This document shows, in pieces, positions 1 to 64,000 of a stretch of DNA of 64,000 nucleotides (its first letter is position 1; every line of letters starts with the position of its first letter). The stretch covers positions 1,664,001 to 1,728,000 of the forward strand of contig CAVUVW010000013.1 of NCBI GenBank assembly GCA_963745035.1. Reading direction: 5' to 3'. The stretch is from an uncultured delta proteobacterium. GTDB taxonomy: Bacteria > Desulfobacterota > Binatia > UBA9968. A model generated the notes under the pieces. The model saw nothing but the letters and a program-made list of their open reading frames with translations. It was not told where the DNA came from and did no database searches. The translations under genes were made by a program, and so were the position numbers.

Positions 1-392
1 GATCGCGGCGTCGCTCATTTTCTTGAGGCGGGTGCTGCGCTGGTAATTTTTGTAGCGCCGGAATTGGCCGCGGTTGAGCCACAGGCCGTCGCAGTGGCGG
101 CAGCGGCTGCAGTTGAATGTCCTTGGGCAGAATCGGGTCGGCGAAGATTGCAAGCTCATCGGCGCAGCGCGGGCAATAAAGAGTCTTTTCGCAAGTGTGA
201 CTTTATCGCGCAGCAGACCTTCATCGAGCGGATCGAGTGTCTAGCTTCGTCGCCGTCGAGCGGAAAGAGCTCCCATTTGTCGCACCAGATGCCGCCGCAC
301 CGGCCGCACTGGTCGATTTGAATGAGTGACCCGGGCGTCGCCCGCGCCGTCACCTCGGCCATCTCTCGGCTGCACTGAGGACACTGGAGCAA
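1..392 (-). CDS. Double zinc-ribbon (zf-TFIIB-like) protein, frameshifted, runs off the left edge
   Basis: CPQC...CGRCGGIWCD in ORF 156-392. A second ribbon, YCPRC...CRHCDGLWLNRG, is readable downstream after frame changes. Lies directly after the M48 gene. Confidence 0.7.
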
Positions 393-406
393 AATGCGCC
401 TCGCCT

Positions 407-1399
407 TTACGAAATGGCCGCGACGCCCGTTTCCCGCATGCGAGAAAGCTCGGATTCACCGTGCGGGATGCCTGCCATTTGATACAGCAACTGTATCCTC
501 CGCCCGATCGGCGGATGGCTGGCGAGCAGATCCGCCACCTTGCCGTCGCGGTCGTCCGCCGCGCGCCGCAGCGGATTGACAAAGAACAAATGCGCCGTGC
601 CCCGCGTCGCTTTGTGAAACGGCATGGCCGCGGCGCCGATCTTCTCCAACGCCCGCGCCAAGCCGACCGGATTGCGGGTGTACTGGACCGCGGTGGCGTC
701 GGCCAGATACTCCCGCTGGCGCGACACCGCCATCGCCAGCAGCCGCGCGATCAGCGGCGAGAAGGCGATCAAGAGCAGCAGCGGAAGAAACACCAGCGGA
801 TTTTTCCGGCTCAGATGCCGGCCCGTGCGCGCGCTGTAAAAACCCCGCCCGCCCCAGTCGGCAAGCACCGCGATGCCGCCCAAAAGCACGCTCACCAGAG
901 TCATGAGGAGAATATCCTCGTTGCGAATATGTGAGATCTCGTGCGCCACTACGCCTTGGGTTTCCTCCCGGTCGAGCAGGGTCAACAAGCCGGTCGTTAT
1001 GCAAATCGCCGCGTTCTTTTCGTTGGTGCCCGTGGCCAGCGCGTTGGGCGCCGGATCGAAGATCACGTACACCCGCGGCATCGCCGAACCCGACGCCAGC
1101 GCCATTTCGGTCACCACGTTGTGGAGCTCGCGGTGCTCGGGAGTTTTCAAGTTCAGCTTCTCGGCGCCGAGAGAGGAAAGAATCATGTCGCTGCCACCGT
1201 AGTACGCCGTCAACGTCGTCGCCGTCGCTATACCGAGCGCGAAAAGAGTGGCGAACGGCAGCGCCGGTCCAGTTGGCGTGAAGGCGTCGAAATAAAGGTA
1301 ATCGACGGCCGCACCGATGACGAGGAAAAATAAGATGAAGACGGCCACCAGCGTCGCGCTCCAGCGCTGGTTGCGCGCTTGCCTGGCGGCGAAGTCCAA
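407..1399 (-). CDS. M48 (HtpX-like) membrane zinc metallopeptidase
   Basis: HEISH, PNALATG, SRQREYLAD and SHPP motifs; TM segments; follows lemA. Confidence 0.92.
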   Translation of the reverse strand: MDFAARQARNQRWSATLVAVFILFFLVIGAAVDYLYFDAFTPTGPALPFATLFALGIATATTLTAYYGGSDMILSSLGAEKLNLKTPEHRELHNVVTEMALASGSAMPRVYVIFDPAPNALATGTNEKNAAICITTGLLTLLDREETQGVVAHEISHIRNEDILLMTLVSVLLGGIAVLADWGGRGFYSARTGRHLSRKNPLVFLPLLLLIAFSPLIARLLAMAVSRQREYLADATAVQYTRNPVGLARALEKIGAAAMPFHKATRGTAHLFFVNPLRRAADDRDGKVADLLASHPPIGRRIQLLYQMAGIPHGESELSRMRETGVAAIS

Positions 1400-1432
1400 G
1401 ACTTGCGGCGGATTCAGCGGCGCTTCCCCGGC

Positions 1433-1993
1433 CTAACGAGTGAGCGAGAGATTGACGCGCGGCACGGCCTTCTCCGTCTCCGCGACTTCGAACAGTTCGC
1501 TGGGCTTGAATCCGAAAAATCCCGCAAGCATGTTCGAGGGGAAAACCTGTTGTTTGGTGTTGTACTGCGTCACCAGGTCATTGTAGTACTGGCGCGCGAA
1601 GGTAATCTGATTCTCGGTGGTCGTCAGCTCTTCTTGCAGATCCAAAACGTTCTTGTTGGCCTTGAGGTCCGGATAGTTTTCCATCAGGGCGAATATTTTG
1701 CCCAACGACTGATTGAGGACGTTTTCCGCTTCGGCAGTCTCCTTCGCGCCTTTGGAGCCCATCGCCTGACTGCGCGCCTCGATGACTTTCTGTAAAGTAT
1801 CCTGCTCGTGCTGCATGTACCCTTTGACGGTTTCGACGAGGTTGGGGATCAGGTCGTAGCGCCGCTTGAGCTGAACGTCGATCTGCCGCCAGGCGTTTTG
1901 AATTCTCAAGCGCAGCGCGGTGAGCGCGTTGTAGGTCAAAATGATCCAGATGCCGAGCGACGAAGATGATGCGCCCAAATGATAAAACATCAT
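1433..1993 (-). CDS. lemA: LemA family protein
   Basis: AWRQIDVQLKRRYDLIPNLVETVKGY, ENYPDLKAN and RQYYND motifs. The N-terminal TM segment looks locally scrambled. Confidence 0.95.
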   Translation of the reverse strand: MMFYHLGASSSSLGIWIILTYNALTALRLRIQNAWRQIDVQLKRRYDLIPNLVETVKGYMQHEQDTLQKVIEARSQAMGSKGAKETAEAENVLNQSLGKIFALMENYPDLKANKNVLDLQEELTTTENQITFARQYYNDLVTQYNTKQQVFPSNMLAGFFGFKPSELFEVAETEKAVPRVNLSLTR

Positions 1994-3018
1994 AGGCTGC
2001 GCAATCCTCCCGTCTCATCACGGAACAGTATCGCCTTGGTGACGTCGCGCACGCGCGCCACGCCGGTCATCGTCAGCACGCGCTGCATCTCCTCGGCGAG
2101 GATGTTGTACACGCGCTCGACGCCGCGCGCGCCGAAGGCGCCGACGCCCCAGGCCACCGGCCTGCCGACCAGCACCGCTTTGGCGCCGAGCGCCAACGCT
2201 TTGACGATGTCGCCGCCGCTGCGGATGCCGCTGTCGAGCAGCACCGGCACTTTGCCGTTGGCCGCATCGACCACTTCCGGCAGAGCCTCGAGCGCTGAGC
2301 GGTTGAAGTCGAGGATGCGCCCGCCGTGATTGGACACCACCAGCGCGTCGGCGCCGGAATTGATCGCGACCTGCGCGTCGTCGGCGCCCATGATGCCCTT
2401 GACGACCACGGGCAAGTCCACCTGCTGCTTCATCCACTCGATGTCTTTCGGCGTCGACTTGTGTCCCTTGCGCGGCTTGCCGTCTTTGGTCGAGAGCGGC
2501 ACTTCATCGCCGATCTTCACCGGCCGCGCCGTATCCATGGTGATGCCGACCGCCGCAAAGCCGAGATCCTCGGCCGTTTTGGCGTACTCCGAAACTTCTT
2601 CTTTGCCGCGATTCATGTAAGCCATGAATACCAGCGGCGACTTGGCGGCGCTGCGCCAGCCCTTAGGGTCGAATTTGGCCGCCTGGCTGGTGAACATCAT
2701 GGCGCCGACCCGTTCGCCGCCTTGAGCAACTTCGCGCTCGGCGTCCTCGCCGATCAAGCTGAAGCTTCCGACCGGCGCGGTGATGGCCGGAATCGGCAGG
2801 GTGTGGCCGAAGAGCTCCACCGAAATATCGGGCTCGGCGACGTCATGAAAGATCTTCTGGCGGAAAAGATACTGGCGGAAAGCGCGCGGATTGCGATGAA
2901 ACGTCGCCTTGGTCTCCGCCGCGCCGTTGAAATGCTTCCAGGCTTCGGCAGGGACGCGCCGGCGCATGATCTCGCGCAGCTCGCGCAGACCCATCTGTTC
3001 GAGCGGTTTTTCGGTCAT
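1990..3018 (-). CDS. FMN-dependent alpha-hydroxy acid oxidase/dehydrogenase family protein
   Basis: VVKG, SNHGGR, DSGIRSGGD and KALALGA..VGRP motifs. Confidence 0.9.
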   Translation of the reverse strand: MTEKPLEQMGLRELREIMRRRVPAEAWKHFNGAAETKATFHRNPRAFRQYLFRQKIFHDVAEPDISVELFGHTLPIPAITAPVGSFSLIGEDAEREVAQGGERVGAMMFTSQAAKFDPKGWRSAAKSPLVFMAYMNRGKEEVSEYAKTAEDLGFAAVGITMDTARPVKIGDEVPLSTKDGKPRKGHKSTPKDIEWMKQQVDLPVVVKGIMGADDAQVAINSGADALVVSNHGGRILDFNRSALEALPEVVDAANGKVPVLLDSGIRSGGDIVKALALGAKAVLVGRPVAWGVGAFGARGVERVYNILAEEMQRVLTMTGVARVRDVTKAILFRDETGGLRSL

Positions 3019-3024
3019 GGAACC

Positions 3025-3876
3025 TCAATTCTGCGAGGCGACCTCCCAGCAGTTGGTGCCGGGATCGCGGAAACAAAAGGATGCCGAGCCGTTCTGCTCT
3101 TGCAAAGGAAAGAGTTCGGTGATGCCCAACTCCTCGGCGCGCTCGCTGAACTCGCGATGAGCGTCTTCGACCGCGGCTCGGGATTCCACCGCCAGGGTGT
3201 TGCGAAAGTTCGGCGAAAACACTTTTGGATTTTCGCGCAGGGCGCAAACGATGAAAGTCTTGGTACTCGGATGCTTCAGGTAGATCACGTGGCTGCTGAA
3301 TCGATGCACATCGAGATTCAAAACGCTGGTGTAGAAATTCTTGCTGACTTCCATATCGCAAGAGACCAGTGTTCCGTGGGTGAACGCCTGCGGCACGTAG
3401 CCTCGGCCCGGAAATCGCTCTTCAGGATAAACTTCTTCCCAGTGGGGTTTTTTCACGCCGCCGAACTTTTGCGCGGTCGCTTCCTTGCGCGCGAAATCTT
3501 CGTAGCACTCGATTTCCCAACCGTTGGTGCCGGGCTCGACGAAGTAGCAGGAATACGAGCCATGGCTCCAGGTCGGCTTGCCGATGGCGCCGAGCTTGTA
3601 CTGCGCTTTGTGCGCGTTCAGATACTCGTAAGCCTTATCGACCTCTTCTTTGGTGGTCACGCGCACGCCCCAGTGATTGTGCATGGGCTTGGCCGGCGCG
3701 TCGGGCCCGGCCTCGTGCAGCACCAGCACCCACGGAGAATTGGGATGCTTGAGGGTCGCCTCGCCGGCTGTTTCAGAGATCTTCTCGAAGGCCAGCAAAT
3801 CGGTCATCACCGCGAGCGATTCCCGCAGATCGCGGCATTCCATGTGGGTTTTTGAGAGCGCGATGGGCTTGATCAT
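3025..3876 (-). CDS. Tandem VOC (glyoxalase/bleomycin resistance fold) protein
   Basis: Two repeats ending YFVEPGTNGWEIE and FRDPGTNCWEV; GAGG upstream of ATG 3876. Confidence 0.82.
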   Translation of the reverse strand: MIKPIALSKTHMECRDLRESLAVMTDLLAFEKISETAGEATLKHPNSPWVLVLHEAGPDAPAKPMHNHWGVRVTTKEEVDKAYEYLNAHKAQYKLGAIGKPTWSHGSYSCYFVEPGTNGWEIECYEDFARKEATAQKFGGVKKPHWEEVYPEERFPGRGYVPQAFTHGTLVSCDMEVSKNFYTSVLNLDVHRFSSHVIYLKHPSTKTFIVCALRENPKVFSPNFRNTLAVESRAAVEDAHREFSERAEELGITELFPLQEQNGSASFCFRDPGTNCWEVASQN

Positions 3877-3905
3877 GGCCGTCCTCACATGCCAGTCGTG
3901 GGGAA

Positions 3906-3934
3906 AATTTACAGCGCTCCGCCTACCCTGTCAA
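3906..3934 (-). promoter_or_regulatory. Putative sigma70 promoter for the leftward operon
   Basis: TTGACA-N17-TAAATT on the minus strand. Confidence 0.6.
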
Positions 3935-3935
3935 A

Positions 3936-3968
3936 TGAGATACTCCCGACACAGTCGGGAGTATCTCA
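3936..3968. promoter_or_regulatory. Perfect 15-bp inverted repeat (operator or REP-like)
   Basis: TGAGATACTCCCGAC-aca-GTCGGGAGTATCTCA between divergent promoters. Confidence 0.55.
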
Positions 3969-4033
3969 CCCTGAACAAAGTGAAGGGCTTGCTTTTCTCG
4001 TCAATCACACGACATAGCTGGCTCAAATCCAGC

Positions 4034-4062
4034 TTGACACAAAACAGCCTTTTCCTTAGATT
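4034..4062 (+). promoter_or_regulatory. Putative sigma70 promoter for the Bug cluster
   Basis: TTGACA-N17-TAGATT. Confidence 0.6.
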
Positions 4063-4095
4063 CGCGCAGCTTTGCGGAAAGAGGAGAGCCCGGTA

Positions 4096-5124
4096 ATGAA
4101 AATGCGCTGCGTCTTGTTGATTTTCGTTCTGTTCGCCTTGCTGATGTCCGGCGCGGTCTCCGGTTTCGCGCAAGAATCGTTCTACAAGGGCAAAACCATC
4201 CGCATGATCGTCGGCACTTCGGCCGGCGGAGGATTCGACACATACACGCGCACCCTGGCGCGCCATTTCGGCAAGCATGTGTCTGGACAGCCGGCGATCG
4301 TGGTCGAAAACATGCCCGGCGCCGGTCATTTGATTGCCGCCAACCACATGTTCAAGGTCGCCAAGCCCGACGGTTTGACCGTCGGCCACTTTCATGGCGG
4401 CTGGTTTCTCTATCAACTCTTTCAACGCCCCGGCATCGAGTTCGACGCCATGCAGTTCGAATTCGTCGGCTCGCCGATCAAGGAGAGCCGCGCCTGCGCG
4501 TTTACCAAAGCGAGCGGCATCACCAGCGTCGAGAGATGGCTCGCGTCCAAGACGCCGGTAAAAGTCGGCGGCATCGGCGGCGGTGCGCCCGACGACATGG
4601 CGCGCATGCTGGCGGCGACCACCGCGCTGCCGATTCAGCTCGTCACCGGATACAAGGGCACGGCGGAAATCCGTCTCGCCGCCGAGAGCGGCGAGCTCGC
4701 CGGCGGCTGCTGGACTTGGGATTCGATTCGCGCGACGTGGAGCAAAGCGATTCAGTCCGGCGAAGCCGTTGTCGTTCTCCAGGCCGTGGGCAAACCGCAT
4801 CCGGAGCTGCCCCGCGTGCCGCTGGCGCAGAGTTTGGCCAAGAACGACGAGGCGCGCCAACTCCTCAAGGCCGGCGTGCAAGACCCCGCCGATTTTTACC
4901 GCCCCTACGTCACACCGCCGCGCACTCCCAAGCAGCGGGTCGAAACCTTGCGCCAGGCTTTCGATGTGACGATGAAGGACCCGGAGTTTTTAGCCGACGC
5001 CAAAAAAGCCAATCTCGATCTGGAGCCTATCACCGGCTTGGAAATGGAACGGATCGTTTCCGGAATTTTTAAGCTCGATCCGGCGCTGACGGCAAAATTG
5101 AAAAGCATCTTGAATCCGAGCTGA
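4096..5124 (+). CDS. Bug/TctC family tripartite tricarboxylate transporter substrate-binding protein
   Basis: Signal peptide; GTSAGGGFD, VENMPGAG, KPDGLT and GYKGT motifs; GAGGAG RBS. Confidence 0.92.
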   Translation: MKMRCVLLIFVLFALLMSGAVSGFAQESFYKGKTIRMIVGTSAGGGFDTYTRTLARHFGKHVSGQPAIVVENMPGAGHLIAANHMFKVAKPDGLTVGHFHGGWFLYQLFQRPGIEFDAMQFEFVGSPIKESRACAFTKASGITSVERWLASKTPVKVGGIGGGAPDDMARMLAATTALPIQLVTGYKGTAEIRLAAESGELAGGCWTWDSIRATWSKAIQSGEAVVVLQAVGKPHPELPRVPLAQSLAKNDEARQLLKAGVQDPADFYRPYVTPPRTPKQRVETLRQAFDVTMKDPEFLADAKKANLDLEPITGLEMERIVSGIFKLDPALTAKLKSILNPS

Positions 5125-5167
5125 AGTATCGTCGTCAAATCTACGTATGCTGCAAAGGAACCGAACC

Positions 5168-6190
5168 ATGAAGAAATTGTTTTTTCTCTTTGTGTGCGCG
5201 CTCGGCGTTCTTGCCTTCCACGGCGCTCAGGCCTTTGGTCAGGCGAACTTCTACGAAAACAAGACCATCCGGATGATCGTCGGTTTCACCGCCGGCGGCG
5301 GTTACGACGCCTACACGCGCACGATCGGCCGCCACATGGGCAAACATATTCCCGGCAATCCGGCGATCTTGGTGGAGAACATGCCCGGCGCCGGCAGCAT
5401 GATCTCCGCCAACTACACCTTCAAAGCGGCAAAGCCCGACGGCCTGACGATCGGCCATTTCATCGGCGGCCTGTTTCTCCAGCAACTCTTGGGCAAGCCC
5501 GGCATCGAGTTCGACGCCAGCCAGTTTCAGTACATCGGAGTTCCGGGCCAGGATAATTTCGTCATCGGCGTCGCCAAGTCGACGGGGATCACCGACGTCG
5601 ATTCCTGGTTGGCTTCGAAACAGGTCGTAAAATTCGGCGGCGTCGCGTCCGGTTCCGGCTCGGACGATGTTCCAAACATACTGAAAGCGACCCTCGGATT
5701 CCCCATCCAGCTGGTCTCGGGATATAAAGGCACCGCCGACGTTCGACTCGCGTTTAACAGCGGCGAAGTCGCCGGCCTCAGCAATTCATGGGAGTCGACG
5801 AAATCCACCTGGCGCAAAGAATTGGAGAGCGGCGATCTCAAACTGGTACTGCAGGCAACCCTCAAGCCGCACCCGGAATTTCCCAAGCTACCGATGGCGC
5901 TGAATTATGCTAAGACGGACGAAGCCAAGCGGCTGATCTCGACAGTCGCGCGCGTGCACGGCCCGACGGTCAGGCCCTATGTCTTGCCGCCGAATACCCC
6001 CAAGGACCGCGTGCAGATCATTCGCAAGGCGTTCATGGACACGATGAAAGATCCCGATTTTCTCGCTGAAGCCAAGAAGGCCAATCTCGACATCAATCCC
6101 GACGACGGCGCGACCCTCGAACAGAATGTCAAAGAGATCTTGAAGCTGGAACCCGCGCTGATCGCCAAGCTCAAGGAAATTCTGAAGTAG
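5168..6190 (+). CDS. Bug/TctC family substrate-binding protein
   Basis: GFTAGGGYD, VENMPGAG, KPDGLT and GYKGT motifs. Confidence 0.92.
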   Translation: MKKLFFLFVCALGVLAFHGAQAFGQANFYENKTIRMIVGFTAGGGYDAYTRTIGRHMGKHIPGNPAILVENMPGAGSMISANYTFKAAKPDGLTIGHFIGGLFLQQLLGKPGIEFDASQFQYIGVPGQDNFVIGVAKSTGITDVDSWLASKQVVKFGGVASGSGSDDVPNILKATLGFPIQLVSGYKGTADVRLAFNSGEVAGLSNSWESTKSTWRKELESGDLKLVLQATLKPHPEFPKLPMALNYAKTDEAKRLISTVARVHGPTVRPYVLPPNTPKDRVQIIRKAFMDTMKDPDFLAEAKKANLDINPDDGATLEQNVKEILKLEPALIAKLKEILK

Positions 6191-6230
6191 CTCATCTCGA
6201 ATCCGAGAGAAGCGGGGATATGAGGCGCCT

Positions 6231-7244
6231 ATGGGTCGGATCAGTCTTATTTGCTTCGTGCTGCTCGCCGCTTGGCCGGCAGGCGCCCGCGCGCAAGCCA
6301 ACTTCTACGAAGGAAAAACCGTTCGTATCATCGTCGGTCTGGCGGCCGGCGGCGGCTACGATCTTTACGCGCGCACGCTTGCCCGCCACTTCGGCAAACA
6401 TATTCCGGGGAATCCCGCCGTCGTTGTCGAGAACATGACCGGCGCGGGAAGCATTATCGCTGCCAATCATCTATACAAGATCGCCAAGCCGGACGGCCTG
6501 ACCATCGGACACTATCTCGGCGGCATCGCGCTGCAGCAACTGCTCGGTAAATCCGGCATCGAATTCGACGCCCGGCGGTTCCGATACATCGGCGTGCCGG
6601 CGCAGGACAACTTCATCATCGGCGTGCACAAGTCGACGGGCATCACCGACGTCAACGCCTGGATCGCGTCCAAGCAGATGGTCAAGTTCGGCGGCATCGG
6701 CCCAGGCGCGGGCAGCGACGATATTCCAAAAATATTGGCCGCGACGATCAACCTTCCCGCCCAGGTCGTTTCCGGCTACAAGGGCACCGCGGACACGCGT
6801 TTGGCGTTCAACAACGGTGAAGTTCAGGCAACCAGCAACGCGTGGGAGTCGACGAAATCCACGTGGAAAAATGAGCTCAATTCGGGCTTACTCAAAGTCG
6901 TTTTGCAGGCAAACCTCAAGTCTCACCCTGAGTTGAAAAATATTCCCGTATCCTACGAAATGGCCAAAAGCGACGAAGCCAAAATTCTCATGGCGACGGT
7001 CTTGCGCGCCAATAGCCCGACGGTCCGTCCTTTCATGGCCCCGCCGGGTACGCCCGAGGATCGAGTGCAGATCTTGCGCAAGGCATTCATGGCAACAATG
7101 ACTGACCCTGAGCTCATGGCGGAAGCGAAGAAGGCAAACCTCGACATCAATCCTCTCGATGGCGCGGAGCTCGAGCAAAATGTCCGGGAGATCTTCAAGG
7201 TCGAACCGCCGCTCGTCGCCAAGCTCAAAGAAATTTTGAAGTAA
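6231..7244 (+). CDS. Bug/TctC family substrate-binding protein
   Basis: GLAAGGGYD and VENMTGAG motifs; close paralog of the previous gene (shared SNxWESTKSTW). Confidence 0.92.
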   Translation: MGRISLICFVLLAAWPAGARAQANFYEGKTVRIIVGLAAGGGYDLYARTLARHFGKHIPGNPAVVVENMTGAGSIIAANHLYKIAKPDGLTIGHYLGGIALQQLLGKSGIEFDARRFRYIGVPAQDNFIIGVHKSTGITDVNAWIASKQMVKFGGIGPGAGSDDIPKILAATINLPAQVVSGYKGTADTRLAFNNGEVQATSNAWESTKSTWKNELNSGLLKVVLQANLKSHPELKNIPVSYEMAKSDEAKILMATVLRANSPTVRPFMAPPGTPEDRVQILRKAFMATMTDPELMAEAKKANLDINPLDGAELEQNVREIFKVEPPLVAKLKEILK

Positions 7245-7287
7245 GGAAAATTTTAACCTCTAATACGGACGGAACAAAAGTCTCTGA

Positions 7288-7325
7288 CGGCTTGAACGAT
7301 TGAACGTCTAGAACGTTTTGAACCG
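7288..7325. repeat. TTGAAC periodic repeat
   Basis: cttgaacgattgaacgtctagaacgttttgaacc; the family recurs at about 12 intergenic sites. Confidence 0.7.
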
Positions 7326-7340
7326 TCCGCGGGAGAAGCG

Positions 7341-7559
7341 ATGAAGATCACCATCGATCGAACCAAGTGCGACGGCTATGCCAAGTGCGTCCAAGCCGCG
7401 CCCAAAGTGTTCCGCCTCGACGCCAAGATGATCGCCGAAGTCATTGATCCCAAAGCCGACACCGACGAAAAAATCTTGCTGACAGCGAAGATCTGCCCGA
7501 CTAAAGCGATTGTTCTGGAAGAGGAAGAAAGCGGAAAGAGAATCTTTCCTACGGAATGA
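7341..7559 (+). CDS. Single-cluster ferredoxin (3Fe-4S type)
   Basis: CDGYAKC..AP...CPT in a 72-aa ORF. Confidence 0.85.
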   Translation: MKITIDRTKCDGYAKCVQAAPKVFRLDAKMIAEVIDPKADTDEKILLTAKICPTKAIVLEEEESGKRIFPTE

Positions 7560-7594
7560 CCACCGCAGTTGAGCAGCGGTAGCCTTCCGTCATT

Positions 7595-8317
7595 TTATGG
7601 CATTTCCGCCAGCAGCCGCCCATAGCCTTGCTGTGGCTGCCGCACGCGTAAACGTTTTTGAATTTCCCAACACTGCGTCACGCCGGGATGAATCACCGGC
7701 ACTCCCAGGTCCTGCTCCAACGGTTCGATGATGTCGAGGATACGCAGCTTGCCGCCTTGAAAATAGATCGCGTCGGCATCGCGATGGCGCAGGAACAAAC
7801 TTCGCGCTTGATGATAAATATCCTTCGATGACAGCCGGCCGACTTCCTCCCAAGGTCCGGGAAGTTTCGCCAATTCCAGGACATCAAAGCCAGCATCGGT
7901 AAAATAGCGCGCGACGATGCTCGTGTCATCGAAGTCGTAGCCGATGCCGACGAACTTCTTGATCGCGAGCGCTTTCATCGCGGCGACTTGATTCGTACCG
8001 GAAGTGAAGATCGGAATGCCGAACTGCTTTTCCCATTTGGCGATGAGCTCCGCCTCGCCTTTGTAGCCGAGCAGCATGAACGGCGGCGTGCCCGCGGGGT
8101 GAATCAGATCGACCTGGTCTTTCGCCAGCTCGGCGATCTTTTCCTCGTATGCTGGAATCGCCGCCTGAAATTCTTCGATCTTGCCGTGGCGCACGTTGTT
8201 GAACAGGGGAATCACTCCGATTCCGTCCGGAAGCATTTTGATCAGCTCGACGAGCGAACCGGAACCCTTGGTCGGTTTGATCATTCCGACCATGCCGCGC
8301 CAGCAATCGTATGGCAT
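7595..8317 (-). CDS. Maleate isomerase/arylmalonate decarboxylase (Asp/Glu racemase fold) family protein
   Basis: GMIKP, DADAIY and LEQDLGVPVI motifs; GYGRLL C-terminus. Confidence 0.75.
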   Translation of the reverse strand: MPYDCWRGMVGMIKPTKGSGSLVELIKMLPDGIGVIPLFNNVRHGKIEEFQAAIPAYEEKIAELAKDQVDLIHPAGTPPFMLLGYKGEAELIAKWEKQFGIPIFTSGTNQVAAMKALAIKKFVGIGYDFDDTSIVARYFTDAGFDVLELAKLPGPWEEVGRLSSKDIYHQARSLFLRHRDADAIYFQGGKLRILDIIEPLEQDLGVPVIHPGVTQCWEIQKRLRVRQPQQGYGRLLAEMP

Positions 8318-8335
8318 CCCTCTCTCCTCAGATCT

Positions 8336-9004
8336 TCAGAGTTTGGCAGCGTGGTGATTCCGGCGTGACGGCTGCAATGAGCCGTGGCTTTTGATTGCCA
8401 TGGTTGCACCACGTGCCTCGCGGGCAACGACAAACGCGGAACGAAGAAAGAGCCCGCAGATGACGGCTCCGACGATGATGTCCGGCCACGAGGAATCAAG
8501 CCTCCACACGGCAACCGAAGCTGCCAAAACAAAGCCATTTGCCGCGATATCGTTTCTCGAACAGAGCCAAACCGAGCGCATGTTGATGTCTTCGGCCCGA
8601 TGACGCCATAACAGCATGGCGCACGCCGCATTGACGAGAAGCGCCAGCGTACCGACCGCTCCCATGGCGTGATAATCGGGGACTTCAGGAAACACGAGTT
8701 TGAAAACAACTTGACCGAGAACAAAGGCGCCGAAAAGCCCCATTACGCCCGCCTTGGCTAGCGCCGCTCGCGCCTTCCAGATCGACGCTTGGCTCACGAC
8801 GTACAGGCTGAATCCGTAGACAAGCGCGTCACCCAACATGTCGAGGGAATCGGCGACCAGCGCGACCGAACCCGCAAGAAACCCCGCGACAACTTCGATG
8901 ACGAACATCGCGATGTTCAGAATCAAGACAATCCTGAGCGTCGCGGCCTGGCGCTCTCGGAGTTGCTCCAAAGTACAAGCTTTATCGTTGCAGCAATCAT
9001 CCAT
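8336..9004 (-). CDS. Cation diffusion facilitator family transporter lacking the cytoplasmic domain
   Basis: SVALVADSLDMLGDA and NMRSVWLCSRND motifs; Cys-rich N-terminus. Confidence 0.88.
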   Translation of the reverse strand: MDDCCNDKACTLEQLRERQAATLRIVLILNIAMFVIEVVAGFLAGSVALVADSLDMLGDALVYGFSLYVVSQASIWKARAALAKAGVMGLFGAFVLGQVVFKLVFPEVPDYHAMGAVGTLALLVNAACAMLLWRHRAEDINMRSVWLCSRNDIAANGFVLAASVAVWRLDSSWPDIIVGAVICGLFLRSAFVVAREARGATMAIKSHGSLQPSRRNHHAAKL

Positions 9005-9037
9005 GAAACTATTCCGGACAACCGGCGCTTGACGTGG

Positions 9038-9580
9038 TCACGAGCCGCCATGCTTGTCCCGCACCGCCTGGATATCTTCCAGGCAACTCGCGCACATGTA
9101 TGCCGCGTGCGGGAGAAAAATCAGCTCGTCGCTCTCGCGCTCCTCCATGCAGATGCCGCAGAGGCGGTTTTCCTGAGCGTGCGGCTTTGATTTGCTTTTG
9201 TGGCCGTCGGGGTCCTCGGTGAGAATATTTTTGCAGAGCTCGACGCATTCGTCGCAGATATGCACGGCCGGCCCGGCCACGAGCTTGCGCACCTCGGCCT
9301 GGCTCTTGGCGCAAAAGGAGCAACTTGCCGTTTTGACGGCGTCGTCGAACTTGGGAATGTGCGCGTCCCAATCGTCGCCGATGGCTTTCGTAAGCGTTTC
9401 CTCCAGCGCGGTGCCGATCTGCTGCAATTCGCGCGCGATCTCACCCCGTTTCGGCGCGCTTTTCGATTCGAGAAACTTGCCGACCGCCTGCTGAAATAGC
9501 CTCAAGGCGGCGCCGTATTTCTGATCGCTGACCAGATCGGCGCATTCGATAAATCCGAATTTAGAGGCCTTTGTCATCAT
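9038..9580 (-). CDS. Stand-alone ClpX C4-type zinc finger protein with a second C4 finger
   Basis: [30 protein letters not shown], then CGIC-x18-CASC; no AAA domain. Confidence 0.8.
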
Positions 9581-9905
9581 CGCATTACTCCTTGTTGCTT
9601 CGCGTCACAAAGCCGCTTCGGGATCGGCGGCAAATTCGATACTGAAAACGGCGCGCGCCGATGCCCGCTCGCGACGAACTTGAACCCCCCATCTCACAAC
9701 TTCGTGGTACGGTCAATAAACGTCGCATAAATTCCGCCGAGCCAATTGGCATCCAATACCGATCAACATCGGCCAGCGCACCTCAGCGAGTGTTCGCTCG
9801 GCCGGGACCGCCGGGTGGGCCGCACGTTAATCCCGCAAGGATTAAAAATCTCGCCGGCGCCGCGCGTTTGCGTGAGATCGATAAAACGAGCGATCCCTTC
9901 GATCT

Positions 9906-10655
9906 TCAGAACATATAGCTGCCACAGTTGATGTCGTAGGACTGCCCGGTGACGTAAGCCGCCGCGTCGCTGGCGAGAAAGAGAATCGGGCCGGCGATGT
10001 CTTCGGGCTCGAGGATGCGCGGCAAGGGAGTTGAACGCAACCGCGCCATGACGTCTTCCTCCGAGCGGTGCTGGCGCGGCATCGAGGTATTGGCCGACCC
10101 TGGACAGATGGCGTTTACGGTGATCCCATCGGGTCCGACCTCGCGGGCAAGCGCCTTGACGAATCCCATGACGGCGGCCTTGGAAGCCGCGTAATGGGCG
10201 AATTGCCGCATGCCGTAATGGCCGATGCCCGAAGCGAGGCTGATGATCCGGCCGCTCTTTTGCGCGCGCATCGCCGGCACAAACTCGCGGCAGCAGAGAA
10301 AATTGCTGCCGACGTTGATGTCGATCGTGCGGTCCCAATCTTCTTCGGAGAGATCGACGACGGATGCCTTTGGATAGTAAATGCCGGCGACGTTGACGAG
10401 AATATCGGCGCGGCCGAAGCGTTCGAACGCGCTCGTCGCCATGCGTTTCACCGACGACTCGTCGGCGACGTTGACGTCGACCGCCGCTGCTTGCGCTCCG
10501 AGGGCGCGCAGCTCGTTGGCGACCGACTGGGCTTTCTCCGCCTGCAAGTCGGCGACGACAACCTTGGCGCCTTCGCGCGCCATGCCGAAAGCCACCGCGC
10601 GGCCGATGCCCTGCGCGCCGCCGGTCACCACAGCAACTTTGTCTTTGAGTCTCAT
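9906..10655 (-). CDS. SDR family oxidoreductase
   Basis: TGGAQGIG, NVAG and YAASK motifs; ATG 10655 overlaps the upstream stop. Confidence 0.92.
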   Translation of the reverse strand: MRLKDKVAVVTGGAQGIGRAVAFGMAREGAKVVVADLQAEKAQSVANELRALGAQAAAVDVNVADESSVKRMATSAFERFGRADILVNVAGIYYPKASVVDLSEEDWDRTIDINVGSNFLCCREFVPAMRAQKSGRIISLASGIGHYGMRQFAHYAASKAAVMGFVKALAREVGPDGITVNAICPGSANTSMPRQHRSEEDVMARLRSTPLPRILEPEDIAGPILFLASDAAAYVTGQSYDINCGSYMF

Positions 10656-11395
10656 GGCATCACCACCCCGCCGTTGACGTGAAATGTTTGCCCGGTGATC
10701 GCCGCGCTCTCGGGCGTCGTCAAAAAATAATACATTTCCGCGAGGTCCTGGGGCACGGCCGTGCGCCCGAGTGGAATATTGGGCCACCAGCGCTGCCTGC
10801 GCGCCTCGGCGGATTCCTTTTCCATCACCCGCGGCGTATCCGTCGGCCCCGGCGCCACCGTGTTGGCGAGCACCCCGTCGGGCGCCAGCTCCAGCGCCAG
10901 CGATTTGGTGAAGGTGATGATGCCGGCCTTCGCCGCAGCGTAGGGCGTTCGCAGCGCAGAGCCCGTAACGCCGTAATTGGACGCCGTGTTGATGATGCGC
11001 CCGCCCTTCTGACGCTGCATCATCGGCGCGACTTCCCGGCACATGAGAAACGTTCCTTTCAAATTGGCGTCCATGACTTCTTTCCACTCCAGCCACGTCA
11101 ATTCCTCGATCCGTTTCGTGTACGCGCTCCCGCCGGCGATGTTGGCGAGGATGTCGATGCGGCCGAAGCGCTGCTCCACTTCCATTACGGCCGCTTTCAC
11201 TTCGCGCGCCGCGGTCACGTCGAGCGCCAGCGCTTCGGCTTGCCCGCCGGCTTTGGCGATTCCATCCTTGACTCGTTCAGCAGCGGCGCCGTCGTAATCG
11301 GCGATGACGACCGTAATGCCCGCGCCCGCCATTCGCCCGGCGACTGCTCCACCGATCCCGCCGCCGCCTCCGGTGATCAACGCGACTTGATTCAA
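10652..11395 (-). CDS. SDR family oxidoreductase
   Basis: TGGGGGIG, NIAG and YAAAK motifs. Confidence 0.92.
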   Translation of the reverse strand: MNQVALITGGGGGIGGAVAGRMAGAGITVVIADYDGAAAERVKDGIAKAGGQAEALALDVTAAREVKAAVMEVEQRFGRIDILANIAGGSAYTKRIEELTWLEWKEVMDANLKGTFLMCREVAPMMQRQKGGRIINTASNYGVTGSALRTPYAAAKAGIITFTKSLALELAPDGVLANTVAPGPTDTPRVMEKESAEARRQRWWPNIPLGRTAVPQDLAEMYYFLTTPESAAITGQTFHVNGGVVMP

Positions 11396-11552
11396 GTTCC
11401 TGCTCCTTTCAGCTCCGGCGAATCGTCGCCTTCAATTTTTCTGCCATCCGAAAAAAAATCGCAACCTTCGTGCGCTTCGTGCCTCCTTCAAAAATTGCGG
11501 ATCGCTGATCGATAGCATCAGGGCTCCGATACGACACGTAAACGCGCCTTTC

Positions 11553-11581
11553 CGTCATACCCGCGAAAGCGGGTATCCAGG
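11553..11581. repeat. REP-like palindrome
   Basis: cgtcatacccgc-gaaa-gcgggtatccagg. Confidence 0.6.
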
Positions 11582-11697
11582 CTAATTGACGAATCGGAGG
11601 AAAACGTGCCCGAGGGAAACCTCTCCATTTTTCATTCTCCGTGGGCGAGCGTAAGCTCGTGATCGTTCTTCTTCTTGGTGCGGCTACTCGCGCGATG

Positions 11698-13071
11698 TCA
11701 TAACTCGACGAACCGTGCCGGATCGTAGGGCGATCTTTGCGCGTCCTCTATTTTTTTCAACCCCTTTATTTCTTCGCGGTGCGCGCAAGCATAAAGAACC
11801 GCCTCGGCGGCGTCGTCGAGGTGCCCGCGCAGGTACTTGCGCGCCGGCACGGCAAGCCGCAGTAGTTGCGCGCCTTTGGCCGCCTGGCTTGGCGCCGGCG
11901 GCGGCCCTTTGGTCACTCGAACGCCGGAGATCTGATAAAGAAACGCCGCCAAAGCTTCAGCGGGAAATTTTTCCGGCGGAAGATCCGGCAGAAATTTCTC
12001 TAGATCGATGAACACGGCATGGCCGCCGGCCGGATGGATCAACGGCGCGCCGTCCTTGAGCCGGCGCCACAAATAGTCCACGTCGGCCACACGATGTTTG
12101 ATGTAAGACTCGGCGAAAAATATCTCGTCAAGCGCGACGGCCAAAAGCTCCATGGCGCCGCCGCCGAGCTGCGCGCCGTCGACAAAGCTCTGCATCAGCG
12201 CCTTTCGATAGGCCGCTTCATCCCGCGTCAGGATCAACCCGCCCGATGAGACCAGGAAATCTTTGAGCGCGCTCAACGTGCAGCCGTTCGCCTGGGCGCA
12301 AGTTTCGTGGACGATCTCCAGAATCGTGCGCCGCTGGTAGCCGGGTTCGCGCTCTTGGATGAAGTGGCTGTTCTCCAGAATACGGCAGGCGTCGAGAAAC
12401 AGCGGAATCCTGTGCGCTTCGGCCAGCTCTCGAACCGCTTTGAGATTGCCCAGCGAAACCGGCTGGCCGCCGCAGGCATTGAGCGCAAGCTCGACGTAGA
12501 TGCAAGCGATCGTCTCGGCGCCGCGCGCGCCGATCACGCTTTCGAGCCGGGCGATGTCGACATTGCCCTTGAACGGTTCCGGCGAGGTGAGATCGTGCGC
12601 GGCATCGCCGACCACGTCGATCAGCGTCGCGCCGTTCATTTCGATATGGCTGCGGGTCGACGGAAACAGCATGTTGCCGGCGACCACTGTGCCGGGCTTG
12701 ACGTGGATTTTTGTCCAGATGCGCTCGGCGGCGCGCCCCTGCGTCGTCGGCACGACAAACGGAAAACCAAAAATGCGTTTGACTTCTCCCGCGAGGCGCG
12801 CGAATGAACGGCTTCCTTCCACCGCCAATCCCATCCCGGGCTCAACGCCGCTCGCGCCGACGAGCGCCGCGAGCTGGTCGGTGCTGAGCGCGCTGACGCC
12901 GCTGTCGGTGCAAAGATCCACATAGATCATATCCTGCGGGATCAGCTCCGTGTTGTAGTGCGCCGCGCGCAGCGCATCCTGCCGCTCGGCGAAGCTCGTC
13001 TGACGCAGCGGCCGCACCGCGGCGATCTCGAATGGCACGGAAAAAGTCATGCCGGGTGAACGGGTCTGCAT
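11698..13071 (-). CDS. Tryptophanase/tyrosine phenol-lyase family PLP enzyme (divergent)
   Basis: DLCTDSG, TQGRAAE, FKGNVD, GGQPVS, SALKD (PLP Lys) and GGHAVFID motifs. Confidence 0.85.
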   Translation of the reverse strand: MQTRSPGMTFSVPFEIAAVRPLRQTSFAERQDALRAAHYNTELIPQDMIYVDLCTDSGVSALSTDQLAALVGASGVEPGMGLAVEGSRSFARLAGEVKRIFGFPFVVPTTQGRAAERIWTKIHVKPGTVVAGNMLFPSTRSHIEMNGATLIDVVGDAAHDLTSPEPFKGNVDIARLESVIGARGAETIACIYVELALNACGGQPVSLGNLKAVRELAEAHRIPLFLDACRILENSHFIQEREPGYQRRTILEIVHETCAQANGCTLSALKDFLVSSGGLILTRDEAAYRKALMQSFVDGAQLGGGAMELLAVALDEIFFAESYIKHRVADVDYLWRRLKDGAPLIHPAGGHAVFIDLEKFLPDLPPEKFPAEALAAFLYQISGVRVTKGPPPAPSQAAKGAQLLRLAVPARKYLRGHLDDAAEAVLYACAHREEIKGLKKIEDAQRSPYDPARFVEL

Positions 13072-13132
13072 TCCGAAGCGCTCTCGGTCAAAGCAAGCCG
13101 GAGCTGGCGCGAATCAGCACACGAAAAGCAAG

Positions 13133-13945
13133 CTAGGAATTGCCCTGTGCCGCCGGCGGCCGCCGCTGTCCCTGGCGTGATCGCAGCGTCGACAGCGCTC
13201 GATGCACCATTTTTCTCTCGGTGGCGAACTTGAGCTGCTTGATCGCCTGTTCGATTGGAAACCAGCGCACGTCGTCGGCTTCATGGTCATGGTCGCGCAC
13301 GTCGCCTTTGAGATAGCGCAAGAGAAAAAAATGCACGCGCTTGTGGATGCGCGCCATTTCGCCCTCCTTGGTCTTGTCCCGGTAGGAATAGCGGATATCG
13401 CCGAGCTTGCGAATCAGCTTCCCTTCGAGCCCGGTCTCCTCGCGGACCTCGCGCAGCGCCGCTTCCTCGTCCCGCTCGCCGGCCTCGACATGCCCTTTGG
13501 GCAGGCCCCAGCGATTGCGCGCGTAGATGAGCGCGACTTCGAAATCGTCGCTGTTCCGGCGATAGATCACCCCGCCGGCGGAGATTTCCGTAACCGTGCG
13601 GACATTTTCATCCGCCGGCCGCGCTTCCCCCGCCACCTGGTCGCGCAGCCAGCCCAAGTAGGCCGCGCTGCCGGCGACGATCGGCAGCGCGATGATCTCG
13701 GGGACCGAATAGCTGTGCAGCTCACGCACTCTTTTCTCTACGGCGCTGAATAGTTCTTTGCGTGTCTTGATGATGAGCAGCTCTTCATCGGCCTGCTCGA
13801 CCTGGCCCTGCCACCGGTAGACCGATCGCACCGACTTGATGCGATTGACGCAGGCCGCGAGTTTCTCGCCGACCAAGGTCTGCGCCACTTGCTCGGCTTC
13901 CTCCGCCGACCCCGTAGTCACATAAATGACGATAAAACTCTCCAT
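13133..13945 (-). CDS. CutA-Nudix hydrolase fusion protein
   Basis: N-half has LAACVN..SVYRWQG..HSYSVPEII (CutA); C-half has Nudix box GHVEAGERDEEAALREVREETG. Confidence 0.85.
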   Translation of the reverse strand: MESFIVIYVTTGSAEEAEQVAQTLVGEKLAACVNRIKSVRSVYRWQGQVEQADEELLIIKTRKELFSAVEKRVRELHSYSVPEIIALPIVAGSAAYLGWLRDQVAGEARPADENVRTVTEISAGGVIYRRNSDDFEVALIYARNRWGLPKGHVEAGERDEEAALREVREETGLEGKLIRKLGDIRYSYRDKTKEGEMARIHKRVHFFLLRYLKGDVRDHDHEADDVRWFPIEQAIKQLKFATERKMVHRALSTLRSRQGQRRPPAAQGNS

Positions 13946-14100
13946 AGCATCGATCTTACAACCGGCCTTCCGGAACAGTCAATAAAGTGGCGCAGAAGGC
14001 GTGGGCTTGAGGCGAAAGGCGTGAGTACGGATGAGATGTATTGACGTGAAGCCGACACGACGATTTGCCCCTGCGCCGCGATATGGATACTTTGAACTCG

Positions 14101-14808
14101 ATGTCCACTAAGGATCAAATCCGTGAGCAGACGTGGCAAATTCTGAAAGAGAAGCGCGTCGCCCGTTTCCCTGGAGCCGAAGGAAGAATTCCCAATTTCC
14201 TCGGCGCCGAAGCTTGCGCCAAGGTGTTAGCCGAAACTCCTTACTGGAAGGCGGCGCGCGTCCTCAAGGTCAACCCCGATTCACCGCAGCGGGCGATTCG
14301 CCAGCGCGCGCTCGCCGACGGCAAGGTCATCTACATGGCGGTGCCCCGTCTGCGCAGCGAGAAGCCGTTCATCGAGCTCGATCCCAAGAGGCTCAAGTGC
14401 TCGCCATACGCCGCTTCTTCGATCAAAGGCGCGGGACAGCACGGCCGCCCGGTGGCGCTCCAGGAAGTGCGAAAAATTGATCTGGTGGTGTGCGGTTCGG
14501 TCGCCGTCAACCGCCAAGGCGCGCGGGTCGGCAAAGGCGGCGGTTACTCCGACCTGGAGTTCGCCCTACTCACCCAAGAAAAGAAAATCGGCGCCAAGAC
14601 GCCGATCGTCACATCGGTCCACGCGTTGCAACTGATCGACCAAGAGATCCCGATGACCGAGCACGACATCCCGCTCAGCGCAATTGTGACACCGGCGGAA
14701 ACCATCGAAGTCAAAGCGCGATTTCCCCGACCGAAGGGAATTTACTGGAACATGCTGCCCCAGGAAAAAATCGACGCGATTCCGGTGCTCCAACTGCCTC
14801 GCCATTGA
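14101..14808 (+). CDS. 5-formyltetrahydrofolate cyclo-ligase family protein (MTHFSD-like)
   Basis: GRIPNF, KVNPDSPQ, GSVAV and RVGKGGGYSDLE motifs. Confidence 0.88.
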   Translation: MSTKDQIREQTWQILKEKRVARFPGAEGRIPNFLGAEACAKVLAETPYWKAARVLKVNPDSPQRAIRQRALADGKVIYMAVPRLRSEKPFIELDPKRLKCSPYAASSIKGAGQHGRPVALQEVRKIDLVVCGSVAVNRQGARVGKGGGYSDLEFALLTQEKKIGAKTPIVTSVHALQLIDQEIPMTEHDIPLSAIVTPAETIEVKARFPRPKGIYWNMLPQEKIDAIPVLQLPRH

Positions 14809-14877
14809 GCGCCAGCGCGACAACCGTTGAAGCCCCTTTTTATCTATGTTAGCTAAACGTTTCCGAGGAAAATTCGT

Positions 14878-15261
14878 ATGGCGGTGGAGAAAATCGACTT
14901 TGCCAAAGGTAACGGCTTGGTGCCGGTGATCGTGCAGGACTATCAAACGCGCGACGTGTTGATGGTCGCCTACATGAACGAGGAGGCGTGGGAAAAAACC
15001 AAGGAAACCGGCAAAGCGCATTACTACAGCCGCTCGCGCAAAGGCCCTTGGTTCAAGGGCGAGGAGTCCGGCCATTTTCAGGAAGTGAAAGACGCGTTCA
15101 TCGACTGCGACAACGACACCATTCTACTCCAAGTCAATCAGATCGGCGGCGCGGCCTGTCACGAAGGCTACCGCAGTTGTTTTTTCCGCCAGCGCGACGA
15201 CGGCGACTGGAAACTCGTCGCCGAGCGAGTTTTCGATCCAAAAGAGGTTTACAAAAAGTGA
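14878..15261 (+). CDS. hisI: Phosphoribosyl-AMP cyclohydrolase
   Basis: YSRSR, KGEESGH, DCDND and [10 protein letters not shown] motifs. Confidence 0.95.
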
Positions 15262-16148
15262 GCGAGTTGAAGCTGGGCATCCCGAAGGGAAGCCTCGAGG
15301 AAATGACCATCGAGCTCTTCAAGCGATCGGGATGGAAGATTTCCACCACGAGCCGGAGCTACTTTCCCTCCATCGATGACGACTCGATTCGCTGCAGCAT
15401 GGCGCGCCCGCAGGAAATGTCGCGCTACGTGGAGATGGGCACGTTGGACGTCGCCATCACGGGCAAAGACTGGACGTTGGAAAACGCTTCGGATGTTCTG
15501 GTGGTGTGCGAGATGGTGTACTCCAAAACCAGTTTTCGCCCGACCCGCTGGGTTGTGGCGGTCCCCCAGGACTCGCCCATCAAGAAAATCGACGACCTCA
15601 AAGGCAAGCGCATCTCTTCCGAGATGGTCAATTTCACCAAACGCTACTTCGCCGAGCGGAACATTCCGGTGACCGTGGAATTCTCCTGGGGCGCCACCGA
15701 GGCCAAGGCCGCCGAGGGACTGGTCGATGCGATCGTGGAAGTCACCGAAACCGGGAGCACGATCCGCGCCCACGGCCTAAAAATCATCCACGAGCTGATG
15801 GAATCCTGCCCGCAGCTCATCGCCAACAAGCAAGCCTGGCAGGATCCCTGGAAAAAAGAGAAGATCGAGCAGATCAAACTATTGCTGCTGGGAGCGCTTT
15901 CCGCCGAGAACAAAGTCGGCATCAAGCTCAACGTCTCGGAAACTAATCTAGAGAAGGTCGTCGAGCTGATTCCGAGCATCACCGCGCCGACGGTGGCGAC
16001 GCTTCATCCCTCGCCCAATCTCAAGGGCGTGAAGTGGTATTCCGTCGAAAGCGTGCTCGAAGAAGCAAAGGTGCGCGATCTGATTCCCAAGCTGATTCAG
16101 AACGGCGCGGTCGGAATTATCGAGTATCCGCTGAACAAGATCATCTAA
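15258..16148 (+). CDS. hisG: ATP phosphoribosyltransferase (long form)
   Basis: [18 protein letters not shown] and [12 protein letters not shown] motifs; GTG start overlaps the hisI stop. Confidence 0.95.
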
Positions 16149-16149
16149 A

Positions 16150-16224
16150 AGGCAACAGGCGTGAGGCGCGAGGCAACAGTGAATCGCGTTGTTACTGTTG
16201 CCCGTTACCGGTTGCCGGTTGCCC
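16150..16224. repeat. Inverted heptamer array (GGCAACA type)
   Basis: ggcaaca ggcgtga ggcgcga ggcaaca ... tgttgcc cgttacc ggttgcc ggttgcc, between convergent genes. Confidence 0.75.
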
Positions 16225-17571
16225 TTCTTGGCGTCCGTTCCGGTGTAGAAAATAATCCTTGGCGATTTCCGGAAAGAGCGCAAAGCTCAGCACATCCTCT
16301 TCGTTCTGAGCGAGGCCGCCGGCGTCTTTGCGCGCCTGATCGAGGCCCGGCTTCAGCAGATCGGCCGGCCGGCAGCTGATCGGTTCCTTTTTTCCAAGTA
16401 CCTTGCTTTTCATTTCTTCGCTGATTTGCCCCGGCGGCTCGCCGTAAAGACCCATGACGTAGTTGCGCGTTTCCATCGCCACGACGGAATAGCGCTTGCC
16501 GGTCATCACGTTGAGCGCCGCCTGAGAGCCGACGATCTGGCTGGTCGGGGTCACCAGCGGCGGATATCCGAGATCCTTGCGCACCTGGGGCATTTCCGCG
16601 AGCACCGCGTCGAGCTTGTCCTCGGCCTTCTGCTGGCGTAGTTGCGCGACGAGGTTCGACAGCATGCCGCCGGGAATCTGTGAGATCAGCACGTCGGTTT
16701 TGATCTGATTGTTGACCGGGCTCTCGAACTCCGCGTAGTTCTTGCGCACGCCATAAAAATAGTCCGCGATCTTGCCCAGCTTGGTGAGATCGAGCCCCGT
16801 ATCGTAGGGCGTATCCTTGAGCGCCGCGACCACTTGCTCGGTCGCCGGTTGCGAGCTGCCCTGGGAGAACGGCGCGCTGGCCGTATCGAGAATGTCGGCA
16901 CCGGCTTCGATCGCCATCAGGTAGTTCATCGGCGAAAGTCCCGCGGTGCAGTGTGAATGAAGATGAAGCGGCAGGGAAATGCGCGATTTGATTTTCTTGA
17001 TGATCTCGTATGCGGCATAGGGCGCCAGCATGCCGGCCATGTCCTTCAGGCAAATGACTTGCACGCCCATGCCCGCAAGTTTCTCGGCGACGCCAAGAAA
17101 ATAATCCGTCGAATGAACCGGGCTGATCGTGTAGCACACCGTTCCCTCGACCAGCTTACCGGCCTTGAGCGCCGCTTCGATGGCGGTTTTCATGTTGCGG
17201 ATGTCGTTCATGGCATCGAAGATGCGGAACACGTCGATGCCGTTGGACGCCGCGCGCGCCACGAACGCCTGTACGATATCGTCCGGGTAGTTGCGATAGC
17301 CGACCACGTTCTGGCCGCGCAAGAGCATTTGAAAGCGCGTTTTGGGCATCGCCGCGCGCAGCTTGCGCAAGCGCTCCCACGGGTCCTCTTTGAGAAATCG
17401 TAGGCTCGCATCGAAGGTCGCCCCACCCCAGGTTTCCAGCGACCAATAGCCGATATCGTCGAGCTGAGCGGCGATCGGCAGCATGTCCTCGGTGCGCATG
17501 CGCGTCGCCACCAGGCACTGGTGCGCGTCGCGCAATACCGTTTCCATGATCTCTATTTTTCTCCCGGCCAT
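16192..17571 (-). CDS. Carboxyltransferase subunit (pyruvate carboxylase B/oxaloacetate decarboxylase alpha family) without biotinyl domain
   Basis: RDAHQ, WGGATFD, QMLLRGQN, KDMAG, HLHSH and LVTPTSQIVG motifs. Confidence 0.9.
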   Translation of the reverse strand: MAGRKIEIMETVLRDAHQCLVATRMRTEDMLPIAAQLDDIGYWSLETWGGATFDASLRFLKEDPWERLRKLRAAMPKTRFQMLLRGQNVVGYRNYPDDIVQAFVARAASNGIDVFRIFDAMNDIRNMKTAIEAALKAGKLVEGTVCYTISPVHSTDYFLGVAEKLAGMGVQVICLKDMAGMLAPYAAYEIIKKIKSRISLPLHLHSHCTAGLSPMNYLMAIEAGADILDTASAPFSQGSSQPATEQVVAALKDTPYDTGLDLTKLGKIADYFYGVRKNYAEFESPVNNQIKTDVLISQIPGGMLSNLVAQLRQQKAEDKLDAVLAEMPQVRKDLGYPPLVTPTSQIVGSQAALNVMTGKRYSVVAMETRNYVMGLYGEPPGQISEEMKSKVLGKKEPISCRPADLLKPGLDQARKDAGGLAQNEEDVLSFALFPEIAKDYFLHRNGRQEGQPATGNGQQ

Positions 17572-17594
17572 GCGCCCTGCCTCCCCCTAGTCCG

Positions 17595-18140
17595 TTACTC
17601 GTAAAGCTCGCCTTGTTTGTCTTCCAACCGGGCTTTTTCCTCGGGACCGACCACGTAAACCCCATCGACCTGTTTTATCTTGGTGATGTCGTAAAAATAC
17701 TCGGAGATCTCCAGACCATCGTCGAACTCGTACATCTTGATCGCGTCCCATGGGCAGATTTTCTTGTCCAAGCGGTCCTCGGATTCGGTGCCGATCAGTT
17801 GGAGCTGGATGCGCTTGGGCACCGCGTCGGGCGGCACGGGTTTTTTATTGCTGTCGAAAAAACGGTTGTTGTACTCGTAAAAAATCTCCCCGGTCTCTTT
17901 GTGCTGCTGGATCTTGGTGAGATCGTCGCTGTAGCACATCTGGCAGCCAATGCACTTGTCGTTGTCAACGAATACACGATACGGTTTGAGTCCGCCCTGG
18001 GGCAGCTCTTCGTAGAGCAAATTGATGCAGCCGTCCACCGGACAGTGCACTTCGCACAGCGGCGAGCCGGCGCAGCTCGAGCAGTTCTCGTTCATCACGG
18101 CCAGCAGGGCCGTGCCTTTGCGCTTTTTCGCTTCAGCCAT
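17595..18140 (-). CDS. Atypical 2[4Fe-4S] ferredoxin-like protein
   Basis: CSSC-x5-CEVHCP and CIGCQMC-x59-CPWDAI. Confidence 0.75.
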   Translation of the reverse strand: MAEAKKRKGTALLAVMNENCSSCAGSPLCEVHCPVDGCINLLYEELPQGGLKPYRVFVDNDKCIGCQMCYSDDLTKIQQHKETGEIFYEYNNRFFDSNKKPVPPDAVPKRIQLQLIGTESEDRLDKKICPWDAIKMYEFDDGLEISEYFYDITKIKQVDGVYVVGPEEKARLEDKQGELYE

Positions 18141-18957
18141 TCGCTTGCATCCTCGCTTTCTTAAACCGCGCCCGGAGCGCGAGCGCTATCGCCGCCGACA
18201 GCAAAATCCACCAATATCGAATGAGACCGATTCTGCCCCATTCCAGCCAGTAGACGAAATTGGGCGAGCGGGAATTGAGCTCGCCGAGCGCCCGCTGCGC
18301 TCCGGCGTAATCCCTCACTTCGCGCAGCGCCTGCGACAGACCGTAGAGCGCCCCGTCGTCGCGCGGATCGAGCTTGAGCGCCGCCTCGAAATCGGCCCGC
18401 GCCGCGCTCCATTTGCCCTGCTCGGCGAGAATCCAGCCGCGCGCGGTCATTGCCGCGGCGGAATTCGGTTTGAGCTCCAGCGCCTTGTTGAAATTGGCCA
18501 GCGCCGCGCCGAACTCGCCTTTGCGCTTATGCGCCACCGCCAGGTTGCTGTAGGCGTCGGGCAGCTCGGGGTGGAGCTCGATAATCTTTTTATATTCACC
18601 GATGGCGGCGTCAACGTCGCCGCGCACCTCCAATTCGATCCAAGCTAGGAAAGTTCTTGCGTCGATGTGTTTGGGGTCGAGCGCGATGGCCCGCTTGGCG
18701 GCCAGGATTGCGCCCTGCGGATCGCGCAAACGGAGCTTGGCCATTCCCAAAAACAGGTGCAGGTCCGCCTCGTTGGGGTACTCCTTGAGCAGCTCCTCAA
18801 AAATCGACTTTGCCTCGCCGGCCTTGCCTTGCGCCAACCCCTTGCGCGCTTGTTCCCATCGTTGATCGTTGGGCAATGAAGACTGGGTTTCTGCAGCGTT
18901 GGATAAACTAAGCCCGACGAGGAGGACGGCCGCGACGGCCAGCCACATCCTCATCAT
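18133..18957 (-). CDS. Exported TPR protein with C-terminal membrane anchor
   Basis: Signal peptide; repeated A(I/L)xLxP TPR turns; hydrophobic tail followed by basic residues. Confidence 0.82.
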   Translation of the reverse strand: MMRMWLAVAAVLLVGLSLSNAAETQSSLPNDQRWEQARKGLAQGKAGEAKSIFEELLKEYPNEADLHLFLGMAKLRLRDPQGAILAAKRAIALDPKHIDARTFLAWIELEVRGDVDAAIGEYKKIIELHPELPDAYSNLAVAHKRKGEFGAALANFNKALELKPNSAAAMTARGWILAEQGKWSAARADFEAALKLDPRDDGALYGLSQALREVRDYAGAQRALGELNSRSPNFVYWLEWGRIGLIRYWWILLSAAIALALRARFKKARMQANG

Positions 18958-18959
18958 TA

Positions 18960-19145
18960 CTATTTCCACATTTCATTGGAGATCTCGTCTTCTCTGCCTT
19001 CTTCAATCAGCTTGTCGTTTTTGAACGCTTGGCGCAGGCCCAGCCAGGAGAAGAAGATGACGAGAATCAGCATGCCGACAATCGGGATGTTATCGGGCTT
19101 GGTCACGATTTCGAGAAAATTTTGCCAACCGCTAGGCTCTTCCAT
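18960..19145 (-). CDS. Small single-TM membrane protein
   Basis: 61 aa with KPDNIPIVGMLILVIFFSWLG; abuts the TPR gene. Confidence 0.65.
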   Translation of the reverse strand: MEEPSGWQNFLEIVTKPDNIPIVGMLILVIFFSWLGLRQAFKNDKLIEEGREDEISNEMWK

Positions 19146-19287
19146 AAAAGTTAAGCACCCGTAAAATCAAGATAATTTAAAATTATTAAAAAGCCGTCCT
19201 AAAGTCAACGCAAGGTTCCTGCGACGATCGATGCTGGCCGATGGGGATCACGCACTGCGAAAAGCCACTTTCTATCCTCGGCCCTAA

Positions 19288-20868
19288 CTAATGCTGCTGA
19301 TGGTGCCCTCGGCCATGTTCGGTATGGCGGAAGATCAGTGACTTGATGACCACCGGCACCGCCTTGGCGTCGGGCAGCTCTTGGCCGATATCGATGAAAT
19401 CGAAATCTTTCAGATCGATGCCGTCGATGGAAACGATGCCGGCGCCGGGAACCAACTCACGCTCGATAATATTGCCCATCAGCTTGGCGATATCGGCGTC
19501 GAACACCAAAACCAGCGGCTGCCCGTTGTCGATATGCCCCTTCATCGCCGCGACCAGACCTTCGGCGAGCGTACGGATCAGCGGATACGACGGCCCAAGC
19601 TCCCAGCGGATCGCCAGGGCCACGGCCCGCTCGGTGTCGGTCGCGTCGAAGCGCTGCAGCGCCCGCTCCACCGCGGCGCTGATCTCGGCGGCGCTGATCG
19701 CCTCGGTCTGCTCGAAGGCGGGGGTGACGACTTGTAAATTGCGCAGCGGCAGCGACTCGGGGTGGGAAAGATAAATGGTATTGCCGCTCACTTGCACGGT
19801 GTACTGCGAGGCGCCGATCACGGTGGCGCGGATGCGCACTTCGGCCGGGCGCAGCGGAATGTTGCCGCCGCCCAGCTGATTCACCCGGGCGCGCACTTTC
19901 TTGCCGAACTGAACTCCCAGATCGCCCAAATTGCGTTTCTCGTAGCCGTAGATAAATTCCGACACGCCGCCGGAAAACATCACGGCATGGATCGGATCGG
20001 CGTAGTCGAGATTGGGAGTCAGCAGAAGATTCTCCACCTCGGGCGAAAGTTTCTTGCGCTCCAATACTTGAAACAGCGAATCGCACAGCGCCTGGGAAAA
20101 TTTGTCTTTGTCCTCGTCGCTCATGACGCCGCCGAGCGCGAGGTTGGAAATGCCGGCGATCTTGGCGATCTTGAGAGCGGTGTCTTCGAGACGGTTGATT
20201 TTGCCGTTCTCATCCATGGCGATGAGGCGCGCGCCGACCTCCACGGCGCAGGTGTCGATCACCTTGCCGCCTTGGACGATGGCGACCTTGCTGGTGCCGC
20301 CACCGACGTCGACGTTCATCACCGTGAAGTCGCCGCCTTCGTGGTAGGTCATGTGCACCGCGCCCGAGCCGTACGAAGCGAGGATCGCTTCCAGATTGTG
20401 GCCGGCGGTGGCGCACACGAACTTGCCCGCTTCGGCGGAAAAGATCGCGGCGATGGCTTCGGCATTTTTCTTTTTCGCGGCCTCGCCGGTGACGATGATC
20501 GCGCCGGTATCGATATCTTCCGGCGTGAGATTGGCCGTGCGGTAGGCCCCGTGGATGAAATCGCCCAGCTGATTGGTATCAATGGTCGTCTTGTCGACGT
20601 AGGGCGTCAAGAGAATCGACGACTCGTGAATGATCTCCCGGTTGATCACCACAAAACGGCTCGACAGCGCGACTCCCTGGCGGCGCAAGGTCAGGCGCGA
20701 GAAAATCAGGTGCGAGGTGGACGAGCCGATGTCGATGCCGACGGAGTTGAGGGTGATCCGCTCCGAGCGCCACATCGGGTGGTTTTCGTCGATGAGCTCC
20801 TCTTCGCCGTCGAAGTCATCCTCATGCCCTTCGTGCAAACGCAAAATGTCCGTGCCGAGATTATCCAT
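19288..20868 (-). CDS. eutA: EutA-like (ethanolamine ammonia-lyase reactivase family) ASKHA ATPase
   Basis: SVGIDIGSSTSHLIFS, IVTGEAAKKKNA, ATAGHNLE, DVGGGTSK, RATVIGASQ and VPVVIKSL motifs. Confidence 0.85.
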   Translation of the reverse strand: MDNLGTDILRLHEGHEDDFDGEEELIDENHPMWRSERITLNSVGIDIGSSTSHLIFSRLTLRRQGVALSSRFVVINREIIHESSILLTPYVDKTTIDTNQLGDFIHGAYRTANLTPEDIDTGAIIVTGEAAKKKNAEAIAAIFSAEAGKFVCATAGHNLEAILASYGSGAVHMTYHEGGDFTVMNVDVGGGTSKVAIVQGGKVIDTCAVEVGARLIAMDENGKINRLEDTALKIAKIAGISNLALGGVMSDEDKDKFSQALCDSLFQVLERKKLSPEVENLLLTPNLDYADPIHAVMFSGGVSEFIYGYEKRNLGDLGVQFGKKVRARVNQLGGGNIPLRPAEVRIRATVIGASQYTVQVSGNTIYLSHPESLPLRNLQVVTPAFEQTEAISAAEISAAVERALQRFDATDTERAVALAIRWELGPSYPLIRTLAEGLVAAMKGHIDNGQPLVLVFDADIAKLMGNIIERELVPGAGIVSIDGIDLKDFDFIDIGQELPDAKAVPVVIKSLIFRHTEHGRGHHQQH

Positions 20869-20966
20869 GCCCGCCGTCGGTTCCTTTCTCGCTGACTTTC
20901 AGGTATCCAAGTTGCATAACACAAGACTTGCGCGCTTGCCACCGATGAAGCGCCGCGGCGGCGGGA

Positions 20967-20995
20967 TAGACAAGCCAAAACATCGGCGATAATAT
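20967..20995 (+). promoter_or_regulatory. Putative sigma70 promoter of the MoxR operon
   Basis: TAGACA-N17-TAATAT, 18 nt before the ATG. Confidence 0.5.
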
Positions 20996-21013
20996 GCGTG
21001 TATTCGTAAATTT

Positions 21014-24000
21014 ATGGGGCAAGAGGAATATCAAGAGCTGGCCTCGTTCCTGCGCCGCTTCCGCCGCCGCCTGAGGCTGCTGCGCGGGCTCGAAGGGCTG
21101 TGCCTGATCGCGATCTGCGGACTCCTGCTCTTCGCCCTCGGCGCCGGCATCTTCGAGCTTAAAGACTTCTTTCCCTACGCGCCGCTGGCCTACAGCGTTC
21201 TTACCGCCGCCGTCTTGATCGCCGTCATCGGCTGGTCGTTGTTTGGTTTTCTGCGCCGTCTGTCACAGGAGCGCGCGGCGCTCTACATCGAGCAAAAACA
21301 GCCCAAGCTACGCAACAACCTGATCAACTCGCTGCAGCTCTACCCGCAGATAGCCCAGGCGCAGAGCGCGCCCGGCTTTTCCGCGTCCATGGTCATGGCG
21401 CTGCTGCGCACCACTCGCAACCAGGTCGCCACCTTGAAAATCGACGAGCTGGTCGATGACCGCAGGCTCCGATCCAGCTTGCGCTTCCTCGGCTACCTGC
21501 TTCTGCCGGTATCGGCGCTGGTGCTGTTTCATCCGTCGTGGGTGGGCGGCACGATCAATATGTTGACCCGGCCGCTGGACCACCTGCCGCCGAGCCAGAC
21601 CACCATTGAAATCGAGCCCAAGGGCTTGCGCGTCGTGCGCGGCGCGCCGGTGACGATCCGGGCAGCTACCGCGGGCGCCCCGCCCGAGTCGCTGGAGCTG
21701 ATCACCTGGAGCGGCGCCAACGAGCGCGGCGAGCTCATCGGCGCCGAAAAGACGCCCATGGAAAATCTCGGCGACGGCAAGTTCAGCGCCAAAATCGCGC
21801 GCCTGGAAAAATCGCTGCGCTACCGCGCGGTCACCGGGCCGTTTGCCTCGGCGACCTACAGCGCCGAAGCCGTCGATGCCCCCGAGATCGCCAACGTGCA
21901 GCTCGCTCTCTATCCGCCGGCCTACACCGGTCTGGGCTCGGTTTCCGTGCCCGAAGGCAGCATCGAAGGACTTAAAGGCTCGAGCCTGCGCCTGGACGCC
22001 GTCGCCACCAAAGACGTGGCGAAAGCGGAAATCGTCATGGACGACGGCAAGAAAATCCCGCTCAAGATCGATGGGCGCAAGCTCCAGGCCAATTTCGTGC
22101 TCTTTCAGTCGCAGTCGTATCGTATCCTCGTCGAGGACGCCCACGGTTTTCGCAACGCGCCGATCACCTACGAGCTCAAGGTCAAACCGGACGGTTTTCC
22201 GACCGTCGATCTGCTCCAGCCCACCCAGGATTTGGAAATCAACGGCGACGAGATTCTGACCCTGGAGTACGGCGCGCGCGACGACTTCGGCATCGCCGAG
22301 GTTGCGCTGGTCGTCAAGATCGGCGAGCGCGAAGACAAGATCTCGCTGCAGAAAGAAGACGCCAAGCGGCTTATCCTGCGCGAGCAGTATAAATGGGACC
22401 TCGGGCGACTCGCTCTGAGGGAAAACGAAGAGGCGGTTTTCGTCCTGCAAGTTTTCGACAACGACACGATTTCGGGACCGAAGATCGGCACGTCGCGCTC
22501 GGTGCGCCTGAAGCTCAAGAATCTCAAAGGCGAGCACCAACAGGTGGCGGAGATGATCCGCGATTTGAACCATCGCATGGTCGATCTCCTGGGCGACCAC
22601 CTGGAAACGCCGCTGCCGGGCGACAAAACGCCCGCCAAGGAAACCGAGAACAAGTTGCAGCAAAACCTCGCCGAGGCGCTCAAACGTACGGACGAAGTCA
22701 TGAGCCGCGTCGAAAAAGACCGCATGTCCGATTTCGCGACTTGGAGCGACCTCGAGGCGCTCAAACGCAACCTGGAATTCACCAAGGACGATCTCCTGCG
22801 ACGGCAGGAGCAGGCGGCGAGCGCGGAAGAGAAGCTCAAGGCGCGCGACGACATTGCGACCGAATTGGAGCGCATGTCGCTCTTATCCGAAGACATCGGC
22901 AAGCGCATGAAGGCCCAGGAGCTGGCCTCCTCCGCGCAGGACCTCGCGCGCAGCCAGGAGCGCTTGATGGACGCGCTCGAAAAGCTCCAGAGCGGCGATA
23001 AAAATCTCGACGCGATCATGAAGCAGATCGGCGAGCTGTCAAAGACCCTCGACGCGCTCCAGCGCGCCGCCGCGGAGCTGTCACAGCAGATGCCGGAAGA
23101 TTTCATGAACGCCGAGACGATGAAGGGCCTGGGCTTCGACGACATGCAGCGCGCGCTGGACGAAATCCGCAAAAAACTTGCCCAGGGCGACCTCGAAGGC
23201 GCGCGCCAGCTCGCGCGCGAGCTGTTCAATCAGATGGCGCAAATGGTCGCCGCGCTGCAAAACGCCCAGCGTTCACAGATGGCTTCGAGCATGGGACGGA
23301 TGCAGGGGGAGATGCAGCGTCAGAGCAACGAGCTTCAGGAGATCGCCCGCGAGCAGCAGGAAATCCTGGTGAAGACCGAAGGTATCAACAATAGCGCGCT
23401 CACGGAGCACAACGCGGCGATTAAGAACAAGCTCGACGAATTCTTAAAGAAAGCGGTCGCGGAGCTCGGCCAGTTGACCGAATTATTTCCCGACCGGGAA
23501 GGGCCGGACGATCCGAGCCTGCTCACCAACATGGACGACGCCACGATGAACGCGCTGTTGCGTAACCTGATTGCCAAGCTGAGTAACAAGGATTTTCCCG
23601 GCTTTGGCGAAGGCGATGGTCTCACACGGAAAGAGCTCGCCAAAAAGCGCACCCCGGCCCAGGAACCGCGCGCTCAGCGCGCCGAGAAAAGCCTTGACGG
23701 CATCAAAGCGGATCTGGAGAAGCTCCTCGCCGCGCCGGCCCAGGCGCTCTCGGACGGCGACAAGAGAACTTTGCGCGATCTCGCGCACCGCCAGGACGTG
23801 CTCAAGGAGCGCACCGAAGAGCTGCACGAGAAGCTCGAATCGTTGTTTCAGCTCTTTCCCCAGCTCGATCCCAAGATCGTGCAAAACATCGGCGAGGCCG
23901 GAAAATTCATGGGCGGGGCGCAGAACCGTTTGGGCCAGCTCGACTCGCGCGGCGCGGTGCCGCCCGAGCAGAGCGCGCTCGACCGGCTGGCGCAGTCGCA

Positions 24001-24319
24001 GCAGCAGATGCAGCAATCGATGCAGCAGATGGCCCAGCGCGGCCAGCTGGGCAACATGCCGATGACCCGGCTTTACCGCCAGGGGCGGTTTTTGCCGTTC
24101 GGGTCGCTGACGCCGCTTCCCGGCATGCCGCAGTTTCCGGAGTTCAATATCGAAAGCGGCTTTACCGGCCTGGACACCGAAAAATTCCGCCTGCCCGGCA
24201 AGGACGAATACAAGGCGCCGCGCAATTTCCGCGAGGAGATTCTGGAATCTCTCAAGCAGGGCGTCCCGCCGCAGATGAAAGACCAGATCGAGCGCTATTT
24301 CAAAAATCTCTCCGAGTGA
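21014..24319 (+). CDS. DUF4175-like membrane protein with long coiled coil
   Basis: N-terminal TMs; PPAYTG, DDFG and DNDTISGPK motifs; Q/E/L/M-rich helical C-half; terminal RYFKNL. Confidence 0.75.
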   Translation: MGQEEYQELASFLRRFRRRLRLLRGLEGLCLIAICGLLLFALGAGIFELKDFFPYAPLAYSVLTAAVLIAVIGWSLFGFLRRLSQERAALYIEQKQPKLRNNLINSLQLYPQIAQAQSAPGFSASMVMALLRTTRNQVATLKIDELVDDRRLRSSLRFLGYLLLPVSALVLFHPSWVGGTINMLTRPLDHLPPSQTTIEIEPKGLRVVRGAPVTIRAATAGAPPESLELITWSGANERGELIGAEKTPMENLGDGKFSAKIARLEKSLRYRAVTGPFASATYSAEAVDAPEIANVQLALYPPAYTGLGSVSVPEGSIEGLKGSSLRLDAVATKDVAKAEIVMDDGKKIPLKIDGRKLQANFVLFQSQSYRILVEDAHGFRNAPITYELKVKPDGFPTVDLLQPTQDLEINGDEILTLEYGARDDFGIAEVALVVKIGEREDKISLQKEDAKRLILREQYKWDLGRLALRENEEAVFVLQVFDNDTISGPKIGTSRSVRLKLKNLKGEHQQVAEMIRDLNHRMVDLLGDHLETPLPGDKTPAKETENKLQQNLAEALKRTDEVMSRVEKDRMSDFATWSDLEALKRNLEFTKDDLLRRQEQAASAEEKLKARDDIATELERMSLLSEDIGKRMKAQELASSAQDLARSQERLMDALEKLQSGDKNLDAIMKQIGELSKTLDALQRAAAELSQQMPEDFMNAETMKGLGFDDMQRALDEIRKKLAQGDLEGARQLARELFNQMAQMVAALQNAQRSQMASSMGRMQGEMQRQSNELQEIAREQQEILVKTEGINNSALTEHNAAIKNKLDEFLKKAVAELGQLTELFPDREGPDDPSLLTNMDDATMNALLRNLIAKLSNKDFPGFGEGDGLTRKELAKKRTPAQEPRAQRAEKSLDGIKADLEKLLAAPAQALSDGDKRTLRDLAHRQDVLKERTEELHEKLESLFQLFPQLDPKIVQNIGEAGKFMGGAQNRLGQLDSRGAVPPEQSALDRLAQSQQQMQQSMQQMAQRGQLGNMPMTRLYRQGRFLPFGSLTPLPGMPQFPEFNIESGFTGLDTEKFRLPGKDEYKAPRNFREEILESLKQGVPPQMKDQIERYFKNLSE

Positions 24320-24329
24320 TCTTCCGTTG

Positions 24330-25913
24330 ATGTACCGATTGTCGTTTTTCTCCGCCGTTGTGCTTTGGCTTTTTCTGGCGGCTCAGGTCTTGGCGGGCGA
24401 AGCCGACAAGTTCAAGGCGGGCGAGGAGTGGCTCGACGCTTGGCGCATCGCCCAGGCCGAAGAGCTCGCCGCCCAAGCGCTCAAGGAAAACAGCAAATCG
24501 CCCGCCGCGCTGGACTTCGACGCGCGGGTGAAATTTTATCAGGGCCGCTACGGCGAAGCTTTGGCACTCCTCGACCGCGCCCTCGCCGTCGAATCGACCA
24601 ACCAGCGGCGCCAAGCGCTCAAGCTCTTCACCCAGCTCACCGTCGACGTGCACAAAAACCTGCGGCGCCACGAGAGCGCGCATTTCGTTTTGTTCCTCGA
24701 CGACAAGCGCGACGGTATCCTGGCCGCCCACGCCCTCGATACCTTGGAGAAAGCCTACCAGGCCGTCGGCGCCGAGCTCGGCTACTTCCCGAAGGAAAAA
24801 GTCCGGGTGGAGATCGCCCCGGACGCGCCGAGCTTCAACGCCATTTCGACCCTGTCGCTGCGCGATATCGAAGAGACCGGCGCCGTCGGCATCTGCAAGT
24901 TCAACAAGCTCATGATCATCTCGCCGCGCGCGTTGAGCTTCGGCTACCGCTGGCTCGACTCGCTGAGCCACGAGTACCTGCACTACGCCATCGTCGGCCT
25001 CACCAATAATCAGGCGCCGATCTGGCTCCACGAAGGCATGGCGCGATTTTATGAGACGCGCTGGCGCAAGGGCGCGCCGCAGGGCGATGCCGCCGAGGAC
25101 TATCTGACGCCGGCCAATCAGACCCTGCTGGTGCGCGCGCTGGGGAAAAATCAGTTTGTCGGCTTTAAAAAAATGGAGCCGTCGCTGATCCATCTCGACA
25201 CGCCGGAGCAAGTCCAGCTCGCCTACGCCGAAGCCGCTTCGGCCGTCGACTTCATCAACCAGAGCAAGGGCCAGAGCGGCATCCGCGACTTGCTCGCCGC
25301 GCTCAACGATAAACCTACGCCCGAAGCCATCGAGAAAATCTACGGCCTGTCGTTCGACGCCTTCGAGGGAAAGTGGAAAGACTTCCTCAAAGCCAAGGGC
25401 TTGAAGGAGATCGAAGGTAGCCGGGTGCGCCGGTTGAAGGTCAAGAAGGACCAGCGCGAAGACGAGGAAGTCGTCGAGCTGCGCGAGATCCAGTCGGCGG
25501 TGGCGCGCAACCGCACCCATCTCGCCGACCAGCTCCTCGCCCGCGGTCGCGGCGCGGCCGCGGTCAACGAATATCAGCGCGCGCTCGACGTAAGCCCCAA
25601 CTCGCCGGTGATCTTGAACAAGCTCGGGCGCGTAATGATCGGCCTGAATCGCTCGGAGGAGGCGCTGCCGCTCTTGAAGAAAGCCTTGGACGTCGATCCG
25701 GACAACGCCAACGCCTACGTGCAATTGGGCCGGGCCTATCACGCGACGAAAAATTTCAAAGAGACCCGCGTCGTGCTCGAAGAAGCTATCCACATCAACC
25801 CTTACAACCCGCTCATCTACCGTTTACTCGGCGATGCGTACGCCGCGCTCGGCGAGCATGAAAAGGCTCGTCTCGCCAAAGCTGCGCTCGATCGGCTCGG
25901 CGGCGCCTACTGA
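24330..25913 (+). CDS. Exported TPR protein with MA-clan metallopeptidase domain
   Basis: Signal peptide; HEYLH plus PIWLHEG; flanking TPRs. Confidence 0.8.
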   Translation: MYRLSFFSAVVLWLFLAAQVLAGEADKFKAGEEWLDAWRIAQAEELAAQALKENSKSPAALDFDARVKFYQGRYGEALALLDRALAVESTNQRRQALKLFTQLTVDVHKNLRRHESAHFVLFLDDKRDGILAAHALDTLEKAYQAVGAELGYFPKEKVRVEIAPDAPSFNAISTLSLRDIEETGAVGICKFNKLMIISPRALSFGYRWLDSLSHEYLHYAIVGLTNNQAPIWLHEGMARFYETRWRKGAPQGDAAEDYLTPANQTLLVRALGKNQFVGFKKMEPSLIHLDTPEQVQLAYAEAASAVDFINQSKGQSGIRDLLAALNDKPTPEAIEKIYGLSFDAFEGKWKDFLKAKGLKEIEGSRVRRLKVKKDQREDEEVVELREIQSAVARNRTHLADQLLARGRGAAAVNEYQRALDVSPNSPVILNKLGRVMIGLNRSEEALPLLKKALDVDPDNANAYVQLGRAYHATKNFKETRVVLEEAIHINPYNPLIYRLLGDAYAALGEHEKARLAKAALDRLGGAY

Positions 25914-25931
25914 GCAATACGAAGGACAGTC

Positions 25932-26959
25932 ATGGAAGCCACAGAGATCCAGCAACAGGAGATCGCCGAGATCGAAGAGTTCGCGGCCAAGCGGGACCGG
26001 ATGCTCGACGAGATCCGCAAGGTCATCGTCGGCCAGGATCAGGTGATCGAGGAAGTCCTGATCGCGCTGTTCGCCCGCGGCCATTGCCTGCTTGTCGGCG
26101 TCCCCGGCCTGGCCAAAACCCTGTTGATCAGCACCCTGGCCGAAATCCTCGATCTCGATTTCAACCGGATTCAATTTACGCCGGATTTGATGCCGTCCGA
26201 CATCACCGGCACCGATATCTTGCAGGAGGACGCGGCCACCGGCCGGCGGACCTTTCAATTTCTGAAAGGTCCGATCTTCACCAACATTTTGCTCGCCGAC
26301 GAAATCAACCGCACGCCGCCCAAAACCCAGGCCGCGCTGCTGCAATCCATGCAGGAGTACAAGGTCACCGCCGGCGGCACGACTTTTCCTTTGGACTTGC
26401 CCTTCTTCGTGCTCGCGACCCAGAATCCCATCGAGCAGGAAGGCACCTATCCGCTGCCCGAAGCGCAGCTCGATCGCTTCATGTTCAACATCGAGATCCG
26501 CTACCCAACTTCGACGACGAAGTGCGGATCGTCATGCAGACGACATCGACCAACAAGCCCGCGCCGAAAAAAATCATGGACGGCTCGGCGATCCTGCGCT
26601 ACCAGGAGCTCGTCCGCAAAGTGCCGGTTTCGCCGTTCGTCGTTTCCTATGCGGTCGCCTGGCGCAGCGATCGCGGCCGCAAAACGGCGATGCGCTGCCA
26701 GTACGTCAAGGACTACGTCGAATGGGGCGCCGGGCCGCGCGCCTCGCAATATCTCATCCTCGGCGCCAAGGCGCGCACGATTCTCCAGGGCCGCTACGCA
26801 GTCGCCATCGAGGACATCCAGGCCCTCGCTCCGGCCGTGCTGCGCCACCGGATCGTGCCCAATTTCAAGGGACAAGGTGAAGGACTCACTTCCGTCGATA
26901 TCATCAAACGGCTTCTCAGCGACATTAAGCCCTCGACCGACGGCAAAGCCGCGCGCTAG
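25932..26959 (+). CDS. moxR: MoxR family AAA+ ATPase (frameshifted near 26505, probably again at 26660-26700)
   Basis: [27 protein letters not shown] and [21 protein letters not shown] motifs; the C-terminus (WGAGPRA, LRHRI) is in another frame. Confidence 0.9.
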
Positions 26960-27016
26960 ATTTTTCCGATCGCGAAGCTGAGCCGGCCCGGATGATTCAT
27001 CGTCCTGCGAACGGAA

Positions 27017-27253
27017 GGGTCGAGGATCGCAGATCGAGGATAAGAATGGCGATCCTCAATTCCCCCTTCTCGACCCGTGCCACGAAGCCTACGATTTAAA
27101 ACTCTCGTGAAACGAAGCACAATCCGAGCTATCGTCATAGCGGCCTGCTAGATTATCGAAAACGCCGGTGGTAGAGATTGGCGGAAGAACCGAAGAAGTC
27201 GAGGATGGAAGATCGAGGATGGAGGATGGCGATCCTCGATTCTCATCCTCGAC
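27017..27253. repeat. Two inverted heptamer arrays (GAGGATC/GAGGATG type)
   Basis: Units at 27017-27076 and 27198-27253, each with gaggat repeats followed by gatcctc...ctcgac. Confidence 0.7.
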
Positions 27254-27268
27254 CTTGAACGCAAACGC

Positions 27269-28159
27269 ATGGCGGTTAATGACAAGAACTATTTCGATCC
27301 CAAGGTGCTCGCCGGCATCGCCAACCTTTCCCTGCGCGCGCGCTGGGTGGTCGAGGGGCTCATGTCCGGCGTGCACAAGAGCCGCGCCAAGGGCTTCAGC
27401 GTCGAGTTCGAGGAGCACCGCGAGTATTCGCCGGGCGACGAGATCCGGCGCATCGACTGGAAGGCGTTCGGTAAATTCGACCGCTATTTCATCAAAGAGT
27501 ACGAAGACGAAACCAACCTGCGCGCCTACCTGCTGCTCGACGCCAGCGCATCGATGAACTATGCGTCCGACGGCGTCACGAAATTCGACTACGCCTGCAC
27601 GCTCACGGCCTCGCTCGCTTATTTGATTCTCAAGCAGCAGGATGCCGCCGGCGTCGTGACCTTCTCCGATCGCATCGAAGCGTTCATCCCGCCGCGCGCC
27701 AAGCGCGATTATCTGGCGCAGATTCTCCACGCTCTGGAAAATCGCGGCCCGGGCGGCGAAACCAAGGTCGGCAAGATCCTCGACGACATCGCCGGCCAGG
27801 TGAAGCGCCGCGGCCTGATCGTCCTGGTCTCCGATCTGCTCGACGAGCCTGCGGAGATTCTCAAGGGCTTGCGCCAGTTTCGCTTCAAGGGCAACGACGT
27901 GATCGTGTTTCATGTGATGGATCCCGCCGAGCTCGACCTCCCTTTCGACGGCAACGTTTTGTTCGAAGATCTGGAAGCGACTAATATACGCGTGATTACC
28001 GATCCGCGCGCGATTCGGTCCACTTACCGGCAAGTGGTCGATGAATTTATTGCCGACATGCGCAAGCAGTGCCACGACAACGCCATCGACTATCAGTTGA
28101 TCTCGACGGCGACCCCGCTCGATCGGGCGCTCGCGAGCTATCTGAGCTGGCGGGGTTGA
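27269..28159 (+). CDS. DUF58 domain (vWA-like) protein
   Basis: GFSVEFEEHREYSPGD, IDWK, DASASM and VSDL motifs. Confidence 0.92.
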   Translation: MAVNDKNYFDPKVLAGIANLSLRARWVVEGLMSGVHKSRAKGFSVEFEEHREYSPGDEIRRIDWKAFGKFDRYFIKEYEDETNLRAYLLLDASASMNYASDGVTKFDYACTLTASLAYLILKQQDAAGVVTFSDRIEAFIPPRAKRDYLAQILHALENRGPGGETKVGKILDDIAGQVKRRGLIVLVSDLLDEPAEILKGLRQFRFKGNDVIVFHVMDPAELDLPFDGNVLFEDLEATNIRVITDPRAIRSTYRQVVDEFIADMRKQCHDNAIDYQLISTATPLDRALASYLSWRG

Positions 28160-28166
28160 GCGCGGC

Positions 28167-30260
28167 ATGTCGCTGTTCTTTTTGTACCCGGCGTTCCTGG
28201 TCGGTCTGCTCGCCGCCTCTCTGCCGATCCTCATTCATCTGCTCAATCGCCGGCGCCTGCAGCGCATCCAATTTCCCGCCGTGCGCTTCATCTTGCTGTC
28301 GCAAAAGCGCATCTCGCGGAGCTATCGGCTGCGCCACTGGCTGCTGCTCGCGCTCCGCACTCTGGCGGTCGTGTTTCTTGTGCTGCTGCTCGCCAACCCG
28401 ATCTTTCAAACCGGCGCCGGACTTTTCGCCGGCGGCGGGCCGGTTTCCCTGGTCGTGCTGCTGGATAATTCGCTGAGCATGACCTGGAGCGGCGACGGCA
28501 ACGGCTTCGCCCAGGCCAAGGAGGCTGCGAAGATGCTGTTCGCGGCCCTCGACGACGGCGATCGCGCGGCGCTGGTGCCGACCAGTGTCACCGGCAAGGA
28601 AGTCATTCGCCTCAAGGGTCAGAAGGACGTGCTTTCGCGCGAGATCGACGCGGTCGAGATCGCCGACGGCACGGCCAACCTCGCGGCGGCGCTCGACAAG
28701 GCCTACGAGCTTTTGAGCGAGCCGGCCGGCCAAAAAGAAATCCGTCTGATCACCGATATGGGGCTCACGGGCTGGGACCAATTTTCCGTCGCCGCTTTGA
28801 AGCGGGTGGATCCGTCAATTCCCATCAAGGTGATTCGCATCGGCCGCAAGGAGCAGCCGCTCAACGCCAGCATCAGCTCGGTTCGTCTCGGCAGCCAAGG
28901 CGTCGGCGTGAATCTGCCGCTCCAGATCGAGGCGCGATTGAACAACTTCGGCGATCAGGAGATCAAGGACGTGCTCGTTCAGCTCAGCATCGACGGGCAG
29001 AACAAGGAACAAAAGCTCGCAACCCTGCCGCCGCGCGGCGAAGCAATGGTAAGTTTTCAGACTCGCGTTAGCCAAGCCGGCGCGCACACGGGACAGGTGA
29101 GCTTCAAAAAAGACGGGCTTGCCGGCAATCCGGTCGTCGATTTCACTCTTGACGCCCAGGATAAGCTCCGGGTGCTCGTGGTGGACGGCGATCCGCAGAC
29201 CTCGCTGGTGCAGAGCGATAGTTTTTTTCTGAGCCGTGCTCTGAACCCGACCGGCGAGCAGGGCTCATCGCTGTTTTTGCCGACGGTGATTCTCGCCGAC
29301 GGCTTGAACGCGGCGGCGCTCGATACTTATCAGGTCGTGATTCTCTGCAACGTCGCCGCGCTACCGGACGCTTTCGCAGGCCAACTGCAAACCTTTGTCC
29401 GCCAGGGTGGCGGGCTTCTGATCTTCGGCGGCGATAAGCTTCAGTCCGAAAGCTATAATCAGAAACTGGCGCAAACCGCGCCGGCGCAGTTGCGCGAGAA
29501 AAAGACCGGCCTCGAAGTCAACGGCGAAAAGATCGCCAAGTTCGACGCCGAGCATCCGGCGCTGCAGATTTTGAGCGATCCGATCTTGGCCGAATCGCTC
29601 AGCTCGAGCCGCGTCTGGGGCTACACGCGCGCGCAAGCGCGCGGCAAGCCGCTGATCGCGCTCGCCAACGGCGATCCGCTGCTCGCCGAGCAGAAAGTCG
29701 GCGACGGCAAGGTCATGCTGGTGACCACCACGGCAGATCGCGACTGGACCGACCTGCCGCTGAAGACCGCTTACCTGCCGCTGGTCCACGCAATCACGCA
29801 ATACCTGGCCGGCGGCAAGCGCGGGCAGTTGGACCCGGGGATTACGGTCAACACGGATAAGGAAATTTCGCTGGCGCCGACGTTTGTCGGTAAGAGCCTG
29901 CGCGTCACCAAGCCGAACAAACAGGAGACGGAAGTGCCGATCGTCGGCGCAAAGGAGCGCGCCCAAGCGACGATTACCGATAACGATCGCGCCGGCATTT
30001 ATCGTCTTTCGCTGGCAGCCGGCGCGGCGAAGGACAGCGGCGCGCCGCAGATGTACGCGGTCAACCGGCCGTTTCTCGAATCACGCCTGGAAGAAATTGG
30101 CGCGCGCGAGCTGCAAGCCAAGCTCGCGCCGGTCCGCGCCGAGGTGATTCCGGTCGAAGCCCTCAAGGAAGGCGGCAAGCGCACCGATCTCGCGCTTCCG
30201 CTCCTGGCGCTGTTGATTGTAACTTTGTTGCTCGAGGGCTGGCTGGGACAGAGGTTTTAA
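28167..30260 (+). CDS. BatA/vWA domain protein
   Basis: LPILIHL N-terminus; MIDAS DNSLS; ITD; DWTDLP; C-terminal TM. Confidence 0.85.
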   Translation: MSLFFLYPAFLVGLLAASLPILIHLLNRRRLQRIQFPAVRFILLSQKRISRSYRLRHWLLLALRTLAVVFLVLLLANPIFQTGAGLFAGGGPVSLVVLLDNSLSMTWSGDGNGFAQAKEAAKMLFAALDDGDRAALVPTSVTGKEVIRLKGQKDVLSREIDAVEIADGTANLAAALDKAYELLSEPAGQKEIRLITDMGLTGWDQFSVAALKRVDPSIPIKVIRIGRKEQPLNASISSVRLGSQGVGVNLPLQIEARLNNFGDQEIKDVLVQLSIDGQNKEQKLATLPPRGEAMVSFQTRVSQAGAHTGQVSFKKDGLAGNPVVDFTLDAQDKLRVLVVDGDPQTSLVQSDSFFLSRALNPTGEQGSSLFLPTVILADGLNAAALDTYQVVILCNVAALPDAFAGQLQTFVRQGGGLLIFGGDKLQSESYNQKLAQTAPAQLREKKTGLEVNGEKIAKFDAEHPALQILSDPILAESLSSSRVWGYTRAQARGKPLIALANGDPLLAEQKVGDGKVMLVTTTADRDWTDLPLKTAYLPLVHAITQYLAGGKRGQLDPGITVNTDKEISLAPTFVGKSLRVTKPNKQETEVPIVGAKERAQATITDNDRAGIYRLSLAAGAAKDSGAPQMYAVNRPFLESRLEEIGARELQAKLAPVRAEVIPVEALKEGGKRTDLALPLLALLIVTLLLEGWLGQRF

Positions 30261-30348
30261 GAAGTAAAAAGTAAAAAGGCAAAATTAAAAAGGGACAGAA
30301 GTCTGACTTTTCCTAACTTTTGACTTTTTACTTTTCACTTTTAACTTC
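30261..30348. repeat. Inverted heptamer array (AAAAGTA/TACTTTT type)
   Basis: A-rich 7-mers followed by T-rich complementary 7-mers, filling the spacer. Confidence 0.75.
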
Positions 30349-30355
30349 TAATCGT

Positions 30356-31129
30356 ATGAATCGCCGAAAATTCATCCAAACGATCGCTTACGGCATGCTC
30401 GGGTCAGGGCTCGCGCCGGATGTCGCGCGCGCCGCCGCGGCGGCCGACGACAAGCGCCGGCTGCAGTTCGTCTTTGCCCAGATCAAATATCGCGGCGGCG
30501 ACTGGAACCCGCATCCTTTGTCGGTGACGCCACTCATGGAAGAGCTGATGGCGCGCACCAGCGTGGAGGCCGCGCCGGCGCCCCACGAAGCGACCCTCGC
30601 CGATCGCGATTTATTCAACTATCCGTTTCTCTATCTCGCGGGCAAGTACGAGTTCGAACCGTTTACGCTGGAAGAGATCGAGAACCTGCGCCGCTTTCTC
30701 ACCTACGGCGGTTTCTTGCTGATCGACGATGCGCTCGGCCAGCAAGGCTACGGCTTCGACAAGGCCGTGCGCCGCGAAATGCAGCGGATTTTTCCCGGCA
30801 ACGAGTTCAAGCGCATTCCGCCCGGCCATGCGGCGCTGCGTAGCTATTATTTACTGCGCCGCGTCGGCGGCGTGCGCATCGTCAGCCCGAACCTCGACGG
30901 CATCGTCGTCGGCACTTCGATGCCGGTCGTCTACTGTCAAAACGATCTCGGCGGCGCCTGGGAGCGCGACCAGACAGGCAAATGGATCAACCCCTGCACG
31001 CCCGGCGGCGAAGCCCAGCGGCGCGACGCGTTTCATCTGGGCATCAATCTGATCCTTTACGCGATGACGGAAAATTACAAAGACGACTTGATCCACGTGC
31101 CGTTCATCCGGCGCCGGCTCACCCGCTAA
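30356..31129 (+). CDS. DUF4159 domain protein with Tat-like leader
   Basis: MNRRKFI leader; YPFLY, GGFLLIDD, NDLGGAW and NYKDDLIH motifs. Confidence 0.85.
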   Translation: MNRRKFIQTIAYGMLGSGLAPDVARAAAAADDKRRLQFVFAQIKYRGGDWNPHPLSVTPLMEELMARTSVEAAPAPHEATLADRDLFNYPFLYLAGKYEFEPFTLEEIENLRRFLTYGGFLLIDDALGQQGYGFDKAVRREMQRIFPGNEFKRIPPGHAALRSYYLLRRVGGVRIVSPNLDGIVVGTSMPVVYCQNDLGGAWERDQTGKWINPCTPGGEAQRRDAFHLGINLILYAMTENYKDDLIHVPFIRRRLTR

Positions 31130-31132
31130 GCC

Positions 31133-33391
31133 ATGCAGGATCTTTATCTCATCGGCGCCGTGCCCCAATGGCTGATCGCGCTGATCGCGCTCGCCACTCT
31201 GGCCTTGCTGGTCCAGCAGTTCTTCGGCCTCAGGCGGCGGCTGCCGCTCGGCCAGGGTCTGTTTCTCACGGCGCTCCGCGCGGTCGTCTACGCGAGCTTG
31301 ATCTTTTTTCTCTTCGGCCCGGCGCTCATTGATCGGCGGACGACCAAACTGCGCCGGCCGCTGACTGTGCTGATCGATAGCTCGCAGAGCATGAGTTTTC
31401 CGGCGGACACAGGAACTGCATCGGGCGATAAAACACCGGCGAGCCGGCTTGACCTAGTGCGCGAGAAGCTCACGGCGGGAGAGGAGCCGTTGATCCAGAA
31501 ATTGAATCGCGACTACGATCTCCGCTTGGCCCGCTTCGGCACGACCATCGAGCCCATTGCGCCGGGCAGCTTACCTGGAATGCGCCCCCAAGACCCGGGA
31601 ACGAGACTCATCGAGCTGCTCCAGGCCGCCGCGCGCGAAAGCGTGGCGCAGTCCGCGATTATCGTCTTCAGCGACGGCATCGCCAACGGCGATCGGAAAA
31701 CGCTTGACGGCATGGCGCCCCTGCCGGTGCCGGTTTTCGCCGTCGGCGTCGGCCCGGCGGAAGGCTTTACCGACGTACGCATCGCCAAGCTCGGCGCGCC
31801 GGAGTTCGCCTTTCGCGGCCGCGAGTTCAAGATCGATCTGACGATCCAAGCCTCTGGCATGAAGGGCAGGACCGTGCCCCTGCTCTTCAATCGCGGCCGA
31901 AACCTGATCACGACGCGCCAAGTCGCCATCGACAGCGACTTGTTCGAGCACAAAGTGACCCTCGCCTTTACGCCCAAAGAGATCGGCACCCACGGCTTTT
32001 CCGTGAGCATTCCGGTCCAGGCGGGCGAGCAGATCGCGCCGAACAACCAAAAAGACTTCAAAGTCGAGGTGCAGCGCGACAAGATTCGGATTTTGACCCT
32101 GTCGGGCTCGCCGGCGTGGAATTATCGGTTTCTGCGCATGGCGATGAAGCAGGATCCGCTGATCGAGCTGGTCTCCTTCGTGTTTTTGCGCACGCCGACC
32201 GACACCGTGGACGTGCCGGAAAGCCAGTTGAGCCTGATCCCGTTTCCCATCGACGATATTTTTCTCGAAGAGCTGAAAAACTTCGACGTAATCTTCTTCG
32301 ACGACTTTTCCCATCGCGCCTACTTCAACCCGGTGTATCTCGAGCGGGTAAGAGATTTCGTGCGCGACGGCGGCGGCCTCGCCATGCTCGGCGGCACGCG
32401 CGCCTTCGACAGCGGCGGCTACGGCGAGAGCGCTCTCCGCGAAGTCCTGCCGGTGGAGCTAGACGGCAAGGGCGTTTTCGAAGCGCGCGGTCCGGTGCAG
32501 GCGGCCTTGACGCCGGCGGGCAGAGCCCATCCCATCACTCGGCTCTTGCCCGATCCGAAGCTGAATGAAGAGACCTGGCGCAAGCTGCCGGCCTTGACCG
32601 GCATGAATCAGGTGCGCGCCGTGCGCGGCGAGTCTTTGCTGACCGCCGGCGGCAATGGCGCGGGTGGCGCGCCGCTCCTCGCCATCGGCCGCTTCGGCAA
32701 GGGCCGCACGTTGGCGCTCATGACCGACGATGCCTGGCGCTGGAATTTTATTGCCGTCGGCAACAAGGAGACGCCGCAGAATCATTTGAAGCTCATGCGC
32801 CAGGCGGTGCGCTGGCTCGCCCAGGAGCCGTCCTTCGAGCAAGTGCAACTGCGGCCGATCCCGGTCTCCCAGCCCGGAGAAAAAGTCCCGATCAAGCTGC
32901 GCGTGCTGAAGGATGACTTCACGCCGACCCGCGAAGCTTCGGTGCAGCTCCGCGTATTCGGTCCCGAGGGCGAGCCGATGCTGGTTTCCGCCGCGCCGGC
33001 GGGGGAAGAAGGCGAATACGGCGGCGAGTTCACGCCCACCCGGGAGGGCACCCACCGCGTGGAGGCTGAGGCAAGCCTGGGCGGCAAGCTCCTCGGTAGA
33101 GACCGGGCGAGCTTCACCGCGGCTTTTTCGTACGGCGAAGCCGACGACGGCCGGCCGCGCTTTGATTTGCTCAAACAAATCGCCGAGAAGAGCAAGGGCG
33201 ACTACATTCCGATCGCCGATTGGAATGAAAAGACGCTGGAGAAAATCGCCGCGCGCCTGGAAGCGATCGCGCCGTCGGAGATCGTCGAGCAGCGCCAGAC
33301 CCGCCTCTGGAGCAATCTCTGGCCGTTCGCGATCCTGCTCGCGCTCCTCAGCGTCGAATGGTGGATGCGAAGAAAGTGGGGATTGATTTAG
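31133..33391 (+). CDS. vWA/GATase1-like domain membrane protein
   Basis: DSSQS, FSDG, FVRDGGGLAMLGG and GKGR..DDAWRW motifs; terminal EWWMRRKWG. Confidence 0.82.
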   Translation: MQDLYLIGAVPQWLIALIALATLALLVQQFFGLRRRLPLGQGLFLTALRAVVYASLIFFLFGPALIDRRTTKLRRPLTVLIDSSQSMSFPADTGTASGDKTPASRLDLVREKLTAGEEPLIQKLNRDYDLRLARFGTTIEPIAPGSLPGMRPQDPGTRLIELLQAAARESVAQSAIIVFSDGIANGDRKTLDGMAPLPVPVFAVGVGPAEGFTDVRIAKLGAPEFAFRGREFKIDLTIQASGMKGRTVPLLFNRGRNLITTRQVAIDSDLFEHKVTLAFTPKEIGTHGFSVSIPVQAGEQIAPNNQKDFKVEVQRDKIRILTLSGSPAWNYRFLRMAMKQDPLIELVSFVFLRTPTDTVDVPESQLSLIPFPIDDIFLEELKNFDVIFFDDFSHRAYFNPVYLERVRDFVRDGGGLAMLGGTRAFDSGGYGESALREVLPVELDGKGVFEARGPVQAALTPAGRAHPITRLLPDPKLNEETWRKLPALTGMNQVRAVRGESLLTAGGNGAGGAPLLAIGRFGKGRTLALMTDDAWRWNFIAVGNKETPQNHLKLMRQAVRWLAQEPSFEQVQLRPIPVSQPGEKVPIKLRVLKDDFTPTREASVQLRVFGPEGEPMLVSAAPAGEEGEYGGEFTPTREGTHRVEAEASLGGKLLGRDRASFTAAFSYGEADDGRPRFDLLKQIAEKSKGDYIPIADWNEKTLEKIAARLEAIAPSEIVEQRQTRLWSNLWPFAILLALLSVEWWMRRKWGLI

Positions 33392-33460
33392 TTTCTAGTT
33401 TTGAGTTTCGGGTTCCGAGTTGAACCAAGACACGAGACGCGAGACACCAAACTCTCGAAC
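33391..33460. repeat. Inverted heptamer array (TTTCGAG type, degenerate)
   Basis: gtttcta gttttga gtttcgg gttccga ... cacgaga cgcgaga caccaaa ctctcgaac. Confidence 0.6.
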
Positions 33461-33472
33461 ACGATCACGCAG

Positions 33473-34270
33473 ATGAACCGCCGCAAGACGCTACAACTCA
33501 CAGCGTTATCTTTGCTCACGATCGCCATCCAACCCGACCGTGTTCAGGCTTTCTGCCACGAGCTTGAAGTCGTCGAGCGGCGCGTCTATCGGGTCGCAGC
33601 CGCCGCGGCGCCGGCGCTGACGATCGAATGGCTGGGCCACTCGACGTTCGAGATCACCTCGTCGAAAGGCACCCGCGTGCTCACCGATCCGCACGGCGCC
33701 TTCGATCTGCCGCGGCCGACCTTGCCGACACATATCGTCACCGCCAGCCATCGTCACGGCCCGCACAGCGCGGTTCACATGGCGATCGGGAAGCCGGTGA
33801 TCTTTCACGGCCTTACTCCCGCGGGAGACGATTGGCAGAAAATTTCCACAACCATACGCGACGTTTCGGTCTACGTCGTGCCCGCCTATCACGACAAAAG
33901 CCGCGGCATGCAGCGCGGCAAGAACGCCATCTTCGTGTTTCGCGTCGACGACGTCTGCATCGCCCACCTGGGCGATCTCGGCCATGTCCTCGGCCCCGAT
34001 CAACTCAAGATGATGGGCAAGATCGATATCCTGCTCGTGCCCATCGCCGGCGGTTACTACACGGTCACGCCCAGCGAAGCCCGCGAGGTGACCAAGCTCG
34101 TGAATCCCAAAATCGCCATCCCCAAACATTTCTGGTGGGAGCAGGCGGTGCAGCAATACACCGAAGGCTTGACGCGGGTAAAAATGATGAAGAGCCCGGT
34201 GCTAAAAATCTCCAAGCCCGAGCTGCCGCAGCCGATCGAAACCATCGTGCTGCCGTGGGGACAACGCTGA
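33473..34270 (+). CDS. MBL-fold metallo-hydrolase with Tat-like leader
   Basis: WLGHS, LTDP, SHRHGPH, AYHD, HLGDLG and IPKH motifs. Confidence 0.82.
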   Translation: MNRRKTLQLTALSLLTIAIQPDRVQAFCHELEVVERRVYRVAAAAAPALTIEWLGHSTFEITSSKGTRVLTDPHGAFDLPRPTLPTHIVTASHRHGPHSAVHMAIGKPVIFHGLTPAGDDWQKISTTIRDVSVYVVPAYHDKSRGMQRGKNAIFVFRVDDVCIAHLGDLGHVLGPDQLKMMGKIDILLVPIAGGYYTVTPSEAREVTKLVNPKIAIPKHFWWEQAVQQYTEGLTRVKMMKSPVLKISKPELPQPIETIVLPWGQR

Positions 34271-34328
34271 AGCGGGTTTTCTGATCAGGGCCTCCTGCCT
34301 ATTCCAGTTGCCTGTTGCCTATTCGAAC

Positions 34329-35360
34329 CTACTTCGCCTCCAGGATCTGTTTCACTCGATTCACGATGGCGGGCTCGATCTCGTACAAGCCATTCACCAT
34401 CTTTTCTATGCCGGGTCCATCGATCGGGTCGATCTCGAGCTTCGCTTTTTCCGCCTCGGCGAGAAGCTGAGCATCTTTCAGCGTAGCCATGAAGGCCTTT
34501 TGCAGTGTGCGCACGCGCTGTTCTGGCACTTGGGGCGGCAGCGAATAGAGTCTTTGTTTGCCGTAAAGCTCGCTCGCTATGCGGAGGAGTTTTTTCCCTT
34601 CGTCGGTGTTGGCGTAATCGACCGCGAGCGGGACACCCTTTAGCTCGGGATGAGATTCCATCATCGTCTGGAGCACGACATGGATCTGTTTGGCCTTGAG
34701 CGCGTTGGCCCAAGTCACCTTCGCCGATTGCCAGCCAAAGGAGCAGGTACCGTCGACTTCTCCGGTCTCCGCTGCAACCCTGATGTCGGCGGTGCCCTTG
34801 TAACCCTCGATGAGCTGGAGCGGAAAACCGCTGGCGGCGGCAAGGATCTTCGTGTCATCCGTTCCGCTGGTGCCGGGGCCGATCGCGCCGAGCTTGACGC
34901 GTGTTTTGGCCTTGCGCCACTCCTCTGCCGTCTTGATTCCGCTGCGCTCAGTCAATATGCACACGAGCGAGTCCGCCGTCGGCATACCGAGCCAGCCGAA
35001 CTTGCGCCCCTCGAATTGCACCGCGGGGTTGCCCATCATGTGTTGTAGAATAAGCGGGCCGGACCAATGGCCGATGACCGTGCCATCGCGCGGAGCGCTG
35101 TTGAAAACGTAATTGGCCGAGATCAGCATGGCCGCTCCAGGCATATTTTGCACGACGGTCGACGGTTTACCCGGAACGTATTGAGCAAAGTGGCGCGCGA
35201 TCAGCCGGGTGTACGTATCGTAGCCTCCACCTGCGGAGCCACCGACGATGAACTGGACGGTTTTGCCCTTGTAGAACTCCTCGACCGATGCAGCCGGCGC
35301 CGAGACCACCGATACCGAAATCAAGATAGGGAGCAAAAATACGCCGAGTGCTTTCGCCAT
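34329..35360 (-). CDS. Bug/TctC family substrate-binding protein
   Basis: GGSAGGGYD, VQNMPGA, PRDGT and GYKGT motifs. Confidence 0.92.
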   Translation of the reverse strand: MAKALGVFLLPILISVSVVSAPAASVEEFYKGKTVQFIVGGSAGGGYDTYTRLIARHFAQYVPGKPSTVVQNMPGAAMLISANYVFNSAPRDGTVIGHWSGPLILQHMMGNPAVQFEGRKFGWLGMPTADSLVCILTERSGIKTAEEWRKAKTRVKLGAIGPGTSGTDDTKILAAASGFPLQLIEGYKGTADIRVAAETGEVDGTCSFGWQSAKVTWANALKAKQIHVVLQTMMESHPELKGVPLAVDYANTDEGKKLLRIASELYGKQRLYSLPPQVPEQRVRTLQKAFMATLKDAQLLAEAEKAKLEIDPIDGPGIEKMVNGLYEIEPAIVNRVKQILEAK

Positions 35361-35619
35361 GCGCTACCTCCTGGCAATTTGGCCGTCCTGGCCGGAAGCT
35401 AAGTTGTCCGGGAGGCTCATGTCAAGCGCTTCAGCGGAGATGAGCATGCAGCTTCATCCCCAAACTTTCGGAAACGCATCTACGACTTCAACACTCTGAA
35501 GCCTCCTTCTCGTTGACATTCCAAGACCCCATCGACTATTGACGAAGTCACGAGGCAAAGCTCACGGGTCCGTTTGGCGCATTGACCGGCTACATCGCGC
35601 GGCGCGGGAGAGAGGAACC

Positions 35620-36609
35620 ATGCTAGTCCGTTTCAAAGTCTGTTCGTTTGCCCTGCTTGGTATTATTGTTTTTTTCACTGCGACGCGCGGCCACGGACAG
35701 AGCGTTCCCACCGCCGAGAAGATCGTCGTCAGTTACCCGAGCAAATCCATCACCAACTTTCCGATTTTGGAGACCGCGCGGCAGAAAGGCTTCTTTCAAA
35801 AAGAAGGGCTTCAAGTCAGCCTCGTCTATATCCGCGGCGGCTTGGATATCAAGACGCTGCTCACCAATGATGCCGATTTTGCAATGGGCAGCACCACCGC
35901 CGTAACTGCATTCGTTGCCGGGGCCCCGCTGCGGATTGTTTTGAGCTACAACGCCCACGTCGATCAGGGACTCTACGCCCAGGCCAAGCATCGCCGCATT
36001 GCCGACCTCAAAGGCCAGCCGATCGGATCGCTCAATCCGGGCGGCCTAGTCGATACCATGGTGCGGCGCATTCTCATTAAAAACGGATTGCAGCCGGAGC
36101 GCGATGTGAATCTCCTCGCCATGGGCGGCACGCCGGAACGTTACGCGGCGCTTAAAGCCGGCGCCATCGCCGCGACCATGTTGAGCTCGCCGTTTAATTT
36201 TCTTGCCGACAAAGAGGGCTTTTCGAAGCTCGCCACGACGCGCGATTACGTCGACGTCCCCGGCACAGCCGTGGTCGTGAGCGTCGAGAAGATCAAGAAG
36301 CAGCCCGCCACCATCAAGCGATTCATGCGGGCGTCGCTGCGCGCGATGAAATATATCAGAGACAACCGAGCCGACACGTCGCAGTTGATCGCGCGCGAGT
36401 TCAGCATGGACCAGGAGATCGCCGGCTTGGCCTACAACCAACTCTTGGAGTTGCTCAGCCCGGACGGCAGAAACCGGGTGAGTGGATATCAACTACTCGT
36501 CGACTTTGCCCGTGCCGCGCAAAAAATCGAACGCCCTATCAACGCCGCACAGCTCATAGACGAAACACTCCTCGATGAATTGATGCGCGAGGGAGAAATA
36601 TCGAAGTAA
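35620..36609 (+). CDS. ABC transporter substrate-binding protein (SsuA/NMT1 type)
   Basis: Signal peptide; KGFFQKEGL, DLKGQPIG and RYAALKAG motifs. Confidence 0.85.
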   Translation: MLVRFKVCSFALLGIIVFFTATRGHGQSVPTAEKIVVSYPSKSITNFPILETARQKGFFQKEGLQVSLVYIRGGLDIKTLLTNDADFAMGSTTAVTAFVAGAPLRIVLSYNAHVDQGLYAQAKHRRIADLKGQPIGSLNPGGLVDTMVRRILIKNGLQPERDVNLLAMGGTPERYAALKAGAIAATMLSSPFNFLADKEGFSKLATTRDYVDVPGTAVVVSVEKIKKQPATIKRFMRASLRAMKYIRDNRADTSQLIAREFSMDQEIAGLAYNQLLELLSPDGRNRVSGYQLLVDFARAAQKIERPINAAQLIDETLLDELMREGEISK

Positions 36610-36704
36610 AAGCGCTCGGCGCCGCGTTCCCGGGCTCGCCGCAATGCCGCGAAAGGGCCAGACGCTTTGGGGCAATCGCCTAGCGGAGGATGAGGGAAGA
36701 CGGT

Positions 36705-36836
36705 TTAACCCGCTTTGTCCTTTGGCGCGGCTGCCAGGCTGAGGGCTTCTTTCTTTTTCCTAAAATACTCGCGCTTGGAAAGCCGCATTGCTTGCCGCTT
36801 GCGCCGTTGCAAGTTTCGTTTGGCGTTCTGGTTCAT
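36705..36836 (-). CDS. Small basic protein, 43 aa (below the ORF-track cutoff)
   Basis: MNQNAKRNLQRRKRQAMRLSKREYLGKKKEALSLAAAPKDKAG; GGAGG RBS upstream. Confidence 0.55.
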   Translation of the reverse strand: MNQNAKRNLQRRKRQAMRLSKREYFRKKKEALSLAAAPKDKAG

Positions 36837-37227
36837 CGGGCTGCCTCCGTATGATACGTTCGAACTTGCTTCAAACGTCTATCAGTACCGCTATCGAACA
36901 ACAAACTGCCACCGCTCCGGCGAGTTTTTCATGGGCGTTTCGACATTTTCGAGAATTCCCTAAACGTGGAAGTCCGGTTTGAGTCCCTCGTTGAATCCGG
37001 AACTTTGAACAATGAGGGTTGCCCGGTTGCTTTAAACAGTCATTGGACGCGCAAGCTCCGAATGCCCTGCCCGCCGCTTTTTCCGAGCCAATCACCAGTT
37101 TTCAACTTCCCGGAACGAAACCCCGCTGAGCCCGTGGATTGACGAGCTCGGAATAGATAGATAATGTGTATTCGAACCGAAGACATCACTCTGTCAAGAC
37201 GCCCGATTCGACTGTGAGGTGAGTGCC

Positions 37228-37359
37228 ATGAAGATCTATGTGAAATTATCCGCCCTCCTTCTCGCGGTGATTCTTTCAACATCCGGCTGCGCAACCCTCA
37301 ACTATTCTTACGCCGACAGCAACGAGCCCATCAACTGGCGCGAATATAACGACTGTTGA
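37228..37359 (+). CDS. Small putative lipoprotein, 43 aa
   Basis: MKIYVKLSALLLAVILSTSG-CATLNYSYADSNEPINWREYNDC; GAGGT RBS; hairpin at 37390-37420. Confidence 0.6.
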   Translation: MKIYVKLSALLLAVILSTSGCATLNYSYADSNEPINWREYNDC

Positions 37360-37748
37360 CGAGTTCTTCAGCGGTCGCCCCATCCAACCAAAGCCGCCGT
37401 TGAGTCGACGCGTCGGCTTTGAAGATTCGATGAGTCCGTACAGCGTCGCTTCGGTTCGACCAGATACGTCCCACGTTTTTGGGTTTTCGTTCCTAAGTGT
37501 TTTCCGTGCTTCGTGCCTCAGTTTTTACCCACTGTAAGGCTCACTTCGTTTCCGCACCGCATCCACCTCTCCATTTGCTCGAATCCGCGATGTACTAAGG
37601 TCAGCTAGCAGAAACTTTTGAACGAAGCGCCCCGGTTGAACGTCTTGAACGATCGGAACGGGCTGTATTGACTTCGTCCCGGCATCGACTATATCTGCCT
37701 CAGCGGGAAGGAAGCGGGATCTCTTAGCGAAAGAAAGGAGTTCCGACC

Positions 37749-38777
37749 ATGAAAACATTTCTTTTCGCCGTATTGCTTTTCTCTATCGGGAGCACCAGTG
37801 CCCACGCGCAAGCCGATTTCTATAAAGGCAAGACGATCCGATTGGTGATCGGGTACTCCGCCGGCGGCACCAATGATCTCTGGGCGCGGGCGATCGCGCG
37901 GTTTTGGGGCAAGCACATTCCCGGCAATCCCGATTTCATCGTACAAAATATGCCGGGCGCCGCCACGATGATCGCGGCCAATTACATCTATGGAGTCGAA
38001 AAGTCCGACGGGCTCACTTTGGGGCTGATCGCTCCCGCGTTGTTTTTCAACCAGCTCGGCGGTCAAAAGGAAGTCAAGTTCGACTGGGCGAAGTTTGCCT
38101 GGATCGGCTCGCCCGAGGAAACCAGCGAGATGCTGTCCATGCGCTCCGACACGCCTTTCAAGACTCTGGACGACATCCGCCAGGCAGCGACGCCGCCGAA
38201 ATGCGGCACCACCGGCGCCGGGACACCCGGCCACTACTTTCCGCGGCTCCTCGAAGAGGTCCTCGGGCTCAAGTTCAACCTGGTCACGGGTTACCCCGGA
38301 GCCAACGACATCGACCTTGCCATCGAGAAGGGCGAAGTCCAATGCCGCGCCGGGACGACCAGCGCGTTCTTCGGCCGGGAGCCGGGGCGCACCTGGGCGA
38401 AAACCGGATTCGTGCGCATCATGGTCATCGGCGGCTCCAAGCGAGACGAGCGGGCGCCCAACGTGCCGACGATCTGGGAAGTGATGGAAAAACATAAAAC
38501 GCCCGACGCCGGCAAACGCCTCACCACGGTGATTCTCTCGCCCGGCTCCTTTGGCCGGCCGATCGTCGGCGGCCCCGGGATTCCCGCCGATCGGGTCAAG
38601 ATTCTCCGCGAAGGTTTTTTGAAGGCGATGAAAGATCCCGAGCTTTTGGCCGAGGCGGAAAAGCGCCGTTGGGAACCCGATCCCGTAAGCGGGGAGAAGC
38701 TTCAGGCGCTGGCGCGCGAGGTGGTTACCCAACCGCCCGAAGTCATCACGCGGATGAACGCGGTGCTGGCAAATTAG
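37749..38777 (+). CDS. Bug/TctC family substrate-binding protein
   Basis: GYSAGGTND, VQNMPGA, SDGLT and GYPG motifs; AGGAG RBS. Confidence 0.92.
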   Translation: MKTFLFAVLLFSIGSTSAHAQADFYKGKTIRLVIGYSAGGTNDLWARAIARFWGKHIPGNPDFIVQNMPGAATMIAANYIYGVEKSDGLTLGLIAPALFFNQLGGQKEVKFDWAKFAWIGSPEETSEMLSMRSDTPFKTLDDIRQAATPPKCGTTGAGTPGHYFPRLLEEVLGLKFNLVTGYPGANDIDLAIEKGEVQCRAGTTSAFFGREPGRTWAKTGFVRIMVIGGSKRDERAPNVPTIWEVMEKHKTPDAGKRLTTVILSPGSFGRPIVGGPGIPADRVKILREGFLKAMKDPELLAEAEKRRWEPDPVSGEKLQALAREVVTQPPEVITRMNAVLAN

Positions 38778-38800
38778 GCTCGCAGGTTAGGACGCTATCC

Positions 38801-38862
38801 GAAACGTTTTGAACGCTTTGAACGAAGCGAAGCGGTTGAACGGCTTGAACGTTTTGGAACGG
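38801..38862. repeat. TTGAAC periodic repeat
   Basis: ttgaacgctttgaacgaagcgaagcggttgaacggcttgaacgttttggaac. Confidence 0.75.
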
Positions 38863-38889
38863 GCCAGTTTATCGAGGAAAGAAAATCGC

Positions 38890-39529
38890 ATGAAAAAGTT
38901 GTATCCAAGGTACGGTGCTGCCGGACTAATAATCGGACTGGCGCTCATCGCCGGCAGCGCTCGAGCGCAGACCGGCTCGGCGGAAAGCCGGGTTTCGCTG
39001 AACGGCGAAATTTCCTCGATCGCCGGTGCCGATCTAACCGTGCAGTCGAATGGCGGCCCAGTCATCGTGAAGCTCGCCGGCGACACCGTTATCCGCGGTG
39101 AAGTGCCCGGTGAAGTTTTCCGATATCACCTCCGGCATGTATGTCGGCGCCACGGCGACAAAGCAGCCGGACGGCACTTTCCGCGCGAGCCGGTTGCACA
39201 TTTTCTCCGAAGACCAGCGCGGCACCGGAGAGGGCCACAGACCGCTGAGTGCGGAGCCGCAGAGCGGCGCGACCATGACCAACGCAAATGTTGAAACTGT
39301 CGAAGACGTGGCGGTCCAGAACGTGAAAGGTCGCATGCTGACGCTCAAGTACAAGGGTGGAGAGATCAAGGTCGTCGTGCCCGCGGAGACTCCCGTCGTA
39401 AAGCGCATCGTCGGCGACCGCAAGCTACTGACGACCGGGAGCACGGTTTCCATCAACGGTAGTCGAGGCGGCGATGGCGCTGTCGTCGCCTCACAGATTA
39501 CCGTGCGCGCGCCGGCGTCAAAGCCATGA
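38890..39529 (+). CDS. Exported beta-rich protein (DUF5666-like), frameshifted near 39108
   Basis: Signal peptide in ORF 38809-39294; continues with GTGEGHRP...TMTNANV...YKGGE in ORF 39098-39529. Confidence 0.65.
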
Positions 39530-39557
39530 CTTGTCGCGGCTCCTATCCGAATCCGAC

Positions 39558-39681
39558 CTTGAACTTTTGAACATTGAACCTTGAACGGCGCCACGACATC
39601 GAACCCTTGGCACCACCGGAGCGACCTTCGTCAAACGACTTGAACGGAGCGCAGCGGTTGAACGGCTTGAACGTTTTGAAC
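39558..39681. repeat. TTGAAC periodic repeat (7-nt and 9-nt spaced blocks)
   Basis: ttgaacttttgaacattgaaccttgaac ... ttgaacggagcgcagcggttgaacggcttgaacgttttgaac. Confidence 0.75.
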
Positions 39682-39699
39682 TGGCTCGGTTGCGTATCG

Positions 39700-40122
39700 T
39701 CAACCGTTGTCCAGTAGATAACTGCGCCGATCGATCTGGACTGTACCATTGGTAAAGCTGATCGAGATGTTGATGTCTCCTTCTCCGCGGAGCCACGGCA
39801 CGACCTTCATCGTTCGCAGACCCGCTTTTGTATTGGGCTCCTCGAAGGCAATCGCTTCTGCCTCCGCTCTGCTTTCGGCGCGCAAGATGAACATGCCGTA
39901 ACCGAGGTCGGAGGTCGTTTCATTGTCTTTATCGTTCTTGAGCAAGCCCGCGCCGAACAGGCGTCCTTCGCTTTCGAGCCTGGCCATGTATTCCTTGTGC
40001 GGTCGGCGGAATTGCTCACGCGACGGCGCGTTTGGCGGCGGCGGTTCAACGAGCGTCGTGAAACAAAGATAGCATTGCTCGTGTTTCAACGGATGCGTGG
40101 GGTCTTGCTTTAGCTCTGCCAT
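39700..40122 (-). CDS. YciI family protein
   Basis: R..HKEY, LFGAG, GMFILRAES and EEP motifs; AGGAGG RBS. Confidence 0.78.
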   Translation of the reverse strand: MAELKQDPTHPLKHEQCYLCFTTLVEPPPPNAPSREQFRRPHKEYMARLESEGRLFGAGLLKNDKDNETTSDLGYGMFILRAESRAEAEAIAFEEPNTKAGLRTMKVVPWLRGEGDINISISFTNGTVQIDRRSYLLDNG

Positions 40123-40470
40123 GATCGCTCCTCCTGGGAGTAAATGCGGACTTCCGGCTCTCGCGACAAAACTTTAATCAAAAAGCCGGGACCTACGAAA
40201 GCCCTCGCATCGTGTCTTGAACGATTTTGACTGTTCCAAGAACGAACGTGTTTCACCGGTGGGCCCACGCCATGTCTCCGCCGCTTGCACTGTCTCTCGA
40301 TGCCTCAGCAGTCCCGTTTTGGCGCATTTTTCCGGTGAATTTGTCGGCGCAAAACTATTGACGCCCTGCTGTCGAGCTTACCGAAATAATAAGTGAAAGA
40401 GAGAGCTGCACTGCATGGCGGGTTGTCGTGAAACCCGCCACGGTGACTTCTCGGTGGGCTCGGAATTGAA

Positions 40471-40504
40471 GGCCGTCGAGGAAGCCCACCATGAGGCTTC
40501 TCGA
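40471..40504. repeat. 34-bp palindromic repeat, copy 1
   Basis: ggccgtcgaggaagcc-caccatga-ggcttctcga; 31/34 identical to 45327-45360. Confidence 0.75.
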
Positions 40505-40562
40505 TCTTCGAACCATGAACGGCTCGAACGTTGCGAACGGTCTCGCTACCTAACCAAGCTTC

Positions 40563-41156
40563 CTAACGGGCATGGGGCAAGCGCTTCAGTGGGGGTTGCC
40601 AATGGCCGCCGTGGCTGCTGGCACCTTCTTCCCCGTGCGGGAATGTTGACCGCACTCGTGTCTCGCTTTGTCGTAGGTCTCTGATGGACCTTTCATGCGG
40701 CTGCTCAAAAACTTGCGGGTGCGTTTGGCGAAAAAGCCAATACGCGCCGCCAGTTATGAATGCGATAACGCTGAAACAAATCCAGAATCCCCAAAGCCAA
40801 ATGGGGTGCCAGACCAACTTCGATTCTGAGCTGGCGAGTTGCTTCGCCAAATCGCCGCTTTCTTTTTCCAGCTCGCCGATCCGCGCAGCTTTTTTGCCCA
40901 GCTCTTCCTCCAACGTCTTACTCTCCGCATAGGAGCGCAGCGGCAGCTTGAGCTTATGGCCGATCTGGAGATTGTTTTCCAAGACACCGGGATTTTGGTT
41001 CTTGATTTCTTCTTTGGGAATTTCGAGGGTCGTCGCGATGATTTCAAGATTGTCGCCGGGCCGTACCTTCCACGTTTGACTCGCGGCGGCCGCTAGCAGA
41101 GTCGAAGCCATAAAAAGAGAAGAGAGAATGAAAAGAAGAAAGAAAATTCTCTTCAT
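40563..41156 (-). CDS. LysM domain membrane protein
   Basis: Signal peptide; WKVRPGDNLEIIA...NP...LQIGHKLKLP; coiled coil; TM segment. Confidence 0.8.
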   Translation of the reverse strand: MKRIFFLLFILSSLFMASTLLAAAASQTWKVRPGDNLEIIATTLEIPKEEIKNQNPGVLENNLQIGHKLKLPLRSYAESKTLEEELGKKAARIGELEKESGDLAKQLASSESKLVWHPIWLWGFWICFSVIAFITGGAYWLFRQTHPQVFEQPHERSIRDLRQSETRVRSTFPHGEEGASSHGGHWQPPLKRLPHAR

Positions 41157-41466
41157 AAAGTCCCCTTTCTCGCACCTAAAGAAGTGCGCGCTTAAGACAT
41201 GACATGAAGAAGCCTATCAGGCGCACTGGTGCTCCGCTAGCCCCCCTTGGAACGTCATTTGCGACAATAGTGTGACGGGTAGCGCCGGGTCATGGTGATG
41301 TAAGCGCCAGGAAGCAACGGAATCGCTTTAGGCGTTCCGGAGCGGCTAGATCGCGTCTTCATCGTACGAGTGCCCCGAAACCGAAACGTCCCAGAGTTGG
41401 GTCGGTCATTGCTGAATGCGAGTCGAAGCGACGGCACGGACGCAAACACGCATAGCGTAAGGAGTT

Positions 41467-42156
41467 ATGATGGCGGAAAAGATCAACAGATTCGAAGTAC
41501 AGACACTGCTGAAGAACGGAACACAGCTCGTGGAAGTTTTGGGCCGAAAGGAATACCGCTGGGCGCACCTACCTCAGGCCATCAATATCCCGCTTTGGGA
41601 CATCGATTTTCAAAGCACCTCGGAGCTCATGAAGAATCGATCGATCGTCGTATACTGCCATGATTACCAGTGAGACTTGAGCCCGAGAGCCGCGGCGCGG
41701 CTCGAAACGCTCGGATTTGAAATGGTTTTTGACTACGTGGCGGGAAAACTCGACTGGCTCGCCAATGACTTACCGGTAGAGGGGGAATTGGCTGGGATGC
41801 CAAAACTGGGAGACCTCGCGGATCGCCAGGTTTCCACGTGTTTCCCGGAGGAAGATGCCGGTGAAGTCCTGGATAAAATGCAACAAGACGGTCGCGACCT
41901 TTGCGTTGTTGTAGATAAGGAACGTGTGGTTCTTGGAATTGTAAAAAACGAGGCAACGAAGAATTCGCAACAGTCTGTAGACCAAGTCATGGAGCCGGGG
42001 CCGACCACGTTCCGTCCTTATATCGCCGTTGAGGAGCTGGCTGATCAAGTCGCTGGAAAAAACATGGCTGCCGTTCTCGTGACGACTTCGGACGGCCGTC
42101 TGATTGGCTCGGTACGCGCAGAGGACATCCGATCACGCCAAGGAGGGCGAGAATAA
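41467..42156 (+). CDS. Rhodanese-CBS domain protein, probable selenoprotein (in-frame TGA at 41671-41673)
   Basis: ORFs 41467-41673 and 41677-42156 share a frame. HLPQAINIP..VVYCHDYQ*DLSPRAA..LGF..YVAGK.DW forms one rhodanese domain, followed by a CBS pair. AAGGAG RBS. Confidence 0.8.
41683..41714 (+). promoter_or_regulatory. Candidate bacterial SECIS hairpin
   Basis: gagccgc-ggc-gcggctc with lower stem ccga/tcgg; the G-initiated loop starts 20 nt after the TGA. Confidence 0.6.
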
Positions 42157-42180
42157 ATCGAGGCGGAGTGTCATCCGGGC

Positions 42181-43281
42181 CTATTCCAACACACCGAGTA
42201 ATTGGAATTCATAGACGCCAACCGAGCTAAAGCCGTGAGAAGAGACGACCTTCACTTTCAGATACCGCGCTTTGACCGGCGGGAACTTGAACTCTTGATA
42301 GGGGTTTTTGAAAAAGCGCAGGTTCTGCGTCTGAAACTTGCCGATCGAATCGAATTTTCCGGTCGGAGAATCATTCCCGGCCAGTAGCTCGAACTCTCTC
42401 AAATTCCAGCTCTCCGCACCTAGGATCAGAACCTTGAATGTATCGAAGCTTGCGGGCTTATCATCTTTGAATCCGTAAACCGCCCAGCTGCCGGCAACAC
42501 CGACGTCGATGTATTGCCAATTTTTCTCATCGCCGTCGATGGCGTAGGGCCAGCGATCGTTTGTGGCAGCAACGACATGGCCGCCGTTTTCTGCAGCAAG
42601 CAGATTCGTTGCCGATGATCGAGGTTGTGTTGAAGGCTCGCGCTTGGCATTGTGGCCCGCGCCGCCGAGGTCAGGCTTTGTCGGATCAGGGGCGGTACTC
42701 GTCGTCGACTGAATCGATGACTGGTTCTGGGATTGAGAATGTTGTTTTTCGAAAAAGCCGGTTTGTTGAAGCACGGCAAGCGAACCGAGCGCGCCAGCTA
42801 GGACGCCCGCCAAAATACCCCACACCGTCTTCGACCAATGGGGTGACCGCACTGCGCTAATGATCGGGATTCGTCTTGGTTGCGGGGCGCTGCCATCCAT
42901 CATGCCGGCGACCGTCCGTAATAATTCATCGAACTCACGATGCGAAGAATCACCGTGCCAATCGGAGAGATCCGCTGCTTCGATTCTCTTGAATTCGAGG
43001 GGAATTTTGACGTTATCGATCAACGCCGGCACGAGGATTCCTCGCTCCGCGCCCTCCGCTGCTTCCGTTTTCACCCAACGGGACGACACCGAGGTTTTAG
43101 ACCAGAGAACAACCACACAGCGGGCCGAGCTCAACGCATTCTCGATCGTCTCGTCGAACGACTTGCCGGGCGGAATCTCTCGATCCCACCAAACCGACCA
43201 ACCCCTCTGTGAAAATGCACTGGCGAGCAGCTCAGCTTTTTCCTTATCCGCTCGTGCATAGCTGATAAAAATTTCACTCAT
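42181..43281 (-). CDS. TIR domain - TM - discoidin (F5/8 type C-like) protein
   Basis: IFISYARAD, VWWD and SRWVKTEA motifs; TM WGILAGVLAGALGSLAVL; AIDGD...ARYLKVKV...VYEFQL. Confidence 0.85.
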   Translation of the reverse strand: MSEIFISYARADKEKAELLASAFSQRGWSVWWDREIPPGKSFDETIENALSSARCVVVLWSKTSVSSRWVKTEAAEGAERGILVPALIDNVKIPLEFKRIEAADLSDWHGDSSHREFDELLRTVAGMMDGSAPQPRRIPIISAVRSPHWSKTVWGILAGVLAGALGSLAVLQQTGFFEKQHSQSQNQSSIQSTTSTAPDPTKPDLGGAGHNAKREPSTQPRSSATNLLAAENGGHVVAATNDRWPYAIDGDEKNWQYIDVGVAGSWAVYGFKDDKPASFDTFKVLILGAESWNLREFELLAGNDSPTGKFDSIGKFQTQNLRFFKNPYQEFKFPPVKARYLKVKVVSSHGFSSVGVYEFQLLGVLE

Positions 43282-43546
43282 GCGGCCATGATGATTCCAT
43301 GCCCAACAGAATGCAATCTGTTTTTAAATAACTGCTCCAGACCCAGGGCTGCTCAGCATCAGGGCGCGTAGGAGAAAAATACGACGACAAAGCCTTACAG
43401 AAACCTAGCTCAATCCTACAAAGTCCCAAACACGGAATTTCGCCTGAGCAAGTTTTCAAAATTGGCAGCAAAATCGGACTTTATTGAACATAACTCCGGG
43501 CACATGCTTTGCTCTCCACAGACAGCAGACAGAACGGAGGTGCAAC

Positions 43547-43783
43547 ATGGAACAACTACATGGCTTAACTGAAGATGCGGCTTTACAGCTCCAAGCGATG
43601 TTGGACACTCCCATTGAAGACCAAGCGGCTCCCTACGAGTTGGTCTTGCTCGGAAGCTTGCTGCAAAATGGGCTTCAGTCATTACAGAATTCCGAAAGTG
43701 GTGAGGAAACGTGCGAAATACTTCGCCAGCTGCTGAAAAGTGCATTCGTCATTGGTCGCAGGCATGTCAACCAACTGGTGTAA
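43547..43783 (+). CDS. Hypothetical protein, 78 aa
   Basis: GGAGG RBS; helical acidic ORF. Confidence 0.55.
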   Translation: MEQLHGLTEDAALQLQAMLDTPIEDQAAPYELVLLGSLLQNGLQSLQNSESGEETCEILRQLLKSAFVIGRRHVNQLV

Positions 43784-43849
43784 GGGTTTCACGCGCGTCG
43801 AAGCTTCGACGCATTGCTTCGATGCGCGTTTATAGGGTGGTATTTTTTC

Positions 43850-44052
43850 TAACCCAACGCCATAGGCTTGTTCACGGTGGCTATGATCCTGGCGTAATCG
43901 ACGGCCTAACCGACGATCAGACACGAGCAGCGATTAGCGAGTTTCAGTCCGACCACGCTCTCGTAGCAACAGGCATCGGCGATCCCGAAACCGGCGAGTT
44001 GCTTGGCATCGTGATCAGTCAATCGAGCCAAATTAGCGACAACGTGAAATAG
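43850..44052 (+). pseudogene. Peptidoglycan-binding domain fragment
   Basis: GYDPGVIDG..DQTRAAISEFQSDHAL.ATG..DPET; no convincing start or signal peptide. Confidence 0.6.
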
Positions 44053-44063
44053 CTCGATAAAGG

Positions 44064-44100
44064 AGGGCTGCCTCATCTAACGATGGGGCGGCCCTTTTTT
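44064..44100 (+). terminator. Rho-independent terminator
   Basis: agggctgcctcatc-taac-gatggggcggccct followed by a T run. Confidence 0.75.
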
Positions 44101-44314
44101 CTTCAGGCTCCGATTTCCGGCTTCTGTCAATTTGTACAGAGCATCGGCTCGAACAGAAACGAGCGCCGCGGTCAATCAATTCGCTTTCTTACCATCCCGC
44201 GCTCGCCTTCAAACCTCATCCCGCTTTGATTCCTCTCGCCTCTTTCGACTGTTGCCTATTGCATACTGCCTGTTGTCTTCTCCCTATTTGTGAACCCTGC
44301 CACGCTCGTCTAGG

Positions 44315-45293
44315 ATGAAGGCGATGCTGGACAACTTCCTGCAGATTCTTCCCGGAGGTGATTTTCGATGCCGCCGAGACATTAGGTGGGCGTTGCACGG
44401 GCCGCTTCTACGCGCTTCACGCGCTGGAAAACCGGGTGTACGACATCGAGATGGAAGAAGGGCCGCACGTCATCGTCAAATTTTACCGCCCTGGCCGCTG
44501 GAGCCGCGCGACGATTCAGGCCGAGCACGATTTTTTGAAGGCCCTCGAAGAAAGCGAAATTCCCGTCGTCTGCCCCCTCACCGACAAGACGGGACGAAGC
44601 ATTTTCGAGATCAACAACGTGATGTTCACCCTATTCCCGAAGCGGCCGGGGCGGCTCGAGCCCGAACTGAACAAGGAACAGCTCACGCGGCTGGGCAGGT
44701 TCATGGCTCGACTCCACAGCGTTGGGGCTTCGGTAAAAGGCGCGCCCAGGCTACGCCTCGATCCGCAAACCTATGGGCGCGAGCCTTTGCAGTTTTTAAG
44801 AGACGGGAAGTTCATCCCGCTGGAGCTCGCCAGCCGTTATCAAGCCATCGTCACGCAAATCTGCGACGCGATCACTCCCCGCTTCGAGGGCATCCAATAC
44901 GTTCTGCTCCACGGCGATTGCCATTCCGGAAATATTTTGTGGAATAGAGACGATCCGTACTTCATCGATTTCGACGACATGCTCTACGCGCCCCCCGTTC
45001 AGGATATCTGGATGCTCACGGGCGCGGACGACGAGTACGGCAAAGAGCAAAGGCGCATCTTGCTCGAGGCCTACGAGCAGATCCGAACTTTCGACATGAC
45101 CACCATGCAGCTCATCGAGCCGCTGCGGGCGCTGCGGATGATTCACTTTTCCGCATGGATCGCGCGCCGCTGGGAAGACAGCGCTTTCAAAGCGTCGTTT
45201 CCCGACTTCGGCACCGAGCGTTATTGGCAGGAGCAAATCGAAGCGCTCGATCTGCAGTTAGAAAAAGTGCAATACCCCACGGCCGATCTCTAG
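44315..45293 (+). CDS. srkA: SrkA/RdoA (YihE) family Ser/Thr kinase, 5' end frameshifted near 44354
   Basis: ENRVY, KFYRPGRWS, HGDCHSGN, IDFDD, QDIWM and WIARRWED..F..FP motifs. Confidence 0.88.
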
Positions 45294-45326
45294 CGTTGAG
45301 CCGCGGCCAAGTTCGGAAGCGAAGGG

Positions 45327-45360
45327 GGCCGTCGAGGAAGCCTGCCGTGAGGCTTCTCGA
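45327..45360. repeat. 34-bp palindromic repeat, copy 2
   Basis: ggccgtcgaggaagcc-tgccgtga-ggcttctcga. Confidence 0.75.
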
Positions 45361-45442
45361 ACGGCCTTGAACCATCAAACGGTTTTAACTGAAGGAAAAC
45401 GACGGGACGTTTCTTACTGTTGCCTACTGCCTATTGCATATT

Positions 45443-46039
45443 TCAAGCCTCGGTGTACCACGTGGTATGGCGATCCACAGGAAGGCGCTTGGCCATGGTC
45501 TTCTGCTCGGAATACCCCAGGAAAATGCACGCTACCGGACGCTCTTTTTCCGTCAGTCCTAGAACCGGGCCGACGAAATTCTGGTCGATCCAGGCGCCCG
45601 TGCTGGGATAGCTGCCCAGGCCGCGAGCGGTAGCGGCGACCAGCAGGTTCTCGATGGCGCACCAGCAGGCTGCGTAATTCTCCTGATCGGTGATTTTGTT
45701 GTCATCGCCGACCATGGAAACGATGATTAGAACCGGGGACGAATAACACTTATCCCGGGCGAAGCCGAGATCCTTTTCGCTCGCCTGTTCGCCCTTCTTC
45801 TCCGCGGCCCAACGCACCGACGCTTGTCGGGCTGCGACCAAGCGTTCGCGCCCCTCGCCCGAGAACACGTGGAAACGCCAGGGATGGGTCAATTTGTGGT
45901 TAGGCGCCCAGTGGGCGGCGTCGAGCAGCTCCTCGATCCACTCCCGAGGAATCTCGGTGGGAAGATACTCCTTCACCGAGCGACGCGTCTTGATTGCAGT
46001 GAGCGCATCATCGAGAGGGCGCTCCGTTGTGCTTGCCAT
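45443..46039 (-). CDS. Nitroreductase family protein (YdjA-like)
   Basis: RRSVK, WAPNH..PWRF and ENLLVAATARGLGS motifs. Confidence 0.9.
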   Translation of the reverse strand: MASTTERPLDDALTAIKTRRSVKEYLPTEIPREWIEELLDAAHWAPNHKLTHPWRFHVFSGEGRERLVAARQASVRWAAEKKGEQASEKDLGFARDKCYSSPVLIIVSMVGDDNKITDQENYAACWCAIENLLVAATARGLGSYPSTGAWIDQNFVGPVLGLTEKERPVACIFLGYSEQKTMAKRLPVDRHTTWYTEA

Positions 46040-46330
46040 GATTCTACCTCCGAATCTTGTGCCGATTTATATCTGCAGTAGATTTAAATAAGCTTTTTTT
46101 CCAGGCCGCGCAACATCTCGCCGGAGCGGGAGAGCCGTCAACCCCTTTCCGCGTATCTCTCTGCTAACGGCTTGAACGGAGCGCAGCGGTTGAACGCCTT
46201 GAACGATTTGAATGGGCCTCGTATCTTCTTAGCGCAGCTTGACAATCTTGACGGCGGGGCGTTATCCGTAACGAAATACGCACCGTCGCTCACTCGAGCT
46301 TTATTACTTGGTTTCAGACGTGGAGGACAG

Positions 46331-47512
46331 ATGCACCTCAAGCATGGACTTATCAGCGCCGACTCTCACGCGGCATTTGACCCGGGCACCTACACCAGCC
46401 GGATGTCGGCAAGCAAGTGGGGAGATTTGATCCCGCGGGTGGTGGAAACGAAGGAAAACGGCACAGTTTACGACCGCTGGTCGATCTACGGCAAGATTTC
46501 CGACAACGACATATGCAACTGCCCGGCTCTGATGGGCGAGCCATTCCCGACGTTCCCGAAGCGATGGGGGGAAGTGCCGGCGACCGCCTATGATCCGCGG
46601 GAGCGCCTGACTGCGCTCGACCGCGACGGTATCGATGCAGAGGTGCTGTTTCCGAACCCTCCGGGCGGGACCTTTTTTGAATATGGCGATCGCGAATTCG
46701 AGCTCGACGTCGTGCGCGCCTATAACGACGCGCTGTCCGACTGGGCGCGCGCGAGCGACCGCTATCTGCCGCTCGCCATCATCGCCTATCTGAGCCAACC
46801 GGAGACCATCGCCCGCGAGATCGAGCGCGCCGCGGCGGCCGGTCATCGCGGCATCAATTGTCTGGGCGAGATGCCGTCACCGCTGCCCCATCTCACCGAT
46901 CCCTACTGGTATCCGCTCTGGGATGTTTGCCAGGCGCTCGACCTGCCCGTGCACATTCACGGCTCCGCGGGTGTGCGCGCCGGAGGTTCGGTGCGCAAAT
47001 GGAGCGGCTATACGCCGCGCCAGGCCCATTCGGCGATGACCGCCACGTCGGCGGTGACGCCGGCGCAGGTTGTGCCGCATTTGATTTTTTCGGGATTGAT
47101 GCAGCGCTTCCCGCGCCTGAAAATCGTCTTTGCTGAGGCCGGCATCGGCGGCCTCAATTACGTGCTCGCGGCCTGTGATCACGAGTGGGAATCGCGCCGG
47201 TTGTGGAGCGAAGGCCTGCAGACGCGCCCGAGCGAGACAGTGCGCCGGCAAGTATATGTGAATTTCTGGTTCGAGGCCGAAGGCATCAAGCTGCGCCACG
47301 ATATCGGCATCGATAACATCATGTGGGAATCGGACTTCCCGCACGTGGCATCGTATTACCCGCGTTCCTGGCAGGAGGTCCATCGCGTGCTCGAAGGCGT
47401 GCCGCCCGAAGATCGACGCAAGCTGCTCTACGAGAACGCGATCCGGCTGTACCGCATCGATGCGGCTGTGCCGGAGAAAACCATCTCGGGGGATGCGGCA
47501 TCGTGGAGCTGA
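46331..47512 (+). CDS. Amidohydrolase_2 family protein
   Basis: ISADSH, DGIDAEVLFP, AYND, HIHG and WESDFPH motifs; GGAGG RBS. Confidence 0.9.
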   Translation: MHLKHGLISADSHAAFDPGTYTSRMSASKWGDLIPRVVETKENGTVYDRWSIYGKISDNDICNCPALMGEPFPTFPKRWGEVPATAYDPRERLTALDRDGIDAEVLFPNPPGGTFFEYGDREFELDVVRAYNDALSDWARASDRYLPLAIIAYLSQPETIAREIERAAAAGHRGINCLGEMPSPLPHLTDPYWYPLWDVCQALDLPVHIHGSAGVRAGGSVRKWSGYTPRQAHSAMTATSAVTPAQVVPHLIFSGLMQRFPRLKIVFAEAGIGGLNYVLAACDHEWESRRLWSEGLQTRPSETVRRQVYVNFWFEAEGIKLRHDIGIDNIMWESDFPHVASYYPRSWQEVHRVLEGVPPEDRRKLLYENAIRLYRIDAAVPEKTISGDAASWS

Positions 47513-48628
47513 AGTACGGCTTCATCAGCGTCGACGACCACGTGCAGGAGCCGCCCGATCTTTGGAGCGAGCGAATGCCGCGCCGCTGGGGCGCGCGGGT
47601 GCCGCATCTCGAGCGCGCATCCGACGGAGCGGAGCGCTGGGTGGTCGACGGGAAAACTCTGCTCGGCGGTACGGCGAGCAAAGCCGGCGCTTTCATGACC
47701 GATCGTAATTGCGAGCCGAGCCGTTGGGACGAAGTTCCAGCGGCGGCCTACGTGCCTGCCGAGCGTCTGAAGGTGATGGACGCCGCCGGCGTGGATGTTT
47801 CCGTGCTCTATCCGACCGTGGCGGGATTGGCGGGAGAAGTGTTTGGCGCGATCGAGGACAACGAGCTCGAGCTTGCCTGTGTCCAGGCGTACAACGACTG
47901 GCTGATCGAGTCATTGGGCCGCAGCGAGCGAACGATTCATTCCCCAATGCATCGTCCCGATTTGGCCGGTCGACGCGACCATCAAAGAGATTCGCCGTGC
48001 GGTAAAACTCGGCCACCGCGGCGTGGTGTTTCCATCGCTGCCCATGCATCTGCGCAACGTCCCGCATGTCAGCGGACCCGAGTACGATCCGCTGTGGGCG
48101 GCGTGTGAGGACCTCGATGTGCCAGTCTGCTTCCACGCCGGCGCTTCCGCCGAGCTGCAGTATCCGCCCTCTACCGCGCTCAGCGGTCCGCTCGCCCAGG
48201 CTCTCGACGCGGTGACCCGGCCGGTTTCCAATGTGTTCGTGCTCTCGCTCTACTCGTTCTCGCGGGTGTTCCTGCGCCATCCCCGGCTGCGGATCGTGCT
48301 TGCCGAAAGCGCCTTGAGCTGGGCAATGCTGTTTATGGAATGGGCCGATCACCAGTTCGAGCACGACGGGCTGGCGCGCGAGGGCTACGATTTGAAGCCG
48401 TCGGAAATGTTTCGCCGCAACTGCTTTTTGACGTCGTGGTTCGATCCCGTCGCGCCCTTTCTTGAATACGTCGGCGCGGAGCATATTCTCTGGTCGAGCA
48501 AGCTGCCGCTGGCGACGTCGAGCTGGCCGAACACACGCGAGACGATTGAAAGTTCTTTCCGCGACGTCTCACCTCAAGCCAAGGAAAAGATACTGTGGCG
48601 CAACGCCGCGCAACTCTATCGCTTGTGA
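47503..48628 (+). CDS. Amidohydrolase_2 family protein with degenerate C-terminal motif, frameshifted near 47911
   Basis: ISVDDHVQEP and AYNDWL in one frame; YDPLWAACE, CFHAG, WSSKLP and NAAQLY in the next. Confidence 0.82.
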
Positions 48629-48642
48629 CAAGTCGGGCATAG

Positions 48643-48761
48643 AAGCTCACCGGAGAGGAAGACTCGCCGTTGACGCCAACGCGCACGACAAAGCGATCAG
48701 AGAACTTCCCAAGGATGCTCAAACGATCCAGTTCTACAAGATGCAGTACGACCACGCTTAA
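48643..48761 (+). pseudogene. 3' relic of a Bug/TctC gene
   Basis: KLTGEEDSPLT/NAHDKAIRELPKD matches KLTGDEVLPLMPEAVEKAIRELPRE of the 60085-61134 gene. Confidence 0.65.
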
Positions 48762-48786
48762 CGACTCACGTTCACGGCTTTTCTCT

Positions 48787-48815
48787 TTATCCCTTATCCT
48801 TTCGCCTTTATCCTT
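48787..48815. repeat. TTATCCT heptamer x4
   Basis: Near-identical arrays at 58194-58222 and 61451-61479. Confidence 0.75.
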
Positions 48816-48827
48816 TACAAAAGTTGC

Positions 48828-49211
48828 CTATTCAGGAACGCACGCCGTAACGGTGATCTCCACCAGGAGTTCCGGGGCGTTCAACATGACTTCCACGGTG
48901 GTGCGGGCGGGTTTGTTCGTCGGGAAAAACTTGGCGTACTCCTCGTTGTAGGCGGCAAGGTCCTCACGTCGGGTCAGATGCGTCAGCACCGTCAGAACAT
49001 TCTCGAGAGATGTCCCCGCGGTTTTCAAAATCATCTCGACGCGCTGAAGAGCGTACTGAGTCTGCTCGCGAACGTTCCTGCCGACCTCTCCGGTAATCGG
49101 GTGCCGGCCGGTTTGGCCGGCGACGAACACCAGATCTCCAAACCGCGTGGCCGGTGAGAGATTCGGATTCGCCGCGGCGAGATTCACCTGAATAACTTCT
49201 TTCTTCGGCAT
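48828..49211 (-). CDS. RidA/YjgF family protein
   Basis: VFVAGQTG, NEEYAKFF..KPARTTVEV and LVEI motifs. Confidence 0.9.
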   Translation of the reverse strand: MPKKEVIQVNLAAANPNLSPATRFGDLVFVAGQTGRHPITGEVGRNVREQTQYALQRVEMILKTAGTSLENVLTVLTHLTRREDLAAYNEEYAKFFPTNKPARTTVEVMLNAPELLVEITVTACVPE

Positions 49212-49502
49212 CGCGTCTCCTCAATGAAGTTTGTTTACAAATTAACGGCCTTGTTACCAGATTTGACTCAGCCTTGCACGGTCGCTCGGTCGGGCCAAGC
49301 TATGTGCGTATTACATCGCGACCACTGCTTTCGATGTTTCGAGAATTCTCGAAGCGTGGAAGCTCAGCGTCAGGCCAACTTACCCTGAACTTTGAACCGC
49401 TTCGTCAGGTACCGTTGAAACAACTCTGAAACCGTTCTTCGTTGGCATAACGCTTTGAACAGAGTGAAACGGTTGAACGGTTTTTACTGTTGCCTGTTGC
49501 CT

Positions 49503-49928
49503 TCAGTTTGCCCCGCGGATGAGGCGGCAGAGCGCACGAAAGACGGCTTGGACCAGCTCGAAGTCCAGCGAGAGGATGTCATGAAAATCCTGAGCATTGA
49601 GCTTGAGGGCGTGAACAGGTTCAATCGCCTTTACGGTGTGGAGAGCCGGTCCAAAATCGAGAGCGGCTACCGTTCCAAAGACTTCTTTTTCACCAACCTC
49701 ACGCAGCCTTTTTCCTTTGCTCTCGACCGACACGCGGCCATTGAAGATAAAATAGATAGCGTCCGTAGGTACAGCTTCATCGACGATAGTTTCCCCAGCC
49801 GAGAAATGGATCTCGTCGGTGAGGGCAGCGACGCTGCCAAGTTTTTCTACCGCAGCGCGATCAAAGATATCTAGCGACTTAAGGAAAATCACTTTTTCTA
49901 TCGTGGTAAGCCTTTTTTGTTCCATCAT
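49503..49928 (-). CDS. Cyclic nucleotide-binding domain protein
   Basis: EKVIFLKSLDIF, GETIV, IYFIFNGRV and VFG motifs; coupled to the upstream gene. Confidence 0.82.
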   Translation of the reverse strand: MMEQKRLTTIEKVIFLKSLDIFDRAAVEKLGSVAALTDEIHFSAGETIVDEAVPTDAIYFIFNGRVSVESKGKRLREVGEKEVFGTVAALDFGPALHTVKAIEPVHALKLNAQDFHDILSLDFELVQAVFRALCRLIRGAN

Positions 49929-52721
49929 CAAAGCTGGATCCTCTGGATGACCATTCCCGCCGCTTCGCGCAATACTACATGTTCAGAATTCAGGAGCTCA
50001 GAGACTTTGTCACGAAAGCCTTTCAGTTCTCTGAGTCCGATCTCCCAGACCGTTGCCGCCGCCAGCCACATGTCGCTTTGATCGAGCAGGGCACGCAATG
50101 CGGCGTCGGCGTCCATGTCATCGATCTCGAGGAAGTCCAAAAAAACTTCGAGGCGCTGATCGTGCTCGTCGTCGCTAAAAAGCGGGAAGACGTACCGCTT
50201 GATGTTTCCGGTAAGCAGATTATCGAGAAGCTCGATCGCGCGAGCGCGGTCAGTCGGATCTTCGGAGCTCAAGGCGGCCCGGGCACGGCGAATATCTTCG
50301 GGCGGGTAAACAAGGGAAAGAAGCCACAGGGCTCTTTCCTTCACGCGCTCCATGCTGTCCGTGAGCGCCTGGAACAGGAGCGATCCGTCCGGCAGCGCTT
50401 TTTCCCGCAGACCAAAAAGGGCAGAGAAAATTGCGAACCTTCGGGAGTAGAGCATCACGTCGGAGATCATCGCGCTCTCGATCATCTCGCGGTCCACTTT
50501 GAGACCTGTGAATCGGCGCGCCATCTCTTCGAGGGCAAGAATGACCTTGAAACGGATCGAGCGGTCTTCCTCCAGCAGCCCGCCCAAGAGCGCATTCATC
50601 GCCGCCTGCGAATGAATCTTGCTGAGAGTTCGCGGGATATTAAGCCGTACATCACGGGAATCACCGGCATCGGAGAGCGCGCGGCGTAAATCCTCGACGG
50701 CAATCTCCCCATACTCGATCAAAGCGTCGCGCGCCTGGACTTTCGTAGCGTTATCACCAAGGCGCGAGATGATGTCTTGAAGGACTCCGGGATATTTTCC
50801 CTTGCCTGCGGCAGCCATCGCCGCATGAACCACTGGATAGGACGGGTCGTCCCTGATCAAGCGCGCCAAGTGGGCGGGAAATTCCGGGTCATCAACCTCG
50901 CCGGCAAGCCTGGCGGCTTCGACACGGCTCTTTTCTCCGTCGGCGCCGCGGTCGTTGATCATTTCGCGAAAGGCGCTCGCGGCGGCGGCGCGCGCGTCCG
51001 GGTCGCCATAGCGCAGCAGACACTCCAGGACCCGTCTTTTGACGAGGGGGTCGGAGCTCGCGAGATGCGGGCGGGTAATGGGTATCGCAGGCTTTCTTGA
51101 AAATGGCACCGGCCGCGCTGATCGCCTCCGCCTGGACCTCGCCGTTTTGGTCCTGCAGCATCTGGGTTATCTCTTTCAGGGTGGCAGGATCCGGGCGCAG
51201 CGAAAAAAGTTTGATCGCTCGCCTCCTGACCGCAGGAGACGGGTGGCGGAGCAGGCCGCGCGACAGGCGCGGCACAACGACCTTCGGATCCAATTTCTCC
51301 GCGAGCTCCAGACCGAAAACGACGGACTGCTCCTCCTTTTCCTCCAGGGTCTTCAATACCGCTGCAACCGTTCGCCTGTCGGCATAATCGATGCGCGTTT
51401 CATCCAGGGATATTTCACGGTAGCGCAAACTCTTCCGCAGCGCTTCCACGTAGCCTCCTTGCACCAGGAAAACCGCCGCGGCCCAGATAAAAATGAGCCC
51501 GAGACAAAAATAGCTGAGGACCCTAACGTCGGATCCTCCCAGGAAGAGCATGTAGAAAAGAATCAGCAAAGCTGCGGTGCCATCTCCCAGCCGCTCCACC
51601 GTGACGTCGAGAAAGACCTTGACCTTCTTCCTTATGAAATCGGGGATGGGTAGATAGAGAATCTCGACCCCGCTGCGATTGACGCTCGTGCGCAGGGACG
51701 CTTCGGCCAGCCGCGTCGCTGTCGCCGTATAGAGGCCCGGCCAGGCCAAGAAGCTTACCGATCCCGCAACGAGCGCTAAAGGCAGAAGAAGCAGGCTCGG
51801 GGTTAGACCCAAACCCATCAGGAGCCTGCCGGTCAGGCCCACCTGGGCCACGAAGGTGACGACGCTCAGCCAGACGTAGTAAGAACCGAAGAACACCGCC
51901 AAGGCATCCGTTGACAGATACGCTTCCTTCGCCGCCGCCTTGAACTGATAGTCGATCAAAGTCGAAACTATGACCGAGACAAAGATAAGCACCGCAATCG
52001 ACTGGAGGTAGCGCGAGTTGCGCAGCGTCTCGACCACGCCAGCGGCGTCCCGCGCCTTGCTTTCGTTCGCCGGCACCTCTTCCCTGGGGTTTGCCGCTCG
52101 GTCCTTGTCCCGTTCACGACGCGCGAACCACACCACAGTAAAAGCGCCGGCGAATAAAGCCACGATGAGCCACAACAGATGTTTTGTCCCGAAGAGAAAA
52201 TTAACCGCCCAATTGGCGCCCAACGCCCCCGCTATGCCGCCCAGCGTTCCCCCCGCCGTGAGAATGCCGAAAAGGCGTTTACCCTCGCGCGGATTGAACA
52301 TGGCGTTGGCCAATGTCCAGAATTGCGCCACAACCACGAGACCCACGATGGCCGACCACACGTAAAAGGCGTAGAGCACCCAGGGGAAATCGTAGAAGGC
52401 GATGAGCAGCCAGAAAATAACTAGATTGGAGATGATGAACGCGTGCGAGCCGAGGATCACTCGCGAGAGCGACAGCCTCGCTGTGTAGCGAGCATAGAGG
52501 CTCAGCATCACGCCGGCGAGAACGCCGGCCAAGAGATAAACGTACGCGAGCTCGGTTATCGGAAACCGGTTAAGAAACAGAGAATCCCTGACGATTTTGA
52601 TAACGTTGTTGGCCGCCAGCAAGAAAAATAGCAAAGCCGCCATGAACCCGATGCGCTTGGCATCGCCGGGACCGACGTCAGTGAGCTTCCAGAAATTGAT
52701 CTTCAAAGAGGCAAACGACAT
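49928..52721 (-). CDS. NTT/TLC-family (ATP/ADP translocase-like) transporter fused to HEAT repeats, frameshifted near 51088
   Basis: RDSLFL, QFWTLANAMFNPREGKRLFG, LIDYQFK, EILYLPIP..KVFLD..RLGD motifs, then HEAT repeats spanning ORFs 50892-52721 and 49928-51109. Confidence 0.82.
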
Positions 52722-52936
52722 GTCTCATTCACGGTGAGTCTCTGATTCCGCTGTCGTTCAACCCGGCATAGAGCTCAGACCGTAGCCCGGCGTTGTAGCT
52801 ACACGCTACCACAAGCACACCTAGGAATTCTCCTGGATCGTTTTTCTTTGTAAATTTTATAGCCCACCCGCGCAAGGCTCACTGGCGGGAAGTCCGATGG
52901 GAACACCAATAGAGATTAAGCGAACAGTCGACCCAT

Positions 52937-53152
52937 TGACCGGCTTGATGTTTGACGTTTTGAACGGACCCCGGACTCGATCCGCGGGATTGAGCGGCTT
53001 GAACGTTTTGAACGATTCTCATTTACGTTGAACTTTTGAACCTGTTGAACCGCCGCTAGGCATTGAGCGGCTTGAACATTTCTTACTGTTGCCTGTTGCC
53101 TCAGCGTGCCTGTTGCCTATTCCGTTGCCTGTTGCCTATTTGAGTTGCCTAT
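52937..53152. repeat. Composite repeat: TTGAAC blocks followed by TGTTGCC/TATTGCC heptamers
   Basis: About 10 ttga(a/g)c units, then tgttgcc tgttgcc ... tgttgcc tattcc gttgcc tgttgcc. Confidence 0.78.
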
Positions 53153-54385
53153 TTTTGAATGGTCTCTCTTACGGAAAAAGCCAACAGCATCGCGGTGGCG
53201 AGCGAGCACAAACCGATCATCGCGAATGAAACGGTGTAGCCCATATGCTCGGCGACAAAGCCGAACAGCGCCGGGCTCACCAGGCCGCCGATCTCGCCGA
53301 TCAAGCGCCAGAAACCGAAGAAGCGCCCGCGCGCGTGGGCCGGCGCCATGTCCGAGCCGAGCACCTGCATGCTCCCGGACGTAACCGCGTGGCTGGCATG
53401 CATCCAGAGAAAAGCGCCGGTAAAAATCGCCAGGCCCCAATGCCAGTGCGCGCTCGCCGCGAGAAAAAATAATCCGAGCGCCATGAACACAAAGCCGGGC
53501 ACCATCGTCGTCTTGCGGCCGAAGCGGTCCATCAGATAGCCGCACGATAGCGTGATCGGGATGCCGACGATCGTGCTCATGGTCGCCAAGCCGCCTAAGC
53601 CGCCCGCCCCGACATCGTAAGCAAAGGTCGCGTAGAGCAGCAAGCGTGCCGCCCCAGAGCACGCCGCGGGTCATCGACGCGAAGAACTGGGCGCAGAGAA
53701 AACCGCGGTACCTGGCGTCGAGCATCATGGCAATCAAGGCTTTGGTGCTGAGCTGATCGTCGGTTTTTTTGCCGGCGCTACTCGTTTCGGGCGGCGCGGA
53801 TTCGCGGACGAGAAAAAGACTCGGCGTAATCGCCAGCAGCGCGAGCACGCCGTGGGCGAGAAACGGCAGCCGGATACTCCACGCCGCCAGCAGTCCGCCG
53901 AGCGCAGGGCCGATCAGCCGGCCGGCGCCCTCGGTGCCGACCATGCCGCTCATCTGCCGGCCGCGCTGCCGGCGCTTGCCGACGTCGGCGATGATCGCGA
54001 GCCTGGACTGACGCCACATTTCCATGGCCGCGCCGCCGATCAAACGATAAATTAAAAGCTCGGTGAACGAGTGCGCCACGGCGATGAGACAAGACGACGC
54101 CGCCACCAGCACGGGCCCGGCAATGAGAATCGGGCGGCGGCCGATGCGATCGACGAGAAAGCCGGTCGGCACGGCGGCGACCAGCCCGCCCAGGGCATGC
54201 ACGACGATCACCAAGGAAGCGACGCCGAAGCCGGTGTCGAAGGATTTCGCAAATACCGGTATCGCCGGCGTGGCGATGCTTTGGCCCAGCGCAAAGACGA
54301 ACGCCGGAAGATAGAGAGTCAAAAGCTGGTAGGAAGAAAAGAAACCGTCGTTCTCGTGCGGCTGTGAATCCTTCGGCGGAGCCAT
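53149..54385 (-). CDS. MFS transporter, frameshifted near 53643
   Basis: GFLVDRIGRR and GYLMDRFGRK motif-A loops lie in two consecutive frames. Confidence 0.85.
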
Positions 54386-54553
54386 ACTGGTACGCGACGC
54401 TGTTCCCAGTATGAAGCGGTCAGCGGGAAAGCCTCGTTGATTCCCCTCGTCGACTTAGCTGTGCAACTCGAGAATCAAGCATATAGTTCGATCCCCGCGC
54501 CGCGTCAATCCGAAGCAGGCCGGTTGCGCTCTATCGTTTTGGCTCTGTAACGC

Positions 54554-54672
54554 CTTGAACGGACCAGCTTTACATCGAACGACTGTTGAACGATTGAATG
54601 ACGCAGTATCCGAACCCGTTGAACCCTTGAACGTTTGAACGGTTGAACAGCCCATTTCGGTTGAACCGGTTG
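54554..54672. repeat. TTGAAC periodic repeat
   Basis: ttgaacccttgaacgtttgaacggttgaac and further units. Confidence 0.72.
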
Positions 54673-54769
54673 ACAGTAGCCTCGGGCTCGTAATAGCTAC
54701 AAAGACTACGGGCAGTGCACGACCTCGAAGATCTTCTCGATCAGCTGGAGATCAAGAAGTTTTAACTGT

Positions 54770-54943
54770 CTGTTGAAAAACCTGATTGCAGGCTGTTCAA
54801 AAAGTCCAGATGCGAGACGCGCATGGACCGTGATCGTGTCCGTGAAACGTGATCGAGAAGACCGCACGAACACGCTACACGAACACGAATTCGAGCGAGG
54901 CGATCGAGCGCAACGAAGCAGATGGGCCTTTTTCAACAGCCTA
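54770..54943. mobile_element. MITE-like non-coding element with terminal inverted repeats and 8-bp flanking duplication
   Basis: ctgttgaaaaa / tttttcaacag ends; inner aggctgttcaaaaag; TTAACTGT at 54762-54769 and 54944-54951. Confidence 0.65.
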
Positions 54944-54967
54944 TTAACTGTCTTGCAAGGAGAACCC

Positions 54968-56089
54968 ATGATCGAACCCTATAACGTCGCGTGCATTCAG
55001 ACGACCATCCGCCAAGTTCGGGACCCTGCGACCCGGGATGAAGCGATCCGGGAAAATCTGTATCGCAGCATCTCGCTGATGGAATACGCATCGATTCGCT
55101 TTGGCCAGCCGAAGCTGGTGGTCTTGCCGGAATTTTATCTTACCGGCGCAGATCATCTGAATCGTACCATCGAGCAATGGACCAAAGTCGGTGTCCGCCT
55201 TCCCGGTCCGGAGACCGACGCGCTGGGGAAAGCGGCGCAGCAGTTCAAAATGTACATCGCCGGCGGCACCATGGAATACGACCCCGAGTGGCCGGATCGC
55301 TGGTTCAACAGCGCCTTTATCATTGGGCCCAATGGTGACTTGATCCTGCGCTACCGCAAGCACAATGGGGCCGACGTTCAAGGCCATACCACCTATTCGA
55401 CGCCGGCCGGCTGCCACACCGACTATGTGGCGAAATATGGCGAGGACGGTCTTTTTCCCGTCGTCGATACGCCCATCGGCAAGCTCGGCTGTCTTCTCTG
55501 CTACGACATGAATTTTCCCGAAGTGGCTCGCGCGCTCGCTCTCGGAGGCGCGGAAGTGTTGATCTACCCGACCGGCGAGCCTTATGGACCGCATCGCGAC
55601 GCCTGGGAGTGTTCGCGCCGCACTCGGGCGTATGAAAACTGCGCCTATATCATCTCGGTGAATCACGGCGCCTACGTCGGCCCGGTCGGCGAAAAGGATT
55701 TCGCCGATTCTCCCAATTTCATTTTTCAGGAACGGCGCGAAGGAGAAATCTCGCCGGTATTCCGCTCTCACGGCCACTCGGAAATCGTCAGTTACGAAGG
55801 GCGGGTGGTCACGGTCGTCAACGGGCCCGGCGAGGGAATCGCCCAGGCGACTATCGATATCGAGGCGCTGCGCGAGCGCCGCGCTCTAGTGAAGAACAAT
55901 ACTCTCGCGCAGCTTCGCTCCTCCCTCTATGCGGAAACCTACGAGAAGATCAACGCCTTTCCGCTGGATCATTGGCGGAGCAAAGCGATTCAGAATCGCC
56001 GCGAAGGCGCCGATGCGACGAAATCGGTGATCGAGCGTTTCGTGGCCGACAAGGTTTATGTCTCTCCCCAGAGCGATTCAGCGGCTTGA
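54968..56089 (+). CDS. Nitrilase-superfamily carbon-nitrogen hydrolase, intact triad
   Basis: LPEF, YRKH and LCYDMNFPE motifs. Confidence 0.9.
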   Translation: MIEPYNVACIQTTIRQVRDPATRDEAIRENLYRSISLMEYASIRFGQPKLVVLPEFYLTGADHLNRTIEQWTKVGVRLPGPETDALGKAAQQFKMYIAGGTMEYDPEWPDRWFNSAFIIGPNGDLILRYRKHNGADVQGHTTYSTPAGCHTDYVAKYGEDGLFPVVDTPIGKLGCLLCYDMNFPEVARALALGGAEVLIYPTGEPYGPHRDAWECSRRTRAYENCAYIISVNHGAYVGPVGEKDFADSPNFIFQERREGEISPVFRSHGHSEIVSYEGRVVTVVNGPGEGIAQATIDIEALRERRALVKNNTLAQLRSSLYAETYEKINAFPLDHWRSKAIQNRREGADATKSVIERFVADKVYVSPQSDSAA

Positions 56090-56100
56090 AAGGAACAGCG

Positions 56101-57126
56101 ATGAGCGAATCCAGCTATGTCATGAGTTGTCTTCAATGTGAAATTTCCGTGATCCAGGATCCTGCCGACAAAGACAGACTCCTCAAGAAAAATCTTGAGC
56201 GGAGCCTGGAATTGGCCGGCTATGCCGTAGCCACCGAGGAAAGCCGTTTATTAATTCTACCCGAGGGCTGGCTCCAAGGGTTTGTGCCCAATCGCACGGT
56301 CGCCGATTGGTTGAAGGTCTGCATCCAAATCCCGGGGCCGGAAACGGATGTATTGGGAGATTTCTGCCGCCGTCACAACACCTATCTCGCCGGCGCCGCC
56401 TTCGAGAAAAGCGACGCCTGGCCAGATCGATTTTTCAATACGGCTTTTATCGTCGGGCCGTCCGGTAAGGTCGAGCTCAAATATCGCCAGCTCAACCCCG
56501 AGACTCTCAACGGACTCCTGCCGGTGACGAGTCCGGCGGACATGCTGAATGAGTACGCGCACAAAGAAGGCGAGTCGCCGCTTTTCCCCGTGCTCGACAC
56601 GCCGCTTGGCCGCCTGGCCTGCATGGTCGGCAACGATCTTAACTTTTTTGAGCACATGAGGACCTTGGTGCTGCGCGGCGCGGAGGTTGTCCTGCATCTA
56701 ACCGCGGAGACCACCGCCGCGGCCTTTCCGGTATGGGAAGACATGCGCCGCGCGCGCGCATACGAGAACGTCGCCTACTTTGCATCGGTCAATAACGGCG
56801 GCTGCCTCGGCAGCGGCGCCCCGCGGATGCGCTCTCGCGGTCACAGTGAAATTATCAACTACGAGGGCAAGCCTTTGGCGAGCGCCGACTCGGCCGGAGA
56901 AACGGCCATCCATGCGACGCTGTCGGTGCAGCGCCTGCGCCATCGCCGCATGCAGGTGCGCATGAATTTTCCGGCCCAGTCGAAGATCAAGATGTACGGG
57001 CCGATGTATCGCCGTGCGGAGCGCGTTCCGAACAATGCCTGGGGCGCACGGCCGATCATGTCTGCCACCGAGGGGCCCGAGCTGGTCCGCAAAGTCATCA
57101 AGAAAATGTCCGCCTCCACGCGGTAG
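56101..57126 (+). CDS. Nitrilase-superfamily paralog with degenerate triad
   Basis: LPEG, YRQL and VGNDLNFFE; collinear with the preceding gene (RAYEN, GHSEI). Confidence 0.85.
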   Translation: MSESSYVMSCLQCEISVIQDPADKDRLLKKNLERSLELAGYAVATEESRLLILPEGWLQGFVPNRTVADWLKVCIQIPGPETDVLGDFCRRHNTYLAGAAFEKSDAWPDRFFNTAFIVGPSGKVELKYRQLNPETLNGLLPVTSPADMLNEYAHKEGESPLFPVLDTPLGRLACMVGNDLNFFEHMRTLVLRGAEVVLHLTAETTAAAFPVWEDMRRARAYENVAYFASVNNGGCLGSGAPRMRSRGHSEIINYEGKPLASADSAGETAIHATLSVQRLRHRRMQVRMNFPAQSKIKMYGPMYRRAERVPNNAWGARPIMSATEGPELVRKVIKKMSASTR

Positions 57127-57146
57127 GCGCCGCACACAGGGAGATT

Positions 57147-58145
57147 ATGCGTAGATTGTTTTGGGCGATACTGGTCTGGGTTTTCTTTGCCGCCTCCGCC
57201 TCGGCGCAGCCGGTCAAAGTCAACGTGGCTTACGGCGGCGCCGGAGGAGATCCGTTGCCGGTCATCGTTGGCAAGGAAGCGCGCCTCTTCGAGCAAAACG
57301 GACTCGACGCGAAACTCATCTACTTCACGGGCGGCACCACCAGCGTGCTCGCGTTGATTTCCGGAGACGTTCAGATCGGCCAGGTCGCCGGGCCCTCGGT
57401 GGTGAACAGCGCCATCGGCGGGTCCGACCTGGTCATGGTCGCAGGGGGAATCACGTCGCTCAGCTACTGGATCATGGGCCGCTCGGATGTCAAAACTCCG
57501 GACCAGCTGCGCGGCGGATCGCTCGCCATCAGCCGTTTCGGCTCGGCGACGGACTTCATCGCGCGCTTCGCTTTGCCCAAGCTCGGCTTAACTCCCGGAA
57601 AGGACGTCGCGATCGTCCAGATCGGCGATAGTCCTTCCCGTTTGGGCGCGCTGCTAAACGGCCGAGTCCATGGCGCCGTGCTCGGCTCCCTGCCGGGGGC
57701 CATGGCGCAAAGAAAAGGCATGCACATTCTCGCCGATGTCGCCAAGATGGGGCTCGTGATCCAACACACCGGTGTGGCGACCACGAGAAAAATGATCAAG
57801 GAAAACCGCGAGCTCGTGAAGCGATACGTCAAGACTCAGGTTGACGCCGTGCACCGCATTTGGACCGACAGAGACGGGACGATGAATGCCTTCTTGAAGC
57901 ACGCGGGCAGCACCGCCGAGCGCGACCTGCTGGAAAAAATCCGCGAGAGTCTTCTTAACGAAGCCATGCTTTCCAAAAAGCAGTACCCTTCGATCCCGGG
58001 GATCAAAACGATCTTGACTTCCCTCGCCGAGATCGACCCGAGGGCGCGTTCCGCCAAGCCGGAGGATTTCGTCGACTTGAGCTTCATCCGCGAGTTGGAT
58101 CAAAGCGGCTATATCGATCGGCTGTACGCCGGCCAGTCGAAATAA
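57147..58145 (+). CDS. ABC transporter substrate-binding protein (SsuA/NMT1 type)
   Basis: Signal peptide; LFEQNGLD, AISRFGSATD and AKPEDFVD motifs. Confidence 0.85.
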   Translation: MRRLFWAILVWVFFAASASAQPVKVNVAYGGAGGDPLPVIVGKEARLFEQNGLDAKLIYFTGGTTSVLALISGDVQIGQVAGPSVVNSAIGGSDLVMVAGGITSLSYWIMGRSDVKTPDQLRGGSLAISRFGSATDFIARFALPKLGLTPGKDVAIVQIGDSPSRLGALLNGRVHGAVLGSLPGAMAQRKGMHILADVAKMGLVIQHTGVATTRKMIKENRELVKRYVKTQVDAVHRIWTDRDGTMNAFLKHAGSTAERDLLEKIRESLLNEAMLSKKQYPSIPGIKTILTSLAEIDPRARSAKPEDFVDLSFIRELDQSGYIDRLYAGQSK

Positions 58146-58162
58146 AGCGCCGGAGAAAAGTC

Positions 58163-59173
58163 ATGTCCGACGCAGGCAGCGCGAGCCCGACCATTATCCT
58201 TTATCCTTTTGCCTTTATCCTTCCGAGGCTCCGCTTACGCCTCGCGCCTGTTGCCTTAACGTTTCTTTTGCCATTGATCGTGCACTCAACGGCGCGCGCC
58301 GCAGATCGCTACACGATTCACACCTCCGGGCTCAACAGCAGCGTGTATGTCAACATGCTGTACTTCGCCAACCTGGTGAACCGCTATGCGAGCGATTTTA
58401 CCCTGATCACTCTCCCTTCCGAAGGCGGTCCGACGAATATGATTTCAGTCAACGACGGCAAGGCCTCGTTCGGCACGACCACCGCCGAGTCCGTCAAGGC
58501 CGCTTACGAAGGGTCGGGGGATTTCCGCGGCAAGCCGCAAAAAAGGATCCGCCATGTCGCCAGCTTCGGTTTTAGCCTCATGTTCATTTACACCCATCCC
58601 GATTCTCCCGTTCAATCGATCTCCCAGCTCAAAGGAAAGAAAATCGTCTATGGCGGCGGCACCGGTTCGGCGCTGCTGGGAAAACAGATTCTCGATCTTT
58701 ACGGTCTCGCCAATGACGTGGCCGCGACCAGAGGCGACACGGAGAAGGCGCGCGCGGCGCTCGCACGCAAGGAGATCGACGCGGTGTTCACCATCGCCCG
58801 GCTGCCTGTCCCGGCGTACACCGACATGATCAACGGCAATACATTGAAGCTCTTGCCGGTCGAACCGGACAAGATCAAAGCGTTACAGAAAGAATCGCCG
58901 CTTTATAACGAAGTGGATATCCGTGACTTCTATCCGAAGTATCGTGTCGCGACCAAAGCGGTCGGCCTTCCCGGCCCGCTGGTCACGCGAGACGACATGA
59001 ATGAAAAGGTCGTTTATCAAATGCTCAAGATCGTCTACTCCAACATGGACGAGCTTCAGAAGATGAACGAAGGGTTTACCGGCGATTCAGCCGGGACTGG
59101 ATTGCGCGGCCTCACCATCCCGCTCCATCCGGGAGCGGAAAGGTTTTTCACGGAACAGGGAATTGCGAAATGA
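58163..59173 (+). CDS. TAXI family TRAP transporter solute receptor
   Basis: SEGGPTN, AYEGSGDF, LKGKK and IPLHPGAERFF motifs. Confidence 0.88.
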   Translation: MSDAGSASPTIILYPFAFILPRLRLRLAPVALTFLLPLIVHSTARAADRYTIHTSGLNSSVYVNMLYFANLVNRYASDFTLITLPSEGGPTNMISVNDGKASFGTTTAESVKAAYEGSGDFRGKPQKRIRHVASFGFSLMFIYTHPDSPVQSISQLKGKKIVYGGGTGSALLGKQILDLYGLANDVAATRGDTEKARAALARKEIDAVFTIARLPVPAYTDMINGNTLKLLPVEPDKIKALQKESPLYNEVDIRDFYPKYRVATKAVGLPGPLVTRDDMNEKVVYQMLKIVYSNMDELQKMNEGFTGDSAGTGLRGLTIPLHPGAERFFTEQGIAK

Positions 59174-59259
59174 TCGAACTCCATTCGGCGCCTTGGTGGC
59201 GCTGGGCGCGCCCGGAGTTACTGATTGAAATAAACGCAACTGCGGTGATTTCAAAATAG
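59170..59259 (+). pseudogene. 3' relic of a RidA-family gene (29-codon ORF)
   Basis: ARPELLIEINATAVISK resembles NAPELLVEITVTAC of the RidA at 48828. Confidence 0.55.
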
Positions 59260-59364
59260 CGTCCGCTCGCATGAGCGGGCGCAACTTTGAAAAAGCCTGA
59301 ATTTGATGTGCAATGATCGGCCTCATGCTGGATCGCTTTTTCGCCCCGCGATGGAGGTGCAGTC

Positions 59365-59892
59365 ATGTTTTCGCATCTGAGCAAGTTCAATCTTCAACAA
59401 TGGGTTGATGAGAACAGAAATCATTGGGGCCGGCGTCGGACCGTCTGGCAGGACTCGGATTTCATCACGGTAGTTCACCGCGGACCCAATCGCGGCAAAC
59501 AATTTCACATCAACGAAGGGGACGAGATTTTCTATCAGCTCGAAGGCGAGCTCAATTTTCACCACATCAATTCGTCCGGCAAGCGTGAAGTCCTGGTGCT
59601 TAAACCGGGCGAGATGTTTCTCCTGCCCGCCAATGTCCCTCACTCGCCGCGCCGGGAAGAAGGGTCTTGGACCTTGGTCGTCGAACGCAAGCGCCGGCAT
59701 GACGAAGTCGATCGCTGGGTGTGGTTTTGCGAAAACTGCGACAACAAGCTCTATGAGGCGCCCCCTCGATCAGGGGAGGGACCCAGCGATCAGGCAAACT
59801 CATCCGTGGAAGAGAGCAACCGAAAGCTTAAAACCGACCGTGCTCTTAGCACCTGCACGCGCTGTGGCGAAACGCTCCAACTAGAGGAATAG
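59365..59892 (+). CDS. nbaC: 3-hydroxyanthranilate 3,4-dioxygenase family protein
   Basis: GPN...FHINEGDEIFYQLEG, VPHSPRR, LVVERKR, CENC and CTRC motifs; GGAGG RBS. Confidence 0.82.
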   Translation: MFSHLSKFNLQQWVDENRNHWGRRRTVWQDSDFITVVHRGPNRGKQFHINEGDEIFYQLEGELNFHHINSSGKREVLVLKPGEMFLLPANVPHSPRREEGSWTLVVERKRRHDEVDRWVWFCENCDNKLYEAPPRSGEGPSDQANSSVEESNRKLKTDRALSTCTRCGETLQLEE

Positions 59893-60084
59893 AGGAAACA
59901 AAATCTCACCCTTGCCCGACCCTCGCGAAATTCCGTCATGGAAGCGGCCCGGTGAGGTTGGGCCGTCGCGGTGCATCGCTCAGCAAGGCGATTTTGCAGG
60001 AAAGGGGATCACAAAGGGAGTGGGGCCTGCTTTTCTTTTCACTCCGCAGCCGACCCCGGCGGCACCGCTAAGGAGCATAAGAAT

Positions 60085-61134
60085 ATGAAAGCGATTTTAA
60101 CCGTTTTGCTTTTTCTCGTTGCCTATCTTGGATCTGGCAATCAGGTCGCTCTCTCGCAGGCCACTTTTTATCAAGACAAAACGATCACGGTTATCTTGGG
60201 AGGTCCTCCCGGAGGAACGGCGGACCTGAGGACAAGAGCCGTTACTTCTCTTCTCCGCAAGCATCTTCCCGGAAATCCGACGATCGTTATGGAGTACATG
60301 GAAGCGGGCGGAGGCCGGCAGGCCGCCAACCACATCTACACCAGGGCAAAGGCGGACGGCCTTACGATCGGCAGCATGGGACCTGCTCTCATAGCGAACG
60401 CCGTTCTTGGCGCCATCGGTGTTCAATACGACCTTGCCAAGTTGATCTACCTCGGGAGCCCCAATAGCGCCACGCAATATCTTTTTCTAACGCACAAAGA
60501 GGCCGGCCTGGTCAATCTGGAAAAATTGCGTGCCACGCCCGGGGTACGGATCGGAGCCCAATCCGTGGGGCACCCGATCTACATCACCGGCCGGATCTTC
60601 GCATACTTGCTCGGCATGAAGGATCCTAGATTCGTTACCGGATACAGCGGCCCGGAAGTCGATATGGCTCTCATGCGGCGTGAAATCGACGCCAGGGTGA
60701 ACATCGCAGAAACGATTTTCCAACGGTCGCCCGACTGGATAGAAAAGGAGCTGGTAAATTTCCACGCCGGCATCGAGATTCCCAGAGGGGAAAAACACCC
60801 GCGCTTTGCTCATTTGCCGGAGCTCGAGAGCCTTGCGAAAGGGGATACGGAGAGGAAGCTTTTGCAGATGTTCCGCGCCTTCAATCCCGCGGGCCAGAAC
60901 TTCTTCCTGCCGCCGGGAACGCCCAAAGAACGGGTACAGATTTTACGAGAAGCGATGCGCAAGACTTTTACCGATCCAGAGTTCCCCAAACAATATCAAA
61001 AACTCACGGGAGACGAGGTCTTGCCGCTCATGCCCGAAGCTGTCGAGAAAGCGATCAGGGAACTGCCGCGCGAGCCCGTGGTCGTCGAGCTGTTTAACAA
61101 TCTCGCCGGTGCGGAGCCTTTACCTCCCCGTTAA
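60085..61134 (+). CDS. Bug/TctC family substrate-binding protein
   Basis: GGPPGGTAD, PGNPTI, ADGLT, TGYSG and PPGTPKERV motifs. Confidence 0.9.
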   Translation: MKAILTVLLFLVAYLGSGNQVALSQATFYQDKTITVILGGPPGGTADLRTRAVTSLLRKHLPGNPTIVMEYMEAGGGRQAANHIYTRAKADGLTIGSMGPALIANAVLGAIGVQYDLAKLIYLGSPNSATQYLFLTHKEAGLVNLEKLRATPGVRIGAQSVGHPIYITGRIFAYLLGMKDPRFVTGYSGPEVDMALMRREIDARVNIAETIFQRSPDWIEKELVNFHAGIEIPRGEKHPRFAHLPELESLAKGDTERKLLQMFRAFNPAGQNFFLPPGTPKERVQILREAMRKTFTDPEFPKQYQKLTGDEVLPLMPEAVEKAIRELPREPVVVELFNNLAGAEPLPPR

Positions 61135-61152
61135 GGTTTTCTCCGCGTATAC

Positions 61153-61345
61153 TCGGGTCGCACCTGGCTACGTTTCTGTATTCCCCGCTGCTTTCGTTCC
61201 AGAGGATAGTGTTTTCGGAGCTTAGACTTCCACTTTTAAATTGCGCGCGTAAGCTGCGCTCACGCAGCGCATAGCTGCCACCGGTTTTTATTACAGCCCG
61301 ACGTGCGGCTCTCACATCAAGCTTATTCTTGACGTCCTTAACGGC
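61153..61345 (-). pseudogene. 3' relic of a probable tyrosine (RAYT/Y1-like) transposase gene
   Basis: VKNKLDVRAARRAVIKTGGSYALRE...LSSENTILWNE; homologous to 63385-63520. Family assignment is from memory of similar C-termini. Confidence 0.5.
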
Positions 61346-61505
61346 GGCCCCACTCTTGTTCTGAGTCGCGCCTCACGCTTTCTTGATCCAACGCCTTGAA
61401 CGGAGCCTAGCGGTTGTCCTTTCCGCACCAGAGCACGAGCACGGCCTTTGTTATCCTTTATCCTTTTGCCTTTATCCTTCAGAGTGCCTAACGCCTGTTG
61501 CCTAT

Positions 61506-62054
61506 TCAGGTTGCCTTCAGCCGGTCCGGTGCGTCATCGGGCGGCGTGATGTCGAACGCGTTGGCGGTGCAGCACGTCATCGAGAAAGCACCGACGCGGG
61601 CGACCAGCGCGACCAGCTCTTCGGTGCTGAAGGCCGCTTCGGCGGCTGCGTAGGTGGCATCGCTCAGTCCCTTGTCGGCGAGCAGTTCCTTGGCGATCTG
61701 ATGCGCGAGCAATTCGCGCTTGTCCTCGGTCGGCAGTGCGTTGCGGCCGTTGATGGCGTCGATTTCTTTTTGCGTGAGGCCGATTTTGAGAGCGTTGCGG
61801 CACTGCGCCGCCCACGGGTACTTCGCGCCCCAGAACCGCGCCACGGTCAAGGTGACGATCTGCTGTTCGCGGGCGGACAGGGTGGTGTCGGCGATACAGG
61901 CTCCGGTGTTCTGCACGCTCTGCATCAGTTTGGGATGGCGGATATAGGCCCAGAATGGCCCGCCATGCGGCCTGCCGCTGGCTTTGGAGGCGTCGATCAC
62001 AGCGCGCTGTTCATCGTTCATTTCGGCAGGCGTCAGAATGGCGATGCGTGTCAT
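61506..62054 (-). CDS. Carboxymuconolactone decarboxylase-like protein
   Basis: GGPF, LSAREQQIVTL..ARFW..YPW, LSDATY and ELVALV motifs. Confidence 0.85.
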   Translation of the reverse strand: MTRIAILTPAEMNDEQRAVIDASKASGRPHGGPFWAYIRHPKLMQSVQNTGACIADTTLSAREQQIVTLTVARFWGAKYPWAAQCRNALKIGLTQKEIDAINGRNALPTEDKRELLAHQIAKELLADKGLSDATYAAAEAAFSTEELVALVARVGAFSMTCCTANAFDITPPDDAPDRLKAT

Positions 62055-62324
62055 TGGTTGTCTCCTGTTTCAATACGTCGCGAGCTATATCGTCCAACCG
62101 GGCAAGTCGTCAAGCGCAATTAGATCCAGGTGACACGCAGTTTTGCGTTGACTGGCTCCGCCGATGCAGCGCTCGCATGCGCTTTGATTTGTTCTCGTCG
62201 GGGCACTCGCGTCATACACGAGACCGATCAGCTTCTATCTGACTGTGGCGTTTTGAACTTTGAACCGCGCCTGCCGGTCAACGTCTTGAACCAGTCGAAC
62301 GAGCCCATATTTGACGAATACTGC

Positions 62325-62336
62325 TTGCATATGCAA
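62325..62336. promoter_or_regulatory. Palindromic operator candidate of the TA operon
   Basis: TTGCATATGCAA, downstream of TTGACG and 10 nt before the toxin ATG. Confidence 0.5.
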
Positions 62337-62346
62337 AAGTATATGG

Positions 62347-62646
62347 ATGTTTGAGATCCGCTTTGCTGAAAGTGTCGAGGAGGATCTCAGAAAAATCCCA
62401 GTCTACTACAGGAATCAGATTCTCGACTCCATCGAAGGACAGCTGGTGCATGAACCCGAAACGGCGACCCGAAATCGCAAGCTCTTGGAGAATCTGACTC
62501 CTCCTTGGCAGACGATGCAGCCGATCTGGGAATTGCGTGTGGGTGAGTATCGGGTGTTTTATGACGTTTCTCTTGGCGAGTCGATCGTTTATGTTCGGGC
62601 AGTGCGGAAGAAGCCGCGAGGAACCAAGACGGAGGATATTTTATGA
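62347..62646 (+). CDS. RelE/ParE family toxin
   Basis: FEIRF...WELRVGEYRVFYDV...VRAVRKK. Confidence 0.88.
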   Translation: MFEIRFAESVEEDLRKIPVYYRNQILDSIEGQLVHEPETATRNRKLLENLTPPWQTMQPIWELRVGEYRVFYDVSLGESIVYVRAVRKKPRGTKTEDIL

Positions 62647-62894
62647 AGACGGTCAATGCGCGCGATTTGCAGAAAAAAATCAAGGAATGTGTGGATATGT
62701 CTCAGCAGGACAAGGTGGTCATCACGCGTCATGGCAAGCCTGCGGCCGTTCTGGTCGGAGTAGAGGGTAAGGACTGGGGAGATGTGGCGCTGCAAACTTC
62801 GCCAAGTTTTTGGAAGCTGATCGAGGGCAGGCGAAAGGAGTCCACCTTGTCCATGAAAGAACTGCGCACCCGTCTAAAGAAACGAAAAAAATAG
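62643..62894 (+). CDS. Phd/YefM family antitoxin
   Basis: MKTVNARDL...VVITRHGKPAAVLV; ATGA overlap with the toxin. Confidence 0.88.
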   Translation: MKTVNARDLQKKIKECVDMSQQDKVVITRHGKPAAVLVGVEGKDWGDVALQTSPSFWKLIEGRRKESTLSMKELRTRLKKRKK

Positions 62895-63008
62895 GAGCCA
62901 AATTAGGCTCACGCACGAATCAGCCGTCCGGTTCAGCAGTGTCTAGCTTCCATCGGTGTCTATCACATTTGCGATGTACGGCGTTCACGTTGAGCTCAAC
63001 CCTTGTTT

Positions 63009-63362
63009 CTAGCGTGCGCCTGCGGCGAAGTCGCTCTCTTTAATGAAGCGCCAACCGGCTAAACCGGCAGCTCCCTGGTCGTCGGAACCGCCACTGACCC
63101 CCAGGATATTTCCGACCATGATGTAATCGTCCGCGCGAATATAGTTTTTTAGTTGGCGCAGAAAAACGTCCTTCGACATCTCCATCGGACCGATGAAGCT
63201 AAAAATGCGATGCCATAGCGGCACGTTCTGAACCACCACCGCCCAGTTGCCGTTCAGCCCGACCACGTCGCCCGCCGGCTTGAGATCGGCAATGCTCTGG
63301 ACGCTCACCGGTCCACCGGAAACTTCCAGCGTGTCATCGACATCAAATGCATAGATCTTCAT
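63009..63362 (-). CDS. Minimal HAD-superfamily protein
   Basis: IYAFDVDDTL, K, MVGN and SDD..AA..AG motifs in 117 aa. Confidence 0.7.
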   Translation of the reverse strand: MKIYAFDVDDTLEVSGGPVSVQSIADLKPAGDVVGLNGNWAVVVQNVPLWHRIFSFIGPMEMSKDVFLRQLKNYIRADDYIMVGNILGVSGGSDDQGAAGLAGWRFIKESDFAAGAR

Positions 63363-63384
63363 GATACGTTCTTCCCCGTCTCTG

Positions 63385-63520
63385 GGGACGAAGCTATGTC
63401 CCAGCACTCTCAGCAGTTTCATTCCAAGACAACGTGTTTCCGAGCTTAGAGCCTCATTTCTGCCGCTGAAATTCGCCCGCATACGCTTCAGCCGGTTCCG
63501 CAGCGCATAGCTATGTCCCA
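63385..63520 (-). pseudogene. Second 3' relic of the same probable transposase family
   Basis: SYALR/EPAEAYAG/..NEALSSE/TLSWNETAESAGT* read across frame changes. Confidence 0.5.
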
Positions 63521-63578
63521 GGCGTCTCGACAGAGGTCGCACTACATGGAGCACGATATCAACGAGCTGGTGAACGGG

Positions 63579-64000
63579 TCAGGGACCCACGATGTGTCTA
63601 TCGGTGAGCAGCACTTGAGCCATCCCGCCATTCGGCAGGGTCATTTCTGTTATCAATAAACCGACGTTCTTCGCATTCACTTGCGTCAACACAAACCACG
63701 TCCCGTCCGGAACTTCCGAAAATGAAAAGTGTCCCTGTGCGTCGCACTCAGTCCGTCTGATCATGCTTTTCAAACTGGGATGGGGTGTCTCCGGCGGTTT
63801 AGGTTCGGTTCGAGCGACGATCATGTGCCAAAACATTTCACGAAAGTAAGATGTCGCCGGCAGCAACAAAACGCGGTTACCTGCACATGTGACGGCGCCA
63901 TCTCGCGGCCGCGTGACAAAGGCTTTGCCGCTTATGCCGTTGTTGCCTGATTTCGCATAGGGTTCATGTTCGGAGTAATCGAACTTGGTCTGCATTCGCA
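63579..64000 (-). CDS. Hypothetical, probably exported, protein (5' end likely outside the window)
   Basis: Frame open to the edge; SGKAF, TCAGNRVLLLPATSY and CDAQGHFSFSEVPDGTWFV beta-sandwich-like motifs. Confidence 0.65.
   Translation of the reverse strand, partial: RMQTKFDYSEHEPYAKSGNNGISGKAFVTRPRDGAVTCAGNRVLLLPATSYFREMFWHMIVARTEPKPPETPHPSLKSMIRRTECDAQGHFSFSEVPDGTWFVLTQVNAKNVGLLITEMTLPNGGMAQVLLTDRHIVGP

Follow-up and report, generated by a model that had tools for sequence, protein, structure and literature searches.

A rhodanese-CBS fusion gene with an in-frame TGA that very probably encodes selenocysteine in a Binatia genome

The window analysed here is a stretch of 64,000 nucleotides from the genome of an uncultured delta proteobacterium of soil (Desulfobacterota; Binatia; UBA9968), on whose forward strand a single TGA (41671-41673) separates two open reading frames (ORFs). 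The 5' ORF (41467..41673) comprises 68 codons and is terminated by this TGA, and the 3' ORF (41677..42156) lies in the identical frame. When the TGA is read as selenocysteine (Sec, U), the product has 229 residues, carries the loop ...VVYCHDYQ-U-DLSPRAAARLE... and matches in length the full-length homologues of 220-245 aa. This arrangement had been described in an earlier sequence-only reading of the DNA, and both the ORFs and their translation agree with it. The spacing of the AAGGAG motif, which lies 5 nt ahead of a second ATG at 41470, makes that codon the likelier start, and the product would then be 228 aa long. By inspection of the sequence, no comparable motif was found before TTG 41677 or ATG 41722, the positions at which gene callers start the 3' piece. 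A scan for promoters and terminators was uninformative: the only promoter-like site lies on the wrong strand, and the terminator-like sites, four in number where 1.4 were expected, are weak. The features of the locus are as follows.

41459..41464, + strand: Shine-Dalgarno-like motif AAGGAG, read from the sequence, 2 nt ahead of ATG 41467 and 5 nt ahead of ATG 41470
41467..42156, + strand: complete coding sequence on read-through, 229 codons and the stop TAA
41497..41763, + strand: rhodanese domain, residues 11-99, extending across the TGA (Pfam PF00581, 36.7 bits, cut-off 22.2)
41656..41658, + strand: codon of Cys64, the first Cys of the C-x4-U loop, with Y-C at the end of a strand (Cys in 102 of 107 aligned rows, query included; Gly in 5)
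41671..41673, + strand: UGA/TGA, very probable selenocysteine codon, residue 69 (TGA in 15 loci; Cys in 92 of the 106 aligned homologues from the database)
41677..41718, + strand: SECIS-like two-tier hairpin (folds; constraints of the bacterial SECIS, or bSECIS, model; lowest synonymous variation over codons 70-80)
41677-41682 with 41709-41714, + strand: lower stem of the hairpin, from folding
41687-41693 / 41697-41703, + strand: upper stem of the hairpin, 5' arm GAGCCGC and 3' arm GCGGCTC, from folding
41694-41696, + strand: apical loop GGC, from folding
41803..42135, + strand: CBS pair, about residues 113-223, left edge approximate (Pfam PF00571, 47.5 bits, cut-off 24)

The read-through product combines two domains. 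The Pfam rhodanese match crosses codon 69, and neither half alone is a whole rhodanese, as had been pointed out from the sequence. The first domain is assigned to PF00581 by a score above the gathering cut-off together with a Cys in which the central strand ends, and the second to PF00571 by two matched stretches above the cut-off, the best at residues 171-223, together with a fold match to CBS pairs. An AlphaFold2 model computed from 64 sequences covered the whole two-domain chain with a mean pLDDT of 95.5 and a pTM of 0.88. In this model, the active-site loop spans residues 64-70 and is flanked by strand 60-63 and helix 71-81; the rhodanese elements located 3' of the TGA are helix 71-81, strand 87-90 and helix 93-99, and the secondary structure of the CBS part extends over residues 114-228. 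The assignment of C64-H-D-Y-Q-U69-D as the seven-residue active-site loop of the N-terminal rhodanese domain is well supported, as is, at the level of a confident model, the predicted packing of the CBS pair against the rhodanese domain. By analogy with its family, the CBS pair may bind a nucleotide, and the adenylate sensing suggested in the earlier reading is possible.

The best match in both sequence and fold was BH2092 from Bacillus halodurans (PDB 3nhv, 3o3w), a stand-alone C-x4-C rhodanese from structural genomics. The sequence match had an E-value of 7.2e-9, and the fold match (3nhv) an E-value of 1.4e-9, a target-normalised TM of 0.72, 29% identity and an rmsd of 1.5-1.6 over 107 columns. 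The Y-C64 of the window's protein aligns with the Y-C that holds the first Cys of the BH2092 loop YCWGPAC, and we take C64 to be the catalytic Cys position of the rhodanese family. The spacing of the two loops is identical, with Cys in BH2092 where the window's protein has Sec. Unlike the window's protein, BH2092 carries neither a CBS pair nor Sec, and its function is unknown too. The fold of residues about 113-228 was matched by the CBS modules of MJ0922, AcuB, the cytosolic domain of MgtE and the plant proteins CBSX1/2 (E 1e-8 to 1e-7), at identities to the window's CBS part of only 14-22%.

A Sec codon presupposes a Sec machinery, and the genome (an assembly of 7.43 Mb in 28 contigs, reported to be 92.6% complete and 5.8% contaminated) was found to contain selA, selB, selC and selD, all above curated cut-offs. 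Genes selA (592 bits), selB (347 bits) and selD (385 bits) lie side by side on contig C17 at 315-320 kb (C17:315264-319742). The tRNA-Sec (76.7 bits) is encoded at C17:371273-371363, about 50 kb from this cluster, and was assigned the anticodon tca by ARAGORN. In addition, the KAAG-U-AAK motif of selD itself contains a single in-frame TGA, and one TGA was found in fdhA, the gene for the formate dehydrogenase alpha subunit.

Downstream of the TGA, the upper stem of the hairpin (41687-41703) consists of 7 perfect pairs and folds at -11.6 kcal/mol, and 2 of 200 shuffled sequences fold as well. The perfect gagccgc/gcggctc stem and its G-initiated loop had been noticed from the sequence and were both recovered by folding; the distance of 20 nt from the TGA, which had been given for the stem, holds for the start of the loop but not for the stem, which begins 13 nt after the TGA. 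The bSECIS model, as stated in the legend of Fig. 2 of a 2026 review, describes a loop of 3-9 nt, a stem of 4-16 bp, a G in the first two loop positions, a spacing of 16-37 nt from the UGA and a minimum free energy of at most -7.5 kcal/mol (PMC13188914). With its 3-nt loop GGC, 7-bp stem, 20-nt spacing and the energy given above, the hairpin falls within all four constraints of this model, and its earlier description as SECIS-like is borne out.

Comparison among relatives adds to this picture. Over 11 distinct Sec-form sequences, 96.6% of the stem cells were paired and two stem changes were seen, both one-sided (G-U to A-U and G-C to G-U); no compensatory pairs were found among these sequences, for which the shuffle control was uninformative. 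A scan of 41400-42200 against Rfam at E up to 10 gave no matches. Synonymous variation was compared over 10 Sec loci, L027 being excluded. Where two loci share a residue, the fraction of pairs with different codons was 0.148 within codons 70-80 and 0.506 across the 155 informative columns; a value as low as the former was found in 2 of 145 codon windows of this size, both overlapping the hairpin stretch, and did not occur among 10,000 random column sets. This minimum of synonymous variation points to a constraint at the RNA level exactly where a SECIS is expected. At the same time, the hairpin results in part from the conservation of the S-P-R-A-A-x-R-L-E codons. In selD, in fdhA and in four other rhodanese genes of this genome that contain a TGA, inspection by eye also showed GC-rich hairpins, 13-20 nt after the TGA, whose short loops contain G.

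The residue at codon 69 was examined in a protein database, where 714 matches were obtained at E <= 0.001; columns were counted over 107 sequences of at least 200 aa, query included, drawn from the query and the best 120 of the 714 matches. In the 106 full-length homologues so defined, column 69 holds Cys in 92, Trp in 11, Asp in 2 and Arg in 1, so that Cys, Trp or U stands there in 104 of the 107 rows once the query is included. With Cys in 102 of 107 rows at column 64, both positions of the loop appear to be important. At the level of DNA, TGA was found at codon 69 in 15 loci, comprising 7 genomes of the genus (G000, G002, G004, G005, G011, G442 and G444) and 8 metagenome contigs, with proteins 41-76% identical to that of the window. 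The copy in G005, an unpublished genome, is N-terminally truncated, and without it the counts become 6 genomes and 14 loci. Homologues of a Sec-encoding gene had been expected to show Cys or TGA at this codon, and these counts agree with that expectation.

The gene was present in 8 of the 31 genomes of the genus searched, and 7 of these 8 copies have the TGA; in the eighth, that of G003, codon 69 is TGT and Cys64 is replaced by Ser. A metagenome scan returned 16 loci, equally divided between TGA (L042-L049) and TGC (L050-L057) forms. The TGA loci L042-L049 are 57-76% identical, and L043-L047 are near-identical to one another. A scan of a genome collection gave one further locus, which belongs to an Acidobacteria MAG and has the Cys form. 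An even draw across the phylum of 400 other genomes gave no matches with the query used at E <= 1e-25, so that in this comparison the gene was seen in the genus alone. Cys codons (TGT or TGC) were found at position 69 in 10 loci from three lineages. The hairpin is present in two of these lineages (L023 and L051-L057) and absent only from L050/L058. In the TGC metagenome contigs L051-L057, the same two-tier hairpin as in the Sec forms folds at -26.3 kcal/mol and would be the relic of a SECIS or else a hairpin that was there beforehand. The copy in G003 (L023, G003:C29:257897-258568) is the only Cys-form orthologue of the genus; it has kept the full hairpin, shares 75% identity with the TGA form L024 across the aligned part, and looks like a recent Sec/Cys switch. 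In a separate observation, a 320-nt soil contig (X9 record 11) matches the window only over 41668-41707 (40 nt), with 2 other letters, and its differing flanks read like another family member. Since the match is confined to this interval, the stretch of TGA and hairpin appears to be the best conserved DNA between these relatives.

The surroundings of the gene vary between copies. A gene for a TPP-dependent enzyme lies upstream of the congeners' copies and of L043-L047, and the window's copy is flanked by a LysM gene and by a TIR-domain gene on the other strand; the comparison of these settings revealed neither a conserved operon nor a functional hint. The convergent TIR neighbour (42181-43281, - strand) has an N-terminal TIR domain (TIR_2 91 bits, ThsB_TIR 27 bits), and the roughly 240 residues that follow it gave no Pfam match. 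Further downstream, the ORF at 48023..48628 (+ strand) covers only positions 116-289 of the Amidohydro_2 profile and overlaps, in another frame, a family-less ORF at 47323..48108 (+ strand). Being partial and overlapped, it may belong to a frameshifted gene; a complete Amidohydro_2 gene is found at 46172..47512, just before 47323..48628.

Selection was estimated on read-through codon alignments by the Nei-Gojobori method. Between L022 and L042, dN/dS amounted to 0.112/0.344 upstream of the TGA and 0.133/0.635 downstream; between L022 and L043, to 0.194/1.39 and 0.342/1.99; and between L024 and L025, to 0.191/0.99 and 0.208/1.46. The resulting ratios of 0.14-0.33 upstream and 0.14-0.21 downstream are those of conserved coding sequence, and purifying selection acts on both sides of the TGA. 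The maintenance of the 5' piece by selection disfavours both a pseudogene and a free-standing 3' gene, neither of which would keep the 5' piece in this way.

Altogether, these results make it very likely that 41467-42156 is one Sec-encoding gene whose product is a selenoprotein of 228 or 229 aa. In this well-supported interpretation, UGA-69 would be decoded as Sec by the genome's own SelA, SelB, SelD and tRNA-Sec, and decoding would be directed by the stem-loop that begins 13 nt after the UGA, within the codons for D-L-S-P-R-A-A-A-R-L-E.

Public annotation mostly depicts the locus otherwise, in keeping with the earlier prediction that gene callers would split it. The members of database clusters include 67-aa pieces named 'rhodanese-related sulfurtransferase' and 143/144-aa pieces named 'Mg/Co/Ni transporter MgtE', in one case both on the same contig, alongside a small number of 228/229-aa calls. 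These pieces are exactly those expected if the TGA were a true stop, with a 67/68-aa N-terminal rhodanese fragment followed by a separate CBS-pair protein starting at TTG 41677 or ATG 41722, and C-terminal pieces account for 14 of the best 120 of the 714 database matches. The rhodanese fold, however, needs residues from either side of the TGA, as is seen both in the Pfam match over residues 11-99 and in the modelled helices and strand of residues 71-99, and the 92 homologues with Cys at codon 69 run through this position uninterrupted. Both internal starts are without a ribosome-binding motif, purifying selection acts on codons 1-68 as strongly as on the remainder, and UGA is decoded as Sec elsewhere in the genome, in selD and fdhA. 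A true stop is accordingly considered very unlikely.

The TGA could also be a sequencing error or a nonsense substitution that has turned a Cys-type rhodanese-CBS gene into a pseudogene. The reported completeness and contamination of the assembly leave room for such a lesion, and other genes of the window may be broken, the partial Amidohydro_2 ORF at 48023-48628 being an example. Against this stands the recurrence of the same TGA in all 15 loci across proteins of only 41-76% identity, always at the codon that encodes Cys in the homologues. The TGA was also covered, with no differing letter listed, by soil contigs from two further studies (X9 records 8-10 and X11 record 4; X9 and X11 are soil runs of different studies, and the records are assembled contigs, not raw reads), so that the check for an assembly error, made on independent contigs, found the TGA in place. 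Furthermore, the upstream dN/dS ratios lie well apart from the values near 1 that relaxed selection would produce. Pseudogene and error are together judged extremely unlikely. Two other runs were searched at the locus: no contig of run X2 was placed there, possibly a false negative, and the contigs of RNA run X15 cover only 41380-41535 and 42024-42176, the two ends of the gene, with the TGA outside.

Least probable of all is the decoding of the TGA to a residue other than Sec, for instance Trp, by a variant code or near-cognate suppression, which could call on the Trp at column 69 of 11 database homologues but is opposed by the prevalence of Cys rather than Trp in the homologues, by the complete Sec machinery, by the only one of the 11 Trp homologues that was compared with DNA (P0002, whose W is a TGA in the matching contig L042 and was called under another code), and by the ordinary use of TGA as a stop in this window, where it ends 28 of the 62 stop-to-stop frames of at least 250 aa and, taken as sense, would give frames with up to 19 internal TGAs.

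The probable Sec-encoding gene of the window is accompanied by further candidates. Rhodanese-domain matches number 16 in the genome, and five of them, the window's gene included, contain an in-frame TGA. Since Sec would occupy three different loop positions in these five ORFs, the loop looks a useful natural series on selenium versus sulfur. The other four are L078 (C13:903298-903528), a secreted-looking protein of 144 aa with FT-U-GTG; L079 (C15:305478-305741), of 157 aa with LY-U-ACP; L080 (C10:50888-51175), in which LYCS-U is fused to a DedA-like membrane domain; and L082 (C27:203024-203305), in which FCA-U is fused to a K+/H+ antiporter-like domain. Against the family model NF041203 they scored 30.9, 60.1, 83.4 and 81.5 bits, respectively, and none reached its cut-off of 115 bits. 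The U-x-C arrangement of L079 is absent among the motifs in the available part of the 2026 catalogue (PMC13188914). Within the genus, another C-x4-U rhodanese with the loop YCAGPT-TGA-PLG (U-x-x-G) was observed in at least 7 genomes, in open frames of about 360-420 aa (L028-L035, in G023, G007, G020, G014, G022, G015, G009 and G012). The scan did not show this loop in L029 (G007), and a search of the window's own genome with the query used did not find this rhodanese.

Rhodanese-type selenoproteins have been listed since 2004-2007 (PMC1088965, PMC1976440). The 2026 review gives five rhodanese-like forms with the motifs UxxS, UxxG, CxU (NF041203), again UxxG, and UxxxxU for TsoB (PMC13188914). 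The statement that Sec-containing rhodaneses exist, made at the outset, is in keeping with these entries, one of which, TsoB with its U-x4-U, has Sec at this very loop position. Like the window's protein, all five forms are described there as having a PF00581 domain in which Sec lies within the active-site loop or next to it, and as predicted from Cys/Sec pairing and a SECIS, without biochemistry. The UxxS motif of the first form is formally fitted by the U-D-L-S of the window's protein, a comparison of motif strings only, and none of the motifs listed is given as C-x4-U, unlike that of the window's protein. The term 'CBS' does not occur in the available parts of the 2026 (PMC13188914) and 2022 (PMC9312934) selenoprotein catalogues. 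A literature search, whose scope lay outside subscription papers and the figures and supplements of the 2004-2005 catalogues, found no work that combines a rhodanese, a CBS domain and selenocysteine. The fusion of a CBS pair to a C-x4-U rhodanese, absent from the two catalogues as searched, thus very probably represents one more form within a known kind of selenoprotein.

Two of the catalogued forms can be compared with the window's protein in greater detail. TsoB (NF045694) is a rhodanese/DsbD fusion whose rhodanese part is distantly similar to the window's protein (E 1.6e-7 over residues 20-112) and, by its motif, has Sec at both loop positions that correspond to C64 and U69. The window's protein has one Sec, no DsbD part and a CBS pair instead, and it scored 29.8 bits against NF045694, through the rhodanese part only, where the cut-off is 805. 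The LYCAU type (NF041203, the third form, CxU) has a loop of the same length, from Cys to the S-x-R of the helix at C+8, as read from L080 and L082, but places Sec at C+2 where the window's protein has it at C+5. With its C-x4-U motif, the window's protein scored 23.1 bits against NF041203, compared with the cut-off of 115.

As to the chemistry, a tentative scheme may be put forward, which we regard as possible rather than probable. Cys64 and Sec69 would form a redox-active selenenylsulfide pair on the loop, with Sec69 acting as the nucleophile, by which sulfane sulfur or a comparable chalcogen substrate would be accepted or reduced, and with Cys64 as its resolving partner. The CBS pair would tune this activity on binding an adenosyl ligand. 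The orthologue in G003, with Ser64 and Cys69, indicates that a pair of two redox residues is not obligatory. Judged from the sequences of this copy and of the five homologues with Gly64, position 69 is apparently able to stand alone.

The spread of the family was surveyed by a profile search of 1.84 billion representatives, which returned 453 proteins at E <= 1e-30. Among the best 150 of these 453, 64 start with x-S-x-R-A-A, directly after codon 69, and 41 are full-length with C64 and C69; S64/C69 and G64/C69 occur in 2 each, and W69 and S69 in 1 each. The remaining 39 lie outside these patterns, and by eye at least 5 of them are further fragments starting after codon 69. A state could be assigned to 111 of the best 150, which are representatives of 50%-identity clusters: 71 were labelled 'Sec-like', an inferred label that denotes a piece starting right after codon 69 or a W69, 39 Cys and 1 other. 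By this count, the Sec form may be commoner than the Cys form. A FastTree analysis of the C-terminal part of the 111 sequences gave 21 state changes on a weakly supported tree, against a mean of 33 (minimum 24) for shuffled states. With a tree of this support and labels of this kind, the result suggests that the Cys/Sec state has switched repeatedly. In a tree of nearer homologues, the verified TGA forms fall into one cluster, with the Cys form L023 inside it and the hairpin-bearing Cys form L051 beside it. One idea is that S-P-R-A-A-x-R-L-E, the invariant peptide with which the helix starts, when written in GC-rich codons, is already SECIS-competent at the right distance, so that a single change from TGC to TGA would be enough.

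The most far-reaching interpretation would see in the rhodanese-CBS proteins a large, uncatalogued selenoprotein family of soil bacteria, with many Cys/Sec switches, a SECIS-ready hairpin and the activity of an adenosyl-ligand-gated selenenylsulfide enzyme; taken as a whole, this is rather unlikely. If true, the enzyme would act on sulfane sulfur or selenium. The hairpin, lying as it does in codons for conserved residues, offers a testable case of SECIS origin. Nothing known is overturned by these findings. The present annotation of the family is systematically mistaken, and its recognition would repair many annotations in soil metagenomes and add one form to the catalogue of prokaryotic selenoproteins.
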